64,000 nucleotides of DNA. It comes from an uncultured Pseudomonadota bacterium (GTDB taxonomy: Bacteria > Oederibacteriota > Muellerivitia > Muellerivitales > Muellerivitaceae). Numbering within the stretch: the first letter of the stretch is position 1; the number at the start of each line of letters is the position of its first letter. Of this stretch, positions 1-64,000 are shown one piece after another. The DNA is taken from NCBI GenBank assembly GCA_963836235.1, contig CAWIIP010000004.1, forward strand, positions 1 through 64,000. The letters run 5' to 3'. The position numbers and the translations under genes were made by a program. A model generated the notes under the pieces. That model saw only the letters and a program-made list of their open reading frames with translations, was not told where the DNA came from and searched no databases.

Positions 1-5
1 TTTGA

Positions 6-1049
6 ATGGGCACGATGAATAAAGTTCTCCTGATCCGTCCCCGATTTCTGGGGGATTTGATCTTGACCACCGGTTTGGCCGAGGTGTTCCACCAGGAAAA
101 TCCGAAGGCCGAAGTCTGGGTATTGACGGAAAAGGCCTATGCGGACACGCTTCAAAATCATCCCAAGTTAGCCGGTGTGCTGGCTTTTGATTTTGCCCGG
201 AAGAATAATCTCTTTTATCTTTTGTCTTTTTATAGCGACCTTCGAAAACACAAATTCGACGTTGTTTTGGATTTATTCTGCAACCTTCGAACTGCCCTTT
301 TCTCTTTCTTCAGCGGGGCTTCCGTGAGAGTGGGCTTTGAAATGCGGGGGAGGTCTTGGGCCTATAACGTGATCGCGCCGCCTTCTTCCGAAACCTTGCC
401 CTCGGGCCGAAGGCCAGTGGTGGAGGCTTTCTTGGACCAAGCGCGGGCTTTGGGTTTAAAGCCCCTGTTTCCGTACGAAACTTCCTTGGGCGTGACAGAG
501 GATGAAAAAACTTATGTTCGAAAATTATTCGAGCGGGCCGGCATTAAGCCGGGCCAAAAAGTGGTGGCGATGACCCCAGGGGCCTCTTGGCCCGCCAAGC
601 ACTGGCCCTTGGAGAGGTTCATCGAGCTGGGCTTTTGGCTGAAGCGTTCGGGTATTCGCCCCCTCTATCTCTTTGGACCCAAGGAAGCGGATTTGGTCCA
701 AGAGTTTGAAACGCATATGGACAAGGACTGGCTTCTTATCAACCAGCCGAATATCCGGGGGCTTCTGGCTTTCATTGACGGCGCGGACGCTTTGGTAGCC
801 AATGATTCGGGGCCGATGCATGTGGGTCCGGCGGTGGGGACCCCGACTTTGGGCCTCTTTGGACCTGGAGAGCCCGAAATTTGGTTTCCCTATGGCAAAC
901 CCCACGAGTTGGCTTACGCTGAAGTCGGTTGCAGCCATTGCGGGTTGGACGACTGTTCCTTAATGGCTTGTATGGATCACTTGGAAGTAAAGGACATCGC
1001 CAAACGGGTTTTAGCCTTGGTAGGTCAAAATCCTTCCAAATCGGCCTGA
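6..1049 (+). CDS. Glycosyltransferase family 9 (LPS heptosyltransferase-like)
   Basis: N-terminal KVLLIRPRFLGDLIL, PGASWPAKHWP and NDSGPMH..PAVGTPTLGLFGP motifs typical of GT9. An alternative start is the ATG at 15. Confidence 0.9.
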   Translation: MGTMNKVLLIRPRFLGDLILTTGLAEVFHQENPKAEVWVLTEKAYADTLQNHPKLAGVLAFDFARKNNLFYLLSFYSDLRKHKFDVVLDLFCNLRTALFSFFSGASVRVGFEMRGRSWAYNVIAPPSSETLPSGRRPVVEAFLDQARALGLKPLFPYETSLGVTEDEKTYVRKLFERAGIKPGQKVVAMTPGASWPAKHWPLERFIELGFWLKRSGIRPLYLFGPKEADLVQEFETHMDKDWLLINQPNIRGLLAFIDGADALVANDSGPMHVGPAVGTPTLGLFGPGEPEIWFPYGKPHELAYAEVGCSHCGLDDCSLMACMDHLEVKDIAKRVLALVGQNPSKSA

Positions 1050-1185
1050 AATTTATCTGATTGAACCTTACCGCCTCCTTGAAACAGGCGGGTAAATCAT
1101 CACCGGCACTCGTAAGTCCGTTTCCCAAAGCGGCCAGTTCTCTTTATAATACGGCAACTTTATACCCCCAATTGAGGAGTCCACT

Positions 1186-2103
1186 GTGTTCGGCAAAGGA
1201 AAAATCTGGTTCGACGGGAAACTGGTTGATTGGAAAAAAGCCAACATTCACATTTTGTCGCACGCGGTTCATTACGGTTCGAGCGTTTTCGAGGGCGTGC
1301 GATGCTATGCCACTAAACAGGGCCCGGCTATTTTCCGCCTGGAAGCCCATATCGACCGCCTTTATGATTCCGCGAAAATCTACCGGATGGACATTCCTTA
1401 CACTAAAAAACAATTCATGGACGCGATCATCAAGACCGTGAAGGTCAATAAACTCAAGAGCTGTTATATCCGTCCCTTCTTTTTCAGGGGCTATGGCGCC
1501 ATGGGGCTTTATCCGCTCAAAAATCCTGTCCAGTGCGCGATCGCGGCTTGGTCTTGGGGGTCGTACCTCGGTGAGGAATCCCTGATCAAAGGAATCTCGG
1601 TTCGTATTTCCTCTTGGCAGAGGCCTGCGCCGAATACTTTCCCCACCTTAGCGAAGGCCGGGGGAAATTATTTGAATTCCCAATTGATGAAGATGGAAGC
1701 CGTTCAGGATGGGTTCGATGAGGGGATCGCCTTGGACCACTATGGTTATGTTTCGGAAGGTTCGGGCGAGAATGTTTTCATGGTGAAGAACGGTGTCATC
1801 TTCACGCCTCCGACTAGCTCGGCCATCTTGGCGGGCATCACCCGGCACTCTATTTTTGTGATGGCCCGGGAATTGGGCATCGAGATCCGCCAGCAGGTAT
1901 TGCCACGAGAAGGGCTGTATATCGCGGACGAGGTTTTCTTATCCGGCACCGCCGCCGAGATCGTGCCCGTTTCCAAGATCGACAACATCGTCATTGGAAC
2001 CGGAAAGAGGGGCCTGATCACCGAAAAAGTCCAAAAGACCTTTTTCGAAATCCTCAGGGGCGAGACACCAGACCGGTTTGACTGGTTGACCCCTGTTCGC
2101 TGA
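1186..2103 (+). CDS. ilvE: Branched-chain amino acid aminotransferase
   Basis: HYGSSVFEGVRCY, AKAGGNYLNS, EGSGENVF, ILAGITR and GTAAEIVP motifs; GTG start with GAGGAG SD. Confidence 0.95.
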   Translation: MFGKGKIWFDGKLVDWKKANIHILSHAVHYGSSVFEGVRCYATKQGPAIFRLEAHIDRLYDSAKIYRMDIPYTKKQFMDAIIKTVKVNKLKSCYIRPFFFRGYGAMGLYPLKNPVQCAIAAWSWGSYLGEESLIKGISVRISSWQRPAPNTFPTLAKAGGNYLNSQLMKMEAVQDGFDEGIALDHYGYVSEGSGENVFMVKNGVIFTPPTSSAILAGITRHSIFVMARELGIEIRQQVLPREGLYIADEVFLSGTAAEIVPVSKIDNIVIGTGKRGLITEKVQKTFFEILRGETPDRFDWLTPVR

Positions 2104-3194
2104 GGCTGGAACCCATCCATAACGGTGAACCCAAAAAAATCCTGGTCATTCGTCTCAGGGCTATCGGCGACATCATCATGGCCACGCCGGTATTGCGGGC
2201 CCTACGGAAAGCCTTTCCGGCCGCCGAAATTCATTTCTCCACCTACGCTTCCAATGAACCCCTCTTGCGGTATAACCCTTACCTGGACCACTTGGCCGTT
2301 TATCCGGAAATAACATCCTCCCTTACGGAAAAATTAAAGTTTTTATGGGGGGTGCGGCGGGAAAGATATGATTGGGTTTTCGACCTGGAAGCCACTCCCC
2401 GAAGCGCTTGGTTGGCCCTAGCTACTGGCGCCGCGGAAAGAGTCGGTTATGCCTTTCGCGTGCGCAAATGGGCTTTTACCCAGCGGGTGCCTAAAAATCA
2501 GGTTCGCCGATTTCAAAGCGATGTTTGTCTAAGCCTGATTCGCCATATGGGCGTGCCGGACGACGGGCTTAAAACAGAACTATTCCTGGGACCGGAGGAG
2601 AAGGCCTGGGCCAAGGACTATTTCAACCAGCCCGAACTGTCACAACAACGCTGGCGGATTGGACTTAACCCCACGGGCGCCTGGACTTCCAAACAATGGC
2701 CGGTGGAGCGCTGGCGCCAGTTGATTCTGCTGCTCCATGAAAACTTGGGGATCAAGCCGCTTCTTTTTTGGGGGCCGGGGTCGGAAAGCCTTGCTCACGA
2801 GATAACCCGGGGATTGGAAGACCGGGTTATTTTGAAGCCTGAGACAACACTTTTACAGGCCGCCGCTTTTGTTTCAGGATTGAATCTTTTAATTGGTTCG
2901 GATGGGACTCCCCAGCACATGGCCCAGGCATTGGGAACGCCTAGTCTCACCCTTTGGGGGCCCGGTTGGGGCATTGGTTGGACCCTTCCAGGCGATCCCC
3001 GTCACCGCTATTTACAGCATTTCCTGGATTGCGGCCCTTGTGACCACACTCTTTGCCCTTTTCCCGAACGACCAGTCGGTATTTCCGGTTTTTCTCCCTC
3101 AGGGTCGCCCCATTACCACCGTGAATGCATGGATCGTCTAACGCCTCAAATGGTCCTTGATCTTGCCCGACAAATGCTTCCACCCTCTGACTGA
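2100..3194 (+). CDS. Glycosyltransferase family 9 (second heptosyltransferase-like)
   Basis: The frame is open upstream of the ATG at 2178 and encodes the conserved KILVIRLRAIGDII motif; GSDGTPQHMAQALGTP is also present. Start uncertain (CTG at 2100 or 2106). Confidence 0.85.
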   Translation: MRLEPIHNGEPKKILVIRLRAIGDIIMATPVLRALRKAFPAAEIHFSTYASNEPLLRYNPYLDHLAVYPEITSSLTEKLKFLWGVRRERYDWVFDLEATPRSAWLALATGAAERVGYAFRVRKWAFTQRVPKNQVRRFQSDVCLSLIRHMGVPDDGLKTELFLGPEEKAWAKDYFNQPELSQQRWRIGLNPTGAWTSKQWPVERWRQLILLLHENLGIKPLLFWGPGSESLAHEITRGLEDRVILKPETTLLQAAAFVSGLNLLIGSDGTPQHMAQALGTPSLTLWGPGWGIGWTLPGDPRHRYLQHFLDCGPCDHTLCPFPERPVGISGFSPSGSPHYHRECMDRLTPQMVLDLARQMLPPSD

Positions 3195-3204
3195 TTTATC
3201 CAGG

Positions 3205-5253
3205 TTACAGCCTGCTTTTTGAACATATCCCTAAAGCCATCCATGCTCCGAGCACTCCTAAAGACATTAAGGTAAAGAATAGGCCGATTCTGAAGCTGGC
3301 AGGTTCATAGGATAGGCTCACTTCCTTATCCCCTTCATGAATAGCCACGCCTTGAAATAGGCCGTCAGCCAAATAAATGCCGACAGGTTTGCCATCCACC
3401 CAGGCTCTCCAGCCCGGCATGGCATTTTGAGTCACGACCAAATATCCGTTTCTTTTACCGGTTGGAATTGAAATCTTTTCGGCGCCGATAGGCGGTTGGG
3501 TAGCGAGGGATGACTTGGAAACAGGAAAGGGATCCATAAAAAGGTTTTGTAGAGGGTCCGCCTTGCCGCTGGCGAAGGCCGTAAAAATACTTTTTCGTTC
3601 GGCGAATTGGGGAGCGCCCTCAAAAAAGAAATGGGAACCAAAGGAAGTTGGGTTTTGCCAGAGGGTCCATTTTCCATCTGTTTCAATTTTGTTGAAATGA
3701 AGCGGTAACTTTTCTTGCGGCAAATAAAGAAGGTCGATGCCCAACAAGTCCAAAAGATTTTCGTTGTTTCCCGGAAAGACGTATTGGAAATAAAAACCGG
3801 CATCCAGCGCTCCCCAGGAAGGCTGGGTCGATCCATAAAAAGTGGCTAGGGGTAGGGAGGCGAAAAGATTTGAATTGGGGATGAAATGCTTGAAAAGAGG
3901 TTTGATTTCAGGGTCGGGCATAGGAGTATAGAGCGCCTGATGTTCCTCGAGGCTTGGCAAAACGAGGATACGGCCGGAACCCAAATGGTTCTTTATTTTC
4001 TTAGCCTCGGTTTCCAATTGTCCATTGGGAGGAACGAGATTGGCCTCGAGCGGATGAGTCCAAATGGGGTAAAGGAGATTTAAAAGGCAAAGGGCTAGTG
4101 TGGGCCATTTCCATTTTCCGGGATTGGGAAATAGGTCTTCCAGCAATAGTCCGAGCGCCAATAGTTCAAAGATATTCACGAGGACCCAGCACTTAGCCGG
4201 TTCCAGGAATCCGGGGAATGGGATATGGACAGCTTCGAGTGCCATCAGAAAAAACCCGAGCGACCATAAGATGGAAAGGACGAAACCAATAAGGAAGAAA
4301 CGTGAAGCGGATTTTAAACGACGATAATGAAGAATCCCCCAGGCCAAAACACATAAAGGAATGATCCCGGAGTAAAAATTGAAATAAAAAAATGTTGGCG
4401 AGGCAACGTAATCGGGTTTCCCGTTTAGTGCCAAAGCGCTGTAGTCGAAAAAAGTTTTTAGATTTTCCATTGGAAGGTAGAAATGAGGATTGTCATGAAC
4501 GGCGGGAAGGCGCACGCCATTGAGGAGAAAATATTCCACCGATGGCAGCCATTGCGCAGCGGATAGTAAAAGTCCAATCATCAGTGGTAAGGCTAGTCCC
4601 GTGATTGATCGCCCGCCTTTTAAAAAGAGGGAGTAGATAAGGCATGCGGTTAAAGTGTAGAAGATAATTTGGGGATAGCCCGCAAAAATTTGTAGTGCGA
4701 AGAATATAGTGAATCGAAGGCTGGCCCAAGGCTGATTTTCAAGACTTTGCTTGGTGGCTAGGAACAACCAGGGAATCCAGGCCATGGTATCCATGGAAGA
4801 ATTACTCCCCAAATGGTTAAAGGCGCAAGCATTTAAGAGCGCGACAGAGGCGCCGGAGAAAGCCCAGAAAGATTGGACGCCGGTTTTTTTTAAGAAGAAA
4901 AAAACACCGATTGAAAAAATAAGAAGGTGAAGAACGCCGGAAAGATTCCAAGCGGAAAGGCCTAACCAGGTAAAAAGAAGAGTTCCGGGATAAAAACTTT
5001 CAGTTTGCCAAGTAGCCAGCCAAGACATTCCGAAAGCCGACAGAGGATTCCATAAAGGGAGGCGCCCATTTCTTAAGGATGACAAAATGGACCAGCGGAT
5101 GGGCAGATTCCAAGTGTCGTTTTCGGGGCAAGCGGTGTGTAGATTGGGGTGCAACAGGAGATGACCATAGGCCAAAAAGATAAAGAATATCCATCCCCCC
5201 GCTAAAACGAACTTTTGAAGTGAAGAAATCGGGCTAAGAGTATTTTTGCGCAT
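3205..5253 (-). CDS. YfhO-family polytopic membrane protein (GT-C-like glycosyltransferase)
   Basis: LPLWNP..G near the N-terminus, many TM segments, and C-terminal PGWRAWVDGK...GLFQGVAI..G...VSLSYEP, typical of YfhO. Confidence 0.75.
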   Translation of the reverse strand: MRKNTLSPISSLQKFVLAGGWIFFIFLAYGHLLLHPNLHTACPENDTWNLPIRWSILSSLRNGRLPLWNPLSAFGMSWLATWQTESFYPGTLLFTWLGLSAWNLSGVLHLLIFSIGVFFFLKKTGVQSFWAFSGASVALLNACAFNHLGSNSSMDTMAWIPWLFLATKQSLENQPWASLRFTIFFALQIFAGYPQIIFYTLTACLIYSLFLKGGRSITGLALPLMIGLLLSAAQWLPSVEYFLLNGVRLPAVHDNPHFYLPMENLKTFFDYSALALNGKPDYVASPTFFYFNFYSGIIPLCVLAWGILHYRRLKSASRFFLIGFVLSILWSLGFFLMALEAVHIPFPGFLEPAKCWVLVNIFELLALGLLLEDLFPNPGKWKWPTLALCLLNLLYPIWTHPLEANLVPPNGQLETEAKKIKNHLGSGRILVLPSLEEHQALYTPMPDPEIKPLFKHFIPNSNLFASLPLATFYGSTQPSWGALDAGFYFQYVFPGNNENLLDLLGIDLLYLPQEKLPLHFNKIETDGKWTLWQNPTSFGSHFFFEGAPQFAERKSIFTAFASGKADPLQNLFMDPFPVSKSSLATQPPIGAEKISIPTGKRNGYLVVTQNAMPGWRAWVDGKPVGIYLADGLFQGVAIHEGDKEVSLSYEPASFRIGLFFTLMSLGVLGAWMALGICSKSRL

Positions 5254-5428
5254 TAATTCATTTTAGTAGTGGAAGGTCTGTTATTTTTCAAATCAAAGTA
5301 AGTTCCGTTAAAAATTACCCAATTTTCGTTTTAAAAGTTTTAAAACTGACATTTTCTTTAGTTAATCTTCTTAAAAATTGTTTTCCCCTTGGAAAATATC
5401 AAAATATATGAAGTTTTAACGTTAGATT

Positions 5429-5443
5429 TGGCAAGGAAAATGC
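5429..5443 (+). promoter_or_regulatory. Putative sigma-54 (-24/-12) promoter
   Basis: TGGCAAGGAAAATGC: GG and GC at the canonical spacing, in an AT-rich region upstream of 5506. Confidence 0.45.
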
Positions 5444-5505
5444 AGATTAGCGTACATTGAAAATGTAGTTTTTATCGATAAACAATAGTATCGAATGGTT
5501 AAACA

Positions 5506-8500
5506 ATGGATATTCTTCAAAACTTCTATGACCCCAAAATGATTTTGTCTTTCTTCAAAAGTTTTAGGTTAAGAGTTTCATTTTTAAGTCTTTTTCCCCT
5601 TTTTGTTTTAACGCCAGGCCTTGTTTGGGCCCAAAGTCCCACCGTTCAAATTATAGGTGAATCCACAACCAATCCTGTACCAGGGACCACTATGTACGTG
5701 ACGGTTACGGTATGTGACGCATTTACTTACAACAGTAATCCGGATACCCGTCCCAAACTAATGGTCGCCATTATTTCAGGATCGGGACAAACCACTCTCA
5801 ATCCAAGCTGCTCCACTGCGGGTCAATATTTGGTGGTCGATAGTAATATCTCGGGGAATATCGCGACGGGTCCAGGGATGTATGACCAGACCAGCGGAAC
5901 GCAAGGCGTCGGTGGACCGCCGGTCTATCCGAACATTAATGTGGTGGCAAACGCTTCTTGCGCGGCAAACGCTGTCACAGCTATTTGGCCAATCTACATT
6001 GATGGGAGTTTTTTAGCGGCTGGTAACTATAGTTTTGTCGTCGTCGCGGCTGAGGACTACATCACTTGTAGTACTAGTCCCTATTCATCGGCAAGTTTTA
6101 ATTTCACGGTTCCGTTCCCCCCGCCCAATATCACCCTTTCGAAAATCGCCGACGGAAGTACTGCCAACGCCAATGACTTGGTACTTTTCCGGATCGATTA
6201 TACTTACGTGAATACCGGGGCCGTGACGATTACTGACAACATTCCCGCCAATGTGACGCTTGTGAGCGGTGGGGGAGCCATTAGCCCTGGAGGAACTTTA
6301 AACGGTTCCACGGTTACATGGGTCTTGCCCGCTTCTTCCCCCACCGTCACCGGAACGGTTTGGTTTCTGACTCGCGTCAATAGTGGTGTTACCTCAGGAA
6401 CGGTCATTACCAATACGGCCTCGGCCGCCTCCGCCAGCGTGGGAACCGTCACCTCCAATCAGGCCCAAGTCGATATTGGTTCGGGTGGCTTTACCCTTTT
6501 GAAAAGTGAGTCTGCAACATCACTTGCCAGCGGCAATACGATAACTTATACCTTGAATTACGAAGTCAGCGGCATGAGTTTGCAGGTTTATGATTCTTAC
6601 GACAATGTCAGCAGTGGAGCCGCTGCCGCCCTTGGTTGTTCGAATGCTTGGGGATTCGACAGTACCGACTATTGTTATGCCAATGTGGGTGGGATGGGGG
6701 GCTTTACCATGGAAACGGATGCCTCAGGAAACCACTATCTTCAAGGATGCGCATATAGCAGCTGCAATTCCAGCGTGACTAATGGCAATTTCCCAACCTT
6801 GCTTCGAAGTGGTCCTCCAGTCAGCCTATGCAATAATTTTATGGTGGAAGGAGATATGGAAATTCCCGTCGGTTCAGCTACCGGGGGCGACGCCACCATG
6901 GTCATCGCGGATAATACTGCCGTGGGCGGGGTGGATGATGCCTATATGATCGGTATTTCCCTAGACTGTGGGCCAGGAAATTTTTTCATCCAAAAAAACA
7001 ACCAGAGTGGCGGCGGAACCGTCACATGGCCTGCAACTGAATGTGACGCCGCAATTGGGACCACGATTACGGCTGGCGTTTGGTACACGGTGAAAGTGTT
7101 GGCGACTTATTCGGCCGGGACGCTGACTTTTCAAGCGAAAGTCTGGCCCAGGGGTTCCGCCGAACCCACGACTTGGAGCATTAATTACGCTGATGCGGCT
7201 CCTTTGCCATGCACACCTAACTCTGGCGGAACATACCAAATAGGCTGGCAGGCGGATGGAACAGCCTCAACGGATTATTTTTCTAATCTGAAATTGTACA
7301 CTCCCGATCCCGTGGTGAACCCCCGCTTGTGGGACACAATCCCGACCGGTGAAACTTATGTCACATCAAATCCGGCTTATACAAACAAAACGGGGAACTT
7401 GCTCGAATGGGATCTTGGCGGCGCGCATCCTGTGACTACTTATGACTTGACGGGAGCCATTACTTGGTCCGCAACCGTATCCTGCGGAAATCCGGTGAAT
7501 GTCGCCGCTATTATGGGGGATGGACCGGCTTCCCAAGTGGTTTCCAACTCGGTTACCCTAGCTGTTTCCGGGTGTTCTACAAATACTCCAACCAATACAG
7601 CCACAAACACCCCTACGAAAACTCCAACTTTAACACCAACCAATACCCCGACTTTTACACCGACATTTACCCCCACCAATACCGATACGATGACGCCCAC
7701 TAGCACCATTACCAATACCCCTACTTCGACGCCTACTTTTACAAATACCAATACTCCGACCGACACCGCCACACCCACATCTACCAGTACTCCTACAAAT
7801 ACCAATACGATGACGCCCACCAGTACAGTTACCGATAGCCCTACCCTGACGCCTACTTTTACCATTACCAATACTCCAACCGACACTGCCACGCCCACAC
7901 CCACTAGTACGCCTACGAATACCGATACGATGACTCCCACCAGCACGGTTACCGATACCCCCACCCTAACGCCCACTTTTACTATTACCAACACTCCGAC
8001 TAACACTGCCACACCTACCCCTACCAATACGCCTACGAATACCGCGACAGTCACGCCAACTTTTACACCTACCAATACTCCAACCCAAACCCCGACTTCC
8101 ACCTCCACGAATACCGCCACTAATAGCCCTACCACCACACCCACATTTACCGCTACGACTACACCAACTCCTTTTGTGGCGGTTAATATCGGCAAGACCG
8201 TTTCGGACACCAGTCCTCTTGCAAATGAGACTTTGACTTATGGCATAAATGTCAGCATTCCAGATAGTCCGGCTTCGGGAGTGACTATTTCCGACACGAT
8301 TCCGGCGGAGCTTCAATATATCGGAGCGAGTCCCATTTCCAATCCCCCTGGTCCGGGAAGCTTCACGACATTCGGACTTCCAACACCTGGCCCCACGCCG
8401 GGAATGGGAACACTTTTAGTTTGGACTTTTCCTGGACCCATTCCGCAGGGAAATTACACCCTGAATTACACCGCCAGCGTCCCTAACTTTGTCCCCGCCG

Positions 8501-9492
8501 GAACGGTGTATTTAAACCAGGCTGCTTTAACTTATCCCCAAATAGCAACGCCCCAAATTGCTTCAGCCGCCTCCACGGTGGTGGGGAATTACACTGTTAA
8601 GATCAATATCTACAACGAAGCGGGTGAAGTTGTTAAGACAATACTCGTCCAACGTTATTCTCAGCCGGTTGTCAACGTAACCCTTGAAAAAAGCAATACC
8701 TTTCTATCCATCAACGACACCATTAGCATTCTTTACCAGGGAACTGTCATCGGGACTTGGAATGGTACCAACAACGGCGGGCAGGAAGTAACCAACGGGG
8801 ATTATTACATTAAAATCGACAACATCGATAATTTTGGGGTTGTTACTTCCGTGACGCAAATGGCCGTGGTGGCCCGCCATTTGGCCAACATTGACGTGAC
8901 CATTTATAACGGGGCGGGTGAAGCCATCCGCCACTTAGATCAGTTCACCTCAGATGCGGTTACGCTTGAAACCAACGTCAATCTTTCTAGAGGCCTTATT
9001 TCTCCCAGTTACCAGGGAGGGGTTAATTCCACTGTGACGATCAGCCTTTCCGATGGAACAAGTCTGGTGTGGGATGGGAAAAGTGATAACGGACAAATCG
9101 TAACCAATGGCAAGTATTTTATTATGGTGACTTCCAATGATGGCCAGGGTGGTGATTCGGCGGTAACCAAGGAAGTTACCGTTTTTCATAAGGGATTGAA
9201 TATCGCGCCAGGTGGGGTGGTTGTTTATCCTAATCCTGAAAGTGACCGGGTTGATGGAAGCCAGGTCAACTTCGCCACCAATTCCACGACTCCATTGACC
9301 TTGAAGGTGAACATTTACACGGTCGCTGGGGAACTAGTGCAACGAGTGGAGGGGCTACCTGGAACCGGCCAACTCACTTGGAATTTCTCCAGCCTAGGCT
9401 TGGCTAGCGGTCTTTACCTTGCGGATATCGAGATTTATGATCCGACCGGGGCCATGCAACGCCAGACTTCGAAGATTGTCATCGTCCGTTAA
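5506..9492 (+). CDS. Large secreted protein: DUF11-like domains, Thr/Pro linker, tandem FlgD-Ig-like domains and C-terminal sorting-like domain
   Basis: Signal peptide; DUF11-like segments ([23 protein letters not shown]); TPT repeats at about 7580-8170; [26 protein letters not shown]; terminal YPNP...IYTVAGELV...ASGLY...KIVIVR. Confidence 0.8.
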
Positions 9493-9569
9493 TTGGGCGT
9501 CGTTACCTGCTTTCTTTAAAAGAATTAACGACAACATGGATTTAGCCTTATTAACAGAATCAAAACTTT

Positions 9570-9599
9570 AAAAAGGGGACCCATTCGGGTCCCTTTTTT
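9570..9599. terminator. Bidirectional rho-independent terminator
   Basis: AAAAAG-GGGACCC-ATTC-GGGTCCC-TTTTTT between convergent genes. Confidence 0.85.
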
Positions 9600-9616
9600 G
9601 TCTTAGGGGTAATATT

Positions 9617-10630
9617 TCACGCGTGAAATTCACCGCCCGATATGTCCGGCTCCATCCCCATATCCCGGATCATCTCGTGGTCGGCATTTTGCCCCTGGCC
9701 TGAAGTGGTCAAGTAGCCATTGGTGAAAATAGAATTGGCGACATAGAGTACCAAGGGCTGAAGGGACCGAAAAGTGACTTCTCTGCCGCCCGCCGCCCGA
9801 ACATCCACATCCGGATGAACAAAACGGAAAAGGCTTAAGACCCGAAGGGCATAATAAGGCTCGACACGAGGGCGATTCTCAAAAGGAGTTCCGGGGCGGG
9901 GGTCAAGAAAATTAACGGGTACAGAAGTGGCGCCGACTTCCCGTAGGGCGAAGCAAAGATCAACGACATCGTCTTCTTCTTCCCCCATTCCAATGATTCC
10001 GCCGGAACAAATCTGCATTCCCGCTTCCTTTGCATAACGGGTTGTTTGAACCCGGTCCCCATAGCTGTGAGTCGAAACGATTTTTTCATACAAGCGCTCG
10101 GATGTTTCTAAATTATGGTTAAAACGATCGACGCCGGCTTCGGCCAGCCTTTTCGCTTTTTCTGCAGTCAATAGTCCTAAAGAGGTACAAACTTTTACGC
10201 CAATTTCGGATTTGATACGGCGTGTTGCCTCGCAAATCACATCCAGATCGCGGTTACTTGGCCCTCGGGTGGCTGTTACCATGCAATATTTCCAAGCGCC
10301 AGCGGCCTTGGCTTTACGGGCGCCTTCCACCAATGTTTCCACTTCCATCATGGGGTATTGGGGAGAAGGTGTTTGATATTTTGAGGACTGGGAGCAAAAG
10401 CCGCAGTCCTCAGGGCAGGCCCCTGATTTGGCATTTTGCAAAACATGAATGCGAACCTTCTGGCCATGAAATGCCCTCCGAATCCGGTACGCGGCGTGAA
10501 CAATTGAAAGGGTTTCCGCTTGGGGCGCCCGAAGCACCTTGAGTGCTTCTTCTTTAGTGGGTGCTATTTTTTGAAGGGCTTTATCAGCCAAACTTTCCCA
10601 AAGGGAAGCATTTGAAATCATGGTCGTCAT
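9617..10630 (-). CDS. bioB: Biotin synthase
   Basis: Radical SAM motif [11 protein letters not shown], plus [24 protein letters not shown] and GYLTT. Start placed at the ATG after AAAAGG (the ORF track extends to 10699). Confidence 0.95.
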
Positions 10631-11294
10631 CCTTTTATCAATGTCGGGAAAAATCGCGGCTGAGTATAACACAGCGCTTGAGCATGAAAAATTAACCATT
10701 TTAAGTACTGAGCTTACTTACCTTGATTCAAGTTCAAATATTGAATTAAAAAACTTTTAGAAGCTGTTTGTAAATTATTTTGAAAAAGTTCTTCAGTTTA
10801 AAATTTGTGTTTGGGGTAGTGGTAAAGACTTAAGGAGAAGTTGCGCATAGGAATTAAACCAGTCCGTGAAGGAAGAAAATCAGATTTGAGATTGAGACCG
10901 AATATCATTAAATAGTGGCCCTTTCAATGCTTTCACAATATTTGCCATAATTAATTTGTCAAAATTCGATTTCTCCTTATTTTTCAATGTTTTTTGAGGT
11001 TAAAATTATCTGTATTCAAGGCTTCTAAATGGTAAAATTTTACCGGTGGGAAAGTTTTACTCAAAGGTGCCGTTAGGTTAAACGTAGAAGCAAATTTCTT
11101 GTATCGTTTTTTGCCTCCTTATTTTCTTCCGGATGACTGAAATCATCCAACAAATGACTGCTTTAACGATTCTCGAAACATTCCTAAGTCATTTTCCAAA
11201 ATTCGAAAAAGCTAAATTCCATTGAACGGGAAAATTGAAAGTTAAATTTTGAACTTTTTTAATTAAACGTGAAATCATTTTTGAAAGCTGTCGG

Positions 11295-13286
11295 ATGAAC
11301 GATCAAAAAATAAATACAATTGTTCAACGCTTAAACCGGGTACAAAAGGCCTGGTGGATGGCCTTTGCCTTTTTTATCGGGTTTGCAGGTTATCCTTCCG
11401 CGGTTAATTCGCAAACTTGCACTCCGGCTTCCGCCAAAATTTGCGTTGCTGCGGACGATGATTCCACCATTTATGTTGGTGGGACGTTAATTGGACAAAT
11501 TGGCTATTGTAATTGGGATGGAACTGGGTCCTGTCCTCCGGGTTGCCTATCGGTTCCCACGGCTCTTCTCACCGGAGCCCAAGTTTGTTTAGCGATTGAA
11601 ACCCAAAACACCGCTCCTCTCATTAATTACAGTTCTTGGGATTTGGACATCACCTGCGCCGGTGGAAATCATTCAGAAATAACCAGCGACAACGGTGGCG
11701 GAGGATTGAGTCTTTACTATACGCCAAACGGCAATCCCTCAACTCCGCCGGCTGCAGATGGAAGCGGCAACCCATGGTTCTCGCCCAGTTACAATCCAAC
11801 CGTCAGTCCATTTACTTTCACGCCAACCGCCGTTCTTTGTGCTGAGACCTGGGGTCAACCCATTTATAACCCGGTCTCGGGCGCCCAACTGACCTTTCAG
11901 TCAAATAGCTGCAGTGCCGACACCGGTGGTTCTAATATCACGGGGGCTTTGTTCTGGCGTGAATGCGTGCCCATTCCAACTCCGGCGCCGACCCTGGGAC
12001 CCACAGCCTTCACCATTACCAAATCCATCATCGGAGGACCGGTCTATAATATTCCGGGCGCAAATGACGCTTCTGTGACTTATGCCATCACTTATTGCAA
12101 TACGGGCGCCGCCGTCACCACCCCGGTTACCATTCAAGACAACATTTCCGGCGGCGGCATGCAATATGGTTCGGGTTGCATCCCCCCACCAAGCCAACCC
12201 CAACCATACACCCCCTATTGCGGTGGAAATGGATCGGTGATTTATCCCTTAGGAATGCCCGGTAATTTTTGCCAATCAGTAACCTTTACCTATATCAACT
12301 ATTACTATCCCAATGATTTTTGCGCGACATTCGTCAATAACGCCACCATCGGAGATGGTGTCGTCAGTACCACCTCCAACTCGGTCACAGCCAATCTTGT
12401 TTGCGCAACCAATACCTTTACCTACACGCCGACCTATACCTACAGCCCAACTTTTACCAGGACCCCAACCCCTACCTGGAGCAATACTCCGCCACCATCT
12501 ACCCTGAGCCCCACGAATACCTATACCTGGACTCCCAGCTATACCCCAACTCCAACTTGGTCGAATACGGTTCTCCCGGGTACAAGTACCGCCACCAATA
12601 CCTATACTTTCACCCCCAGCTACACCCCAACCTCCACCGCGACGGCCATTGCCACTGCCACAGCGGGGGCGGCTTGCGGGGCAGGCGGATCAGGTGTTAC
12701 CACGCCAAATTTAACTTTGGGTGTCCGCCAGGGGACATGTGGCAACACCGAATTGGATTATTATTTTTATGTTGTTAACAACGGCTCAACGGCGGTTTCA
12801 GTTGCCGATATTTGCTTTGAGTTTTGGGCCTATGACACCGCTGCTACCAGTTGGGCAGTGCAAAGCGATTCAACCGGAAATATTTACAATACTCCCTACG
12901 TGGGGTCGCCCGGCGGATCGTTCACCCTGACCGCCACTAAGCTTGGCACCCCCTGTACGGTCATTAACGGAACCGTTACTACTTTTGCCAATTGGGAGTT
13001 TATGATCTGCGATTCGTCCGCAACAACATCGATCGCGCCGGGCAATTATTGGATTGATGGGGAAATAGGCCTTTATGACACTACCTATAGTTACACTCCC
13101 GGCGAGGCTTCTTGGTATAGCCCCCTACCGGGTGGAGTTTGTTCCGCGCCCCCGCTGGGCGGGGGGGCGTCGGATGTTGCCGCTTATTTCAACATTCCCC
13201 AGTACGCCTTGCTTTACAACGGCCAATTAGTTAATGAAGGGGGGGGACGGACGCTAACACAGGAGTTGTTCCATGCGCCGTTGTAA
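11295..13286 (+). CDS. N-terminal part of a giant secreted protein (Cys-rich domain, DUF11-like, CBM3-like); frameshifted at a G8 tract
   Basis: Signal peptide; [24 protein letters not shown] resembles CBM3; the reading frame shifts at G8 13239-13246. Confidence 0.75.
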
Positions 13287-16200
13287 ATACATGTACTCCC
13301 ACCTCGACTCCCACGTCTACCATTACTGAATCCCCAACCCCAACTTATACCAATACCAGAACCTATACCCCCACGAGTACTTTTACCAATACCGCCTCTT
13401 TCACGATTACCAATACCTTCTCGCCCACCTTTACCTACACCTTTACCCCCAGCTTTACTCCAACGCCTACCTATACCAATACCGCCACACCCACGATCAC
13501 CAATACCTTTACTTTAACTAATACCTTTTCTCCCACTGCCACTTATTCCAATACTTTCTCTTATACCCCGACGCCCACTTACACCAATACCTATTCCCAA
13601 ACTCCCACCGCTACCTGGACCAACACTACTACGTGGACGCCGACTAGTACTTATGCGACCAGTACCGCGACAAGTACCACCACAAAAACAACGACGAATA
13701 CGCCGACCAATACCGCGACCAATACAACGACGAACACGACCACAAACACAACAACGAACACGACCACTCCGACGACTACAAATACTCCGACCAAGACAAC
13801 GACGAACACACCCACGAATACGACGACCAACACTCCAACACCGACAACGACGAATACCCCGACCAATACCACCACTAACACGCCAACCCCAACGACGACA
13901 AATACGCCCACCAATACAACCACCAATACTCCAACGAACACGACGACCAATACTCCGACGAATACGACCACAAACACACCGACGAAGACAACGACCAACA
14001 CTCCGACGCCAACCACGACGAATACTCCCACGAATACGACCACCAATACTCCGACACCCACGATGACGAATACTCCTACTAATACGACCACGAATACTCC
14101 GACGAACACGACGACAAATACTCCAACGAATACGACCACAAACACACCGACGAAGACAACGACCAATACCCCAACTAATACGACGACCAACACTCCAACG
14201 CCGACAACGACGAATACTCCCACGAATACGACCACCAATACCCCGACACCCACGACAACTAATACTCCAACGAATACGACTACCAACACCCCCACCCCGA
14301 CAACCACCAATACGCCGACGAACACCACCACGAACACGCCTACCAATACGACGACCAACACTCCGACGCCGACAACGACGAATACTCCCACGAATACGAC
14401 CACAAACACACCGACGAAGACAACGACTAATACCCCAACCAATACGACTACGAATACGCCGACACCCACGACGACTAATACTCCTACCAATACGACGACC
14501 AACACTCCGACCCCGACTACGACGAATACGGCCACCAATACCACGACACCCACGACAACTAATACTCCAACGAATACGACTACCAACACCCCCACCCCTA
14601 CCACTTCTAACAGCCCGACGAATACGACAACCAACACACCAACTAACACAACAACGAATACCCCGACTAACACGACTACAAACACGCCTACCCCGACGAC
14701 AACCAATACGCCGACGAATACCACCACGAACACGCCTACCAATACGACGACCAACACTCCGACCCCCACTACCACGAATACGACCACCAATACTCCGACG
14801 AAGACAACGACCAATACCCCCACCAATACGACCACGAATACTCCGACGAACACAACGACGAATACCCCAACGAACACGACTACAAACACACCTACCCCGA
14901 CGACAACCAATACGCCGACGAATACCACCACCAACACGCCTACTAATACGATGACCAACACTCCAACGCCGACAACGACGAATACTCCGACGAATACGAC
15001 TACCAACACTCCAACGCCGACAACGACGAATACTCCCACGAATACGACCACCAATACCCCGACACCCACGACGACGAATACTCCTACCAATACGACCACG
15101 AATACGCCGACGCCCACGACGACCAATACTCCGACGAATACCACTACCAACACCCCGACCCCAACCACTTCTAATAGCCCGACGAATACCGCAACCAACA
15201 CGGCGACGAATACCCCGACCAATACCACCACCAACACCCCGACCAATACGACCACGAATACCCCGACGAACACGACCACGAACACGCCAACCTCAACCAC
15301 GTCCAATACGCCGACGAATACAACGACGAATACGCCCACCAACACAACTACGAATACGCCGACCCCAACCACATCCAACACACCGACGAACACCACCACG
15401 AACACGCCAACCCCGACTCAGACGAATACGCCAACTAATACAACCACCTTGACTCCTACTAGTACCCCGACGAACACGGCGACGAACACGCCGACGAGCA
15501 CAACTTCCAACACACCGACCAATACAGCGACGGCCACGGCGACGGGAACGCCGACGAACACGACGACGAATACTCCCACCCCAACCACGTCCAATACACC
15601 GACGAATACAACGACGAATACCCCGACCAGCACCACCACGAATACGCCGACTAATACGACCACGAATACGCCGACGAATACGACTACGAACACCCCAATC
15701 AACACCCCCACCAACACGGCGACGAATACCCCGACCAATACCACCACCGACACGCCGACCAATACGACCACCAATACCCCGACGAACACGACCACGAACA
15801 CGCCGACGAGCACAACTTCCAACACACCGACCAATACAGCGACGGCCACGGCGACGGGAACGCCGACGAACACGACGACGAATACTCCCACCCCAACCAC
15901 GTCCAATACACCGACCGACACGGCTACTCCGACCCAAACGAATACGCCAACGAACACGGCTACCCTGACGCCTACGGGCACCCCGACGAATACGACTACG
16001 AACACCCCAATCAACACCCCCACCAACACGGCGACGAATACCCCGACCAATACCACCACCGACACGCCGACCAATACGACCACCAATACCCCGACGAACA
16101 CGACCACGAACACGCCAACCCCGACTCAGACGAATACGCCAACTAATACAACCACCTTGACTCCTACTAGTACCCCGACGAACACGGCGACGAACACGCC

Positions 16201-19200
16201 GACGAGCACAACTTCCAACACACCGACCAATACAGCGACGGCCACGGCGACGGGAACGCCGACGAACACGACGACGAATACTCCCACCCCAACCACGTCC
16301 AATACACCGACCGACACGGCTACTCCGACCCAAACGAATACGCCAACGAACACGGCTACCCTGACGCCTACGGGCACCCCGACGAACACAGCCACGGATA
16401 CCGCGACCGCGACCACCACTAATACGGCGACCAATACCTCGATAGATACGGCGACCAATACCCCCACCGATACGCCTACGGGTACCCCGACGAACACGGC
16501 GACGAACACGCCGACGAGCACAACTTCCAACACACCGACCAATACAGCGACGGCCACGGCGACGGGAACGCCGACGAACACGACGACGAATACTCCCACC
16601 CCAACCACGTCCAATACACCGACCGACACGGCTACTCCGACCCAAACGAATACGCCAACGAACACGGCTACCCTGACGCCTACGGGCACCCCGACGAACA
16701 CAGCCACGGATACCGCGACCGCGACCACCACTAATACGGCGACCAATACCTCGATAGATACGGCGACCAATACCCCCACCGATACGCCTACGGGTACCCC
16801 GACGAACACGGCGACGAACACGCCGACGAGCACAACTTCCAACACACCGACCAATACAGCGACGGCCACGGCGACGGGAACGCCGACGAACACGACGACG
16901 AATACTCCCACCCCAACCACGTCCAATACACCGACCGACACGGCTACTCCGACCCAAACGAATACGCCAACGAACACGGCTACCCTGACGCCTACGGGCA
17001 CCCCGACGAACACAGCCACGGATACCGCGACCGCGACCACCACTAATACGGCGACCAATACCTCGATAGATACGGCGACCAATACCCCCACCGATACGCC
17101 TACGGGTACCCCGACGAACACGGCGACGAACACGCCGACGAGCACAACTTCCAACACACCGACCAATACAGCGACGGCCACGGCGACGGGAACGCCGACG
17201 AACACGACGACGAATACTCCCACCCCAACCACGTCCAATACACCGACCGACACGGCTACTCCGACCCAAACGAATACGCCAACGAACACGGCTACCCTGA
17301 CGCCTACGGGCACCCCGACGAACACAGCCACGGATACCGCGACCGCGACCACCACTAATACGGCGACCAATACCTCGATAGATACGGCGACCAATACCCC
17401 CACCGATACGCCTACGGGTACCCCGACGAACACGGCGACGAACACGCCGACGAGCACAACTTCCAACACACCGACCAATACAGCGACGGCCACGGCGACG
17501 GGAACGCCGACGAACACGACGACGAATACTCCCACCCCAACCACGTCCAATACACCGACCGACACGGCTACTCCGACCCAAACGAATACGCCAACGAACA
17601 CGGCTACCCTGACGCCTACGGGCACCCCGACGAACACAGCCACGGATACCGCAACCGCGACCACCACTAATACGGCGACCAATACGGCGACGGACACGGC
17701 CACGGGAACAGTGACGAATACCGCCACGGATACCGCCACCTCCACAGTTACCGATACACCGACCGACACCTCAACCAGTACCGTAACGAATACGGCCACT
17801 TCATCGGCAACCGCTACATCCACCAGTACAATCACCAATACGGCGACCCCGACGGCCACGAGCACACCTACTAGTACGCCGACAGATACCGCGACCGCGA
17901 CCGCCACCGGAACAGCCACCGATTCGCCTACTTCCACCACAACGGCCACTTCTACAAGTTCGCCTACCGACACACCCACGGACACATCCACTGGAACGCC
18001 GACCAATACGCCGACGGCCACTTCGACTTCTACGCCGACGGCCACGGCCACCGATACGGTGACCTCCACCTCCACCGGTACCCCGACGAACACGTCGACT
18101 AATACGGCAACTCCAACTCAAACGAACACTCCGACGAACACGGCCACCTCCACCACCACCAATACACCTACTCCCACCGCCACCAACACACCAACTTCCA
18201 CAAGCACCCAAACGCCAACCAATACGGTTACGGCTACTTCCACCTCCACGCCGTCAAATACCATGACTCCCACGAAAACGACGACTAATACACCCACCGC
18301 GACGGCTAGCAACACGCCGACCCATACCGAAACCTTTACCCTTACCGGTACGCCTACCAGGACTCCTACCTCCACGGCCACTTCTACTTCTACTGCGACA
18401 TCCACCAATAGCCCGACCTTTACCTTTACCGCCACCCCCAGTCGGACCGCCACTAATAGCCCGACCTTCACCTTTACGAACACGGTCACCCCCTCGCCCA
18501 CTTTCACGATGACCTTCACGCCGACTCCGACGCCTTTCCTGTCTTTGTCTAAGTCCTCCCAAAAGACCGCCCAACCCATGGAAAATGTCACTTATAGCCT
18601 GACCTATTCCAACGTGAATTCCTCCGGGGTTTCCAACGTGGTGGTCACCGATTCTTTGCCTGCCACGGTGGCGGCAAATTACGTGGCGGGTTCGGCTTCC
18701 AATGGAGGAGTTTTCAATTCCGTGACCAACACGCTGACTTGGACGATTCCATATGTCCCGGGTGAGACGACCGTCCAATTGACCTATCAATTGCAAATGG
18801 CCATGCTGGCCGCTGAATACAATCCAGTGGTAAACAACGCCCAGCTGACCTACCCCGGTGGGGTGACCGCGGTGGCTTCCAATTCGGTGAGCATTATCGG
18901 GAACTATATTGTCAGTCTTTCCATCTATAACAGCGCGGGAGAGCTTCTCAAGACCATCGCCACCTTCGAAACCAACGTCCCCATTTCGGGCTTTACCGTG
19001 ACCGGGGGAGTGATCACCACGAACTCGGGCGTCGCCCAGTTCTATTACAACGGGATTCTGATCGGAAGCTGGGACGCCACGAATATCTCGGGCCAGAAAG
19101 TGACTAACGGAGACTACCTGGTCAAAATCAACAGCGTTGACCCCCTGGGCGAGGTCACGACCGTCACCCATACCGTGACGGTGGATATCAGCAGCAGCAC

Positions 19201-19843
19201 CCTTCAACTGGCGGTGTACAACGAAGCCGGGGAAGTGGTGAAAACCTTTACGCAGCAACAATTGGCTACCCTGCTGACGGGTGGTTCCATCCTGCCCTCG
19301 GATTATAACGTCACCCAAGCGAAGCTCTCGAGCCAGACCATCGACCCGACTTATGGAGCCCCCACCAGCGCGGATAACCTGCTGACCATCACACTGGGTT
19401 CGGGCGACAGCTTCACTTGGAACGGGAGGGGCGACAATGGGGCCATCCTGACCCCGGGTATTTATTTCATCGAATTCGAGTCCCAGATTCCCGGCCAGGC
19501 GCCCCAAGAGATCACCATGACCATCCGGGTTATGGCCAACAATTCCAATAATGTCGTGGGAATCACGATGGGTCCCAATCCGATCCGTTTGGACCAAACG
19601 ACCCAGGCTAAATTTTTCATCAACAATCCAAACCTGCAATTTGATACAGTCCAGGTCCGGCTCTATACCCTCGCGGGCGAGTTGATGAATACCCTTTTGA
19701 GCCAGCCGGGAGACCCCTCAGAAGTGGTTTGGGATTTGAGCGCAGGCGGAGTCGCCAGCGGCGCCTATTTAGCGGTGGTGGAATTGAAATCCAACGGCGG
19801 CCTCGTGGGACGGCAGATCCTTCAAGTCGTAGTTATCCACTAA
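13247..19843 (+). CDS. C-terminal continuation of the giant protein: very long Thr-rich stalk, DUF11-like, FlgD-Ig-like domains and C-terminal sorting-like domain
   Basis: Frame open from 13247 ([19 protein letters not shown]...) through ORF 14063-19843; the C-terminal region is paralogous to that of 5506-9492. Confidence 0.8.
16171..17685 (+). repeat. Near-perfect tandem repeat, 312-bp (104-aa) unit, about 4.9 copies
   Basis: The marker GATAGAT recurs at 16441, 16753, 17065 and 17377 (period 312). Confidence 0.9.
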
Positions 19844-19861
19844 GCCTCAAAACGAATGTTC

Positions 19862-19976
19862 AACCACGAAAACACCAAGGGCACAAAGAAAGATTAAAAG
19901 TAAAACTCTGATTTTCTAATCAATTTTTTAGAATTTATCTTCCGTTGTTCTTGGTGCCCTTAGTGCCTTTGTGGTT
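19862..19976. repeat. Imperfect 29-bp inverted repeat around an AT-rich core (MITE-like)
   Basis: AACCACGAAAACACCAAGGGCACAAAGAA ... TTCTTGGTGCCCTTAGTGCCTTTGTGGTT. Confidence 0.6.
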
Positions 19977-20643
19977 CAAAAGCCTTTCACTTCTTTTGAA
20001 ATTCAATTATTCTTTACTCATTCTTCGAAAAAGGGCGGGATTTTTGGCAGCAACGGAAAAAAAGAGGAAAAAAGGCCGAAGTTTGAAATTCTTACTGGGC
20101 TATTCGGCTGGTTTTTTTTGCTGGATGGGGGGGCTTCACTGTTTTGAGGCGGATTCCCAAGGCGTGATCCATCTCTCGCGGGCTAAACTTTTAAGGCATC
20201 TCACCAAAGTGTTCTTGTGGGCTTTGGAGCTGACCCTTCTTTATCATTTAGTGGGATTGTATTTTAACTGGCTTCTTCAAGCCTCCGGCCCGGAAAAAGC
20301 GATGGCTTTCTTAATTAAGTCGGTCATTTTTCTTTACGTGAAGGTCTTTTGGCCAAAAATTTTTCCTGAGATTCTTCCTGGCCTTCATGTGTTTTTTTGC
20401 CCGCAATGTTACCGGCGACAAACCTTCAAATTCCTCCCGGTTTCCTTTCGATACGGTTTTTTCGTGACCTATCTTTGTCAATATTGCGCTTGCCTGGTCG
20501 ATGGCTGGGGGAAGCAGATTTTTTATCCTTCCTCCGTCACCTTCAAACAACAGGCTCCATTCCTCTTTAAAACGCTTTTCCCGGTTTTGGCGGTTTTAGC
20601 CTTGGGCGTGACAGGATTTGAGGTTTTTTGGAGAAATTTTTAG
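19945..20643 (+). CDS. Hypothetical membrane protein with CxxC...CxxC motif
   Basis: TM segments plus CPQC and CQYC; the true start is probably the downstream TTG near 20083. Confidence 0.55.
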   Translation: MFLVPLVPLWFKSLSLLLKFNYSLLILRKRAGFLAATEKKRKKGRSLKFLLGYSAGFFCWMGGLHCFEADSQGVIHLSRAKLLRHLTKVFLWALELTLLYHLVGLYFNWLLQASGPEKAMAFLIKSVIFLYVKVFWPKIFPEILPGLHVFFCPQCYRRQTFKFLPVSFRYGFFVTYLCQYCACLVDGWGKQIFYPSSVTFKQQAPFLFKTLFPVLAVLALGVTGFEVFWRNF

Positions 20644-20665
20644 GCCCATCCGAATCCAAAAAACA

Positions 20666-21037
20666 CTAGCGGGTCGAGGAGGCCCTTCGTAAGTAAGCCT
20701 TTAAGACCCTCAAGTCTTCCTCCTTCATCTCCAAAAAATGAAGGCCGCCGTCCGTTTTGTTGACCCAAACCACTTCGGCGAAAGCCGTCAGGGTTTCGGA
20801 AAGGCCCGGGAGCGTGATTTCAAAATTCAGAATACCCCCTTCCTTCAATGTCTGGTCCGCGAAAATATGCATACCGCCCAAACTGATGTCCATGGCATGG
20901 GCGTTTCGTTCTTTTTTTCTTTGCTCGAAGACCGTCTCGATTTCCTTTTTGTCCTCGACCAAGCGGTACTTGACGGGAATATTGACTTTGATCCGGGGAG
21001 AAACCCGTTTCTCCATAAACAGGTTCGCGTCCTGCAA
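20666..21037 (-). CDS. PilZ domain protein
   Basis: EKRVSPR (RxxxR) and DISLGG (DxSxxG) motifs. Confidence 0.9.
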   Translation of the reverse strand: MQDANLFMEKRVSPRIKVNIPVKYRLVEDKKEIETVFEQRKKERNAHAMDISLGGMHIFADQTLKEGGILNFEITLPGLSETLTAFAEVVWVNKTDGGLHFLEMKEEDLRVLKAYLRRASSTR

Positions 21038-21235
21038 TTTCGGCTCCTTCTTGTGACCAACTTAATGGAAGCCCACTTATTCTATCTTACTTATTCGGAA
21101 CTTGGCCCAAATCTCCAACCCGAAAAGCTCCGCGGAATAACCGAATTAGGGTCTGGATTCCCCTTAGAAACAAATCCTATTCACCATTGGGTGTGTTAGA
21201 GTGACGCCAGCATTGAGAAGTTAAGGAGGTACCCA

Positions 21236-21283
21236 ATGGCCAAGAAAGTCAAGAAGCCCTCAAAGAGCAAAAAGAGGTTCTAA
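21236..21283 (+). CDS. Putative 15-aa basic peptide MAKKVKKPSKSKKRF
   Basis: Perfect SD TAAGGAGGT 5 nt before the ATG; followed by a hairpin at 21307-21335. Confidence 0.45.
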   Translation: MAKKVKKPSKSKKRF

Positions 21284-21468
21284 GGACCATTTAACTGTTT
21301 TTATTCCAAAGCCTGAACTTCTCGTTCGGGCTTTGTTATGAACCGATCTTTCGCTCCTCCCCAAAGTGAATTTAAGGCCATTTAACGTATTTATATTGAA
21401 TGCGCATTGACATTTAACTCCAGCCTTCGCAAACTGAATACTGTTCATATCAGCTAAGGAGGAAGTCC

Positions 21469-22164
21469 ATGGGCCTTTTAACCCAAGATCAGCCGATTCC
21501 ATCGAGCGTTGTTTCTGAAGACGCCTCAACCCAGATGGGTTTTTTGCAGAAAGTCTATTCGCTTTTCTTGTTGGGGTTGGTTGCCGCCGCCGCGGGCGCT
21601 TTTATCACCATGTCGAACCCAGCCGTTGCCCAAGCGGTTCTTGGCCATTTTTTTATCGGCCTCCTAGTTTATTTCGGGGTCTTTTTTCTGACCATGTACG
21701 TCCGTAAAACGCCGGGGGTCAACATATTGGCCCTGCTTTCCTTTACCTTCGTCAGCGGAGCTTTTTTAGCGCCCGCCCTCATGCTGGCCGTCCTTAAAAC
21801 CGGCTCCATGGATGTGGTGTTTCAGGCGGCCGGTATTACCGGTTCCATTTTCGTGGGGCTGACGGCCTATACCTTTATCTCAAAGAAGGATTTTTCTTTT
21901 CTTGGGGGCATCGTTTATGTAGGCCTTTTCGCGGTCATGGGCATCATGCTGGTGAATATGTTTGTCCAAAGCCAATCCGCTGACATCGCCGTTTCCGTGA
22001 TCGGTTCGGTTTTGTTTTCCCTTTTTATCCTTTTTGATACCTCCCGGATCATGCGCACCCACGAGAGCGACGAATATGTGAGCGGGGCCTTGAGCCTCTA
22101 TTTGGACTTCATCAATCTTTTCCTCTTTGTCCTGCGGTTGCTTTCGGGTGGCCGCCGCAACTGA
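21469..22164 (+). CDS. Bax inhibitor-1/YccA family membrane protein
   Basis: FLQKVY, KKDFSFLGG, FILFDTSRI and ALSLYLDFINLF motifs; about 7 TM segments. Confidence 0.92.
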   Translation: MGLLTQDQPIPSSVVSEDASTQMGFLQKVYSLFLLGLVAAAAGAFITMSNPAVAQAVLGHFFIGLLVYFGVFFLTMYVRKTPGVNILALLSFTFVSGAFLAPALMLAVLKTGSMDVVFQAAGITGSIFVGLTAYTFISKKDFSFLGGIVYVGLFAVMGIMLVNMFVQSQSADIAVSVIGSVLFSLFILFDTSRIMRTHESDEYVSGALSLYLDFINLFLFVLRLLSGGRRN

Positions 22165-22250
22165 TTTCCCACGAAAATCATCCCACAATAAAAAGCCCCG
22201 CGAAATAGCAAGGCTTTTTTGTTATTAGTCGGGATTTTTTAACAGGCTTT

Positions 22251-22724
22251 TTAATGATTTCCCCTATGTGATCGCTCATCTTTTATATCGATAGGGGGAT
22301 TCAACTGGGTCAGCTTTTCCATAAAACCCCCCATATGAGTTAAAGAGGGAAGGGTGAAAGAATCGCCATCTTTCAAAATGATTTCGTAAACCACGCTGAT
22401 GGACCCTTTTTTGCTGATCGTATCCGTTATCCGGACCGACCCCACTTCCCGGATTGCCAGTGTTTTCGGAAGGAGAAAGCTTTTCATCACCAGCCATTCG
22501 TCATTTTGAAATTGAAGGGCGTAAGGCGTTAAAAACGCCCTGTAGAAGCCGAAGATAAACAAGAAAAGGGCGAGACACAAAAAATAAATCAACCTCTTGT
22601 CGCCGTTTTCAAAACCGGAGCGGGGATAAAAAAACCAGAAAAGCACCAAGGAAACCAGCAGCATCGAAAGGGAAGCCGCCCAATCTCCCTTCGGCCTTTG
22701 AAATTGAACGTCGGACTTTTTCGT
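22251..22724 (-). CDS. Hypothetical membrane protein (2 TM, PH-like soluble tail)
   Basis: ORF 22251-22664 extends in frame to an ACG codon at 22724 that is preceded by GGAGG. Confidence 0.55.
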   Translation of the reverse strand, partial: TKKSDVQFQRPKGDWAASLSMLLVSLVLFWFFYPRSGFENGDKRLIYFLCLALFLFIFGFYRAFLTPYALQFQNDEWLVMKSFLLPKTLAIREVGSVRITDTISKKGSISVVYEIILKDGDSFTLPSLTHMGGFMEKLTQLNPPIDIKDERSHRGNH

Positions 22725-22769
22725 AAATGCCTCCCGTATTGGGTGGATGATACGTTTTTCTATTTTAGT

Positions 22770-23234
22770 CTAATTTTCTGGAGGCTCGACTCCGAGCCAG
22801 ACGAGAGCGTCTTTCATCTCGGTTAAAACCTTTATATTGACCCCGCGGTTGACGGCTACGGTTTCTTCGAATTTTCTAGAATCAACCAAAGGATGGCTCC
22901 CCACGAGGGCGTAACGGCAACTTTGAATTTTCCCGGTGGCAATCGCTCCAAAATACTTTGTCGCGGCGAGGACGGAAACGTTAAAGCGGTCCATCGTGGA
23001 CATTTCACCCGTTACTTTACGAAAGTCGATCAAAAGTTTTTTGGGCTGGTGGCTTTTACAGGTCTCCAAAATTTGATTCGTGAATTCACCCGCTAAGGAA
23101 GCTTCATAATGGTCTTCATAGACCATCAAAAGGTATCCGGGAGGAGTTTCGATTTTAAAGGTGAGGGCCATGTTTTTCGCTTCAGGAGGCGCCGAATCGG
23201 CCGCCTTCGGAAAAATTATTTCACTGGCTATCAT
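22770..23234 (-). CDS. Hypothetical protein (SpoIIAA/STAS-like fold possible)
   Basis: KLLIDFRKV...FEETVAVNRGVNIKVLT..KDALVWL pattern; the start may be at the downstream MALTF. Confidence 0.6.
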   Translation of the reverse strand: MIASEIIFPKAADSAPPEAKNMALTFKIETPPGYLLMVYEDHYEASLAGEFTNQILETCKSHQPKKLLIDFRKVTGEMSTMDRFNVSVLAATKYFGAIATGKIQSCRYALVGSHPLVDSRKFEETVAVNRGVNIKVLTEMKDALVWLGVEPPEN

Positions 23235-23360
23235 AAGACAAATTATACACTTTCTTCTCTTTTTAAATCATTGATTGTCCAACTTGGGTTTTTGGGTCAG
23301 GGTGCGACTTACTTCTCTTTTAAAAATGGGCACTTCTAATCTACCCTTCGGCTTGAGACC

Positions 23361-24251
23361 TCAGGGTGGTGGCGGGATCACATCGGGGGTTAAATCCGGG
23401 GTGGGGGCTTTGGTCAAGGGAAGCGGGGTAAATGCCGGTTTGGTGCCGCAATCCTTGTTCACGGAAACCGAAAAGCTTTTGCTCGTGAAGGGAATTCCAC
23501 CCGAACGCAACTCATTCCCCGCCTCGACCGCGTAAAGGTACCAGGTGGGTTGAATATAGCCACGGTCCCGGGAATCATCCAGGAACTTCTTGAGGTCAAA
23601 ATTATTAACGGAAGTCGTGAGGTTCTTCGCCAAATAAGCCACGTAATTGCGCTGGCCGCCGCTATCGTCCACGTCCCACCGCCAAATTTCCCAATTCATG
23701 CCGTTGAGGGTAACGGGCCCCATATCCGTCTTCCAGCCGTTGGTATTCCGGTAATCCAGCCAAATCATTATTTCAGCGCCCCCTTTGAACCCCTCCATTC
23801 CGCAGGTGTTGTCCGGGCAAAGCCAAATATCATAGGCCGCGTCCCACGCCCCCGTGTCCGTGGGCTGGAAACTCCAACTGCTTTTCACGCATTTCAACAG
23901 GCTTAAGGGGACCGGTAGGGGGCAATTGGGGCTTTGGAGTCCCCAGGCTCTGCCGTAAAGGATCGAGGGATAGGCGGCCACGATGTCGTCGTTGGGGCAT
24001 TTGAAGTCGCCTTTTGTCACCGTGTAGGCCCCGGTTTGGTCGTCGATGCTGACGCACTGGGTGCCGGGACACTGGCCTTGGTTCCAGTAATCGGTTTGGA
24101 CGATGTAGGAACCGGCGGTTACGGCCTGATAGCGGGCGCAGGTAGTAACGGTTCCAGCGGATGCCTGCCGGGGAAAAGGAAAGATGATGAGGCAGGCAAA
24201 AAAGGACAAGTTTTTTCGATTCATCGCTTCTCTCATTATCATCCAAATCAT
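23361..24251 (-). CDS. Glycoside hydrolase family 12 endoglucanase
   Basis: AAYPSILYG, WDAAYDIW, AEIMIWL and YLYAVEAGNE (catalytic Glu motifs); signal peptide. Confidence 0.9.
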   Translation of the reverse strand: MIWMIMREAMNRKNLSFFACLIIFPFPRQASAGTVTTCARYQAVTAGSYIVQTDYWNQGQCPGTQCVSIDDQTGAYTVTKGDFKCPNDDIVAAYPSILYGRAWGLQSPNCPLPVPLSLLKCVKSSWSFQPTDTGAWDAAYDIWLCPDNTCGMEGFKGGAEIMIWLDYRNTNGWKTDMGPVTLNGMNWEIWRWDVDDSGGQRNYVAYLAKNLTTSVNNFDLKKFLDDSRDRGYIQPTWYLYAVEAGNELRSGGIPFTSKSFSVSVNKDCGTKPAFTPLPLTKAPTPDLTPDVIPPPP

Positions 24252-24302
24252 CCAATGGTGGGTTCCTCGATTGAACGGACTTGGAACCGAGTTTTTCTAA
24301 AC

Positions 24303-24754
24303 TTATTGATCTTCAAAATTTTTGTTCAGTTTTGACCTAATGTTTTCAATGGACTTGCTCTTCTCTGGTTCCCGGATTGGGTGTTTTTCAAATTGAGAGG
24401 AATTCAACCAAGGGTTGTTCAAGCGGTGGGGATCATCCTCGTATCTGGGGAAAATATGCCAGTGGACATGGGGGATCTGATTCCCATAACAGGAGTAATT
24501 CATTTTCCAGGGTTGAAAGGCGTCGAATACCGCTTTCCCGGCGGTCATTAACTCTTGAAAAAGCCCCTGCTGTATATCCGGCGCGAGGTCATGTAATTCC
24601 CGAATGTGGTATTTCAATATCAGGAGGGGGAATAACCCTTAAAAAATTGGTGATCCCCCAGGACAAAAAATGAATTTTTGAACTCATGGATCAGTAAAGG
24701 GTTTTTGCCTTCTTTGGACGACGTCACCCTCTTGCAGATCAAACAATTAGGCAT
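24303..24754 (-). pseudogene. HIT family hydrolase with a 1-nt frameshift near 24626-24630
   Basis: The 5' part MPNCLICKR...LGDHQFFKGYS is in a different frame from the 3' part LKYHIREL...GNQIPHVHWHIFPRY. The span is 452 nt, one short of a multiple of 3. Confidence 0.75.
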
Positions 24755-24986
24755 TTATTACCCCCCTCGTTAAGGGAATATAGTTAAGTCCATAAAGGAA
24801 TATGGAGACATTGATGATAAAATGCTGCCTCTTCAACATAGATCGAAGATAAAGGCTTTAACGGCCATGGGAAATTATGCCCGCTGGAGATTATCAAAAA
24901 CCAGCTTCCCTAAATTTTCTTTGTCCAATGCGAGTCTGTGTCGTGGACAGTTTTAGAACATTACATTGTGTTAATATTAATCCTTC

Positions 24987-25139
24987 TCATTCGTCCCGGT
25001 CTCGGCGGCGGCGGTCGCCGGCCTTTTCCTTGCCGCCCATCATGCGGGCCCCGCCACACCGGGTGCAGACGAACTTTCTCTTCTTGTGGGCCGAATGGGG
25101 CATCTCCCGCATCTTGATCTTGCATCGCCGACAGAACAT
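24987..25139 (-). CDS. 50-aa zinc-ribbon microprotein
   Basis: MFCRRCKIKMREMPHSAHKKRKFVCTRCGGARMMGGKEKAGDRRRRDRDE; GGGGAG SD. Confidence 0.65.
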   Translation of the reverse strand: MFCRRCKIKMREMPHSAHKKRKFVCTRCGGARMMGGKEKAGDRRRRDRDE

Positions 25140-25321
25140 AGGGTCTCCCCGTTTCGGGCCATCTCTGGTGTGGTCACAACCAACTCATTTCTATCTTACC
25201 ACTGCCCGGAAATTGACATGCGGAAAGAAGTCGGGACAGGTAAAATTAACCAATTTTGGATTTCGGAATATTCTGGCGGTTCGGGCAAGTTCGTTGGGGA
25301 CACTAGAAAGGTCATTTATTC

Positions 25322-26083
25322 ATGCTGAGGAAAATATTCATTTTGACTTTTTTTTCGCTACCTCTTTTGTATTTGGCGGAGACTCCTGTTTTAGACAAAA
25401 ACAGCCAAGTGGTTGGATACGCTTTTTTAAAAGGAAATGGTTTAAAGGAAGAAGTGGTCCTGAACGGAAACCCCTATAACAACTTGGGCGGTTATTATTT
25501 TAAAAGCCTTAAAATTATTGACGGAGTCGGATTGGCTTATGAGCTTGACGCTAAAGATGGATTCGACGATATGACCGTGGACAATTATATCGTCGCACCT
25601 TTAAGGAACGGGCGGCAGGAACAAATTTTAATTCTGCTTCATGGTTCGGGCGCGTCGGGATCGACGATGAAAGTTATTGAATGGGACGGCCGGAAATACG
25701 TTGAAACTTTGGGCGAACATTGTTGGACAGCCGATGTGCGGGATTTAGAAAACAATAGGGAAGCCCAAATCATTCTTGCTCAAAAGGACCAAGTTCCGCA
25801 TATTTATGACTATGACCCCCGCCTTCGGAGATATGCCGTCTCGGATAGAAAACATTTAAAATATTTCAGGAAAATAATTGACGATTGCGAATGGGATATG
25901 GCTCACTATAAAGAAGATACCGCTTGGCTTGTTCAGTTGGGAAAGATTAGTGAGGCGGCAAAGATTATCGGGGATATTCCAAAAGCGGAAGACGCCCAGC
26001 GCCGCTTGAACGAATTGCGAATTAAAATAGCTGAAAACAATGCTTCTCCAACAAAAGTTCCTACTGAAGGGATAAAACAATGA
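25322..26083 (+). CDS. Hypothetical secreted protein
   Basis: Signal-peptide-like N-terminus; ATGA overlap with the next gene. Confidence 0.6.
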   Translation: MLRKIFILTFFSLPLLYLAETPVLDKNSQVVGYAFLKGNGLKEEVVLNGNPYNNLGGYYFKSLKIIDGVGLAYELDAKDGFDDMTVDNYIVAPLRNGRQEQILILLHGSGASGSTMKVIEWDGRKYVETLGEHCWTADVRDLENNREAQIILAQKDQVPHIYDYDPRLRRYAVSDRKHLKYFRKIIDDCEWDMAHYKEDTAWLVQLGKISEAAKIIGDIPKAEDAQRRLNELRIKIAENNASPTKVPTEGIKQ

Positions 26084-26445
26084 GTTCTTCCAACGCTTCC
26101 AATCGAAAAGACCTCAAGCGTACCTATAAAGAAGCCCCGGTCGAGGCGGGTGTTTGGATTATTCGTAACCTCAAGAACGGCAAGATCTTATTGGGAGAAT
26201 CCATCAATCTCGCCAGCCGCATCAACCGCCACCGTTTCACCCTGAACATGCAAAAACACGAATGTCCTGAACTGCAAGCCGACTGGAACAGCCAAGGTCC
26301 GGAAGCTTTTAGCTTTGAGAAGGCGGAATCGCTCAAGGTTCCGGACGACAATCCTTATTTCGATATTTATGGGGAGTTGAAGCGGTTGGAAAAGGCCTGG
26401 CTGGATAAACTGAAACCCTATGGTGAGAAGGGCTACCACACATGA
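26080..26445 (+). CDS. GIY-YIG nuclease-family protein
   Basis: AGVWIIRNLKNGKILLGES..L..RINRHRFTL...LQADWN..GPEAFSFE. Confidence 0.8.
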   Translation: MSSSNASNRKDLKRTYKEAPVEAGVWIIRNLKNGKILLGESINLASRINRHRFTLNMQKHECPELQADWNSQGPEAFSFEKAESLKVPDDNPYFDIYGELKRLEKAWLDKLKPYGEKGYHT

Positions 26446-26804
26446 AAAAAGTCATTTTTGGATTGATTGGGATGTCGCTGTTTTTGATGATCGCTTTTGG
26501 TGTCTGGTCTTGCAGTAAACCTGCCTCACCGACCCCTATCTATTCGATTACTTTAGACCTTACCAACAACACTTGCGATTCGGTCTTTACTTTGGATGGA
26601 GGCCAGCCAACGACCATCACCACCGCTAGTTACTCCGCGACACTTTATAATAATGTTTCGCCGGGCAACCATGTCATTGGCGTAACCGCCGGAACTAATT
26701 CGGTTAGCTGCACTGACGATATTGAGTTCACCCATTACGTCATTCAAATCAATTCGCTATGCCCACCCGCAACATTAACTTGTGGTTCCATCATACCGGA
26801 GTAG
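26442..26804 (+). CDS. Hypothetical lipoprotein
   Basis: Hydrophobic N-terminus ending in VWSC. Confidence 0.6.
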   Translation: MKKVIFGLIGMSLFLMIAFGVWSCSKPASPTPIYSITLDLTNNTCDSVFTLDGGQPTTITTASYSATLYNNVSPGNHVIGVTAGTNSVSCTDDIEFTHYVIQINSLCPPATLTCGSIIPE

Positions 26805-26945
26805 TTAAAATGATCTTGGTTACGCTGCTCATGCACATGATACCGGGATAACGGAAGAGTTCTCTAAACCCTATAATGGTCCACCCCTTGATGAATTCAG
26901 GGGATATGCACCGGCCATTCGTTCCCAATCCTAGATTCCCTTCCG

Positions 26946-27347
26946 GTGACAAAGGAGTTTAAAATGGAAATGGATCAGACCCCCTCTAAAAAAATCCTAC
27001 TCGTGGACGACAACACCGCACTTCGCAAAATTACGGGAAAAATCCTGGAACAGGCCGGATACCAGGTGTTGGAAGCCGAGGATGGGGCAACCGCCGTCGC
27101 TTTAATGAAAGAAAAGCCCGACTTGGTTTTGCAGGATTTAGTTTTGCCAGATATTACGGGATATGACCTTGTCCATAAACTAAGGGCCGCTTCCGAAAAT
27201 CCACTTTTGCCTATTTTGGCTTTATCGGCCTATCTGGGCCAGCCTGATGATGATTGGGATACCAGCAGCGGTTTTAACGCCTTGCTGACCAAGCCGTTTC
27301 ATGCCGACGATCTACTGGAAGCCATTCGGGCCAATCTCCATCCGTAA
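26946..27347 (+). CDS. Single-domain response regulator (CheY-like)
   Basis: ILLVDD, DLVLQDLVLP, LSA and KPF motifs. Confidence 0.9.
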   Translation: MTKEFKMEMDQTPSKKILLVDDNTALRKITGKILEQAGYQVLEAEDGATAVALMKEKPDLVLQDLVLPDITGYDLVHKLRAASENPLLPILALSAYLGQPDDDWDTSSGFNALLTKPFHADDLLEAIRANLHP

Positions 27348-27489
27348 GCGGGTTAACTTTTTAACTCGCTTGGTTTACCCCGCTCCCAAAAAAACGATTC
27401 TTGGTTTAAATATCTTGAGCGAGTGCCGTTAAAATTCCCGTGTTAATGCGGAACCCAAATATATATCGTTAAACCCTTTTCGAATTTTC

Positions 27490-27610
27490 GGTGCGGTCCT
27501 ATCCTAAAAGCAGATCAAGTTTCTGTGAACGGCTTCCCCTTTTCGCAAATTTAAAGAGGGGAGCATCTCGTTCTCTTTGACGGGCTGATCAAAGAAAGCG
27601 GGACCGCACT
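27490..27610 (+). ncRNA. Putative structured 5'-leader RNA (multi-stem junction)
   Basis: GTGCGGTCC (27491-99) pairs with GGACCGCAC (27601-09), enclosing further hairpins; family not recognised. Confidence 0.35.
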
Positions 27611-27640
27611 CCCTCTCAGCCTTCCTTTTGGAGGTACTTC

Positions 27641-28939
27641 ATGATCGATCCAGCGGGTGGTTTTTCGCAGGTCGTTCTTTCGGTGCTTTTCTTTCCGACT
27701 TTTTTCGAAAACAACATGATTGCTTTTGTCTGGGGAGCCGCCGACCCCTTCTGGCTGATGGCGACTAAGCGGGCCTTGCTACTTTTGCCCGTGGGCGCCG
27801 TGATCACGGCGCTCTGGGCCAGCATCCTTTGCCTGATCTCGGTCGTGGTCCGCCAGAAACGCAGGGACTTCTTCCAGGCTTTCCTGCTGACCTGGTGGGA
27901 TTTGGGCAAAGCCATTTTTGCCTTTTGGGGCGGGTTCCTAAGATTTTTCCTCGTCTTGGCTAATTCACTTTTCGCATTTGTTCGTGCGGTGGTCACGGGC
28001 CTCTGGCTTTTGATCCAGGATATTCTTTTGGCGCCTTTCCGCCTCATCAAAACCGTGGCGGCGAATATTTCGGCGCCAGGGATTCCCTGGATCGCGGTGA
28101 CCCTGACACTTGTCTGGTGCCTGGTGGAAGCGGTCATCTTCACTTACGTCATGACGCCTCTCGTCATGGACACGCTGTCCAACATGACGGGCGGGGAATT
28201 GACGGAGGCGTTCATCCGCATCCCGCTCTTTCTCTTTCTCCTATTCCTGATCCTGGGAAGTTACGCGGTGCTTTCCAATTGGACGGAGGCGCTGAAGACC
28301 CGCAACGTGGGGTCCATCGTCAAGATCACGGCGGTGGAACTGGTGGCGGTCATGGTGGAAGTCTTGTTCCTTTACCGGGAACTGGTGGATTCGCTGGTGC
28401 CCTGGTTCGCCCAGCACGCCTCCAAGGATTTCGATTTAGGCATCGGCGGTACCATGGCCATCGCCGTCCTGGCCTGGCTGGGCGTAAGGGGAATGACCTG
28501 GTTCCTTTTCGCTTCCCATGGCGTGCCCATCATTACGGCCGTCATCCAAGGCCGGGGATTGAAACCCACCGAGGCGGGAGAGAGAGCCCAGATTAAAGAT
28601 ACTTTCGCTTATACGGTGGGCTTTTATTACCACCTCAAGACGGACATGAAATTTATCCAGGAAAAGGGTGACGAGCTTTTAGGAGCCTTCGTCCTGCCGC
28701 CCCTGCAAGTGTTGTCGGCGGTCCTCAACTTTTTCACCCTACTCGTGACGGGGCACCATCTCTTTTCCATCCCCTTCAAGAGCTTCCGGGACGTGATGCA
28801 TTCCAAAGAACTGATCCAAAATGGCAACGGGCGCAAGGATCGGAAGGAGACCAAACGGTCCAAGCCAGCTCCCGCCCCCCTGGAAGCGTTGAAGCGATCC
28901 AAGCCGGAGATTCCAGCTGCCATGGAGGTGAAGTCATGA
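27641..28939 (+). CDS. Hypothetical polytopic membrane protein
   Basis: Multiple TM helices; GGAGG SD; overlaps the next gene. Confidence 0.75.
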   Translation: MIDPAGGFSQVVLSVLFFPTFFENNMIAFVWGAADPFWLMATKRALLLLPVGAVITALWASILCLISVVVRQKRRDFFQAFLLTWWDLGKAIFAFWGGFLRFFLVLANSLFAFVRAVVTGLWLLIQDILLAPFRLIKTVAANISAPGIPWIAVTLTLVWCLVEAVIFTYVMTPLVMDTLSNMTGGELTEAFIRIPLFLFLLFLILGSYAVLSNWTEALKTRNVGSIVKITAVELVAVMVEVLFLYRELVDSLVPWFAQHASKDFDLGIGGTMAIAVLAWLGVRGMTWFLFASHGVPIITAVIQGRGLKPTEAGERAQIKDTFAYTVGFYYHLKTDMKFIQEKGDELLGAFVLPPLQVLSAVLNFFTLLVTGHHLFSIPFKSFRDVMHSKELIQNGNGRKDRKETKRSKPAPAPLEALKRSKPEIPAAMEVKS

Positions 28940-29715
28940 ATCGCTTTCCCTTTTTCCGAGCGGCGCTGGTCAGTGCCGGACTCCTATTCCTGTCCGGTTG
29001 CTCCTTCTTTAATCTCAACGAGGCGCCCCAACCCCGCATGGTGATGTTCGTGGGCGTGGACGTCAGCGGGTCTTTCTTAAAAGGAAAGTACTTCGATGAC
29101 TCGATGGATTTCCTGGCCCATTACCTTTACGCCCATTTGAACGGCCTGGGGGGCCTGGAGGTTCCCAAGGCCCTTTTCGTGGGTTCTTTAGGGGGCATCC
29201 GGCCGGGCGAACCCAAGGCTTTTTATCCGATTGAAACCTTCCAGGGAAAATCGGTCGAGGAGATCGATGGCAAGTTGAAGGAGATTTTCCCCAAAAACAA
29301 ACTGGATGCCTACACGGATTACAACGCCTTCCTCGACCAGGTATCGGACATGGTGAAGGATCGGAAGATGGTGCTGAAGCCCATTTCGGTGGTCATGGTG
29401 AGCGATGGTGAACTGGATGTGCCCGGCAAGCATGGCCGCCACGATTACCGCAGTATCGATTTTTACCCGATGGAAAAGCTTTCCCGCAACATCACCGTGC
29501 GGCTGCTTTACACCAGCCCCACGGTGGGGAAGAAGTGGGAGGACCAGATTCCCCGGCGGCGGGTGAAGGTTTGGACCCAGGACGCGGAAGTCGTGACGAC
29601 CTGGAAGGACCCTAAAATCTTCCAGCCGGATCAGCCTATCGATAAGCAGGAGAAGTTCTTCGCCTGGCTGAAGGACAACGTGGATTTCAGCGTGAGGATG
29701 AAGAGGGTGGATTGA
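28936..29715 (+). CDS. Lipoprotein with vWA/MIDAS-like domain
   Basis: Lipobox LSGC; VGVDVSGS (DxSxS), YTD and VMVSDG motifs. Confidence 0.7.
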   Translation: MNRFPFFRAALVSAGLLFLSGCSFFNLNEAPQPRMVMFVGVDVSGSFLKGKYFDDSMDFLAHYLYAHLNGLGGLEVPKALFVGSLGGIRPGEPKAFYPIETFQGKSVEEIDGKLKEIFPKNKLDAYTDYNAFLDQVSDMVKDRKMVLKPISVVMVSDGELDVPGKHGRHDYRSIDFYPMEKLSRNITVRLLYTSPTVGKKWEDQIPRRRVKVWTQDAEVVTTWKDPKIFQPDQPIDKQEKFFAWLKDNVDFSVRMKRVD

Positions 29716-29788
29716 AAGCGAGTTCTGGCTGTGCTCATCTCTTTTCGGGTTGAACCGGCTCGGAAGTTTACCGAAACCTAACGGTTTT

Positions 29789-29828
29789 ACCCTGGGTGCC
29801 TTTCGAGACATCCGGGGGTTTTTATTTT
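29789..29828 (+). terminator. Rho-independent terminator
   Basis: CCCTGGGTG...CATCCGGGG stem followed by a T tract. Confidence 0.6.
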
Positions 29829-30278
29829 CAGCGATAAAAAAAGCTGGACTACCCTTGAGGTCCAAGCCTTTCACTATCTTGTAGGCGGGGCCGAGGTTGT
29901 AGAGGGTGTTTGTTACTTTTCTCATTCAAAATTTAAATAAAAATGGCATAAGCAAAGCGTCGAAGAAAATATTCCCGTTTTGAAATCGGACAGAACTCCA
30001 ACAAAAATTTAAAGTGGCTAGATAAGTCAGGTCTAAATTGTTCATCAGATAAGGGATGGGTTAAATGGTTTACCCAACAACAGATATTTATTAATAAAAA
30101 ATGGATACCGCATATGGAGGCGGTGACGATAACGCTTTTGAAGGCGATGTAGATTCGACTTCGAATTCTATTCATTTTTAGTAGGAAAAAAAGTAAACCT
30201 AACAAACCGAAAAATTGATTTATTAACAAACACTTAATAATCTATTAGTCAAAATTGCTCTAAAACAATTACGAACAT

Positions 30279-30293
30279 TGGAACGAAAAATGC
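30279..30293 (+). promoter_or_regulatory. Putative sigma-54 promoter
   Basis: TGGAACGAAAAATGC with GG/GC at -24/-12 spacing. Confidence 0.45.
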
Positions 30294-30345
30294 TTTTGTA
30301 AGAATTCTCGTTGAAGGCCTCAAGACGCAGCGCTCGCGCTGAGAA

Positions 30346-31185
30346 ATGAGTTTTCAAATGGGTCAACGCTATCTGATGGAGTCCGAGGCGGAATCAAAGC
30401 GGCTTCTTGTCAAAAACTACCATGAGAAAACCGTCCAACAGCTCATCGAGACGGGCATTCAATCCATGCCGAAGGGGTCCCATTTCGTCGACGCGGGTTG
30501 CGGTATCGGCCATGTTGCGGAAGTAATGGGCAGCCTTCTCAAGAGTTCTTTCGATTCTCCTAAAATTACCCTTCTCGATTTTTCTGAAACAAGATTGTCA
30601 GGGGCTAAATCACGCCTAGACGAGGATCCGAACGTCAATTATCGTTATATTTCTTGCGACCTGACCCGCATCCCCCTGCCGTCCCATTCGGTGGATTACG
30701 TCTTCTGTCGGTTCGTGTTTGAATACCTCGCCGATCCCCAAGCCACTTTCGATGAGTTGTATCGGCTTCTCAAACCGGGCGGGAAGTTGGTGGTAGGGGA
30801 TTTGGATTACAACTGCATGACCCACTATCCCCTTGATCCCCAACTGGAAGAAAGCCTTTTGAGCTTGGTGCGGACCCTTGAGGAAAATCATCTTTTCGAT
30901 CCCTACGCGGGCCGCAAACTTTATTCCTTCTTCCACCGAGCCCAACTGGAGGACATCCATGTTCATTTTCACGATCATCATCTTTTTTACAGTGACTTGT
31001 CCCCCTCTGACGAATTTAACTGGTTGGCCAAAATAGACCGGCTTATCGAACACCAAAAAGAAGGTACTCTCCGGTTTAATTTTGACTTGAAGGCGTTCAA
31101 ACAGAGATTTTTTGAGTTTTTGCGGTTGCCGGGACGCTTTAGTTATACGCCGCTTATTCTTGTGGAAGGAAGGAGGCCGATATGA
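30346..31185 (+). CDS. Class I SAM-dependent methyltransferase
   Basis: VDAGCGIG motif I, SVDYVFCRFVFEYL and RLLKPGGKL. Confidence 0.9.
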   Translation: MSFQMGQRYLMESEAESKRLLVKNYHEKTVQQLIETGIQSMPKGSHFVDAGCGIGHVAEVMGSLLKSSFDSPKITLLDFSETRLSGAKSRLDEDPNVNYRYISCDLTRIPLPSHSVDYVFCRFVFEYLADPQATFDELYRLLKPGGKLVVGDLDYNCMTHYPLDPQLEESLLSLVRTLEENHLFDPYAGRKLYSFFHRAQLEDIHVHFHDHHLFYSDLSPSDEFNWLAKIDRLIEHQKEGTLRFNFDLKAFKQRFFEFLRLPGRFSYTPLILVEGRRPI

Positions 31186-33362
31186 CGATGGCCGAAACAG
31201 AAAAGCACTTGATGACGGACAGGGTCTTGGAACACAGTATTTTTTCCAACCGGCCTATTTACATCATGGCCAAGGACGACCCGGATAAAAAATCCTCCTT
31301 TTTCGTGGAGGAAATCCTCAAGGATTGTTTTGTAGCGGAGATTAGCCCGGAGAACTCCACGAAGGTCAAGCACGAGAACCTGAGGGCCAAGGATCTGCAA
31401 GTGGTTATCGGGCACAAGGATCAGGCCTTTATCTTCGCTTCCCAGCTTATGGACTCGTTGGAGGAGACTCCGGGCAAAAAGAAAAAGAAAAAAACTCATT
31501 TTTTCTTTCGGAAACCTCCGACGGGCCTGTTGAAGAACCAAAGGGTGAGCCCTCGGTTTGCCCTCAACGACAATTCCTTTTTGCTGAAGGCGGAAATCAA
31601 GGTCTCGAGCAAGCTCGGTGATTTCACCTTTGAGACCAGGCACCTTGTGGATTTAAGTCAAACTTCCCTAACGCTGTTTCTGGACCGGGCCCAAGGTTTG
31701 GCCCTTCAGGGTGACAGGGTCAAGTCTCTGACCCTTTACAGCCAAAACGAGATCGTCCTCGAAACAGAGGGTGTAATTTTGCGCACTGACATGAAACGGA
31801 TGAGCGAGCAGATCGGGAACAGCTATTTCGCCGTCATTGAGATGAAGCGGGAGCCCGTGCCGGCCCAATGGCCTCTATCGGAACAAAACGGGACTTGGGG
31901 CATTCGCATGGACCGGTCCAAGGCTTTCGTGGAGGCGGTACACTCGATCCTGCAGGGATATGGATTCTCTGGCGAGGTTCGTTATCTGTCCACCTCCAAC
32001 GTTTCTTTTTCCGTTGAGAAGCAGGAGATTCCCTTCGTCGCCGGTATGGTCTTCAACGACGTTTATATCAACATCCCCCCCAGCGACCTCAAGCTCAAGG
32101 CCTGCCTTCAGATCACCCATTGCGATTTGGAAAATGATCCGGAAGGGAAGTGGTGCGTGGTTTTTGGGAAATTTCTCGGCGTGTCCATTGACCTGATCAA
32201 GGCGGTAAACCGCCTGAAAGACGGTTTGGTGGACCTTCGATTGGTCGAAGCGCAAAGGGAGGACTTTGACCAACTCATGGAGTTCTTCTTCGATTCAGGG
32301 TTCATCTATTCGGCCAAGCGCAAGCAGCTGCAAAAGTACTCCGCCGGGGTGAAACGGACAAACCTGAAACTACTCCAATCCGACGGCGCCATCATCAAAA
32401 AGGTCATCTTTAAGGATCATCGCGAGATCAAGGGGCATATCTCCGCGCTGAAATTCTTCGACCGAGCCTGGCTGGTCCAACATATGACGACGCACAATAC
32501 CCCCGGTACCGCAATCGCGCGCGCCATCCTCAATTCCATCTCAAATTTTTTCCAGGATCCCGCCGCCAACCGGAAGGTCGGCACTAATTTCGTAACCTGT
32601 TACTACCAGCCTGGCAATCTCTATCCGGAGATGGTTTTCGGGGAGACCCAAAGGATGGTCGCAAACCCGGACATTTGTGGCACCACTGACCTTGATTTTT
32701 GTGTTTCAGCCGCGGCGGAGCCCGGACCAAAGGCCGGGAGGGAAAAATCTAAGATCAAATGTCATGAGGCCCAAGCGGAGGACCTAGCGCGCCTGGAATG
32801 CCTGTTGGTAACTCAGGGGCATTTCTTTCCCATCCGCATTGAGGGACTAACCGCAGAGGGAATGACGAAACTCGAGTTGTCAGTGGAATATGAAAAAATC
32901 GGCCTTTACCGCCGCCGCCGCATTTTCGTCGCTAAAGATTCGGATGGGGAGGCCGTCTACGCGATTTGTAACTATTCTTCACCGGGATGCAACTTGTCGG
33001 AACTGACAAACTCCTTCCGCTTTTATTATTCCGGTACCGGGTCGCTGCCGACCTTGGAGGCGGCCAACGCTCTCAGCCGGCATGTGTTGTCTACTTATCA
33101 GGCCACCGAGATGAACGCCCCAGCACTGCTTTTGGGTGCCAATCAGCCGATACCGGACAAGTTCAAAAAGATCCGCAAATATCGCTATTGGTACTTTGAC
33201 GCAGCCTATTGTGACCTCTTTAAGAGAGTGTCTGAGTTTAATCTCTCCAACGCGAAGGAAATTCTAAAGAAACTCAAGTCGGGAGGCTCCGAGAACGCCG
33301 AATCTGGAAAAATAAACCGTGAGAAAACAGACCAAAAGGGTATGAAATATGAGTCTGTCTAG
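31182..33362 (+). CDS. PilZ-like + GNAT-like multidomain protein
   Basis: QRVSPRF and VDLSQTS (PilZ-like); the C-terminal half has GNAT-like features (GHISALKFFDRAWLVQH). Confidence 0.55.
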   Translation: MTMAETEKHLMTDRVLEHSIFSNRPIYIMAKDDPDKKSSFFVEEILKDCFVAEISPENSTKVKHENLRAKDLQVVIGHKDQAFIFASQLMDSLEETPGKKKKKKTHFFFRKPPTGLLKNQRVSPRFALNDNSFLLKAEIKVSSKLGDFTFETRHLVDLSQTSLTLFLDRAQGLALQGDRVKSLTLYSQNEIVLETEGVILRTDMKRMSEQIGNSYFAVIEMKREPVPAQWPLSEQNGTWGIRMDRSKAFVEAVHSILQGYGFSGEVRYLSTSNVSFSVEKQEIPFVAGMVFNDVYINIPPSDLKLKACLQITHCDLENDPEGKWCVVFGKFLGVSIDLIKAVNRLKDGLVDLRLVEAQREDFDQLMEFFFDSGFIYSAKRKQLQKYSAGVKRTNLKLLQSDGAIIKKVIFKDHREIKGHISALKFFDRAWLVQHMTTHNTPGTAIARAILNSISNFFQDPAANRKVGTNFVTCYYQPGNLYPEMVFGETQRMVANPDICGTTDLDFCVSAAAEPGPKAGREKSKIKCHEAQAEDLARLECLLVTQGHFFPIRIEGLTAEGMTKLELSVEYEKIGLYRRRRIFVAKDSDGEAVYAICNYSSPGCNLSELTNSFRFYYSGTGSLPTLEAANALSRHVLSTYQATEMNAPALLLGANQPIPDKFKKIRKYRYWYFDAAYCDLFKRVSEFNLSNAKEILKKLKSGGSENAESGKINREKTDQKGMKYESV

Positions 33363-35499
33363 CGGCAAACCCCTTTACTCGGACAAGTTCTATAACGTCA
33401 AGATCATGAGGATTTATGTCGCCTACCTGAAAGAAAAGTGCCTTTGGCCCAATGAGAAGATCGAACATCTATTCGATCTTTGCCACTGCGACATCACTTT
33501 CCTGGATTCGGAAGACAACTGGTTCGACCAGGACTTGGCGGACCGTTTTATCGAAAAGGTTCAGAAGATGACGGGGGATGACCAAATCGCCTATAAGGTG
33601 GGCAGTTATGGCTTCTCCGCCTATGCCCGGGGTATCTCGGGAAGGTTGATGCAGGGTTTCGTCACTCCCCAGATTGTCTTCCAAAATATCGGCAAGAATT
33701 CTATGGCCTATAGCCGGGGTGCGGTTCTCAATCCGGTGAGGGTGTCCTCCAACGACGCCGTTTTAAGGTGCACCCCGGTAGAGGGATGCGACGAAAAGCC
33801 CTATCAATGCTTAAATCGCAAGGGAATGTTGGAGTCGGTACCACTTTTTTTCGGGTGCAAAGAATCACGGATCGTGGAAAACAAATGCATTCACTGGGGG
33901 GACAAATATTGCGAATACTTGATCGAGTGGAAGAACATGACCCTTTTCCCCAGTTCCGCAATCACCGCGGGGATTGGAGGTTCCAGCCTTGTGGCGGCCT
34001 ATATGGCCACCCACAGCTCCCTTTTTTCGCTGGCCTTTGGGGCTGGTATGGGGCTACTCACCGATTTCTGGCTTCTTAGCCGCACCACAAGGGTTCTCAG
34101 GGAGTTGATCGTGGAGAAAGACAACGCGCTTCAGGAGTCGTTGCGCATTTTCAACCGGCGTTACGAAGAGAGCGCGCTGAAACAGAACCTCTTCTTCAGT
34201 GCCTTCCAATCCCTCTCGGTGGAAGAACTCTGCCTTAAAACAGCGACCATTGCCAAAGATATGATGAAATTCGATCGGGTACTGATCATGCTCAGTGATA
34301 AGGAACGCAACGTACTCAAGACCACCGCAGCTGTCGGTTTTGAGGGAAATCTGAAGGAGATTGTGGAGATGGCGGAATTCAATATCGACCCCACTAACAC
34401 CACGGGTTTTTTCATTAATGTTTACAATACTCGGAAACCGCTTTTCCTTAGGGATATCACCCATAAGATGAGCAAGTTAAGTTCTCGAAGCCAGCAGCTG
34501 CTGAAATTGATGGGGACGAAAGCTTTTATCGTCGTTCCAATTGTTACCTCCGACAAAACAGTCGGTGTCATGGCCGTAGAGAACCTTGACGAATCCCGTC
34601 CCCTAATCAACGACGATATGGATATCCTCCTGGAAATCGCAAATTTGATGGGGCTTATCATTCCGAATGTGAAAAATTTTATTGCCATCAAAAAATCAGA
34701 GAAACTGGCCAAGTCTCTGGAGGAGCAGGAACGGCAACTCCGCCAGATTTTTCAGAAATTTATACCGGGCGAGGCGGTTTCGCGCCTTCAGCACTACGGA
34801 AGTGAATTCCTCACCGTCCAAAAGAGGATGGTGGATGTCATGTTCGTGGATATTGTGGGTTTCACCAGCTTCAGTGAAACAATCCCCCCGGAGGAAGTGG
34901 CCGATATCCTCAATATTTATATCGATGAGGTTCAGGAAACAGTTGATCTTTATGGGGGTAGGATCAACAAGATTATTGGCGATGGATTGCTCATCTACTT
35001 TGAAGAAGTAGGACCCAATTCGATTCGCGCTGGATACGCCATTCTGCAAGCCTGCGTCGCCATTAACCAACGTTTGACGATGAAAGGGTATCCTTCAATC
35101 TCTATTGGAGTCGGAGCGCACCGGGGCATTTGCAGCATCGGCTATATCGGAACGAAAGAAAGGCTGGACTACACTCTCATCGGCGACACGGTCAACGTCG
35201 CCTCGCGTATTGAGGGATATACTCGCAAGACCGGACCGTGCACCTTTTGTTTTTCCTCAACTTTGATCGACGCGGCGAAGGAATTTGACTACGTTTCCAA
35301 GGGGAAAGTACCATTAAAGGGTCGGGAAGAATCCATTGAGGTGCTTCAACTTCTGAAACCGTTGCGGAAAAAGAAAGTAGGCCCGATCGGGCCTACTTTA
35401 AAACAAGCCGCGAAGAATGGGTCCAAATTGAAGTCCACCGAAAAAGTTAGTCCGGATTTTCAAGAGCTCAAGTCTCCGGTGGTTGGACGCTTCAACTAA
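33349..35499 (+). CDS. Class III adenylate/guanylate cyclase with V4R-like N-terminal sensor, TM and GAF domains
   Basis: CLNRKGMLE...KCIHWGDKYCEYLIEW (V4R-like); GAF; VMFVDIVGFT, KIIGDG and DYTLIGDTVNVASRIEG. Confidence 0.85.
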   Translation: MSLSSGKPLYSDKFYNVKIMRIYVAYLKEKCLWPNEKIEHLFDLCHCDITFLDSEDNWFDQDLADRFIEKVQKMTGDDQIAYKVGSYGFSAYARGISGRLMQGFVTPQIVFQNIGKNSMAYSRGAVLNPVRVSSNDAVLRCTPVEGCDEKPYQCLNRKGMLESVPLFFGCKESRIVENKCIHWGDKYCEYLIEWKNMTLFPSSAITAGIGGSSLVAAYMATHSSLFSLAFGAGMGLLTDFWLLSRTTRVLRELIVEKDNALQESLRIFNRRYEESALKQNLFFSAFQSLSVEELCLKTATIAKDMMKFDRVLIMLSDKERNVLKTTAAVGFEGNLKEIVEMAEFNIDPTNTTGFFINVYNTRKPLFLRDITHKMSKLSSRSQQLLKLMGTKAFIVVPIVTSDKTVGVMAVENLDESRPLINDDMDILLEIANLMGLIIPNVKNFIAIKKSEKLAKSLEEQERQLRQIFQKFIPGEAVSRLQHYGSEFLTVQKRMVDVMFVDIVGFTSFSETIPPEEVADILNIYIDEVQETVDLYGGRINKIIGDGLLIYFEEVGPNSIRAGYAILQACVAINQRLTMKGYPSISIGVGAHRGICSIGYIGTKERLDYTLIGDTVNVASRIEGYTRKTGPCTFCFSSTLIDAAKEFDYVSKGKVPLKGREESIEVLQLLKPLRKKKVGPIGPTLKQAAKNGSKLKSTEKVSPDFQELKSPVVGRFN

Positions 35500-35621
35500 G
35501 GTGAGTTCTTTACCCTTAATATGAAAAAAGAACTAAGGACTTTGTTTTCAAATTAAAGGCCGGTAGATTTTCAAAACCCTTCCGAAAAGGAAGAATTCCA
35601 AGGGAACAGCTAGGAAGGGCT

Positions 35622-36767
35622 TTACTTAACAGGTTGTTTTTTGGAAAAAATACCGGCAATAATTTCAGCGAAACGGCTGGGCACTTCCAGCTTACGTGGC
35701 TCGTCACCGATGATGGGCTTGTCGAACAAAGCATATACCTGATTAATTCCTACGTCCTTAAACCAGGCGAGGCCCGGGTCCATCGCGCCGACGATCGCAA
35801 TGCAGGGTATTCCCATCCTTTTCGCCATCTGGGCGACAGCTACAGGCGCTTTTCCCTCACGGCTGGAGTTGTCCAAGAGACCCTCGCCGGTGATCACCAG
35901 ATCGCAGCCCTTCATTTGGTCTTCCAGTTTTAGAGTTTGGGCCACAAAGTCAAAACCACTTTCCAACTTGGCGCCCAAGGCCAGGAGGGCCATACCCATC
36001 CCGCCAGCGGCTCCTGAACCTTTTTCATTTTTCAGAAGCATTCCCGAAGTCTTTGAAAGTACTCCCTCAAATTGATAAAGACCTTTTTCCAACTCCTCGA
36101 TAGCGTCGGGGGTCGCCCCCTTCTGAGGGCCGAAGAACCGAGCGGCTCCATGATCCCCCAAGACGGGAACATTGACATCGACCAAGCCAATGATATCGAT
36201 TCCCTTGAGGGCGAGTTGGATGGGTTCCAAGTCAATAGATTGAATCAAGGACAGATGTTTGCCGGAAAGGCCTCTGGGAGGCAAGGTGCCTTTGGCCTTG
36301 AAGGTTGCGCCTAAGGCCTGAAGAAAGCCGAGGCCGCCGTCAATGGTGGCACTTCCGCCGAGGGAAATTTTTAAATGGAGCACTCCATGTTTTTTGACCG
36401 CTTCTAAAACAAGTTCTCCCGCGCCATAAGTAGTCGTTTCAAGGGGATTGCGTTCTTCCGGCGCCAGGCGAAAAAGGCCTGAAGCTTGGGCCATTTCGAT
36501 AATGCCCGTGTCTTTTTGGGGTAGTTGGGCGATCCCATATTGGGCTTGTTTTGGACGCATCAGGGGATCATTCACAGTGGTAGTGAGGGTTTTTCCCTTG
36601 AGGAGATAAATAATGGAAGTTAATGTGCCCTCTCCTCCATCGGCCACGGGGCAGAGACGAATCTGGGCGTCGGGAAGGTTTTTTTGGATTTGGTTTCTCA
36701 GAATTTCGGAGACTTCCTGGGCTGTCGAGACTCCCTTGAATTTATCGGGGGCAATTAGGATTTTCAT
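35622..36767 (-). CDS. glxK: Glycerate kinase
   Basis: KILIAPDKFKG, VADGGEGT, LGGSATIDGG, GAAGG and ITGEG motifs. Confidence 0.92.
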   Translation of the reverse strand: MKILIAPDKFKGVSTAQEVSEILRNQIQKNLPDAQIRLCPVADGGEGTLTSIIYLLKGKTLTTTVNDPLMRPKQAQYGIAQLPQKDTGIIEMAQASGLFRLAPEERNPLETTTYGAGELVLEAVKKHGVLHLKISLGGSATIDGGLGFLQALGATFKAKGTLPPRGLSGKHLSLIQSIDLEPIQLALKGIDIIGLVDVNVPVLGDHGAARFFGPQKGATPDAIEELEKGLYQFEGVLSKTSGMLLKNEKGSGAAGGMGMALLALGAKLESGFDFVAQTLKLEDQMKGCDLVITGEGLLDNSSREGKAPVAVAQMAKRMGIPCIAIVGAMDPGLAWFKDVGINQVYALFDKPIIGDEPRKLEVPSRFAEIIAGIFSKKQPVK

Positions 36768-36917
36768 AGGCTCCTATCGCTGCTGAGTCTTGATTTACTT
36801 TCACCATTAGTGGTGAGAGGACTAAAATCTTTTTTAATCCCATGTGCCAATTAGTTTATCTTTTTGCTTCAGCGCACTAAACTAATCTGTCTATATCGGC
36901 TATTTTAAGGAGGAAAA

Positions 36918-38900
36918 ATGACTCCGCAAGACCAATCCATCACTTCTTTACAAAAAGATTCCCTAACTTTTCCGCCTCCCAAAGCTCTGGCGGCCAAGGC
37001 CTACATCGGAACCTTTGAGAAATATAAGGAAATGTATGACCATTCTGTAAAAGACTCCCACGCCTTTTGGCTCGAACAAGCCTTCCGGGAACTCGTGTGG
37101 TTTAAAAAACCTAATCAGACTTTGGAATATACCTGGAATAGTTCCAAAGGCGTCATCCAACATACATGGTTTGCGGATGGAGAGCTAAATGCCGCAGTCA
37201 ATTGTCTGGACCGTCATTTGACGGGTCCGGTGAGGGACAAGATCGCCATCCTTTGGCAGGGTGAAAAAGATGAGGAAGTCCGAAGAATCACTTATTCCGA
37301 ACTCCACAAACTTGTCTGCCAGTTCTCCAATGTTTTGCTTTCCAAAGGCGTTCAAAAGGGCGACCGGGTTTGCGTTTATATGCCGATGGTGCCCGAGGCG
37401 GCAGTGGCCCTATTGGCTTGCGCCCGTATCGGGGCTATTCATTCGGTCGTGTTCGCCGGTTTTTCGGCGGAGTCCCTCAAAAGCCGAATCCAGGATTCGG
37501 ACAATGTCGCGGTCGTGACCGCCGATGTGGGGTTTAGGGCCGGTAGGATCATTCCCCTTAAGAATATCGTGGATGAGGCCCTCAAAGATTGCCCGACCAT
37601 AAAAAATGTCTTCGTCTTCCAAAGAGGGGACGGAAAAGTCGAGATGAAGGGTGGACGAGACCATTGGTGGCATGAAGAAATGAAAAAGGCCAGTCCCGAG
37701 CATGAAGCTGAAGCCATGATGGCGGAAGATCCCCTTTTTATTCTTTATACCTCCGGTTCTACCGGCAAACCCAAGGGGGTATTGCATACAACGGCGGGGT
37801 ATTTGTTGTGGGTGGCGATGACCCACCGCTATGTGTTCGATTATCACCCCGAGGATCTCTATTGGTGTACGGCGGATATCGGATGGGTTACCGGACACAG
37901 CTATATCGTATACGGGCCTTTGGCTAATGGCGCTACCACGCTGATGTTCGAGGGTGTTCCTAATTTTCCCGACGCCGGGCGATTTTGGCAGGTCGTTTCT
38001 AAGCATAAGGTGAATATTTTTTATACGGCTCCTACCGCCATTCGGGCCCTGATGCGGGAGGGCGAAGATTGGCCGAAGAAGTATGATTTAAGCTCTTTAA
38101 AAATATTGGGATCGGTCGGTGAACCCATTAACCCCGAAGCCTGGTTGTGGTACCACCGTAATGTGGGGCGGGGGAATTGCCCTATCGTGGATACTTGGTG
38201 GCAGACCGAAACTGGGGGGTTCATGATTACTCCCTTGCCGGGAGCCCATACCCTTAAACCCGGAAGTGCGTCTCGGCCCTTTTTTGGGGTGGAGCCAGTT
38301 GTTTTGAGGGACGACGGTACTGAGTGCAGTCCCAATGAGGGCGGAAAACTTTGCATCAAGAAGCCTTGGCCCGGCATGATGCGCACCACTTGGGGTGACC
38401 ACCAGCGGTTTATCAATACCTACTTTTCAACATTCAACAATATGTATTTCACCGGTGATGGTTGCCGCATCGACCAAGATGGTGACTATTGGCTTATGGG
38501 TCGCGTGGATGATGTGGTTAATATCTCAGGACATCGTATTGGGACGGCTGAGGTAGAAAGCGCTCTCGTGTCTTTTTCCAAAGTTTCCGAGGCTGCGGTA
38601 GTGGGCTATCCTCACGATATCAAAGGCCAAGCCCTCTACGCTTATGTTACCCTTAAAGAAGGCGTGGCCCCGACCGAGGAAATCAAAAAAGAGCTGATCC
38701 AGCATGTCCGCAAGGAGATTGGCCCCATCGCCCAGCCGGATAAAATTCAATTTTCGGAAGGGTTGCCGAAGACCCGAAGCGGCAAAATCATGCGCCGAAT
38801 CTTGAGGAAAATCGCCGAAAATGACACCGGTAACCTGGGGGACACGAGTACCTTGGCTGATCCGTCGGTGGTAGAAAAACTGGTTCAAGGTAAACAATAA
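36918..38900 (+). CDS. acs: Acetyl-CoA synthetase
   Basis: [21 protein letters not shown] and [12 protein letters not shown]. Confidence 0.97.
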
Positions 38901-39081
38901 AACTTAAATCCATGCCTTTTTACGCTTGCGATCCTACTTTGTAGGAATGGTGTTTTTGATTTGGCCGAAGGATTTGAGGGAATTCACGGGACGAAACAAA
39001 AAACCATTTGGGTACGTCAAAACAAGGAAGAGAAGCACGCTTCGTGTGATAATAGTTCCGTCTAACCAATGAGAGGATGTT

Positions 39082-40251
39082 ATGAAAAAGACTTTAATGA
39101 TCTTGTTCGCTTTATCTTTAATACAGGGTGCTTTGGCCTTGGCCCAGGATGGCGGGGGCCGACATGGTGGGGGAGAAGGGGGTGGCGGAGGTTTTTCGGG
39201 CCAGAGTGGCGGTGGAGTCCAACCGAAGAAGCACTCGAAGGGGCCTAAAAATCATAAGAATCCTGGCGGTTGGAATCATGGAGGATCGACCTCGAGTCCT
39301 TCCGGAACCCATTCCTTTAATGCGAATAACGGAGCGTCCAACAACGCACCCCATCACTTCGGTTCAAATGCCTCGAGTCCTGGTAGCACGGGATTCAATA
39401 ACGCCCAAAATCACTCCACCCATCCCGGGGGAAGTTTCAACCACTCCGTGCGAGTTCCGTCCAACTTAAGGCAAATGGGGATTAAGCATTTGCCCCCTAC
39501 CCTGAATAAGAGCAATATGCTCTCCACGGATCCCCAACACTCTTCCATGGTTCAACCGCAAATGGGTCCCAGGGGGCAGGCTCTCCACGCCTCTGTGATC
39601 GCACCCACGAGCACGAACGCCGTAGTGGTGCAGAGCCATATGACAGCCATTAACCGTAGTCCTGCCGTTATGGCCAAAATCAATATTTACAATAGCCATG
39701 AAACGGTCGCGGGCCAGTATTATTGGCATAACTGGAACGGAACCAATTACTGCCATTATTATGATTCCTGGGGATACCACTGGTACGGATGGTATTGGGG
39801 CAATACTTGCTTTTGGTCCAGATGGTATGGAAATAATTGGTGGTGGTATGACCCGGGTTATGCCCGCTGGTGTTACTGGTATGACGGTTACTGGTGGTGG
39901 CAGGATCCGTACTTAAATGTGACCTATGTCTACAACAATGGTGAGTACACTTCTTCGGTGACCAATGGATCGTCGGTATCCACAAGTCCTTCGGCCGAAA
40001 TCGATTTTAAGAGTAAGGACGGCACCCGCATGGTGAAAGTCGTCGGTAATGACGCTTTTCTCTATGATACGGTGGATACTGCCAACAACAAACCGTTCTA
40101 TCTGGCTTCCAATATCAAGGATGTTCAGTATTCGAAAACGGATAATGGCCAGCCTTTGCAAATCATGCTGACCTTTAATGATGGCACGTCGCAAACATTC
40201 GATTCGGATGGCAATCCGATCAACAACGGTTCGAACAGCCCTGTAAATTGA
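39082..40251 (+). CDS. Secreted protein with Gly/His-rich N-terminus and Trp/Tyr-rich repeat
   Basis: Signal peptide; YYWHNWNG...GYHWYGWYWG..WWWYD..WCYWYDGYWWW. Confidence 0.75.
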   Translation: MKKTLMILFALSLIQGALALAQDGGGRHGGGEGGGGGFSGQSGGGVQPKKHSKGPKNHKNPGGWNHGGSTSSPSGTHSFNANNGASNNAPHHFGSNASSPGSTGFNNAQNHSTHPGGSFNHSVRVPSNLRQMGIKHLPPTLNKSNMLSTDPQHSSMVQPQMGPRGQALHASVIAPTSTNAVVVQSHMTAINRSPAVMAKINIYNSHETVAGQYYWHNWNGTNYCHYYDSWGYHWYGWYWGNTCFWSRWYGNNWWWYDPGYARWCYWYDGYWWWQDPYLNVTYVYNNGEYTSSVTNGSSVSTSPSAEIDFKSKDGTRMVKVVGNDAFLYDTVDTANNKPFYLASNIKDVQYSKTDNGQPLQIMLTFNDGTSQTFDSDGNPINNGSNSPVN

Positions 40252-40292
40252 TGGTTTTCATAATGGCCTAGAAATTTTGTGAGGTACTAAAA

Positions 40293-40475
40293 ATGGATTT
40301 TCAAGCTTTTGAAAAATGGATTAAAAACCTGAGTGAAGCCGATAGGGCTTTTCTTGAGCGCCATAAAGAGTGGAAGAAGGAATATCGAAAAATTCAGGAA
40401 GTGGGCGTTCTTTCCAATGGTTTTGCTGAAAAAACAATGGAGGTCCTGGAAGATGGTTCTGAAAGCGAAACATAG
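40293..40475 (+). CDS. Small hypothetical protein
   Basis: GAGGT SD; 60-aa ORF. Confidence 0.5.
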   Translation: MDFQAFEKWIKNLSEADRAFLERHKEWKKEYRKIQEVGVLSNGFAEKTMEVLEDGSESET

Positions 40476-40589
40476 CTCTTTCTTTTAAAAAGTAAGTTCG
40501 AACCCCCTGGTTTTTCCTCGAAAATGAATTTGTAAGATCGTAAATGCCTCGACCGAGGTTACGGCCATTTAATATGATCGTGACTGGTT

Positions 40590-41294
40590 GTGTTGATGGT
40601 TTCTAACAATGGAAAGGTCGACCCAATGGATGTTCTTCGTGACGGGTTCAAATCGAGTAACGATGGGTTTCTCTTTTCGACAGTGACATTTTTTTTATTA
40701 CTTGTCCCTTCTTTATTTTGGGGGATGGGTGTTTACCAAGTGGTGACAAAGGCCAATCGCTCCTGCCAATCCATTGACGAATCCGTTAAATCCAACGCTG
40801 TTTCCCTCGAATACCTGGTTGAAATTGATTCGGCTGGGTCGGCGATCTGGAAAAAAACGGATGCTCCGGAAGACATTCCAAAAGCCGCTCCCAGCGGATC
40901 TATGCGCAACGCGAAAGTTTATTTAAACGGCACCCTGCCGGTTCGAGTTGACTTGGAACTGAAAAGCCCCTCGAAGGAATGGGTTCATTATGTCCGCTAT
41001 TATTACCGGGAGGATGGCACCCTGGAAAAAACTCATTCGGATTTCCGGCGATTTGGCGCTTACGAAAAAGAGAAGGGCATGGAGCAGGAGTTTTTGGTGA
41101 AGGTCCTCCGGGACAAATACTATGATTCAAAGGGAAAAATGGTTAAGAAAACAAGCCCGCGTTTTTTCAACATGAGCACCAAGCGGGAAATGAATAACGT
41201 TGTTTACACAGATGGTCCGTGGCCCATTTATCCCAAAGCGGAGCAACTGCCTTTTTATGGAATGTTGAAACCGACTGATTCACTCAAAAATTAA
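40590..41294 (+). CDS. Hypothetical membrane-anchored protein
   Basis: Single TM segment followed by a soluble domain. Confidence 0.6.
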   Translation: MLMVSNNGKVDPMDVLRDGFKSSNDGFLFSTVTFFLLLVPSLFWGMGVYQVVTKANRSCQSIDESVKSNAVSLEYLVEIDSAGSAIWKKTDAPEDIPKAAPSGSMRNAKVYLNGTLPVRVDLELKSPSKEWVHYVRYYYREDGTLEKTHSDFRRFGAYEKEKGMEQEFLVKVLRDKYYDSKGKMVKKTSPRFFNMSTKREMNNVVYTDGPWPIYPKAEQLPFYGMLKPTDSLKN

Positions 41295-41529
41295 AAATCT
41301 TAAAAGAAGTTCATGATTTGTGCGGTTGCATCCACGCTTGATGTCCCCGGATGCGTCTTAACTTGAGATGGGCGGAAATTGAACCATAGAAAATTCCCCT
41401 GAGAAAACGTTCAAATAAACCATTTTGTCCAACGGGATTGTCCATTTCTACAAACCTGTTTTACTTTTTGGAATCCCTTGTGGTTTAAGTCGAAAAGTCC
41501 TTTAAAAACCCTTGAACTAGCATTCCACT

Positions 41530-41545
41530 TGGCGCTACTCTTGCA
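41530..41545 (+). promoter_or_regulatory. Sigma-54 promoter of glutamine synthetase
   Basis: TGGCGCTACTCTTGCA, a close match to TGGCAC-N5-TTGCA, upstream of a nitrogen-assimilation gene. Confidence 0.7.
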
Positions 41546-41654
41546 TCTCTTCATAGTCGTCCAACGCATTTCGACGCCATGCTTTTTTTACTTTTGTCAA
41601 TGTAGGGCTGTTTAAAGCCGATAGCTGCTTATCAATCTGACAAGGAGCCAACGC

Positions 41655-43823
41655 ATGTCATCATCCCGCAAGAAGGTTGCCTTATCCATCGGGAAGGAAG
41701 TTTCTCCCGTCGAGAATTATATGTCTGAACCTGGACATGAAATCTTCGGATCTCTCGTATTTACCGACGCGGTCCAAAAGCAGTATTTGTCGAAGGATGT
41801 TTATAAAAAACTGCGGGCAACAACCATCAAAGGTGAACCGCTCGATCCTTCCATCGCTGACCAGGTAGCACAAGGCATGAAGGAATGGGCCTTGTCTCAT
41901 GGCGCAACCCACTACACCCACTGGTTCATTCCCTTGACTGGTTTGGGAGCGGAAAAACATGATTCCTTTCTGGAGTACACAGCTGATGGAGGAGCCATCG
42001 CCGAGTTTTCTGGTAAAACCCTCATCAAGGGTGAGCCGGACGCTTCCTCCTTTCCCTCGGGCGGAACCCGTTCCACTTTTGAGGCCCGGGGTTACACGGC
42101 CTGGGATCCGACTTCTTCCGCTTTCATTCAAAAAGAATTGAACGGCGCCACTTTGACTATCCCCACGGCTTTCGTCAGCTATACCGAAGAAGCTTTGGAC
42201 TTCAAGACCCCGCTTCTACGCTCGGTGGAAAGCCTCTCAGTCCAGGCCCTGCGCCTTCTGCGTCTGTTCGGCAATAAAACCGCCAAGCATGTGTTCACCA
42301 ATATGGGGCCGGAGCAGGAATATTTCCTCATCGATCGCAAATATTATGAACTTCGCCCCGACTTGATCGCTGGCGGACGCACTCTTTTCGGCGCTCCCCC
42401 CTACCGGGGGCAGGAATTGGAGGACCATTATTTCGGGTCCATCCGTGAGCGCATCCTGGCCTACATGATGGACCTGGATCGGGAACTGTGGCGGCTGGGC
42501 ATCCTGTCCAAGACGCGTCATAACGAAGTGGCGCCCGCTCAATTTGAGATGGCGCCCCTTTATGAGAAATCCTCCATCGCGGCGGACCATAACATGATCG
42601 TCATGGAGCTTATGCGTAAAGTGGCCTTGCGGCACGGCCTGGTCTGCCTCCTGCACGAGAAGCCATTCGCGGGCATCAACGGCAACGGCAAGCACAACAA
42701 CTGGTCCATGGGGACCGACGAGGGCGAGAACCTGTTGGAACCGGGAACCACCCCGCACGCCAACGCCCAGTTCCTGGCCTTCTTGGTGGCCATCATCGCA
42801 GCAGTGGACAAGTATGCCGAGCTGCTTCGCATCGCAATCGCAGGTCCCGGCAACGACCACCGCCTGGGAGCCAACGAGGCCCCGCCAGCCATCATCTCCA
42901 TCTTCCTGGGTGATCAATTGCAGGATATAGTCGACCAGTTGGAAAAAGGGCCGGCTTCCTCCAGCAAGTCGGGCGGAACCATGCAACTAGGGGTTTCCAC
43001 CCTGCCCCCCCTTCCCAAAGATGCCACGGACCGTAACCGTACCTCGCCTTTCGCCTTCACGGGCAACAAGTTCGAGTTCCGCGCAGTCGGGTCCTCGGCC
43101 GCCATTTATTGGCCCAACGCAGTGCTGAATACCATCGTGGCGGAGTCCATCGATCGCATCGCCATCGAATTGGAAAAGGGCGGAGACTTGAATAAGACCT
43201 TGGCCACTATTCTTCAAAGGGAACTCAAGGAACACAAAAAAGTGCTCTTCAACGGCAATGGTTACGCCGCCGATTGGCACGCCGAGGCCCAAAAGAGGGG
43301 CCTGCCGAACCTCAAGACCACGGTGGACGCCCTCAAGGCCATGCCGAAAAAAGAATACAAGGAGCTTTTCGCCAAGTACAAGGTCCTTAACGAGAAGGAG
43401 TATGAGGCTCGCGAGGAAATCATGTGGGAAAGGTACGTGAAGATCACGAATATCGAGGCCGGTGCCACGGTTGACATCGCCCAGAACCAGATCCTGCCGG
43501 CGGTTCTCAAGTACCAGAGCGAACTGGCGGAGACCATCCAGGCCACCTCGGCTGTGGTGAAAACCGGCCAAAAGGGCCAAACGGCCCTGCTGGAGGAAGT
43601 CACCAAAGGCGCCAGCGAGTTGTATGAGGCTGCTATGGCCCTGGACAAGCTCATTGAAAGCGCGAACAGCGGGTCCAGCCTGCACCAGATCGCCGCTTCC
43701 TTCAAGGACTCGGTCATCCCGGGTATGCTGAGGGTCCGAGAAATCGCCGACTGGCTGGAAGGCCTGGTGAGCGATGATCTCTGGCCCCTGCCGAAGTACC
43801 GGGAGATGCTGTTCCAGTACTAA
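41655..43823 (+). CDS. glnA: Glutamine synthetase type III
   Basis: 722 aa; [44 protein letters not shown] and [20 protein letters not shown]. Confidence 0.95.
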
Positions 43824-43840
43824 GCTGGCTGCCGTAACTG

Positions 43841-43875
43841 AAGGGCCGTTCCCGAAAGGGGATGGCCCTTTTTTA
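43841..43875 (+). terminator. Rho-independent terminator
   Basis: AAGGGCCGTTCCC-GAAA-GGGGATGGCCCTTTTTT. Confidence 0.85.
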
Positions 43876-45009
43876 TTTCCGCGGGGTTCTATTCCCAAAA
43901 AGAGGAGCGAAGAGGCCTTCTCCCCCATTCTTTTCTGCTTGTTCCAAAACCCACTCGCGAAGCTTGTTTTGGGCGCTGGCGAAAGGCAGCTGGATCAACT
44001 CTTTGCCCGCGACCCATTTAAAATCCTTCGAAAACTGGGCGCTTTTCGGCGGGGGTGAAGGGAAAAGCCTCAGGCGAACCCTATGATGGGTGATTTGATG
44101 GCGCACTTCCAGCGAAGTCTCACCGTCGGATTTGGTTTTTAATTCCTTGTCCAATTTGGCGCGGGCTTCCTCGAAGGTTTTTCCTTCGGCGCTGGGGAAT
44201 TCCCACATTCCCTTCAGCCACTTTTCCTCCTGGGACCGTTTTTTCACGAGCACCAGATCCTTTTTCTGGATCAGGAAAGCCGCCATCCGGATTTCCACCG
44301 TTTCCTGCGCCTTCGGCATTTCGGGCAACTCGTTTTGGAGCCCTTTTTGGGAAGCTCGGCATTGGGTCAAGAGAGGGCAAAGCAGGCATTGGGGGTTGTC
44401 GGAAAAGCAAAGCGTTGCGCCTAATTCCATGACCGCCTGGTTGAAGTCCCCGGGACGGTCCTTGGAAATCAGGGCCCGGGCTAGGTCCCAAACCTTTTGG
44501 TGGCCCTCACCGGTTTTCAAGTTGCCCCTTAAAAGAAAAAGCCTGGAAAAAACCCGGATGACGTTTCCGTCCACCACCGGGTGGGGTTTTTGGAAGGCGA
44601 TGGATAGGACGGCTCCCGCGCTATAAGGCCCGACGCCGGGAAGTTTCGTAATTTCTTCCAAGGTGTCGGGAAGCTTTCCGTTGTAATCCCCTACCACCAT
44701 TTGGGCGGCGGCTTGGAGGTTCCGAGCCCGGCGGTAGTAGCCCAAGCCTTCCCAAAGTTTCAGCACTTTTTCTTCCTTGGCTTTTGCCAGGGACTTCCAG
44801 TCCGGCAGTTCCTTCAGGAAACGGTGGTAATAGGGGATGACGGTTTTCACTTGGGTTTGCTGAAGCATCATCTCGGAAACGAAAGTGGCGTAAGGGCTAT
44901 GGATGCCGCGCCAGGGCAGGTCCCGCTTGTTATGGTCATACCAATGGAGAAGCTTCTTTTGAAAAAGCGCGGGATTTGGGGAGTTTTCCTTGGTGAAGCG
45001 TGCCATCAA
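43873..45009 (-). CDS. mutY: A/G-specific adenine glycosylase
   Basis: RDLPWR, SEMMLQQTQV, HhH LPGVGPY, VDGNVIRV and an Fe-S C-X6-C-X2-C-X5-C motif. Confidence 0.95.
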   Translation of the reverse strand: MMARFTKENSPNPALFQKKLLHWYDHNKRDLPWRGIHSPYATFVSEMMLQQTQVKTVIPYYHRFLKELPDWKSLAKAKEEKVLKLWEGLGYYRRARNLQAAAQMVVGDYNGKLPDTLEEITKLPGVGPYSAGAVLSIAFQKPHPVVDGNVIRVFSRLFLLRGNLKTGEGHQKVWDLARALISKDRPGDFNQAVMELGATLCFSDNPQCLLCPLLTQCRASQKGLQNELPEMPKAQETVEIRMAAFLIQKKDLVLVKKRSQEEKWLKGMWEFPSAEGKTFEEARAKLDKELKTKSDGETSLEVRHQITHHRVRLRLFPSPPPKSAQFSKDFKWVAGKELIQLPFASAQNKLREWVLEQAEKNGGEGLFAPLFGNRTPRK

Positions 45010-46763
45010 GCGAGCTGGGTTATTTCGTAGGTCTTCAAGGGTTCCATGGTACCCCTGATGGCGATGGAGTTTAAGGGATTGGCTTTGGCACCGCTTTTGA
45101 TTTTATCGTAAGTTTCCTCGGAAAGGACCGTTTGTCCCGGGGCCGCCATGGCGCAAAGGCGGGCCACCACGTGAAGGGCCTCGCCGATGATGCTGTAATC
45201 GTAATGCTTGTTGGACCCCAAATTGCCCGCGACGACTGTGCCCGTATGGATTCCGATTCCCACCGTGAAAGGCGGGTACCCTTTTTTGATCCGGGAAATA
45301 TTGAAATCCCTCAAAGCCTCTTGAATTTCCAAAGCGGCCCTTACCGCGCGCTCTTCCTTGTCCTCGTGGGTGAAGGGCGCGCCCCAAACGGCGATGGCGG
45401 TATCGCCGATGAATCTATCCAGCATTCCCTCGTGTTTGAAAACGACGTCATTGATGATGCCGAAATATTGATTCAAGGCCTCCACGAGCGCTTCCGGTGT
45501 CATGTTCTCGCTCAGGGTGTTAAAACCCTTGAGGTCGGCCCGCAGCAAGGTACATTCGCGCTTTTCGCCCTTGAGGGAAAAATAATCCTTCTCGGCGAGG
45601 AGCTTGCGCGCCGCCTGGGGATCAACCACTTTGCCTAAGATCAGTGAAATTCGTTCCTTTTCTTTCAGGCTTTCCAGCATTTCCTGAAGGGCGCCGCCCA
45701 ATTGTCCCCACTCGGTCCAGGGATCTTGGGGGATCGAACCATTGAGGTTGCCTCTGGAAATGTCGTTTATGGATTGGAAGAGACGATGGAAAGAAGAGAC
45801 GTAATATTTGACGCCAATTCCCGCTAAAACCAGTACGAGGAAAAGGATGAGAAGACCCATCGTCAGGATGCGCCGTTGAGGCGTCCCTTCCACTGTTTGG
45901 GTTTGTTTCACAGGCTGGAAAACGGCCAGGTAAGCCATGGGCTTTTGGTCCAATCCCATAAGCGCGAAACCTCTTTCGAGAAAAGGATTGGCGCCCCAGG
46001 TGACGGGGAGGGCGGGTTGGGGGCTGGTGGTTTCCGGAAGCGAGGGAAGATGAATGCGCGGGGCTGGGATGGAACCAGTGCACCAGGTTTGGGATTGGGA
46101 ATAAAGGGCTATGTCGTTGACAGAGATGTTTTTGAACGACTTCATCAAGCTCCCATCGATTTGGGACCCCACGGCGACCACGCCCAGAATTTTATCTTTG
46201 CCTTCCACCGGCACCAAAAGAGTGAGAAAGGTTGAGTCTTGGAAGGTAAAAAGCCCGCCCGTTTTGGAACCCGCCAAAGCCAGGTCCATTCCAGGCCAAT
46301 CCTTGACGGAGGCCAACATCAGCTTTTTGGATTTGGGGTGGGATTTTGTTTTTTTGGCGGTGGCGGTCGGCGAGGGGGAGGGAGTGGGTTTGGTTATTCC
46401 CCGATTGTTGTAAAGGACATTGCCGTTATGGTCCGTTAGCAAGAACAAGGCGGCGGGGTTTTGGCCTAATTCCACTTCGCTAAGGTTTTTGAAAGGGCTA
46501 ACCGATGTGACCGGGCCTGCCAGGGCCTTTTTAAGGCTCTCCTTGGCGGCGAAATGGAGAGCGTTGAGAAGGTTGCGGTTGAATTCCTTGTCATAAATTT
46601 CGGATAACCCGTTGAAGCTTTGGGACAGGGAAGCCTGTGGATCGTTCACCACTGTGGATTTGACGCTCTTCTTCAAAGTCGAGGAGGCCATCCAAATAAA
46701 AAGGCCGAGGGGGAGGATGGCCAGAACGAGGAGGAAAGCCGGCACCAAGCGGAAGTTTTTCAA
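45006..46763 (-). CDS. Membrane adenylate/guanylate cyclase (periplasmic sensor, HAMP)
   Basis: 2 TM segments, HAMP-like segment, ADLKGFN, RFIGD, GIGIHTG and DYSIIGE. Confidence 0.85.
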   Translation of the reverse strand: MKNFRLVPAFLLVLAILPLGLFIWMASSTLKKSVKSTVVNDPQASLSQSFNGLSEIYDKEFNRNLLNALHFAAKESLKKALAGPVTSVSPFKNLSEVELGQNPAALFLLTDHNGNVLYNNRGITKPTPSPSPTATAKKTKSHPKSKKLMLASVKDWPGMDLALAGSKTGGLFTFQDSTFLTLLVPVEGKDKILGVVAVGSQIDGSLMKSFKNISVNDIALYSQSQTWCTGSIPAPRIHLPSLPETTSPQPALPVTWGANPFLERGFALMGLDQKPMAYLAVFQPVKQTQTVEGTPQRRILTMGLLILFLVLVLAGIGVKYYVSSFHRLFQSINDISRGNLNGSIPQDPWTEWGQLGGALQEMLESLKEKERISLILGKVVDPQAARKLLAEKDYFSLKGEKRECTLLRADLKGFNTLSENMTPEALVEALNQYFGIINDVVFKHEGMLDRFIGDTAIAVWGAPFTHEDKEERAVRAALEIQEALRDFNISRIKKGYPPFTVGIGIHTGTVVAGNLGSNKHYDYSIIGEALHVVARLCAMAAPGQTVLSEETYDKIKSGAKANPLNSIAIRGTMEPLKTYEITQLA

Positions 46764-46847
46764 GTTTTGAGGCCCTTCTTTGGAAAAGCTGGGTGAGTCA
46801 TGACCGCTACTATATTAAGGTTTCCCGAAAATTCAATCTTCCGGCCC

Positions 46848-48641
46848 CTATTGAATATAGCCTCCTTTTTGGAGGTTCCAGAGCTTCCGGTATAGCCCTG
46901 GCTTTCGGATCAGGGACTGGTGCGTTCCTTGTTGGACCACTCTTCCTTTGTCCAACACGACGATGATGTCGGCGCTCATGATGGTGGAAAGCCGGTGCGC
47001 GATCAGGATGGAAGTGCGCCCCTTCATCAGGCCTTGGAGGCCTTTCTGGATTTCGTGCTCCGTCTGGGAATCCAGCGAGGAAGTAGCCTCGTCCAAAACC
47101 AATATTTTTTTGTCGGCCAGCAGGGCGCGGGCGATGGAGACCCGTTGTTTTTCTCCGCCCGATAGCTTGACTCCGCGTTCGCCCACGATGGTATTTTCCT
47201 TTAAGGGGAGCGCCTCGATGAACTTCCCCAATTGGGAGAATTGAATGGCGGAAAAGACCTTTTCCCGGGAGGCCCCGGGGTTGGAGAAGGCGATGTTGTT
47301 ATAAAGCGTATCATCGAAGAGGATGCATTCCTGGGGCACCATGCTTAGGCTGTCCCGCAGGGACTCCTGGGCCACCTCCGCTATGTCGGCCCCGTCGATA
47401 GTGATGGTTCCGGTCTCCAGGTCGTAAAGCCGGTAAAGCAAGCGGATTAAAGTCGTCTTCCCGGCCCCCGAAGGCCCCACGATGGCCACTTTTTTGTGGG
47501 GAGGTATTTTCAGTGAAAAACCGGACAGGACTGGCCTTTTCCGGTAGGCGAAAGCCACATCCTTGAAAGCTATGGTCCCTTGGGACGGCCGCAGGGGTTG
47601 GGCGCCCGGTTTATCTTTGATCTCGTTTTCGATTTTTCCGTATTGGAAGAGGTCCTCGAAATCCGCCGTAGCCCGGTAGAGGTTCCGTATGCCGTAGACG
47701 AAGCTCGAAAGGGGTCCCAGAAGGGTGCCGAAAGTCGTGTAAATGAAGACGAAGGTGCCGATGCTGATGGCTCCCGCCATCAGGCTTTGAACTGAAAAGT
47801 AAACCAGGAAAAAGGCACCCAAGCCCAGGATGGATATCTGCCCGGATTCCAGCATCTTGTAGTAGTTCCAAAAATCTAATTGAAGCTGTTTGGTCATTTC
47901 GCTCAACTTGTTGAAGCGGTTTTTTACGTCGTTTTCTTTCGCGAAAAACTTGATGGAGTCGATATTGGTGAAGACGTCGGCGATGTTGCCCTTTTCCAGG
48001 TCGGACATGTTGTTGAAACGGGCGTTGGACTTTCTTTGCTTCTCGTTCAGGAGGAAGGAAAAGACGATATAAGCGAGAGTAGTTGTGAAGACCACCATCC
48101 CAACGGGCAGGGTGAAGTAAAAAATGGAGCCGCTGACCAGGATCATTTGGAAGAAAAGGGGAAGAATTTGGAAGATGATGACATCCGTCATAGTTTCGGC
48201 GGCTCCCGAACTCCGGGAAAGCCGGGAAATCAGGGAACCGGTCTTGTGGGAAGTGTGAAAACCGTGGGAGAGTTCCAAAAGATGGTTGAAATAAAAGCGT
48301 TTGATGTCGGTAATGAGGTCCGTCTCCAGAAGGTTGATGGAGCGCAAATAAAACCATCTTCCGATGGCCCTCGCCGCTGGAATGACCAAAAACAACCCGA
48401 AAAGCACGGGGAGAGAATGGGTGAAGTCCTCTGAGGTGATTTGATGGTGGGTATATTGGGTTCCAGCGTCGATAATCAACTTAAAGGCGTAGTTAATGGC
48501 CAGATCAAGGGAACTTAATATGAACACCAAGAAAACGAGAAAAAGGGCCGTCCATTTATATTTCTTCAGGAAGCCGAAATAAACGCTCAGGTTATATTTA
48601 AAGTCGATTTTTTCATCGTCGGATACCTCGATGCCGGCCAT
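46848..48641 (-). CDS. ABC transporter ATP-binding/permease (ABCB type)
   Basis: TM domain plus GPSGAGKTT, LSGGEKQR, LDEATSSLD and AHRLST. Confidence 0.93.
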   Translation of the reverse strand: MAGIEVSDDEKIDFKYNLSVYFGFLKKYKWTALFLVFLVFILSSLDLAINYAFKLIIDAGTQYTHHQITSEDFTHSLPVLFGLFLVIPAARAIGRWFYLRSINLLETDLITDIKRFYFNHLLELSHGFHTSHKTGSLISRLSRSSGAAETMTDVIIFQILPLFFQMILVSGSIFYFTLPVGMVVFTTTLAYIVFSFLLNEKQRKSNARFNNMSDLEKGNIADVFTNIDSIKFFAKENDVKNRFNKLSEMTKQLQLDFWNYYKMLESGQISILGLGAFFLVYFSVQSLMAGAISIGTFVFIYTTFGTLLGPLSSFVYGIRNLYRATADFEDLFQYGKIENEIKDKPGAQPLRPSQGTIAFKDVAFAYRKRPVLSGFSLKIPPHKKVAIVGPSGAGKTTLIRLLYRLYDLETGTITIDGADIAEVAQESLRDSLSMVPQECILFDDTLYNNIAFSNPGASREKVFSAIQFSQLGKFIEALPLKENTIVGERGVKLSGGEKQRVSIARALLADKKILVLDEATSSLDSQTEHEIQKGLQGLMKGRTSILIAHRLSTIMSADIIVVLDKGRVVQQGTHQSLIRKPGLYRKLWNLQKGGYIQ

Positions 48642-48845
48642 GCGCGAATAACTCCCAATTTGTAATGGATCGAATCCAAAGGTGTGAAATAGATTTAAGT
48701 CGAGGAGTTACTTTAAGGGAGGGAAGGGTGAAGTGTAAAGGCGTCTCACAAACTTGGCTTTAGTGGAAATGTTGTTGAGGGCCGAAATAAAAAAACGGAT
48801 GGGGTTTGGGCGGCCCATCCGTTGGGAAAAAAGATTGTTATGGAA

Positions 48846-49043
48846 TTATTTAGTGGGACCCGTGCTGTTGTTCGTGGGGCCGACGCTGTTGGCCGCCGGG
48901 CCCTTGGAACTCTTCTTGTGTCCGTGGTGGTGCCAGTTGCATTTTTTACCGCTGCAGGTGGACGAGGTGCCGTCCGCCAGGGCCATGCTTGAAACCGCGG
49001 CCGTGAAAATCATCGCCAAACCAAGTGCCATTATTTTTTTCAT
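48846..49043 (-). CDS. Small secreted His/Lys-rich protein
   Basis: Signal peptide MKKIMALGLAMIFTAAVSSMALA; AAGGAG SD; hairpin terminator near 48790-48823. Confidence 0.65.
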   Translation of the reverse strand: MKKIMALGLAMIFTAAVSSMALADGTSSTCSGKKCNWHHHGHKKSSKGPAANSVGPTNNSTGPTK

Positions 49044-49244
49044 TTTCTCTCTCCTTGATTAGGATTTAAAAGTACCTCAAATCCCTTGGGATTTAGACGC
49101 GCTATTTCCGAAAAAGTGTCGGCCTTGACCGAAAGACCCGGGGGGTGATACCCCTTCTTTCTTTCCCAATTGCTTGACCATCGGTTTTTAAAATAGATAT
49201 TATGGGAACCAGTCACCCGTTTAAAACCCATTGAAAGAGAGTTT

Positions 49245-49979
49245 ATGGCCCTACAACAAGAGCTGGAAAGAAGCGGTTCTTGGTTGTTTCGATATCGAAG
49301 TTTTATTCCCCTGCTGGTGGTCCCTTTTTGCGCCTTTTGCTTGTATTCTTCCGGCGATTTTAACCGTACCCACCTTAACAATGACCTCTGGCAATCCATT
49401 TGCTTAATCCTGTCCTTTGTTGGCCTCGCGATCAGGGTCGTCACCGTGGGCCATGCCCCCGTGGGAACTTCCGGGCGAAACACCCAGCGCCAAGTGGCGG
49501 ATACTTTAAACACGACGGGAATGTATTCGATCGTCCGGAATCCTCTGTATGTCGGGAATTACCTGATTCTCTTAGGTTTCCTGGCGGTATTTCAAGACCT
49601 GTGGCTGGTGCTTTTAATCACCTGCCTTTATCTTCTTTTCTATGAGCGGATCATCATGACGGAGGAAGCTTTCTTAAGGCGGCGTTTTGGAAAAACCTTT
49701 GAAAAATGGGCCGATAAGACCCCCGCTTTTATCCCCCGGTTCTTCCAATGGAATGCCTCCCGGCATTCCTTTTCCTGGCGGGAAGTCCTCAAACGGGAAT
49801 ACAACGCCTTCTTCGTCATTACCACTTTTTTTTCATTGGCCGATTTGGCGTTTGAATCCCTGGCCGCGGGCCGGTGGACGATGGACCCGGTTTGGAGATG
49901 GGTTTTTGTCACGGGCGTGGTTGTTCTGATTGGCTTGCGGACCCTGAAACGCCAAACAAAGTTTTTAAAAGCGGCGTGA
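49245..49979 (+). CDS. ICMT-family membrane methyltransferase, LmtA-like (lipid A 1-phosphate O-methyltransferase)
   Basis: MALQQELERSGSWLFRYRS, GTSGRNT..QVADTLNTTGMYSIVRNPLY and YERII..EEAFL. Confidence 0.75.
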   Translation: MALQQELERSGSWLFRYRSFIPLLVVPFCAFCLYSSGDFNRTHLNNDLWQSICLILSFVGLAIRVVTVGHAPVGTSGRNTQRQVADTLNTTGMYSIVRNPLYVGNYLILLGFLAVFQDLWLVLLITCLYLLFYERIIMTEEAFLRRRFGKTFEKWADKTPAFIPRFFQWNASRHSFSWREVLKREYNAFFVITTFFSLADLAFESLAAGRWTMDPVWRWVFVTGVVVLIGLRTLKRQTKFLKAA

Positions 49980-50054
49980 CGGTGAAAGATTTAGTTTAAG
50001 TCCCCGCTTTCGGTGCGCCAGCCGAAAAGGACCGTGAATTCAATTCACCAAGGT

Positions 50055-51215
50055 TTACTTGCCTGGTTGGCCCATGATCTTTTGGAAACCCGTCAAAAGT
50101 TGGGGATCGTCGAAGTTGAGGGTCCGCCGGTTGAAATGCTCGCCATTATCCCAAAGCATCGGGCAGATCCCCAGCCCGTAGACCTTTTGGGCCACCGACA
50201 AAATGTAAAGGCGCACGCTCTCAGGTTCCTTGGCCTTTACGGTCGCGCCATATTCGCCCAGGATGACCGGGATGCCCTGGTCCAGGAAACGGGGCTTCAG
50301 TTTTTGCATGTTCGTGTCCAGTTCGGCCAAGTCCTCCTTTGTCCCCCAGGTGGTCCGCATCTTGCCCCAGGACTCGTCCTTTTCCAGCCCGGCGAAGGTA
50401 TAGGGCGTGTAATAGTGAACTGAAACGATGGAATGGTTCTCCGGGTCTTTCGGCAGGACGAAATCCGGGTCCACCGTCAGGTCGATATCCGTGGCGTATC
50501 CGGCGATCAGGAGGTGGCGTTTGGCGTTCAGGCCTCCGGATTTGCGAACCAGATCGACAAAGGCCTGGTTGATGTTGTTGAGGATGCCATAGGCCTTTTG
50601 CTTTTGTTCGGGATTCGCAGGCCCATAGCGGTTCCAAACGTCGTTGAAGCAGCCTTCCTCGTTCAGGGACTCGAAGATCAGGCCGCCGGGATAATCCTTG
50701 AAATAGCCCGCGATCTGCGACCACATCCGGGTATAGCGCTTCATGGATTCGTCGTATGCCATCGGGAATTTGGACCACCAGCCGCCATCCCAGTGGATGT
50801 TGACCACCGCGATCATTCCGTCATTATGGACGTAATCGACGATCTCCTTGACGCGCGCCAATAGGGAAGGGTCGATCGTGTAATTGTCCCCCATCATGTT
50901 CGACCAGGCTACGGGTATCCGGATGGATTTGAAACCGGCCGCCTTGATCGCGTCGATCATTTCCGGGGTGGTCTCGGGATTGCCCCAAGCGGTCTCGAAA
51001 CTACGGACACTCGGTCCCTTGATCCATTCCCCGGCGCAATCCATCGTGTTGCCCAGGTTCCATCCCAGCCCCATGCGCCGGACGACCTCCACCGAACTCA
51101 GGTTTTCCAGGGCCGCGGGAGCGGCGTTTTGGGCGGGCAGGTTTACGGGAACCAAGCCAGCTAAAAGCGCCGCGAAACCGAGCCGGAAAACAGAAAGATA
51201 ATTTCGGATGGACAT
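50055..51215 (-). CDS. Glycoside hydrolase family 5 endoglucanase (GH5_4-like)
   Basis: MGLGWNLGNTMD, ETAWGNP, IRIPVAW, FESLNE, VHYY, ILGEYG and LWDNG. Confidence 0.92.
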   Translation of the reverse strand: MSIRNYLSVFRLGFAALLAGLVPVNLPAQNAAPAALENLSSVEVVRRMGLGWNLGNTMDCAGEWIKGPSVRSFETAWGNPETTPEMIDAIKAAGFKSIRIPVAWSNMMGDNYTIDPSLLARVKEIVDYVHNDGMIAVVNIHWDGGWWSKFPMAYDESMKRYTRMWSQIAGYFKDYPGGLIFESLNEEGCFNDVWNRYGPANPEQKQKAYGILNNINQAFVDLVRKSGGLNAKRHLLIAGYATDIDLTVDPDFVLPKDPENHSIVSVHYYTPYTFAGLEKDESWGKMRTTWGTKEDLAELDTNMQKLKPRFLDQGIPVILGEYGATVKAKEPESVRLYILSVAQKVYGLGICPMLWDNGEHFNRRTLNFDDPQLLTGFQKIMGQPGK

Positions 51216-51412
51216 GGACGGACTCCCTTAATTTTTGAGTAATATAAATTCACTTCAGGTGGATAGCCAAACAAATGAAGGTTATTATTGCGTGGAAACA
51301 CTCGAATTTAAGCCTTATCGAAGGTCCGCTTCCGAAGTTCGCTTCCGAACCAGACCATTTGATGATTCCAAGAATTCCTTGCCTGTCCACGTATGATATT
51401 ATTTGAATCTAT

Positions 51413-54178
51413 ATGATCCTCCCTTATAAGACAATTTATATGGCGGTCTCAGCGATCTTGGTTTTATTTCTCCATGACCAGTCTTTTCTCCGGAAGGTCC
51501 CTCAGAACTCGGCCCTTTTACGAACCAGTAAGGCGGGTTACGGCCAGATCCCCCTCGCCTTTGAGGCCAACCAGGGCCAAACCGATCCTTCCGTTAGGTT
51601 CCTTGCCCTTGGAAATGGTTACAGCTTGTTCCTCACTCCCACCCAGGCGGTTTGGGCCCTGCGGGACCGCCCCCGTCGGACGAGGTCCCGTTCCGCTTCC
51701 CGGACTTCTCCCGAAAAAACAGACTATCTTTGGATGAGTCTCAAGGGGGCTGACCCCAGGTGCCGGGCCGAAGGTTTGGGAGAATTGCCGGGGAAGAGTA
51801 ATTACTTGGTGGGCCAGGACCCTTCCCGGTACAAGACCAATACCCCCCAATTTGCGAAGGTCAAATTCACCGGTGTCTATCCCCACATCGACCTTTTCTA
51901 TTACGGTTCCACCGGGGGAAAACTTGAGTACGATTTCGTCCTCCAACCCCACGCCCGCCCTGAGGACATCCGTCTCCAGTTCCGCGGCGCCAAGAAGTTG
52001 TGGTTGAGGGATGATGGCAGCTTGGAAGTGGCGATGGGCCTCAAAAAAATGTCGTTCCAACTTCCGGCGGTCTATCAGAGTGGCACCCAAGGCAGGGAAA
52101 CCTTGAAGGGGCGGTTCGTGCTGCGGTCGGGGAATGAGGTGGGGTTCGAAGTGGCGGGTTACGACCCCTCAAGGCCCCTGGTCATCGACCCAACCTTTAC
52201 CCTGGTTTATTCCACTTATATCGGTTCCACCGCCGCTTACTTTCATAACGAGCTCGCCGACTTTTGCGTGGACCCTTCCGGGTTCACTTATTTGGTCGAA
52301 CCGGGTCCTGGCGGTTTTCCTTATCCCACCACCTCGGGGGCTTTTCAAACGACGGACAAGGGCACGATCAACGCCATCATCGTGAAATTGAACCAAGCCG
52401 GGTCGGCGTTGGTTTACGCGACCTACCTGGGGGGATCCGTGGAGGATCAGTGCTTTTCCATCGCCGCTGACGCCGGGGGGAACGCCTACCTGACCGGTTT
52501 CGCCGGCTCGTCCGATTTTCCGACAACGCCGGGGGCCTACCGGGCCGGCCCGCCTGTCGGCCCCGACGCCTTCGTTGCCAAGCTCAATCCCACCGGGACC
52601 GCGTTGGTCTATTCCACCTTGCTCGGCGGGTCAAGCCAGGACGTAGGGAGGAGCATCGTGGTGGACAGTGACGGGGACGCCTATGTGGGCGGGTACACCC
52701 AATCCACCGATTTTCCCACCACCTCCGGAGCCTTTATGACCACGAAACCCAGCGGGAGCCAATCCCTTTTCGTCACGAAAGTAAATCCCACGGGGACCGC
52801 CTTGGTCTATTCCACCTACTTGGGTGGATCGGGGAACGACCAGTTGGACGCCCTCGCAATCGATGGGTCGGGCGACGCATATGTGACAGGCATCACTTCT
52901 TCCACGGATTTTCCCACGACATCGGGAGCCTACCGGACCACCGCCAGCGGCAGTTCGGATGCCTTCGTGACCAAGCTCAACCCCACGGGTACCGCTTTAG
53001 CCTATTCCACCTACTTGGGGGGCAGCCAGCAGGACGAAGGCCAAGCCATCGCAGTGGATGCCTCAGGTAGCGCCTATGTGACCGGTTATACGGCCTCCGC
53101 GGACTTTCCCACGACCCCGGGTGTTTTGGGCCTGAGCCTGACGGGGACTGAGAATTGTTTCGTGACGAAATTGAGTCCCGCGGGGAACAGCCTAGTCTTC
53201 TCCACTTATTTGGGGGGAAAAACGGTTGATCTGGGTTACGGCATCACCGTGGATGGGTCGGGCCAGGTCTATGTGGGGGGGCTCACGGGCTCGTCGGATT
53301 TCCCCACAACCCCAGGCGCGCTCAAAACGACCTTTATCAGCTCCACGACCTTTTTTTCGCTCCTGAACCCTACGGCCACTTCACTGCTCTATTCAACCTT
53401 TTGGGGAGGGTCCGGTGGCGAGGATGACGGGGCACGGATCGGATTGGATTCTTCCGGCGCCGTCTATCTGGGAGGGGGCACCTATACCAGCGATTACCCC
53501 ACGACTGCGGGGGCTTACGAAACAACTCATGCCGCCGATAGCGAGGACCTTTTCGTGGCCAAACTGGTGATGGGGATCACCAATTCCCCCACCGCGACCA
53601 ACAGCCCGTCACCCACACCAACCCTTTCCAGCACGGCTACTCCGACCTCGACCGGCAACGCCACCAACACCCCCACCTTCACTCTTACTTCTACCTTCAC
53701 CTCATCCATTACCGACACACCCACTCCGACCGGCAGCTGGACCTCAACTCCCACCGTGACCGAGACCTTTACCCCGACAGGGAGCTACACCTTGACCTTC
53801 ACCCAAACTCCCACGGCTACCTTGACCCCTACGCCGACCAATACACCGGCCCTCACTTTCACACCCACCGGCACGTCCACCCTGGGATCGTCTTCCTTTG
53901 GTTTCTGTCCCCCCTATCCCAACCCCTCGGATGGTTCGTCACCGGTTTCTTTTTGCGTCGATGTGCCCGAAGGGTCCTTGGTCGATCTGGGCATTTACAC
54001 CACGGCTTTCCGGAAGATCTACGGCCGCCACCCCACTCTTTCGGGCCAAAACTTCCTGAATTGGAACTTGAGGGATGATTGGGGGACTCCCGCAGCCAAC
54101 GGGGTTTATTACCTGAAAATTCAAGTTACGGGAATCCAACCCGTGACCAAGATCTTCAAAATACTGGTTATCCGTTAG
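51413..54178 (+). CDS. SBBP (beta-propeller) repeat protein with Thr/Pro linker and C-terminal sorting-like domain
   Basis: PLAFEANQGQ N-terminal domain; repeated LVYSTYLGGS..D....IAVD..G.AYVTG.T.S.DFPTT; PYPNP...ANGVY...KILVIR. Confidence 0.88.
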   Translation: MILPYKTIYMAVSAILVLFLHDQSFLRKVPQNSALLRTSKAGYGQIPLAFEANQGQTDPSVRFLALGNGYSLFLTPTQAVWALRDRPRRTRSRSASRTSPEKTDYLWMSLKGADPRCRAEGLGELPGKSNYLVGQDPSRYKTNTPQFAKVKFTGVYPHIDLFYYGSTGGKLEYDFVLQPHARPEDIRLQFRGAKKLWLRDDGSLEVAMGLKKMSFQLPAVYQSGTQGRETLKGRFVLRSGNEVGFEVAGYDPSRPLVIDPTFTLVYSTYIGSTAAYFHNELADFCVDPSGFTYLVEPGPGGFPYPTTSGAFQTTDKGTINAIIVKLNQAGSALVYATYLGGSVEDQCFSIAADAGGNAYLTGFAGSSDFPTTPGAYRAGPPVGPDAFVAKLNPTGTALVYSTLLGGSSQDVGRSIVVDSDGDAYVGGYTQSTDFPTTSGAFMTTKPSGSQSLFVTKVNPTGTALVYSTYLGGSGNDQLDALAIDGSGDAYVTGITSSTDFPTTSGAYRTTASGSSDAFVTKLNPTGTALAYSTYLGGSQQDEGQAIAVDASGSAYVTGYTASADFPTTPGVLGLSLTGTENCFVTKLSPAGNSLVFSTYLGGKTVDLGYGITVDGSGQVYVGGLTGSSDFPTTPGALKTTFISSTTFFSLLNPTATSLLYSTFWGGSGGEDDGARIGLDSSGAVYLGGGTYTSDYPTTAGAYETTHAADSEDLFVAKLVMGITNSPTATNSPSPTPTLSSTATPTSTGNATNTPTFTLTSTFTSSITDTPTPTGSWTSTPTVTETFTPTGSYTLTFTQTPTATLTPTPTNTPALTFTPTGTSTLGSSSFGFCPPYPNPSDGSSPVSFCVDVPEGSLVDLGIYTTAFRKIYGRHPTLSGQNFLNWNLRDDWGTPAANGVYYLKIQVTGIQPVTKIFKILVIR

Positions 54179-54186
54179 GAACATGA

Positions 54187-56835
54187 ATGAAAAAACATCC
54201 AAGATCATTTGAATTTTACCGGCTCTTTTCTGTCATTTTTTTAGTTGGCGGATTTGTGGTCGTAATTTTTGATCCGAACCTTCTCGCCGGTATTTTTCAT
54301 CGGGCCGCTGCCCTGAAATCGACTCGACAAGATTCTTCCGGGGAAATGAAATTTAAAAGATCCTACGGCCAACTCCCATTGATCTTCGAACCCAACGAAG
54401 GCCAAACCGATCCCCGGGTGAGCTATTTCTGCCGGGGCGCGGGATACAGCCTATTCTTGACCCCGAAAGAAGCGGTGCTCACCTTAAGACAACCCGAACC
54501 ACCATCCCGCCATCCGGGCCGCGAGAAGGGCCAGGCCTTGCCTCTCGAACCGTCCCGGGTCCGGGAGAGGGTGTTGCGCATCAAGTTAAAAGAGGCCCAA
54601 TCGCCTTCCTCGGTGGAGGGGATGGATAAATTGGAAGGTACCAGCAATTATTTCATCGGCAAGGACCCCCGAAAATGGCGCACAGGGATCCCCCAATTCG
54701 CCAGGGTGAAATTAAAGGATGTTTATCCCGGCATCGACATCGTTTATTACGGCAACGGGGGAAAATTGGAGTATGACTTCGTGGTAAAACCGGGGGCCGA
54801 TCCGAGGTCGATCCAGATGGCTTTTGAGGGCACCCAAGGGATGAAGTTGGTCGATGGCGATTGGGTTTTGAAAGCGGGGAAAGACCAACTGGTTTTTAAA
54901 GCGCCCGTGATCTATCAGCCGCAAGGGGGCTCGCGCAGAAGGGTGGAGGGACGGTATGTGCGGATGGGGCCTCATCAGCTGGGTTTCCAGGTGGATGGCT
55001 ATGACCCGACGCGAACGCTTGTCATCGATCCCGTATTAGATTATTCGACCTATTTGAGCGGGAGCGCCTCGAACCAGAGCTTCGGGATCGCGGTGAACTC
55101 CAGCGGAAATGCTTATGTGATCGGACAGGTTACTTCCATTACTTTCCCAACGACGGCAGGGGCCTTCCAGACCGCCCCCCCTGGCGGTACCTCGGACGCT
55201 TTTGTCTCGGAGCTGAACGCCGCCGGGACGGGGTTGGTCTATTCGACCTATTTGGGCGGGACGGGGATAGAGGGCGCCATGAAGATTGCGGTGGACGCCG
55301 CGGGAAATGCCTATGTGGTGGGAGTCACCAGTTCCACCGATTTTCCCATCACGCCCGGAGCCTTCCAAACGGCCTCCACGGGGGTTACCTATAACATTTA
55401 TTTGACCAAATTGAATCCCGCCGGGACCGCCCTCGTTTATTCCACGTACTTTGGCGGGAATGCCGACACGCAATGCGACGCCCTCGCAGTCGACAACACC
55501 GGGCAGGCTTATATCGGCGGCTTTTCCAGCGCCACCAATTTACCCACAACGGCCGGCGCCTATCAAAGCACGATGAAGGGAAGTACCAACGCCTATGTGG
55601 CAAAGTTCAACGCCCTCGGGACGGCTTTGGTGTACATGACTTATCTGGGAGGGACCAATTATGACGGTCTTTCTGGGATCGCGTTGGACCCTTCGGGGGA
55701 CGCTTATCTCTGCGGCGGGACCCGCTCCGTCGATTTCCCCACGACCGCCGGAGTTTTTAAATCGGCTTATGGCGGGGGAATCAATGATGGCTTTGTGGCC
55801 AAGTTGAATCCCACTGGTACTGCCTTGTTGTACTCTACTTACCTGGGTGGAAGCGGGAACGACAGCATCTCCGGTATCAAAATAGATTCTTCGGGAGACG
55901 CCTATATTGCCGGCGGCACCACTTCCGTGAATTTCCCCACCACCGCGGGCGCTTATCAAGGCGCGTTGGCGGGAAATACCAACGTCTTCATCACTGAATT
56001 AAACCCAACAGCCACTTCATTGATTTACTCCACCCTCCTGGGAGGCAGTAATAATGATGCGGCCTATGGAATGGATATGGATTCCTCCTATAGGGTCTAC
56101 GTGACGGGGCAGATCAATTCGGTGAATTTTCCAACCACCGCGGGGGCGTTCCAAACGGTTTTTGGGGGTTTCGACGATTCCTTTATCAGTGTCATGAACC
56201 CGACCGGCACGGCCTTGGTCTATTCCAGTTACCTCGGAGGGAGCAGTGAGGACGTGGGCTATGGCATTGCCTTGGACCCGGCCGGGAACGCTTATCTGGC
56301 AGGCTATACCTGGTCGACCGACTTTCCCACGACGGCGGGCGCTTACCAACCGGTGTACGGCGGCGGAAGTTCCAACGCCTTTGCCGCTAAATTCGACGTG
56401 ACGACCTTTAGCATCCCCGCCATCACCGCAACCCCGACCTCCACTCCGACGAGTAGTCCAACTTCAACGCCCACACCCTTGGTTACCAGCACGCCCACTT
56501 CCACACCGACCTTTACGCCGACCGCCCTGATGACCAACACGCTCACACCCGGTTCAACTTCAGGCTGTGTGATCCATGTTTGGCCCAATCCTTATAGCTT
56601 GAAATACGCCCATGACCATGCCTTGAAGTTCAGCTGCCTGCCCGCGAACGCCGAGGTTTATATCTATACGGTATCGGGCGAGTTGGTGGCCCAGTTCGGC
56701 CCCTCCGGCGACCCCACCGAATGGAAAGATGGGAAAAATCTCAATGGGGCCAGTGTTTCCTCCGGCATTTATTATTACGCTATTCAGAATGGCCAAACCC
56801 TCTTGCAACGGGGTAAGTTTTTGATCACACCTTAA
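54187..56835 (+). CDS. SBBP repeat protein (paralog) with C-terminal sorting-like domain
   Basis: Same architecture as the previous gene; VWPNP...IYTVSGELV...SSGIYYY...GKFLI. Confidence 0.88.
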   Translation: MKKHPRSFEFYRLFSVIFLVGGFVVVIFDPNLLAGIFHRAAALKSTRQDSSGEMKFKRSYGQLPLIFEPNEGQTDPRVSYFCRGAGYSLFLTPKEAVLTLRQPEPPSRHPGREKGQALPLEPSRVRERVLRIKLKEAQSPSSVEGMDKLEGTSNYFIGKDPRKWRTGIPQFARVKLKDVYPGIDIVYYGNGGKLEYDFVVKPGADPRSIQMAFEGTQGMKLVDGDWVLKAGKDQLVFKAPVIYQPQGGSRRRVEGRYVRMGPHQLGFQVDGYDPTRTLVIDPVLDYSTYLSGSASNQSFGIAVNSSGNAYVIGQVTSITFPTTAGAFQTAPPGGTSDAFVSELNAAGTGLVYSTYLGGTGIEGAMKIAVDAAGNAYVVGVTSSTDFPITPGAFQTASTGVTYNIYLTKLNPAGTALVYSTYFGGNADTQCDALAVDNTGQAYIGGFSSATNLPTTAGAYQSTMKGSTNAYVAKFNALGTALVYMTYLGGTNYDGLSGIALDPSGDAYLCGGTRSVDFPTTAGVFKSAYGGGINDGFVAKLNPTGTALLYSTYLGGSGNDSISGIKIDSSGDAYIAGGTTSVNFPTTAGAYQGALAGNTNVFITELNPTATSLIYSTLLGGSNNDAAYGMDMDSSYRVYVTGQINSVNFPTTAGAFQTVFGGFDDSFISVMNPTGTALVYSSYLGGSSEDVGYGIALDPAGNAYLAGYTWSTDFPTTAGAYQPVYGGGSSNAFAAKFDVTTFSIPAITATPTSTPTSSPTSTPTPLVTSTPTSTPTFTPTALMTNTLTPGSTSGCVIHVWPNPYSLKYAHDHALKFSCLPANAEVYIYTVSGELVAQFGPSGDPTEWKDGKNLNGASVSSGIYYYAIQNGQTLLQRGKFLITP

Positions 56836-56839
56836 CGTG

Positions 56840-56869
56840 TTGTCCACGACGGGGACCCGTCGTGGACAA
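56840..56869. repeat. 30-bp palindrome, copy 1
   Basis: TTGTCCACGACGGG-GA-CCCGTCGTGGACAA (perfect 14-bp arms). Confidence 0.95.
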
Positions 56870-56884
56870 GGATAATAGGGACAC

Positions 56885-56913
56885 TTGACGTATAACGCTC
56901 TCCGTTATACCCT
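56885..56913 (+). promoter_or_regulatory. higBA promoter with overlapping operator
   Basis: TTGACG-N17-TACCCT; inverted repeat GTATAACG-N5-CGTTATAC (56890-56910). Confidence 0.7.
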
Positions 56914-56919
56914 TAAAGA

Positions 56920-57201
56920 ATGATCCGAAGCTTTAAGGGTAAAGAAACCGAGCTTATCTTCAACCGGACTTTTTCCCATCGGCTGCCCCACGACATTCAA
57001 ACGGTGGCCTTTCGGAAACTCCGAATGATAAGCCGGGCGGTATCCTTAAACGATTTGAGGGTTCCCCCAGCAAACCATTTGGAAGCCCTGCACGGGAACC
57101 GTAAGGGCCAACACAGCATTCGGATTAATAATCAATGGCGTGTTTGTTTTGAATGGCGCGCGGGGGACGCACATAACGTTGAGATCGTGGATTACCACTA
57201 G
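56920..57201 (+). CDS. higB: HigB toxin (RelE/ParE superfamily, plasmid killer type)
   Basis: MIRSFK.KETE, DLRVPPANHLEALHG.RKGQHSIRINNQWRVCFEW and VEIVDYH. Confidence 0.95.
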   Translation: MIRSFKGKETELIFNRTFSHRLPHDIQTVAFRKLRMISRAVSLNDLRVPPANHLEALHGNRKGQHSIRINNQWRVCFEWRAGDAHNVEIVDYH

Positions 57202-57209
57202 GAGGAAAA

Positions 57210-57512
57210 ATGAAGACAGCTAAAATTCCGCCGCTACATCCAGGCGAAGTTCTTCAAGAGGAGTTTTTAGCTCCCATGAAGATCAGCCAAAATAAGCTGG
57301 GTCAGGACCTGGGGGTCCCTCCCCGCCGCATCAATGAAATCATCCAGGGGAAAAGGGGCATCACAGCCGATACCGCCTTGCGCTTGGCCAGGTATTTCAA
57401 CATGTCCCCCCAATTTTGGCTTGGCTTGCAAATGGATTTTGAGTTGGACCAGGAAGCAGACCATCTTGCATCCCGCCTCAAAAAGGAAGTCCACGTCTAC
57501 CAGGCTGTTTAA
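57210..57512 (+). CDS. higA: HigA antitoxin (HTH Xre)
   Basis: PLHPGEVLQEEFL, RINEII.GKRGITADTALRLARYF and FWLGLQ. Confidence 0.95.
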   Translation: MKTAKIPPLHPGEVLQEEFLAPMKISQNKLGQDLGVPPRRINEIIQGKRGITADTALRLARYFNMSPQFWLGLQMDFELDQEADHLASRLKKEVHVYQAV

Positions 57513-57527
57513 GATCGGTTCCATGGG

Positions 57528-57557
57528 TTGTCCACGACGGGGACCCATCGTGGACAG
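57528..57557. repeat. 30-bp palindrome, copy 2
   Basis: TTGTCCACGACGGG-GA-CCCATCGTGGACAG. Confidence 0.95.
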
Positions 57558-57608
57558 GTAAAAGGGGTATAATCCAATCTTCGTTACGCTTCTATAATTG
57601 AGGCAAGT

Positions 57609-58742
57609 ATGAATCGACTTTTCCTTATCGCGGTAATCCTCTTGATCGGCCTGTTCCCCCTGGCTTGCCAGAAGACCTATACGTTAGGCCCTCTGAGCGT
57701 TCCAACTCCCGCTCCACCTCCCACCAAAACCTTTACCGCCACAGGTTCGCCTACCCCCACCTGTAGCGGGAAAATCGTTTCGACCTTGGCGGGGTCCGGG
57801 TTGGTTGGAGCCGTCAACGCCACTGGTACAGCCGCGTCGTTCAATTTCCCTACGGGGGCCGCCGTGGATTCTTCCGGGAATGTTTATGTGGCGGATACTT
57901 ACAACAACCTGATACGGGAAATCACGTCAGGTGGGGTAGTAACGACCTTGGCCGGGTCCGGGGCGATTGGAGCCGTCAACGCCACCGGGACCGCCGCGTC
58001 CTTTCATACTCCCTACGCCCTGGCGGTGGATTCTTCGGGCAATGTTTATGTCGCGGATACCATTAACAACCTGATCCGGATGATAACCCCCGGTGGGGTG
58101 GTGACCACCTTGGCCGGAGGCGGGCCTTGTTGCGCGGTAAACGCAACGGGAACCGCCGCTTCGTTCAACGGACCTTGGGGAATAGCCGTCGATGCTTCCG
58201 GAAACGTTTATGTGGCGGATCAAACCAACGACCTCATCCGGAAAATTACCCCGGGCGGCGTCGTGACGACCCTGGCGGGATCGGGTGCCTGGGGGGCCAC
58301 CAACGGAACCGGAACCGCCGCGTCTTTTTATAATCCCGTTGGACTCGCGGTCGATTCTTCGGGGAATGTTTATGTCGCGGATTCTTACAACGACATGATC
58401 CGGAAAATCACTCCGGGAGGCGTGGTGACGACCCTGGCGGGGTCCGGGTCAGCCGGCTCGGCCGACGGAATCGGGACCGCGGCGTCTTTCAATATGCCCC
58501 TTGGGGTCGCGGTGGATTCCTCCGGAAATGTTTACGTGACGGACGCGTGGAACAACCTGATCCGTGAAATTACCCCAGGGGGCGTGGTGACGACCCTGTT
58601 GGGAAAAGTGGGGGTCGCGGGTTCAACCAACGGAAATTGCTACCAGGCCCTTTTCAACCAGCCTGATGGAATCGCGGTGGATTCCTCCGGGAAAATCTAC
58701 ATCGCGGACCAGGACAACAACCTGATCCGGGAAATCCAATAA
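57609..58742 (+). CDS. NHL-repeat lipoprotein
   Basis: Lipobox PLAC; six repeats of ASF..P.G.AVDSSGNVYVAD..N.LIR.ITPGGVVTTLAG. Confidence 0.9.
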   Translation: MNRLFLIAVILLIGLFPLACQKTYTLGPLSVPTPAPPPTKTFTATGSPTPTCSGKIVSTLAGSGLVGAVNATGTAASFNFPTGAAVDSSGNVYVADTYNNLIREITSGGVVTTLAGSGAIGAVNATGTAASFHTPYALAVDSSGNVYVADTINNLIRMITPGGVVTTLAGGGPCCAVNATGTAASFNGPWGIAVDASGNVYVADQTNDLIRKITPGGVVTTLAGSGAWGATNGTGTAASFYNPVGLAVDSSGNVYVADSYNDMIRKITPGGVVTTLAGSGSAGSADGIGTAASFNMPLGVAVDSSGNVYVTDAWNNLIREITPGGVVTTLLGKVGVAGSTNGNCYQALFNQPDGIAVDSSGKIYIADQDNNLIREIQ

Positions 58743-58772
58743 ATTCCAATTCGCCCTTTTGATATAAAAAAT

Positions 58773-58802
58773 CTGTCCACTACGGGGACCCGTCGTGGAC
58801 AA
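58773..58802. repeat. 30-bp palindrome, copy 3
   Basis: CTGTCCACTACGGG-GA-CCCGTCGTGGACAA. Confidence 0.95.
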
Positions 58803-58849
58803 CAAAGAATTGCCTGCACATGCCTGTCGCAAAAAGGATAGTGTGCAAC

Positions 58850-59120
58850 CGATGCTCTTTTTGATGCTTCGGCACCTTTTGTGAGTGAAGTAGGTAGTGA
58901 TTTGGCCGTTGGCGCATTGGAAGCAGGGGGAGCAGCATTGGCCTCAGTTTCGGGGCCTTTGGCTCCGCTGGTGGAAGAGGGAACACAAGCGCTTGCACCC
59001 CTTGCCTATGTTGCCGGTTCGACCGCGGCATCGGCAGGTTGGAAATATATTCAACAACAAGCCGCTCCCGTAATAAACAATGCGATAAGCACCATTAGTG
59101 GGTGGTTTTCAGGACCGTGA
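58850..59120 (+). pseudogene. 5'-truncated gene fragment (Ala/Gly-rich hydrophobic C-terminus, polymorphic-toxin-like)
   Basis: The frame is open up to the repeat boundary (DALFDASAPFVSEVG...ISGWFSGP*); no SD for the internal GTG. Confidence 0.5.
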
Positions 59121-59147
59121 TTTTTCTTTTTCAATTTTAAAGATTAA

Positions 59148-59633
59148 GTGAAGTGGTTTGAAATGAAAAACACAAAAGTTTATGGATCTAAATTCACTGT
59201 TTTGCTCATGGGACTTTTTTTAGGGATGAGCCTTTTTGTTCTTGTGAAGAAATTGGGGGAACCAGATGCCGAAATCACGAAACCAATCTTAATAGTTGTC
59301 TTTGGTCTGTTTTTATTTTTGGTGGCTTTTAATCGAGCATTAACCCCTCGATGGACCTATGACGAGAGTGGAGTCACGATGAAAAACTCATTTAAGCCAA
59401 AAGATGAAAATTTTTGGCCTTGGAGTGAAGTTGTTGGCATTTATAGACGCGCTTATTGGTCGTGGAATTACTACATCGATTTTAAACGCGGGGGTGTCAT
59501 GGTTAGTTTTCTCTGGACTAGCAATCATTTAAGGATTTTAGTGGATGCGGTACATTTTGCACAAAAAAATAACCCAAATGTGGAAATTACACCTTCTGTT
59601 TTGGGAAAAGTTAAAAAATATTTTAACCGATAG
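59148..59633 (+). CDS. Hypothetical 2-TM membrane protein (immunity-like)
   Basis: Two TM segments followed by a PH-like soluble part; AT-rich; lies inside spacer 1. Confidence 0.7.
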   Translation: MKWFEMKNTKVYGSKFTVLLMGLFLGMSLFVLVKKLGEPDAEITKPILIVVFGLFLFLVAFNRALTPRWTYDESGVTMKNSFKPKDENFWPWSEVVGIYRRAYWSWNYYIDFKRGGVMVSFLWTSNHLRILVDAVHFAQKNNPNVEITPSVLGKVKKYFNR

Positions 59634-59689
59634 ATATTTTTGAAAAGTAACTTTTGGGCAACAGTTAGTAGATTGAAAGGCGTTTGTTA

Positions 59690-59820
59690 ATGAATGGCGA
59701 AGTTTTTAAAAATTTAAAAAGTGCCAAGAGATTATGGGGCTTATTGCTGTTTCTCACTTTGGGAAACAGCTCAATATCTTTCGCCCAGACAGCCACGCCT
59801 ACCCCCATGCCCACGCCGAC
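59690..59820 (+). pseudogene. 3'-truncated gene: signal peptide + TPTP linker cut by the repeat
   Basis: MNGEVFKNLKSAKRLWGLLLFLTLGNSSISFAQTATPTPMPTPT runs directly into repeat 2. Confidence 0.6.
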
Positions 59821-59864
59821 CCTGCACATGCCTGTCGCAAAAAGGATAGTGTGCAACTAACTAA

Positions 59865-60635
59865 TCACTTTTCCGAAGATTTTAATTCATTCAATATTTC
59901 TTTTGATTTCTTTTCCAACTCTTGTCGATTCCCCCTAAGACTCAAGTTCGTTTTATGATATTGTTCAACAGTTTGCTTATATGAAATTCTCAATTTTAAT
60001 CTCTTCTCACGGTTCAAAAAATATTGATCGGCGGTACTTTTCGAACCAAACGTTTTAATTTTGCGATCTTTATACTCTCCATATATTTTGGAGCCCGTTA
60101 TTTTTTTGAATATTTGATCCGTTAATTCGTTTGCGTTTTTCAGACCACCTTTATGCCAAGTCAATTTAGAATAAGTCCCATTAATCATCGCCTCTTCCCT
60201 AATCCATTGACAAAGATCATCAGTTTTACCATCGCCCAATTCGTTTCCTAATTGATCCGCTTTTTCAATTCCCTCTTTTTGTTTTGACTTCACATTCATT
60301 TGATCTATCGGCATACTTTCGGGATTATTGTGTGCACCCATCGAAGTTAGATCGTTGGATAAATCTTTAAGTTTTTTAATTAAAGCCATTTGATCATCAG
60401 TTAAGTTCAACGATGACACCGATATTAAATCTTCATCCACTTTTGGTAAAAAACCGGATGCACTCCAAATCTTTATTGCTCGAATTTTTTCGGCAGACAC
60501 TGGCAAAACCTCAGAAGTAATGGCGGGTGTTTGAGCAATAACCCATCTAATAGGCGCAGCCCAAAGAACCAATATTTCAAAAGCAAAAATCATTTTCCGC
60601 CATTTTTGAAATTTCATCCCTGTTTTGAAATCCAT
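59865..60635 (-). CDS. Hypothetical secreted protein inside spacer 2
   Basis: 256-aa ORF with signal-like N-terminus and GGGGGA SD; stop codon 7 bp from repeat 2. Confidence 0.7.
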   Translation of the reverse strand: MDFKTGMKFQKWRKMIFAFEILVLWAAPIRWVIAQTPAITSEVLPVSAEKIRAIKIWSASGFLPKVDEDLISVSSLNLTDDQMALIKKLKDLSNDLTSMGAHNNPESMPIDQMNVKSKQKEGIEKADQLGNELGDGKTDDLCQWIREEAMINGTYSKLTWHKGGLKNANELTDQIFKKITGSKIYGEYKDRKIKTFGSKSTADQYFLNREKRLKLRISYKQTVEQYHKTNLSLRGNRQELEKKSKEILNELKSSEK

Positions 60636-60953
60636 TACATCCCCCTGATGTGGTTTGCCCTAAGCGTTGTCGAAGGGTTGGTGTTGTTTAAACGAAGGTG
60701 AGCGAGGTAAAAGCGAAAACTTTTTCAGTTGGACTATATCAAAACGATAAATATTTACTATGTTTAAAGGTAAATGGCCTGCACATGCCTGTCGCAAAAA
60801 GGATAGTGTGCAACGGTTCAAGCTCTTATTCAAAATAATGATGGGAATGGGCGAAAGTGGGGTTTCGGGCCTATTTTAGAAGCCTGAAGAAATCATTTAA
60901 AAGAAAAGCAGTTATGCCATTTTTTGGAAATAAAAGATAATGGCAATATGTAG

Positions 60954-60983
60954 TTGTCCATAGTGGGGACCCTGATTGGACAA
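60954..60983. repeat. 30-bp palindrome, copy 4 (degenerate)
   Basis: TTGTCCATAGTGGG-GA-CCCTGATTGGACAA. Confidence 0.8.
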
Positions 60984-61018
60984 CCCAATCCCTTCAACCC
61001 GCTATTTGAGGATGTGAG

Positions 61019-61366
61019 TTAAAATGGCACCAGCACAAATCTCCCATAGGCAACGAATAGGACCAGGAGAGCGGGCACCAAAGCCCAGAGAAAGCCCTGA
61101 AACTTGACGCCGGTCAACGCGGAAACTGATACCGTTTCGACGGCTACGCAGACTGCCACGATGGGGGTTAGGATGGGCAGTATCCCGATTGCTCCAGGCA
61201 AAACCAGGCCTAAGGCGAACAGGGCCTGGAGCACACCCAGAGCCATCCAGGCGGGCTTTGGCAGAATTTTCAACCAGACCCCCGGGACTTTAAATACCAT
61301 CCAGCTCCCGCCCATCAAATAGTACAAGCACAGCAAAATTTGAAGCACCCATAGCAGAATGTTCAT
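61019..61366 (-). CDS. DoxX-like family membrane protein
   Basis: MNILLWVLQILL, GLVLPGAIGILPILTPIVA and FVAYGRF. Confidence 0.8.
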   Translation of the reverse strand: MNILLWVLQILLCLYYLMGGSWMVFKVPGVWLKILPKPAWMALGVLQALFALGLVLPGAIGILPILTPIVAVCVAVETVSVSALTGVKFQGFLWALVPALLVLFVAYGRFVLVPF

Positions 61367-61490
61367 CCTAGTCTCCTCGAATTCGCCGGCGCGCGGCCAG
61401 CTTATTTTAAAACGCTGTCATCGCCTAAGGTACAAAGGGGCCCGACCTTTTTTCCACCTCCGTGTCGTAACGGAGAGGACGGGCGAATTA

Positions 61491-61552
61491 TGTCACACCC
61501 TTCCCCCTTGATTCGTCATTATCATGACGGATAAGAATAGGAAAATGTGACA
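61491..61552. promoter_or_regulatory. Two face-to-face ECF41-type promoters
   Basis: TGTCACA-N16-CGTC on + (61491-61517) and on - (61552-61526). Confidence 0.75.
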
Positions 61553-61569
61553 AGGGAAAGGGGCACAAA

Positions 61570-62463
61570 ATGGCTGAAAGCGATCGGCTGGCTGACCGGT
61601 TCCAGGAGAACCGCTCCCATTTACGGACCTTGGCCTACCGGATTCTGGGCTCCAATGGGGAAGCCGATGACGCGGTCCAAGAGGCCTGGCTCCGCCTGAC
61701 GCGCTCGGACGTTCAAGCGATCGAAAACCTGGGTGGGTGGCTTACGACCGTGACGGCCCGGGTTTGCCTGGATATGTTGAGATCGCGCAAAACCCGGAAA
61801 GAAGAATCCATCCAAGAGAATATTTTGGAAATGCCGGAAAACCCCAGCGCTCCCAATCCGGCGGATGAGGCCCTGCTGGCCGACTCCGTGGGTTCGGCCC
61901 TCTTGATCATCCTTCGCAGCCTGACGCCCGCCGAGCGGGTCGCCTTTGTTCTGCACGACATGTTTGACCTGCCTTTCGATGAAATCGCTCCGATCGTGGG
62001 CCGGTCTGAACCGGCGGTGAGGCAGCTCGCCAGCCGCGCCCGCCGCAGGGTCCGGGGAGGCGGGGAAAGCCGGGAGGACGAGGGAAAAAAACGGGAGATC
62101 GTCTCGGCCTTCCTGGCCGCCTCCCGGGAGGGACATTTCGACGCCCTGCTTCAATTACTCGACCCTGAAGTCCTGTTGGACGCGGATGACACCGCCGTCA
62201 AAATCACCACGGCCAACAAAGACAAGGGCGCGCCGCCTTTCCAAAGCCGCATGCGAGGCATGCGAAAGGTCGCCGAAACCTTCAAGGGCCGGGCTGTGGC
62301 CGCCCAACTGGCCCTTATCGACGGCTCGGTGGGAACCACCTGGATCGGCGGCGGAAAACCCAGGGTAGCTTTCCTGTTCGCGATCGAGAAGGGGAAGATC
62401 CGGGAAATCAACGTGGTCATGGACCCCGAGGATTTGGGCAAAATGAAAATCGAGCTTCTGTAA
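61570..62463 (+). CDS. ECF sigma factor with SnoaL-like C-terminal extension (ECF41/SigJ type)
   Basis: AYRILGS..EADDAVQEAWLR, LTPAERVAFVLHDMF, RQLASRARRRV, AFLAA...LLDPEV. Confidence 0.9.
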   Translation: MAESDRLADRFQENRSHLRTLAYRILGSNGEADDAVQEAWLRLTRSDVQAIENLGGWLTTVTARVCLDMLRSRKTRKEESIQENILEMPENPSAPNPADEALLADSVGSALLIILRSLTPAERVAFVLHDMFDLPFDEIAPIVGRSEPAVRQLASRARRRVRGGGESREDEGKKREIVSAFLAASREGHFDALLQLLDPEVLLDADDTAVKITTANKDKGAPPFQSRMRGMRKVAETFKGRAVAAQLALIDGSVGTTWIGGGKPRVAFLFAIEKGKIREINVVMDPEDLGKMKIELL

Positions 62464-62790
62464 AATCAAAAAAGATCAGAATTTAAAGTGAAGACTTGAC
62501 GAATAGGGGTTAGGTATAAGTTGTGAAATAGGGATTCTGAAATTTTTCCACGAGATTCTTTACCTCTTCTTTACCCGTTTCGGGAACCTTTTTTTAAAAA
62601 AAAAGGTAATCTTAAAAGACTTGGAGAAATTAATTTTAAAAAAAGATATTGCCGGGAATTTATTTTTTAATATTCCGGCGGGCCGGTGAGTTTATTTTAA
62701 ACACACCTTTCTTGCCCGTTGGTTTCCTTCGCGGGGGCGGATAAATTCCACCGGTCTTTTTTTCGATAATCAAAATTTAATGAGGAACGC

Positions 62791-64000
62791 ATGAAACGCC
62801 ATCCTCCCATTCGAAACGTTTTCATGGCCCTAGGCTTTCTTAGTCTCGCGGGTTTGGGGACCGCCCCCCTTTCCCCTCTCAAAAATGTTTCCCGTAAAAC
62901 CCCTGCCCGGCTTGCGCCCTCCCAACCCCTCCACCAGGTGGCCAATTACGGCAACCTGCCCCTGGCCTTTGAGCCCAATCAGGGCCAAACCGACCCCCAA
63001 GTCCAGTTTCTCTCGCGCGGAAGGGGCTACATTCTTTTTATTACTCCCCAAGGAGCGATCCTCTCGCTTAAAAAACCAAAGGCTCTCCCGCAAAAGTTAA
63101 CGGCTAAGGGGTCCCGGCGCGGGGCCAAGGCCCTTCCTACGCAGGACAACTCGCCCCCCACCGTCTTGCGCTTGGAAACGGAGGGAGCCCAACCCGGCGT
63201 GAAATTCGAAAGCCAGGAAAAGCTTCCCGGCGTCTCCAATTATTTCATCGGCAAGGACCCTTCCAAATGGATCAAGGGAGTCCCCCAATATTCCAAGGTG
63301 ACCGCCCGGGAACTTTATCCCGGCGTGGATATGGTTTATTACGGAAACCAGGGGAAGCTGGAATATGATTTCGTCGTCCAGCCGGGGGCGGACCCCGGCG
63401 CCATCCGCCTGGGGATAAAGGGAGCGCAGGGTGTCCAGGTGAACAGCCAGGGGGATTTGGAACTGGGGACGAAACAAGGGACGGTGGTTTTCCGGGCGCC
63501 CACGGTGTACCAGGAAACCGGGGGGGTGAAAAGCCCGGTGACGGGCCGCTACAAGCTAAAGGAGGGAAACAAGGTTGGTTTTGAGGTGGAAGATTATGAC
63601 GCTACCAAGCCCCTGGTGATTGACCCAATCCTGGATTATTCCACTTACCTGGGCGGGATCTACACGGACTGGGCCTATGGCGTGGCGGCGGATTCATTGG
63701 GGGATGCCTATATCACCGGCAGCACCCAGTCCACCGACTTTCCAACCACGGCTGGGGCCTACCAAACCACTTTGGGGGGGACCGGGAACGCCTTCATCAC
63801 CGAGTTTGACCCCTCCGGCACCGCCTTGGTCTTTTCCGACTACCTGGGTGGAAACGGTTCTGATACGGGCTGGTCCATCGCCTTGGATTCATCGGCCGAT
63901 ATCTTCGTAACAGGCCAAACCAATTCCACTAATTTTCCCACCACCTCTAATGCGGTCCAGGCTACTTTGAATGGCGCCGTAAACGCCTTCGTGACCAAGC
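62791..64000 (+). CDS. SBBP repeat protein (partial, runs off the window)
   Basis: MKRHPPIRNVFMALGFL...YGNLPLAFEPNQGQTD...LDYSTYLGG; GAGGA SD. Confidence 0.88.
   Translation, partial: MKRHPPIRNVFMALGFLSLAGLGTAPLSPLKNVSRKTPARLAPSQPLHQVANYGNLPLAFEPNQGQTDPQVQFLSRGRGYILFITPQGAILSLKKPKALPQKLTAKGSRRGAKALPTQDNSPPTVLRLETEGAQPGVKFESQEKLPGVSNYFIGKDPSKWIKGVPQYSKVTARELYPGVDMVYYGNQGKLEYDFVVQPGADPGAIRLGIKGAQGVQVNSQGDLELGTKQGTVVFRAPTVYQETGGVKSPVTGRYKLKEGNKVGFEVEDYDATKPLVIDPILDYSTYLGGIYTDWAYGVAADSLGDAYITGSTQSTDFPTTAGAYQTTLGGTGNAFITEFDPSGTALVFSDYLGGNGSDTGWSIALDSSADIFVTGQTNSTNFPTTSNAVQATLNGAVNAFVTK

Follow-up and report, generated by a model that had tools for sequence, protein, structure and literature searches.

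Kilobase-sized inserts between exact copies of a 37-bp repeat that adjoins a mobile cas1-cas2 module: a candidate DNA insertion system in Oederibacteriota

In a stretch of 64,000 nucleotides from an Oederibacteriota genome (assembly GCA_963836235.1, contig CAWIIP010000004.1, positions 1 to 64,000; hereafter the window), three exact copies of a 37-bp direct repeat enclose two inserts of about one kilobase (Table 1), and elsewhere in the genome the same repeat directly follows the only cas1 gene and a divergent cas2. The reading that we favor, with a probability of about 0.5, is that a Cas1-Cas2 integrase joins long DNA to the repeat, which is duplicated in the process, and that the array in the window is a satellite acted on in trans. 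In its fullest form, in which a Cas1-Cas2 without a spacer-length ruler inserts pieces of 0.07 to at least 12 kb at the 37-bp repeat and constitutes an effector-less capture platform that spreads from genus to genus as a 1.5-kb cassette, we hold this proposal with slightly less than even confidence. Cas1-linked arrays with kilobase inserts were not described in the literature that we searched; passages of one preprint (10.1101/2024.03.08.584096) proved not relevant.

Table 1. Features of the repeat array in the window and of the cassette around it.
Feature	Coordinates	Strand	Remarks
31-bp palindrome, second repeat family, 11-8-11 layout	58773..58803	+	left cassette border, 9 bp before R1
Repeat R1	58813..58849	+	exact 37-mer; + strand = CCTGCAC...GTGCAAC, taken as functional orientation 'F'
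Insert S1	58850..59820	+	971 bp, GC 0.42
Repeat R2	59821..59857	+	exact 37-mer
Insert S2	59858..60777	+	920 bp, GC 0.35
Repeat R3	60778..60814	+	exact 37-mer
Low-GC tail, 138 bp, R3 to next palindrome	60815..60952	+	
Degenerate copy of second-family palindrome, GTTGTCCA...TGGACAAC	60953..60985	+	right cassette border

A preliminary description of this DNA had reported three identical repeats with dyad symmetry, separated by unrelated, AT-rich inserts, and each of these observations was borne out. The three copies of the 37-mer, which reads GTTGCAC... on the minus strand, show no mismatch, and no copy arose in 100 dinucleotide-preserving shuffles of the sequence. S1 and S2 are unrelated to each other in sequence, and their GC contents compare with ~0.50 for the contigs of the genome and 0.5-0.6 for the flanking DNA. 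S1 begins with a frame open at its 5' end that stops at 59120, continues with a complete ORF (59148-59633) for a 161-aa membrane protein whose match to Pfam bPH_7 is weak and below the cut-off, and ends with the first ~50 codons of a gene for a signal-peptide protein, which R2 truncates. S2 contains on the minus strand an ORF of 256 aa (59865-60635) with an N-terminal signal-like segment and no Pfam family; the 5' region of this ORF (60579-60743) is 83% identical to DNA of genome G018, in which the 37-mer was not found. ORF and Pfam searches detected no cas gene within 56500-62500, in agreement with the earlier statement that the window has none. In the favored reading, and with the same roughly even odds, the array R1-S1-R2-S2-R3 would be a cas-less satellite; it lies within a cassette that has a palindrome of a second repeat family at either border. 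An exact duplicate of 57528-58803, which ends at the left palindrome, is present on contig C2. The second palindrome family is abundant in G001, a genome of the same genus; comparison with G001 for an empty site was uninformative (81% identity at best and not syntenic here).

The repeat is a sharply delimited unit. The source genome, which is 99.4% complete in five contigs, contains ten copies, some of them solitary, and the flanks of all ten share nothing, which sets the length of the repeat at exactly 37 bp. Across six assemblies, every one of the 53 copies examined is a full 37 bp between unrelated flanks, with no erosion at either border. Differences among these copies are restricted to at most three positions, and each array carries a single variant, never a mixture, as expected from local duplication. 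Within arrays, the copies are co-oriented except for one inverted pair in genome G078. The + strand RNA of the 37-mer is predicted to form a bulged hairpin of two parts at -12.5 kcal/mol (z -3.1; none of 200 shuffles folded as well), whereas the opposite strand reaches -9.1 kcal/mol (z -1.0; 37 of 200 shuffles folded as well), and a base that varies among copies keeps its hairpin pair as G-U. Together with the direction of cas1-cas2, the stronger fold and the G-U-keeping variant base indicate that the functional strand is probably CCTGCAC...GCAAC, opposite to the GTT-start strand that the preliminary description had likened to CRISPR repeats. The last 8 nt after the inner hairpin presumably resemble a crRNA tag in position.

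Several other identities for the repeat were considered. A search of Rfam returned no match to the repeats even at E values up to 10, CRISPR-DR families included, and the only matches over 56500-61500 were two of chance level outside the repeats. The preliminary description had allowed that the 37-mer might be the end of an IS or MITE or a scattered REP element; it is indeed scattered, but it does not form the terminus of any IS or MITE, and neither its unrelated flanking sequences nor its small copy number in the genome fits a simple insertion of the REP/MITE type. A coding element or recoding site was rejected, since ORFs of at least 60 codons run into the repeat in every frame (4, 7 and 11 of 53) and out of it in every frame as well (9, 8 and 14), and the stop codon present in one frame of the repeat is thus incidental. 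A k-mer scan of the source genome found no canonical short-spacer array, regular spacing of 40-120 bp being confined to coding tandem repeats, and the closest spacing between two copies of the 37-mer in any source searched was 68 bp.

The preliminary description had proposed that any enzyme would act in trans and had suggested a search for other arrays and linked cas genes; both were found. The sole cas1 of the genome lies on contig C1, another contig than that of the window, and is followed in the same direction by an overlapping divergent cas2, 22 bp of intervening sequence and a copy of the 37-mer at C1:431426, which makes action in trans on the window array a concrete proposal. The Cas1 protein matches Pfam Cas_Cas1 (3.2e-68) and TIGR00287 (250.9 bits against a cut-off of 71.7) and is the one Cas1 match in the genome. 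Against known structures it scores best with CRISPR Cas1 (4n06, 9.8e-35; 7cr6), ahead of the casposase 6opm (1.3e-25). Residues E172, H232, D244 and E247, which we take to be the metal-binding active site, are invariant in 39 relatives. The dN/dS values of cas1 between genera (0.05-0.07) point to strong purifying selection, and those of cas2 (0.29-0.46) to a weaker constraint.

The 111-aa ORF that overlaps the cas1 stop codon by 4 bp has itself no Pfam or NCBIfam match; 22 of its 48 aligned homologues match CRISPR_Cas2 (best 2.9e-21), and the profile of these homologues matches the Cas2 structures 3exc (1e-4), 7f84 (3.6e-4) and 4qr0 (7.9e-4). The first beta strand of the protein reads W-E at the place where the aligned Cas2 structure has Y-D. 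These comparisons identify the ORF as a divergent cas2. In complex modelling, Cas1 with the 111-aa protein scored 0.68 and the best of three controls 0.00; 58 of 80 solved complexes attained that mark, as did 2 of 110 mismatched pairs, figures that are approximate because our own alignments were supplied. Contact agreement across the runs was at least 81%, and the pLDDT of the partner was at least 80. The predicted complex supports binding of Cas1 to the 111-aa protein, although the pass may only mirror likeness to solved Cas1-Cas2 complexes.

The module, a unit of ~1.5 kb, has recently spread across four genera. A block of 1,504 bp is 98.07% identical between the source genome and G012, a genome of another genus, and ends at the last base of the repeat, whereas the remaining matches of the G012 loci examined to the source genome are 65-85% identical. 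Among 99 genomes of the phylum, five from four genera encode Cas1 at 96-100% amino acid identity, and all five carry the 37-mer. All five full-length module copies with an upstream palindrome continue into the repeat and then into different DNA each time. Both G012 and G078 contain arrays headed by cas1-cas2; one of the G078 module copies heads 11 repeats over 53 kb, and one G078 cas1 copy has an internal TAG. In the protein collection, Cas1 relatives at 59-84% identity were present, some labelled Patescibacteria; the best match in plasmids was only 33.5% identical, and viral contigs contained no close relative. For the open frame beyond the cas-linked repeat, Pfam, NCBIfam and PDB gave no match, and a proposed identity as a type I methylase C-terminus was unconfirmed, the genome's one N6_Mtase match lying elsewhere.

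The borders of the repeat are exact, and the same DNA meets them at different points and in both orientations. For example, the stretch 58893-59777 of S1 recurs, inverted and 100% identical, as an 885-bp insert that two repeats enclose in G078, a genome of another genus; this copy is 43 bp shorter than S1 at each end. Contigs from four soil runs, which leave large parts of 57400-61600 uncovered, most of S2 included, join the repeat to S1 DNA at 59083, 59671 (+4) and 59702, and one contig passes 59822 into non-repeat sequence, continuing the gene that is truncated by R2. Different end points were also found for an IS200-type region within G078 and for a mobile-element region of the source genome (C2:190006-198810) compared with G078. 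In addition, the borders cut genes. The thumb domain of a PolX-like ORF ends at a repeat, with an unrelated proline/threonine-rich frame beyond it (none of the PHP-domain matches in the genome adjoins any repeat); a GmrSD_N domain breaks off at position 103 of its 199-position profile and gives way to a FecR domain; a cas1 copy is cut at codon 104 without microhomology; and genes of 249 and 346 aa on contig C5 of the source genome have counterparts in G012 and in a G023-like locus that are cut after ~87 and ~151 codons. Open frames of at least 100 codons abut 34% of 99 repeat sides as against 11% of 104 palindrome sides, and long open frames are interrupted less frequently at repeat borders (34%) than at positions drawn at random from the genome (73%).

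The same 37-mer recurs with kilobase spacing in five other assemblies and in JGI contigs, all of these array data being from metagenome-assembled genomes and short contigs, with four stretches obtained in the metagenome contig scan. The 29 inserts that were measured range from 68 to 12,050 bp with a median of 2,223 bp. The size constraint proposed in the preliminary description does not survive this range; its notion of a fixed site duplicated around inserted DNA agrees with how the 37-mer behaves. The inserts include whole and cut genes, among them mobile-element genes that are 99-100% identical between genera, and genes run with the repeat in 22 inserts and against it in 6 (28 with coding frames). 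No terminal repeats were detected on 27 inserts, the longest match being 8 bases against a control maximum of 9 (the inverted test compared the two 40-nt ends), and no conserved flank was found beyond a weak AT-rich bias; to judge from these ends, the cargo is apparently chosen independently of its sequence. The bias affects the end of the insert that adjoins the repeat at its 5' border (GC 0.34 versus 0.45, with A at 61% at position -5) and suggests that capture is not random and has some integron-like flavor. Most arrays, that of the window included, have no adjoining cas gene and no common 'leader', and the 'leader' beside cas2 consists only of the 22 bp and the end of the cas2 gene. One truncated cas1 copy sits within an insert; cas1 otherwise lies outside the inserts. 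The regions that hold the arrays are variable and contain IS copies and mobile-element genes. Two G078 inserts include IS200-type (Y1) transposase genes, and near two G012 arrays there is a gene for a Y1_Tnp protein that has a DnaA-C HTH.

Staggered attack on both borders of the repeat is the known integration reaction of CRISPR systems. In the reading that we favor, the 37-mer would be the CRISPR-type repeat of a small mobile adaptation module, and Cas1-Cas2, as the proposed enzyme, would attack the repeat at its two borders, one on each strand. The joined substrate would be long double-stranded DNA in place of prespacers of ~30 bp, gap repair would duplicate the 37 bp so that each insertion leaves repeat-insert-repeat, and repeated events would yield arrays of gene-sized pieces from mobile elements and chromosomal DNA. 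The window array would have been extended or built in trans by the single cas1-cas2 copy on C1. That integration duplicates the repeat is what we infer from two observations: every insert lies between exact repeat copies, and one piece of DNA can have different end points. Known Cas1-Cas2 complexes measure the length of the prespacer, and to our knowledge kilobase substrates are unprecedented for a CRISPR-type Cas1. Counted against the Cas1-Cas2 reading are the orientation bias of insert genes, the AT-rich insert ends, the cas-less arrays, the Y1 genes, the internal TAG, the weaker constraint on cas2 and the fact that long frames are cut less often than at random. The linkage of cas1 and repeat could also reflect hitch-hiking, the repeat being merely part of the cas cassette. 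A benefit to the cell may be supposed, for instance gene capture or some form of memory; the 'memory' of the preliminary description found no support, and searches of the source genome for two effector families gave no RAMP-family match and no Cas3 core match above cut-off.

If Cas1-Cas2 builds these arrays, natural CRISPR integrases are not confined to short spacers, and bacteria would have a new route by which to collect mobile-element genes and fragments, integron-like in effect. The system would provide a testable natural example on the question of CRISPR adaptation versus Cas1 transposons, either as a present-day equivalent of the intermediate proposed between casposons and CRISPR or as a CRISPR-derived integron analogue. 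It would further offer a compact pair of proteins with a 37-bp target, which might serve to place kilobase DNA at a chosen site.

The arrays resemble CRISPR arrays with their Cas1-Cas2 in the direct repeat with internal dyad symmetry that is near-identical in every copy and whose 37 bp fall within the ~23-55 bp of canonical arrays, in the exact repeat copies that flank each insert, in the cas1 and Cas2-family genes directly upstream and in the same direction (in the module-led copies), and in the different first inserts behind identical module copies. They differ from CRISPR arrays in that the inserts are not of a uniform tens of bp but extend from 68 bp to 12 kb and hold whole and cut genes, in that many arrays lack adjoining cas genes and the 'leader' is so short, and in the lack of RAMP or Cas3 core matches above cut-off in the genome and of a CRISPR-DR match in Rfam. 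Casposons, which are Cas1-encoding transposons with a family B DNA polymerase and include tandem insertions at one target, offer a second comparison: there too, a Cas1-family integrase would insert kilobase DNA, duplicate its target and build a series of targets and inserts. However, the inserts described here have no terminal inverted repeats and, apart from the truncated copy, no cas1, the duplicated unit is 37 bp whereas casposons duplicate ~14-15 bp of target, and the present Cas1 scores best against CRISPR Cas1 structures and is accompanied by Cas2. Casposon or transposon ends were rejected on the lack of terminal repeats and of any conserved flank beyond the weak AT-rich bias.

The rival that survives best, although we consider it unlikely, is that some other enzyme recombines at the 37-mer, be it a tyrosine or serine recombinase of integron-like type or a HUH (Y1) transposase that binds hairpins, that cassettes with one 37-mer apiece are shuffled from array to array, and that cas1-cas2-repeat is one such cassette and a decayed CRISPR relic. 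As in integron cassette arrays and integrase-less attC clusters, kilobase units lie between hairpin-forming sites, the first position after the head unit is variable and the arrays are chromosomal; genes of integron arrays are mostly co-oriented, as are those of the inserts. The bulged hairpin of the repeat, the several ORFs that take their stop codon from it, the Y1 transposase genes in or near some arrays, several ORFs of ~370 aa for tyrosine recombinases in the genome and the location of the arrays in regions rich in the second, clearly recombinational palindrome family are also consistent with this rival. Nevertheless, no recombinase gene is found consistently beside the arrays, whereas cas1-cas2 heads all five module-led arrays, and conservative recombination between two 37-mers cannot give different end points or inverted DNA trimmed at both ends. 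Genes cut at the borders and repeat variants that are unmixed within arrays likewise count against it. An integron in particular was rejected on two grounds. The best match to the integron integrase model TIGR02249 in the source genome reaches 40.9 bits against a cut-off of 265, and 14 control genomes give similar sub-threshold matches. An attC site measures ~57-141 bp and has paired R and L boxes in a RYYYAAC...GTTRRRY layout, whereas the site described here is 37 bp, lacks this layout and is identical within an array; by reading of the sequence, only its 3' GTGCAAC approaches one attC core motif. Moreover, unlike those of integrons, the borders cut genes, and the same DNA has at least three different borders. 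Even with another enzyme, joining with exact borders and variable end points at a 37-bp site would represent an undescribed form of genome plasticity in a little-studied candidate phylum.

It is decidedly unlikely, in our estimate, that there is no capture system and that dead CRISPR repeat copies in mobile-element islands have merely undergone hairpin-provoked breaks, illegitimate joining and recombination between copies. This would accommodate the solitary copies between unrelated sequences, the variable, IS-containing surroundings of the arrays and the lack of interference genes in two family searches. Undirected breakage, however, would not leave 53 of 53 copies at full length with uneroded borders, and the co-orientation of copies within arrays (bar the G078 pair), the five different first inserts behind five module copies, and the purifying selection on cas1 together with the recent spread of the module over four genera also count against it.

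A highly improbable alternative is that the 37-mer is an RNA element carried on mobile elements, such as a Racr-like decoy, a processing site or a transcript-stabilizing hairpin, and that the arrays are tandem mobile-element remnants. The strand-specific fold, the variant base that keeps its pair as G-U and the insert genes of mobile elements shared at 99-100% identity between genera would be in keeping with such an element. Phages are described to carry solitary repeat units that mimic those of CRISPR (Racr; PMC10651486). Relative to such units and to mini-arrays on mobile elements, the present repeats are similarly CRISPR-type and lie away from an effector locus in DNA rich in mobile elements, but they are linked to cas1-cas2, are duplicated around inserts and have no fixed place on a carrier. 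The 37-mer also has no fixed place relative to neighboring genes, which it cuts, and abuts the same DNA at several points in both orientations; the host genome contained no effector to decoy among the two families searched, and Rfam offered no family for the repeat.

Finally, although every source is a metagenome assembly, an assembly artefact deserves next to no weight, because the same repeat spacing recurs in the five other assemblies and the JGI contigs and because independent short-read contigs from other soil metagenomes cross the repeat-insert junctions; moreover, the source genome is nearly complete in its five contigs, and S1 DNA lies 100% identical between two repeats in another genus.

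The three 37-bp direct repeats (37-mers) first noticed by eye in the window proved to be exact copies, none of which arose in 100 shuffles, and the two inserts between them are, as first described, unrelated to each other and low in GC compared with the contigs of the genome (~0.50). Coordinates are collected in the table. The assembly of the window genome (5 contigs, 3.97 Mb, 99.4% complete) contains 10 copies of the 37-mer, three of them in the window; contig C2 holds three copies with spacers of 68 and 1,327 bp and one further copy with two mismatches, and contig C1 holds three solitary copies spaced ~25 kb apart. No regular array with short spacers emerged from a k-mer scan of this genome. 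The edges of the repeat are sharp, with the flanks of all 10 copies having nothing in common outside the 37 bp. On the strand of the presumed functional orientation (hereafter F: CCTGCAC...GTGCAAC, the plus strand of the window) the RNA is predicted to fold into a bulged two-part hairpin (-12.5 kcal/mol, z -3.1, equaled by 0 of 200 shuffles), compared with just -9.1 kcal/mol (z -1.0) for the other strand, and DNA folding is weak on either strand. The 37-mer variants of relatives differ at two positions, one of which replaces A-U by G-U in a pair formed on the F strand and the other of which lies in the bulge.

Repeats, inserts and palindromes in the window, and palindrome arrays elsewhere in its genome (contigs C1, C2 and C4)
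Feature	Position	Strand	Remark
37-mer R1	58813-58849	+	exact match
37-mer R2	59821-59857	+	exact match
37-mer R3	60778-60814	+	exact match
Insert S1	58850-59820		971 bp, GC 0.42
Insert S2, between R2 and R3			920 bp, GC 0.35
Palindrome	56840-56870		
Palindrome	57528-57558		
Palindrome	58773-58803		
Palindrome	60953-60985		degenerate copy
Palindrome array	C2:1192091-1202651		
Palindrome array	C4:137273-145409		
Palindrome array	C4:854527-860178		
Palindrome array	C2:1476169-1480656		
Palindrome array	C1:376352-382830		

Examination of 40 other relatives, allowing up to three mismatches, identified the 37-mer in two: G012, with 11 copies including a four-repeat array with inserts of 1.3-1.6 kb, and G023, with two copies. 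A scan of 185,579 species (one genome each) for a 29-base core matched 30 stretches. All but one of the source assemblies bear the title 'candidate division FCPU426 bacterium'; the exception is titled 'uncultured proteobacterium'. That assembly, G078, was placed in the family of the window genome, and a second repeat, the palindrome family treated below, is common to both; its title is probably a wrong label. G078 carries the most 37-mers (25 of the 53 copies examined), and one of its arrays comprises 11 repeats across 53 kb, so that the search of related genomes proposed in the preliminary description did yield other arrays, in G012 and G078. Four additional stretches were found among JGI metagenome contigs. 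In every source searched, no pair of 37-mers was spaced by less than 68 bp. The size constraint of ~1 kb originally suggested for the inserts is not borne out, as the 29 measurable inserts have a median length of 2,223 bp and extremes of 68 and 12,050 bp. The arrays are uniform, each containing a single 37-mer variant. Two 37-mers of G078 (C3:400723-400905) are arranged tail to tail, 109 bp apart, the sole inverted pair among the 53 copies.

We regard as the strongest evidence the occurrence of the same DNA with variable borders. For example, an 885-bp insert between two 37-mers of G078, which belongs to a different genus, is 100% identical to window positions 58893-59777, but compared with S1 it is inverted relative to the 37-mers and 43 bp shorter at each end. 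The difference from the G078 copy (C3:399838-400722) is exactly 43 bp at both ends (58850-58892 and 59778-59820), these pieces being unrelated to each other, and the equal trimming could be due to chance or reflect cutting at a set distance from the 37-mers. Three soil metagenome runs also contain parts of S1. In run X2 the end of a 37-mer is joined to window position 59083, and position 59671 (up to 59675) is joined to repeat-like sequence; in run X3 the start of a 37-mer directly follows position 59702. X2 and X3 stem from a single study and the contigs involved are short, so these metagenome borders give limited support. A 997-nt contig from run X1 is identical to positions 59216-59822 and then continues with 390 nt of sequence other than the 37-mer, which we read as an uninterrupted form of the gene that, in the window, R2 cuts within its first codons. 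Within G078, a region of IS200 type meets the 37-mer at two different right-hand points, and at a third site it starts at a 37-mer and extends past both. Similarly, the mobile-element region at C2:190006-198810 begins at the two-mismatch 37-mer in the window genome, and in its G078 counterpart (95-99.5% identity) the other end adjoins a 37-mer, in the opposite orientation. A segment of ~7.7 kb (window genome C2:1355284-1363006, G078 C3 ~385301-393023), seen as two end pieces of 1,902 and 2,668 bp, is apparently 100% identical between these two genera; in G078 it lies within a 9.2-kb insert between two 37-mers, and it is presumably a mobile element.

Open reading frames cross into and out of the 37-mer in all three frames, and we therefore rejected the 37-mer as a coding element. 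Several genes are cut at its borders. A PolX-like ORF has its thumb domain through residue 344, where the 37-mer starts, and an unrelated proline/threonine-rich frame beyond; a GmrSD_N domain breaks off at position 103 of the 199 in its profile, with a FecR domain next; RHS-repeat frames begin at the 37-mer at two Pfam-confirmed loci; and a truncated cas1 copy begins at codon 104 right after the 37-mer, without microhomology. In G012 and at a G023-like locus, the counterparts of two contig C5 genes are cut after ~87 and ~151 codons. Open frames of at least 100 codons adjoin 34% of 99 37-mer sides, compared with 11% of 104 palindrome sides and 73% of 4,000 random genome positions, indicating that 37-mer borders often cut genes, yet less often than chance. 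The insert end 5' of the 37-mer is AT-rich (GC 0.34 versus 0.45 further in, with A in 61% at position -5), and no inverted or direct repeats were found at the insert ends. Genes run in the F direction in 22 inserts and in the opposite direction in six, with one insert lacking a long frame. A Pfam search of 10 array ORFs identified a D12 adenine methylase, a SRAP peptidase, a UmuC-type polymerase and an IS200-type transposase, in addition to the border-cut genes. Within ~0.5-1.7 kb of two 37-mer arrays, G012 encodes a 312-aa protein (L038 7842-8780, L039 ~6868-7898) that combines an IS200-like Y1 transposase domain with an HTH of DnaA-C type; homologues of this protein in the window genome (~71% identity) lie away from any 37-mer. 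The window genome also carries two 100% identical copies of a 1,361-bp element with a 406-aa transposase-like ORF (C1:403436-404796 and C2:913860-915220), each following a 37-mer in the F direction at a distance of 0.5-2.7 kb.

A search for a linked cas1-like gene, also proposed in the preliminary description, identified a single Cas1 match in the window genome (C1:431817-432857; Pfam 3.2e-68; TIGR00287 250.9 bits, cut-off 71.7). Its stop codon is overlapped by the start of a 111-aa ORF, and a 37-mer in the F direction lies 22 bp beyond the stop of this ORF. The 111-aa ORF has no family match of its own; an exhaustive HMMER search retrieved 60 distant relatives, 22 of the 48 aligned relatives match CRISPR_Cas2 in Pfam (best 2.9e-21), and a profile of the relatives matches solved Cas2 structures at 1e-4 to 8e-4. 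The protein is a divergent Cas2, with W-E in its first strand in place of the Y-D of the aligned Cas2 structure. A model of the complex of Cas1 and the 111-aa protein scored 0.68 (best of three controls, 0.00). Of 80 solved complexes 58 attained this mark, as did 2 of 110 mismatched pairs; because the model was built on our own alignments, these counts apply only approximately here. Contacts agreed between runs by at least 81% and the pLDDT of the partner was at least 80. The model supports predicted binding of Cas1 to the 111-aa protein, although the pass may only mirror likeness to solved Cas1-Cas2 complexes. Two family searches of the window genome found no RAMP protein or Cas3 core above cut-off.

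The module of cas1, cas2 and 37-mer is mobile: it appears in a 1,504-bp block that is 98.07% identical between the window genome and G012, of a different genus, and terminates at the last base of the 37-mer, whereas the other stretches of the examined G012 loci that match the window genome are 65-85% identical. This cas1 was present at 96-100% amino-acid identity in 5 of 99 genomes of the phylum (four genera, one family), with no weaker matches at E 1e-40 or better in those 99 genomes, and all five carry the 37-mer. A sixth 37-mer-bearing assembly, G023 (89% complete), gave no match to this cas1 query. Between genera, dN/dS is 0.05-0.07 for cas1 and 0.29-0.46 for cas2, the pair being under purifying selection. 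E172, H232, D244 and E247, which we take to be the Cas1 active-site residues, are invariant across 39 Cas1 relatives (59-84% identity). Five module copies preceded by a palindrome (DNA 97-100% identical) each have different DNA past the 37-mer. Cas1-Cas2 is the sole enzyme consistently attached to the 37-mer.

When two copies of a site recombine conservatively, a unit can be moved or inverted but cannot gain new end points. What is observed has the form expected of an integrase or transposase cutting both borders of a fixed target and joining arbitrary DNA ends, with duplication of the target; this is the reaction of Cas1-Cas2 at a CRISPR repeat. Because the pair is under purifying selection and is the only enzyme so attached, we rank capture of DNA by Cas1-Cas2 first, with a probability of about one half; the role of the enzyme is inferred, and all of the sequence evidence is from metagenome assemblies. 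A recombinase, or a Y1 transposase using the 37-mer hairpin, is an unlikely candidate, since site-to-site conservative exchange cannot give identical DNA new end points. Undirected rearrangement at relic 37-mers is more doubtful still, as all 37 bp are kept in 53 of 53 copies, which argues against undirected breakage. There is only a slim chance that the 37-mer is an RNA element carried by mobile elements, and we all but discount an assembly artefact. As to a possible benefit for the cell, the bias in gene orientation and a cargo of toxin-like fragments together with defense and mobile-element genes would be in keeping with selection for the expression of captured genes, and likewise with a store of mobile-element DNA.

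The 37-mer system resembles CRISPR in its repeat, adaptation genes and duplication logic, but its arrays lack the short uniform spacers of CRISPR and an effector was not found in the two family searches. Its inserts are similar in size to casposons but have neither terminal repeats nor cas1, and the outcome is like that of integrons but without IntI, an attC layout or fixed cassette borders. We found no description of Cas1-linked arrays with kilobase inserts in the literature searched, within the terms chosen and the collection covered.

The upstream DNA of five cas1 copies converges to identity within a 31-bp palindrome, TTGTCCACGAC-GGGGACCC-GTCGTGGACAAC, of which the cas1-side arm is identical in all five and the outer arm varies by copy; the cas1 copies of two further assemblies, G042 and G043, have other upstream sequence, which lacks this palindrome. 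The window genome contains at least 52 such palindromes, co-oriented and 0.5-4 kb apart in several arrays, and the family is also abundant in a genome of the same genus (G001). The palindrome consists of two inverted 11-bp arms flanking an asymmetric center of 8 bp, a layout that resembles lox or dif and, together with the swapping of arms (the inner travels with the cas1 unit), suggests that the palindromes are sites of a site-specific recombinase crossing over in this center. The palindrome arrays look like an integron-like cassette system, and no integron integrase was found in the window genome. For example, the unit at 57528-58803, encoding a 377-aa NHL-repeat protein, is 100% identical over 1,276 bp to C2:1195350-1196625, which fits an entire cassette having moved recently, and the preceding palindrome-bounded unit (56920-57512) carries genes for a HigB-like toxin (Pfam 1.1e-19) and for an HTH_3 protein. 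Toxin-antitoxin pairs are typical cargo of cassette arrays. The window 37-mer array sits in one palindrome unit, with 9 bp between the palindrome and R1 and 138 bp between R3 and the next palindrome. In G078 a single unit bounded by two successive palindromes spans 56 kb and comprises cas1-cas2 followed by eleven 37-mers, and 7 of the 10 37-mers of the window genome lie in, or at most ~2 kb from, a palindrome array.

Follow-up and report, generated by a model that had tools for sequence, protein, structure and literature searches.

A 37-nt repeat, R, divides part of the 64,000-nt stretch of uncultured Pseudomonadota DNA analysed here (the window) into long segments, and is very probably the repeat of a stand-alone cas1-cas2 adaptation module that works without spacer-length control and captures kilobase DNA. 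The module exists, R is invariant, it is joined on both sides to arbitrary DNA positions, and the segments between its copies are kilobases long. From the sequences we infer that Cas1-Cas2 makes these junctions, and the pair is linked to the window solely by the identical repeat in one other genome. The assemblies of three genomes point to a gene-capture system of CRISPR descent for which there is no match among known families, and we found no prior description of it in the open-licence PubMed Central and bioRxiv literature, which was searched by exact-word matching and holds few subscription papers.

The repeat array of the window and its first segment

The window carries three identical copies of R (Table 1), a number of matches reached in 0 of 100 shuffles, and the first segment that they enclose, spacer 1, is poorer in G+C than the window as a whole (0.42 vs 0.51). 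Copy R1 is leaderless and interrupts a cassette 10 nt past the cassette start; a homolog of this cassette in CAVYRH, another genome that carries R, runs on without R (L023:4800). A Pfam scan of 49 window ORF references (12 + 37) turned up no cas gene, recombinase/integrase or transposase, Rfam gave no match for R or P and no CRISPR family, a promoter/terminator scan stayed at chance level, and family searches with the 256-aa protein of segment 2 gave weak noise only.

Table 1. Features of the R array in the window, with positions counted from the first nucleotide of the window.
Feature	Position	Strand	Description
Palindrome P + 10-nt cassette stub	58772..58812	+	left breakpoint of array
Repeat R copy 1 (R1)	58813..58849	+	37 nt, hairpin-forming, CRISPR-type; without leader
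Captured segment 1 (spacer 1)	58850..59820	+	971 nt, GC 0.42
ORF1	58851..59120	+	89 open codons, Ala+Gly 34%
885-nt core shared with CAVYRH	58893..59777	+	100% identical to whole R-bounded segment L014:16464-17348 of CAVYRH010000003.1
Complete gene, 161 aa (156 aa from ATG 59163)	59148..59633	+	2 TM helices + bacterial PH-like domain
5' fragment of secreted TPTP-linker gene	59690..59820	+	cut by repeat 2
Repeat R copy 2 (R2)	59821..59857	+
Captured segment 2	59858..60777	-	920 nt, GC 0.35
Complete 256-aa gene in segment 2	59865-60635	-	without family match
Repeat R copy 3 (R3)	60778..60814	+
Right side of array	60815..60983	+	138 nt after R3, then degenerate P at 60953-60983

The cassettes around the array are bounded by a degenerate 31-nt palindrome, P, which occurs in the window at 56839, 57527, 58772 and 60953 and about 30 times in the CAVYRH loci. 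In loci L024-L027, L023, L001, L002, L013 and L017 there is about one P per gene, in an orientation fixed to the genes, and the cassettes hold whole genes, among them HigBA (window 56920-57512), an NHL gene and the cas1-cas2-R module described below. By its layout the P array resembles that of an integron whose site is very short, and no integrase was found. An IS110-family element begins right at P twice (L023:6646 and L001:16623), as if P were the target of that element.

Spacer 1 had been described in the initial annotation as a slice that holds an intact gene between two truncated neighbours. The intact gene is as described, the 161-aa ORF being whole and having two hydrophobic helices. 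The downstream gene is also cut as proposed: from ATG 59690 it encodes a signal-peptide-like start and meets no stop ahead of R2, R completes its codon 44, and the frame reads through R2 to a stop at 59858-59860. For the upstream neighbour, ORF1, the frame is indeed open from the R1 edge and the neighbour is cut in the CAVYRH copy, but GTG 58881 is a possible start, giving 79 aa without an obvious Shine-Dalgarno, and the 10 extra open codons 5' of it are no more than chance. A search among 1.84 billion representatives for a longer homolog of ORF1 returned only ORF1 itself and two repetitive low-complexity matches. With this alternative start and without a longer homolog, the left-hand cut is unproven from the window; ORF1 is probably the C-terminal tip of a longer, possibly RHS-like protein, or alternatively the 79-aa gene. 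Its composition is Ala/Gly-rich as stated, but none of its helices rises above the hydrophobicity threshold (maximum 1.22).

The 161-aa protein matches bPH_7 at E=0.0018, below the cut-off, and scores 0.95 to PH/DUF304-named clusters; among 32 candidates of 88-282 aa its only homolog was itself. Searches with spacer 1 DNA gave no match in plasmids or phages, and an intact donor locus was found neither there nor among the protein representatives. A donor related to this genome, proposed from the style of the TPTP linker, is plausible, since TPTP-linker secreted proteins also occur in CAVYRH segments and one genome with R is labelled candidate division FCPU426. The window itself encodes similar TPTP proteins at 5506-9492 and 51413-56835, as well as a very long secreted protein of Thr/Pro/Asn repeats with DUF11 and FlgD-Ig at its end (11295-19843), which is apparently split into frames near 13.3 kb.

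The cas1-cas2 module and the captured segments

We searched one genome per species with an 18-nt part of R and obtained 29 loci, 24 of which carry R; L009, L010, L022, L028 and L029 were dropped as chance 18-mer matches (14-18 mismatches over 37 nt). Outside the window there are 28 copies, 26 on three contigs of the metagenome-assembled genome CAVYRH, titled uncultured proteobacterium, and 2 in CAVYSE, of candidate division FCPU426, which makes three carriers of R in all among the genomes tested. Compared with the R of the window, 24 of the 28 are identical, two differ by one base and two by five. The four variants show one hairpin pair with a two-sided change and one pair broken once, too few to weigh. 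The five-base variant stands twice in one array (L008:11080 and L008:18922), which suggests a second related module or a copied mutated repeat.

Four R copies of CAVYRH share their upstream DNA, which consists of cas1, cas2 and a short leader, with the cas2 stop at a fixed distance of about 20 nt ahead of R; cas1 is intact at two of these places, frameshifted at one and 5'-truncated at one. The Cas1 proteins (336-346 aa) match PF01867 at E=3e-68 and TIGR00287 above its cut-off. Ranked by score against PDB sequences, Cas1 matches CRISPR Cas1 structures (E=2e-33) better than it does the 431-aa entry 6opm (E=2e-24), which we take to be a casposase. Of 3,860 candidate relatives, 610 match at E<=1e-30, and the best 120 share 57-100% identity, several of them being named from Patescibacteria; phage and plasmid records hold no close relative, the best being at about 33%. 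Residues E162, H222, D234 and E237 align with the acidic/His active-site positions of solved Cas1, whose roles are given in PMC4046053.

The ORF next to cas1 (111 aa) matches PADLOC Cas2b at E=1.9e-7 and Pfam Cas2 at E=0.018, below the cut-off. The source of a 56%-identical relative calls it Cas2, and the Atlas neighbours are also Cas2; on these matches the protein is a divergent Cas2. In the Cas2-like protein at L017:9624-9956 and its relatives P0126-P0134 the N-terminal strand is divergent, two cysteines are invariant and the C-terminus is extended, features that are a candidate site of the lost length control. Predicted models of this Cas2 were poor (pLDDT 37 and 46).

PADLOC detected no Cas effector (Cas3/Cascade, Cas9, Cas10, Cas12 or Cas13) in 206 of the 237 ORFs in the 10-kb flanks of R, the scan having taken ORFs of at least 90 aa and left out 31 of 70-89 aa. 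Its Cas-type matches were Cas1, Cas2, a Cas4-like nuclease inside a segment, and group II intron reverse transcriptases (RT-Cas1 profile); beside cas1-cas2 there is no dedicated Cas4. The two CAVYSE copies of R are single (L003:9982 and L012:2773-2809) and have no cas1 in their 10-kb flanks; one of them comes after a truncated type I methylase and a Y1 transposase gene.

All 23 R-bounded segments, counted between neighbouring R copies in the same direction and leaving out an inverted pair and a 281-kb gap, measure 213-12,145 nt (median 2,279), and none is 25-50 nt long. Some of the long ones hold IS elements, possibly later arrivals, and the 23 have no terminal inverted repeats (2-11 of 30 matches). 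Several arrays are without a leader, and there is no constant trailer. In CAVYRH, 18 of 21 segments are co-oriented with R, which suggests selection for expression of the segments. Other segments duplicate DNA present elsewhere in the same genome, and such self-derived segments argue against an active DNA-cutting effector.

The junctions disregard genes. At 11 of them the donor is visible (one SE15 self-match row was left out), and by a by-eye count 8 lie inside reading frames, the cuts falling in cas1 (twice), an RHS core, a 245-aa membrane gene of which 133 codons are kept, IS3 genes, and both neighbours in spacer 1. The PAM-like or microhomology motif suspected at donor junctions is absent: these 11 share no PAM or flanking motif, and their microhomology is 0-2 nt. 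The two flanks of any one R are never contiguous in a donor, both R edges being joined anew; the simple insertion of R, as of a MITE, is therefore rejected. Open frames of at least 100 codons, some of them whole genes starting beside R, are found at 21 of 58 R junctions vs 6 of 65 P junctions (Fisher p=4e-4), the same measure giving 58% for random positions and 3.4% for shuffled flanks. R cuts genes far oftener than the cassette boundaries do and less often than random cuts. Of the six reading frames through R four are open, and a 478-aa ORF that spans R (L001:12113-13546) joins a GmrSD N-terminal fragment to a FecR-domain fragment, a case of domain shuffling through R.

The captured ends also have a composition of their own. 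Over positions 2-7 from the junction A+T reaches 72% (250/348) vs 54% further in (p=4e-12; 0 of 5000 permutations), a range that was picked after viewing the data, with 4 leader-side flanks left out of the junction statistics; at positions 8-14 it falls to 46%. The bias holds on both sides of R (126/162 and 124/186) and persists when only the 22 cuts that fall in long open frames are counted (90/132, p=5e-5); the ends of spacer 1 itself are without it (3/6 and 1/6). Cas1-Cas2 engages splayed 3' ends in known structures, and we infer that this symmetric taste for easily frayed ends of about 7 nt may be the trace of an integrase engaging two such ends.

Spacer 1 is itself present in a second genome. 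The CAVYRH copy is identical over 885 of 885 nt, lies inverted relative to R and is 43 nt shorter at each end, lacking what in the window is 58850-58892 and 59778-59820, so that both flanking ORFs are cut 43 nt deeper, the TPTP gene at 59777. These different ends uphold the earlier statement that capture, unlike that of integron cassettes, ignores gene boundaries. Equal trimming of 43 and 43 nt, noticed post hoc, would arise in about 0.3% of cases if each end were trimmed independently and uniformly without touching the gene, and the shorter copy may have been re-captured from a window-type array. No other DNA-level match of the window to the R loci of CAVYRH or CAVYSE was found beyond the core, R and P. 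Because the core is identical and nothing else in the window matches those loci, this looks like a recent transfer of spacer 1 between genomes, the loci compared being variable regions. Beside the CAVYRH copy lies the sole inverted pair of R copies seen, which point towards each other across 109 nt (L014:17349-17531).

Immunity genes and other readings of the array

Two ideas in the initial annotation concerned function: that spacer 1 holds a toxin/immunity pair, and that the array banks orphan immunity genes. On the first, ORF1 has a weak, full-length alignment with the Ala/Gly-rich tip of an RHS protein in CAVYRH (score 55), a score equalled in 4 of 500 shuffles and the best of four tips, the other three being equalled in 62-456 of 500. 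This likeness and the 2-TM, PH-like protein behind it weakly support such a pair; the spacer 1 proteins are without homologs. The predicted complex of ORF1 with the 161-aa protein scored 0.01, which we count neither for nor against. Judged by its sequence the 161-aa protein is a candidate immunity or resistance protein, and the chances that it is an orphan immunity gene behind an RHS tip are about even.

On the second, two of the 21 CAVYRH segments hold HMM-verified RHS cores, two further ones carry the same RHS-downstream membrane genes with different ends, and another two, including the spacer 1 copy, look like a tip plus a small gene, without family support. The remaining 15 have other cargo, of envelope, secreted, toxin-antitoxin, restriction-type, respiratory, cas and IS kinds: outer-membrane barrels, TPR/NHL genes, toxin-antitoxin pairs, methylases, an NO-reductase cluster, cas1 and IS fragments. 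Four segments are firmly tied to RHS loci, and immunity banking is thus a plausible use of the arrays, not their definition. We consider it unlikely that the array is such a bank run by a site-specific recombinase in the manner of the Bacteroidales rAID. A block of RHS tip, IS200 and small membrane genes was captured three times with different ends (L004:7538-10007, L001:8400-9981, and L008:19209 to L014:11656), the toxin part shrinking, and missing in one capture, while the small membrane genes were kept, much as a bank would have it. The common orientation of segments and the tip-like plus membrane-gene anatomy of spacer 1 point the same way. A bank of this kind does not account for junctions that cut genes or for the mostly unrelated cargo, and the 161-aa protein matches no immunity family. 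The recombinase analogy fell away, too: no tyrosine recombinase was found in the ORFs scanned in Pfam (49 window references and 109 of 237 locus ORFs), and the enzyme linked to R is Cas1-Cas2.

That the junctions are the work of another enzyme (a transposase of IS110, Y1 or DDE type, or whatever recombinase moves the P cassettes), with cas1-cas2 a passenger beside R, seems to us quite improbable. Genes of this sort are present in and near segments, IS110, IS200, IS3, DDE transposase and group II intron genes all occurring in R regions, and the window has R without cas1. The cas1-cas2-R module begins at P in three of its four copies, and another mobility system therefore acts there. Such an enzyme would have to explain why R keeps its position after cas2 and why on both of its sides new junctions lead to unrelated ends that share the A+T signature; R is never plainly inserted into a contiguous target, and the IS elements keep fixed ends of their own that do not coincide with R. 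A decayed ordinary CRISPR array, its long segments being rare insertions or deletion scars, is very unlikely. In its favour, the length of the repeat, the hairpin and the order cas1-cas2-leader match a normal adaptation locus, and isolated cas loci and over-long spacers are on record in general (PMC5294841, PMC4869251); yet not one of the 23 segments has normal spacer length, R is essentially undegenerated, and the 100%-identical shared segment indicates recent activity.

The least probable reading, to which we give hardly any credence, is an assembly or library artefact in which contigs were mis-joined at the 37-nt repeat or at an adapter. The contigs are metagenome-assembled, and CAVYRH010000003.1 has blemishes inside a 12-kb RHS segment, a long simple run and frameshifts at L013:5239-6423, that are probably assembly defects. 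A mis-join at R may reorder segments, but it cannot yield gene-cutting junctions with an end-composition bias. The natural variants of R mostly keep the hairpin, the site after cas2 is fixed, R bounds the same unique DNA in two genomes but at different ends, and 5 contigs carry the 161-aa protein.

A probable gene-capturing adaptation module among known systems

The preferred reading, a Cas1-Cas2 module that captures kilobase DNA, places the R loci next to CRISPR adaptation modules, with which they share the cas1-cas2-leader-repeat order, the 37-nt hairpin repeat, a repeat flanking each piece, and pieces cut irrespective of genes. As in a CRISPR-Cas locus, CAVYRH has a cas1 with intact active-site residues, an adjacent cas2 and, just behind the cas genes and leader, identical direct repeats whose 37 nt lie within the 23-50 nt expected of such a locus, whereas short uniform spacers are missing (0 of 23 segments under 200 nt). 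The segments are 0.2-12 kb long instead of tens of bases, contain whole genes and are in many cases self-derived, and the loci differ from such modules by having no nearby effector, dedicated Cas4 or visible PAM and by their leaderless arrays and dispersed repeats.

Integron arrays are likewise repeat-delimited arrays of adaptive genes. An integron cassette is a whole single gene with variable attC sites and is moved by IntI. It is the neighbouring P cassettes that resemble this, with about one whole gene per unit, including toxin-antitoxin pairs, whereas R segments disregard where genes start and end, R is short and does not vary, and the ORFs scanned include no IntI. IS91/ISCR, ISEcp1 and Helitrons mobilise gene fragments with arbitrary ends by one-ended capture. 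The arbitrary-ended fragments are common to both, but here both segment ends are arbitrary and joined to the same repeat, and no HUH or DDE transposase has a fixed place beside R.

Casposons, described in PMC4046053 as transposons of Cas1-solo group 2 with terminal inverted repeats, are alike in that a Cas1-family integrase inserts kilobase DNA with a direct repeat on both sides. The R segments differ in having neither terminal inverted repeats nor polB, in the arbitrary ends of their cargo and in the presence of Cas2, and R is an invariant 37-nt repeat as against the 1-27-nt target duplication given there for casposons. The 109 ORFs scanned in Pfam, among them the neighbours of each cas1, contain no family B polymerase gene. 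The hallmarks of rAID arrays, according to PMC12247911, are an upstream tyrosine recombinase and co-oriented, short, whole immunity genes. On that description the R arrays are alike in their mostly co-oriented low-GC cargo between conserved motifs, some of it immunity-like RHS cargo, and unlike in having no tyrosine recombinase, cut genes, multi-gene slices and mostly non-immunity cargo.

We propose that Cas1-Cas2 would bind both ends of a long linear DNA, favouring ends whose last 7 or so nucleotides are A+T-rich and fray. As when a normal spacer is acquired, one end would then be joined to each edge of R, and R would be duplicated to give R-segment-R. In vitro, Cas1-Cas2 commonly transfers one end only, and repair completes the reaction (PMC8390005). 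Given the missing leader and trailer, plain two-ended insertion would be insufficient without a further step, in which chromosome arms serve as the ends or an excised R circle serves as the target; such a step could produce leaderless arrays, single or inverted R copies and self-duplications. No effector would read the segments as guides; they would act as genes, and selection would keep the intact, useful ones. Spacer 1 would be one such capture in two genomes, probably kept for its intact membrane protein. We lean slightly towards the wider proposition that a widespread Cas1 clade, free of a length ruler and of an effector, is a gene-capture and genome-shuffling machine that moves pieces between species, rides P cassettes and fuses genes by read-through of R, with selection enriching its arrays in envelope genes and orphan immunity genes.

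The accepted picture of Cas1-Cas2 is that of a ruler of fixed length, by which tens of bases are stored. The module described here appears to store genes, that is, heritable acquired function, without an effector, terminal inverted repeats or att sites in the donor. It suggests a compact site-specific integrase for kilobase DNA whose donor ends are unconstrained in sequence. It would also account for cas1-cas2 pairs that are scored as array-less because array finders built for short spacers cannot see kilobase segments. The module bears directly on the origin of CRISPR from casposon-like integrases, a question that two small proteins and a 37-nt site make open to test, and, if the reading is true, would be a natural link between casposons and CRISPR.
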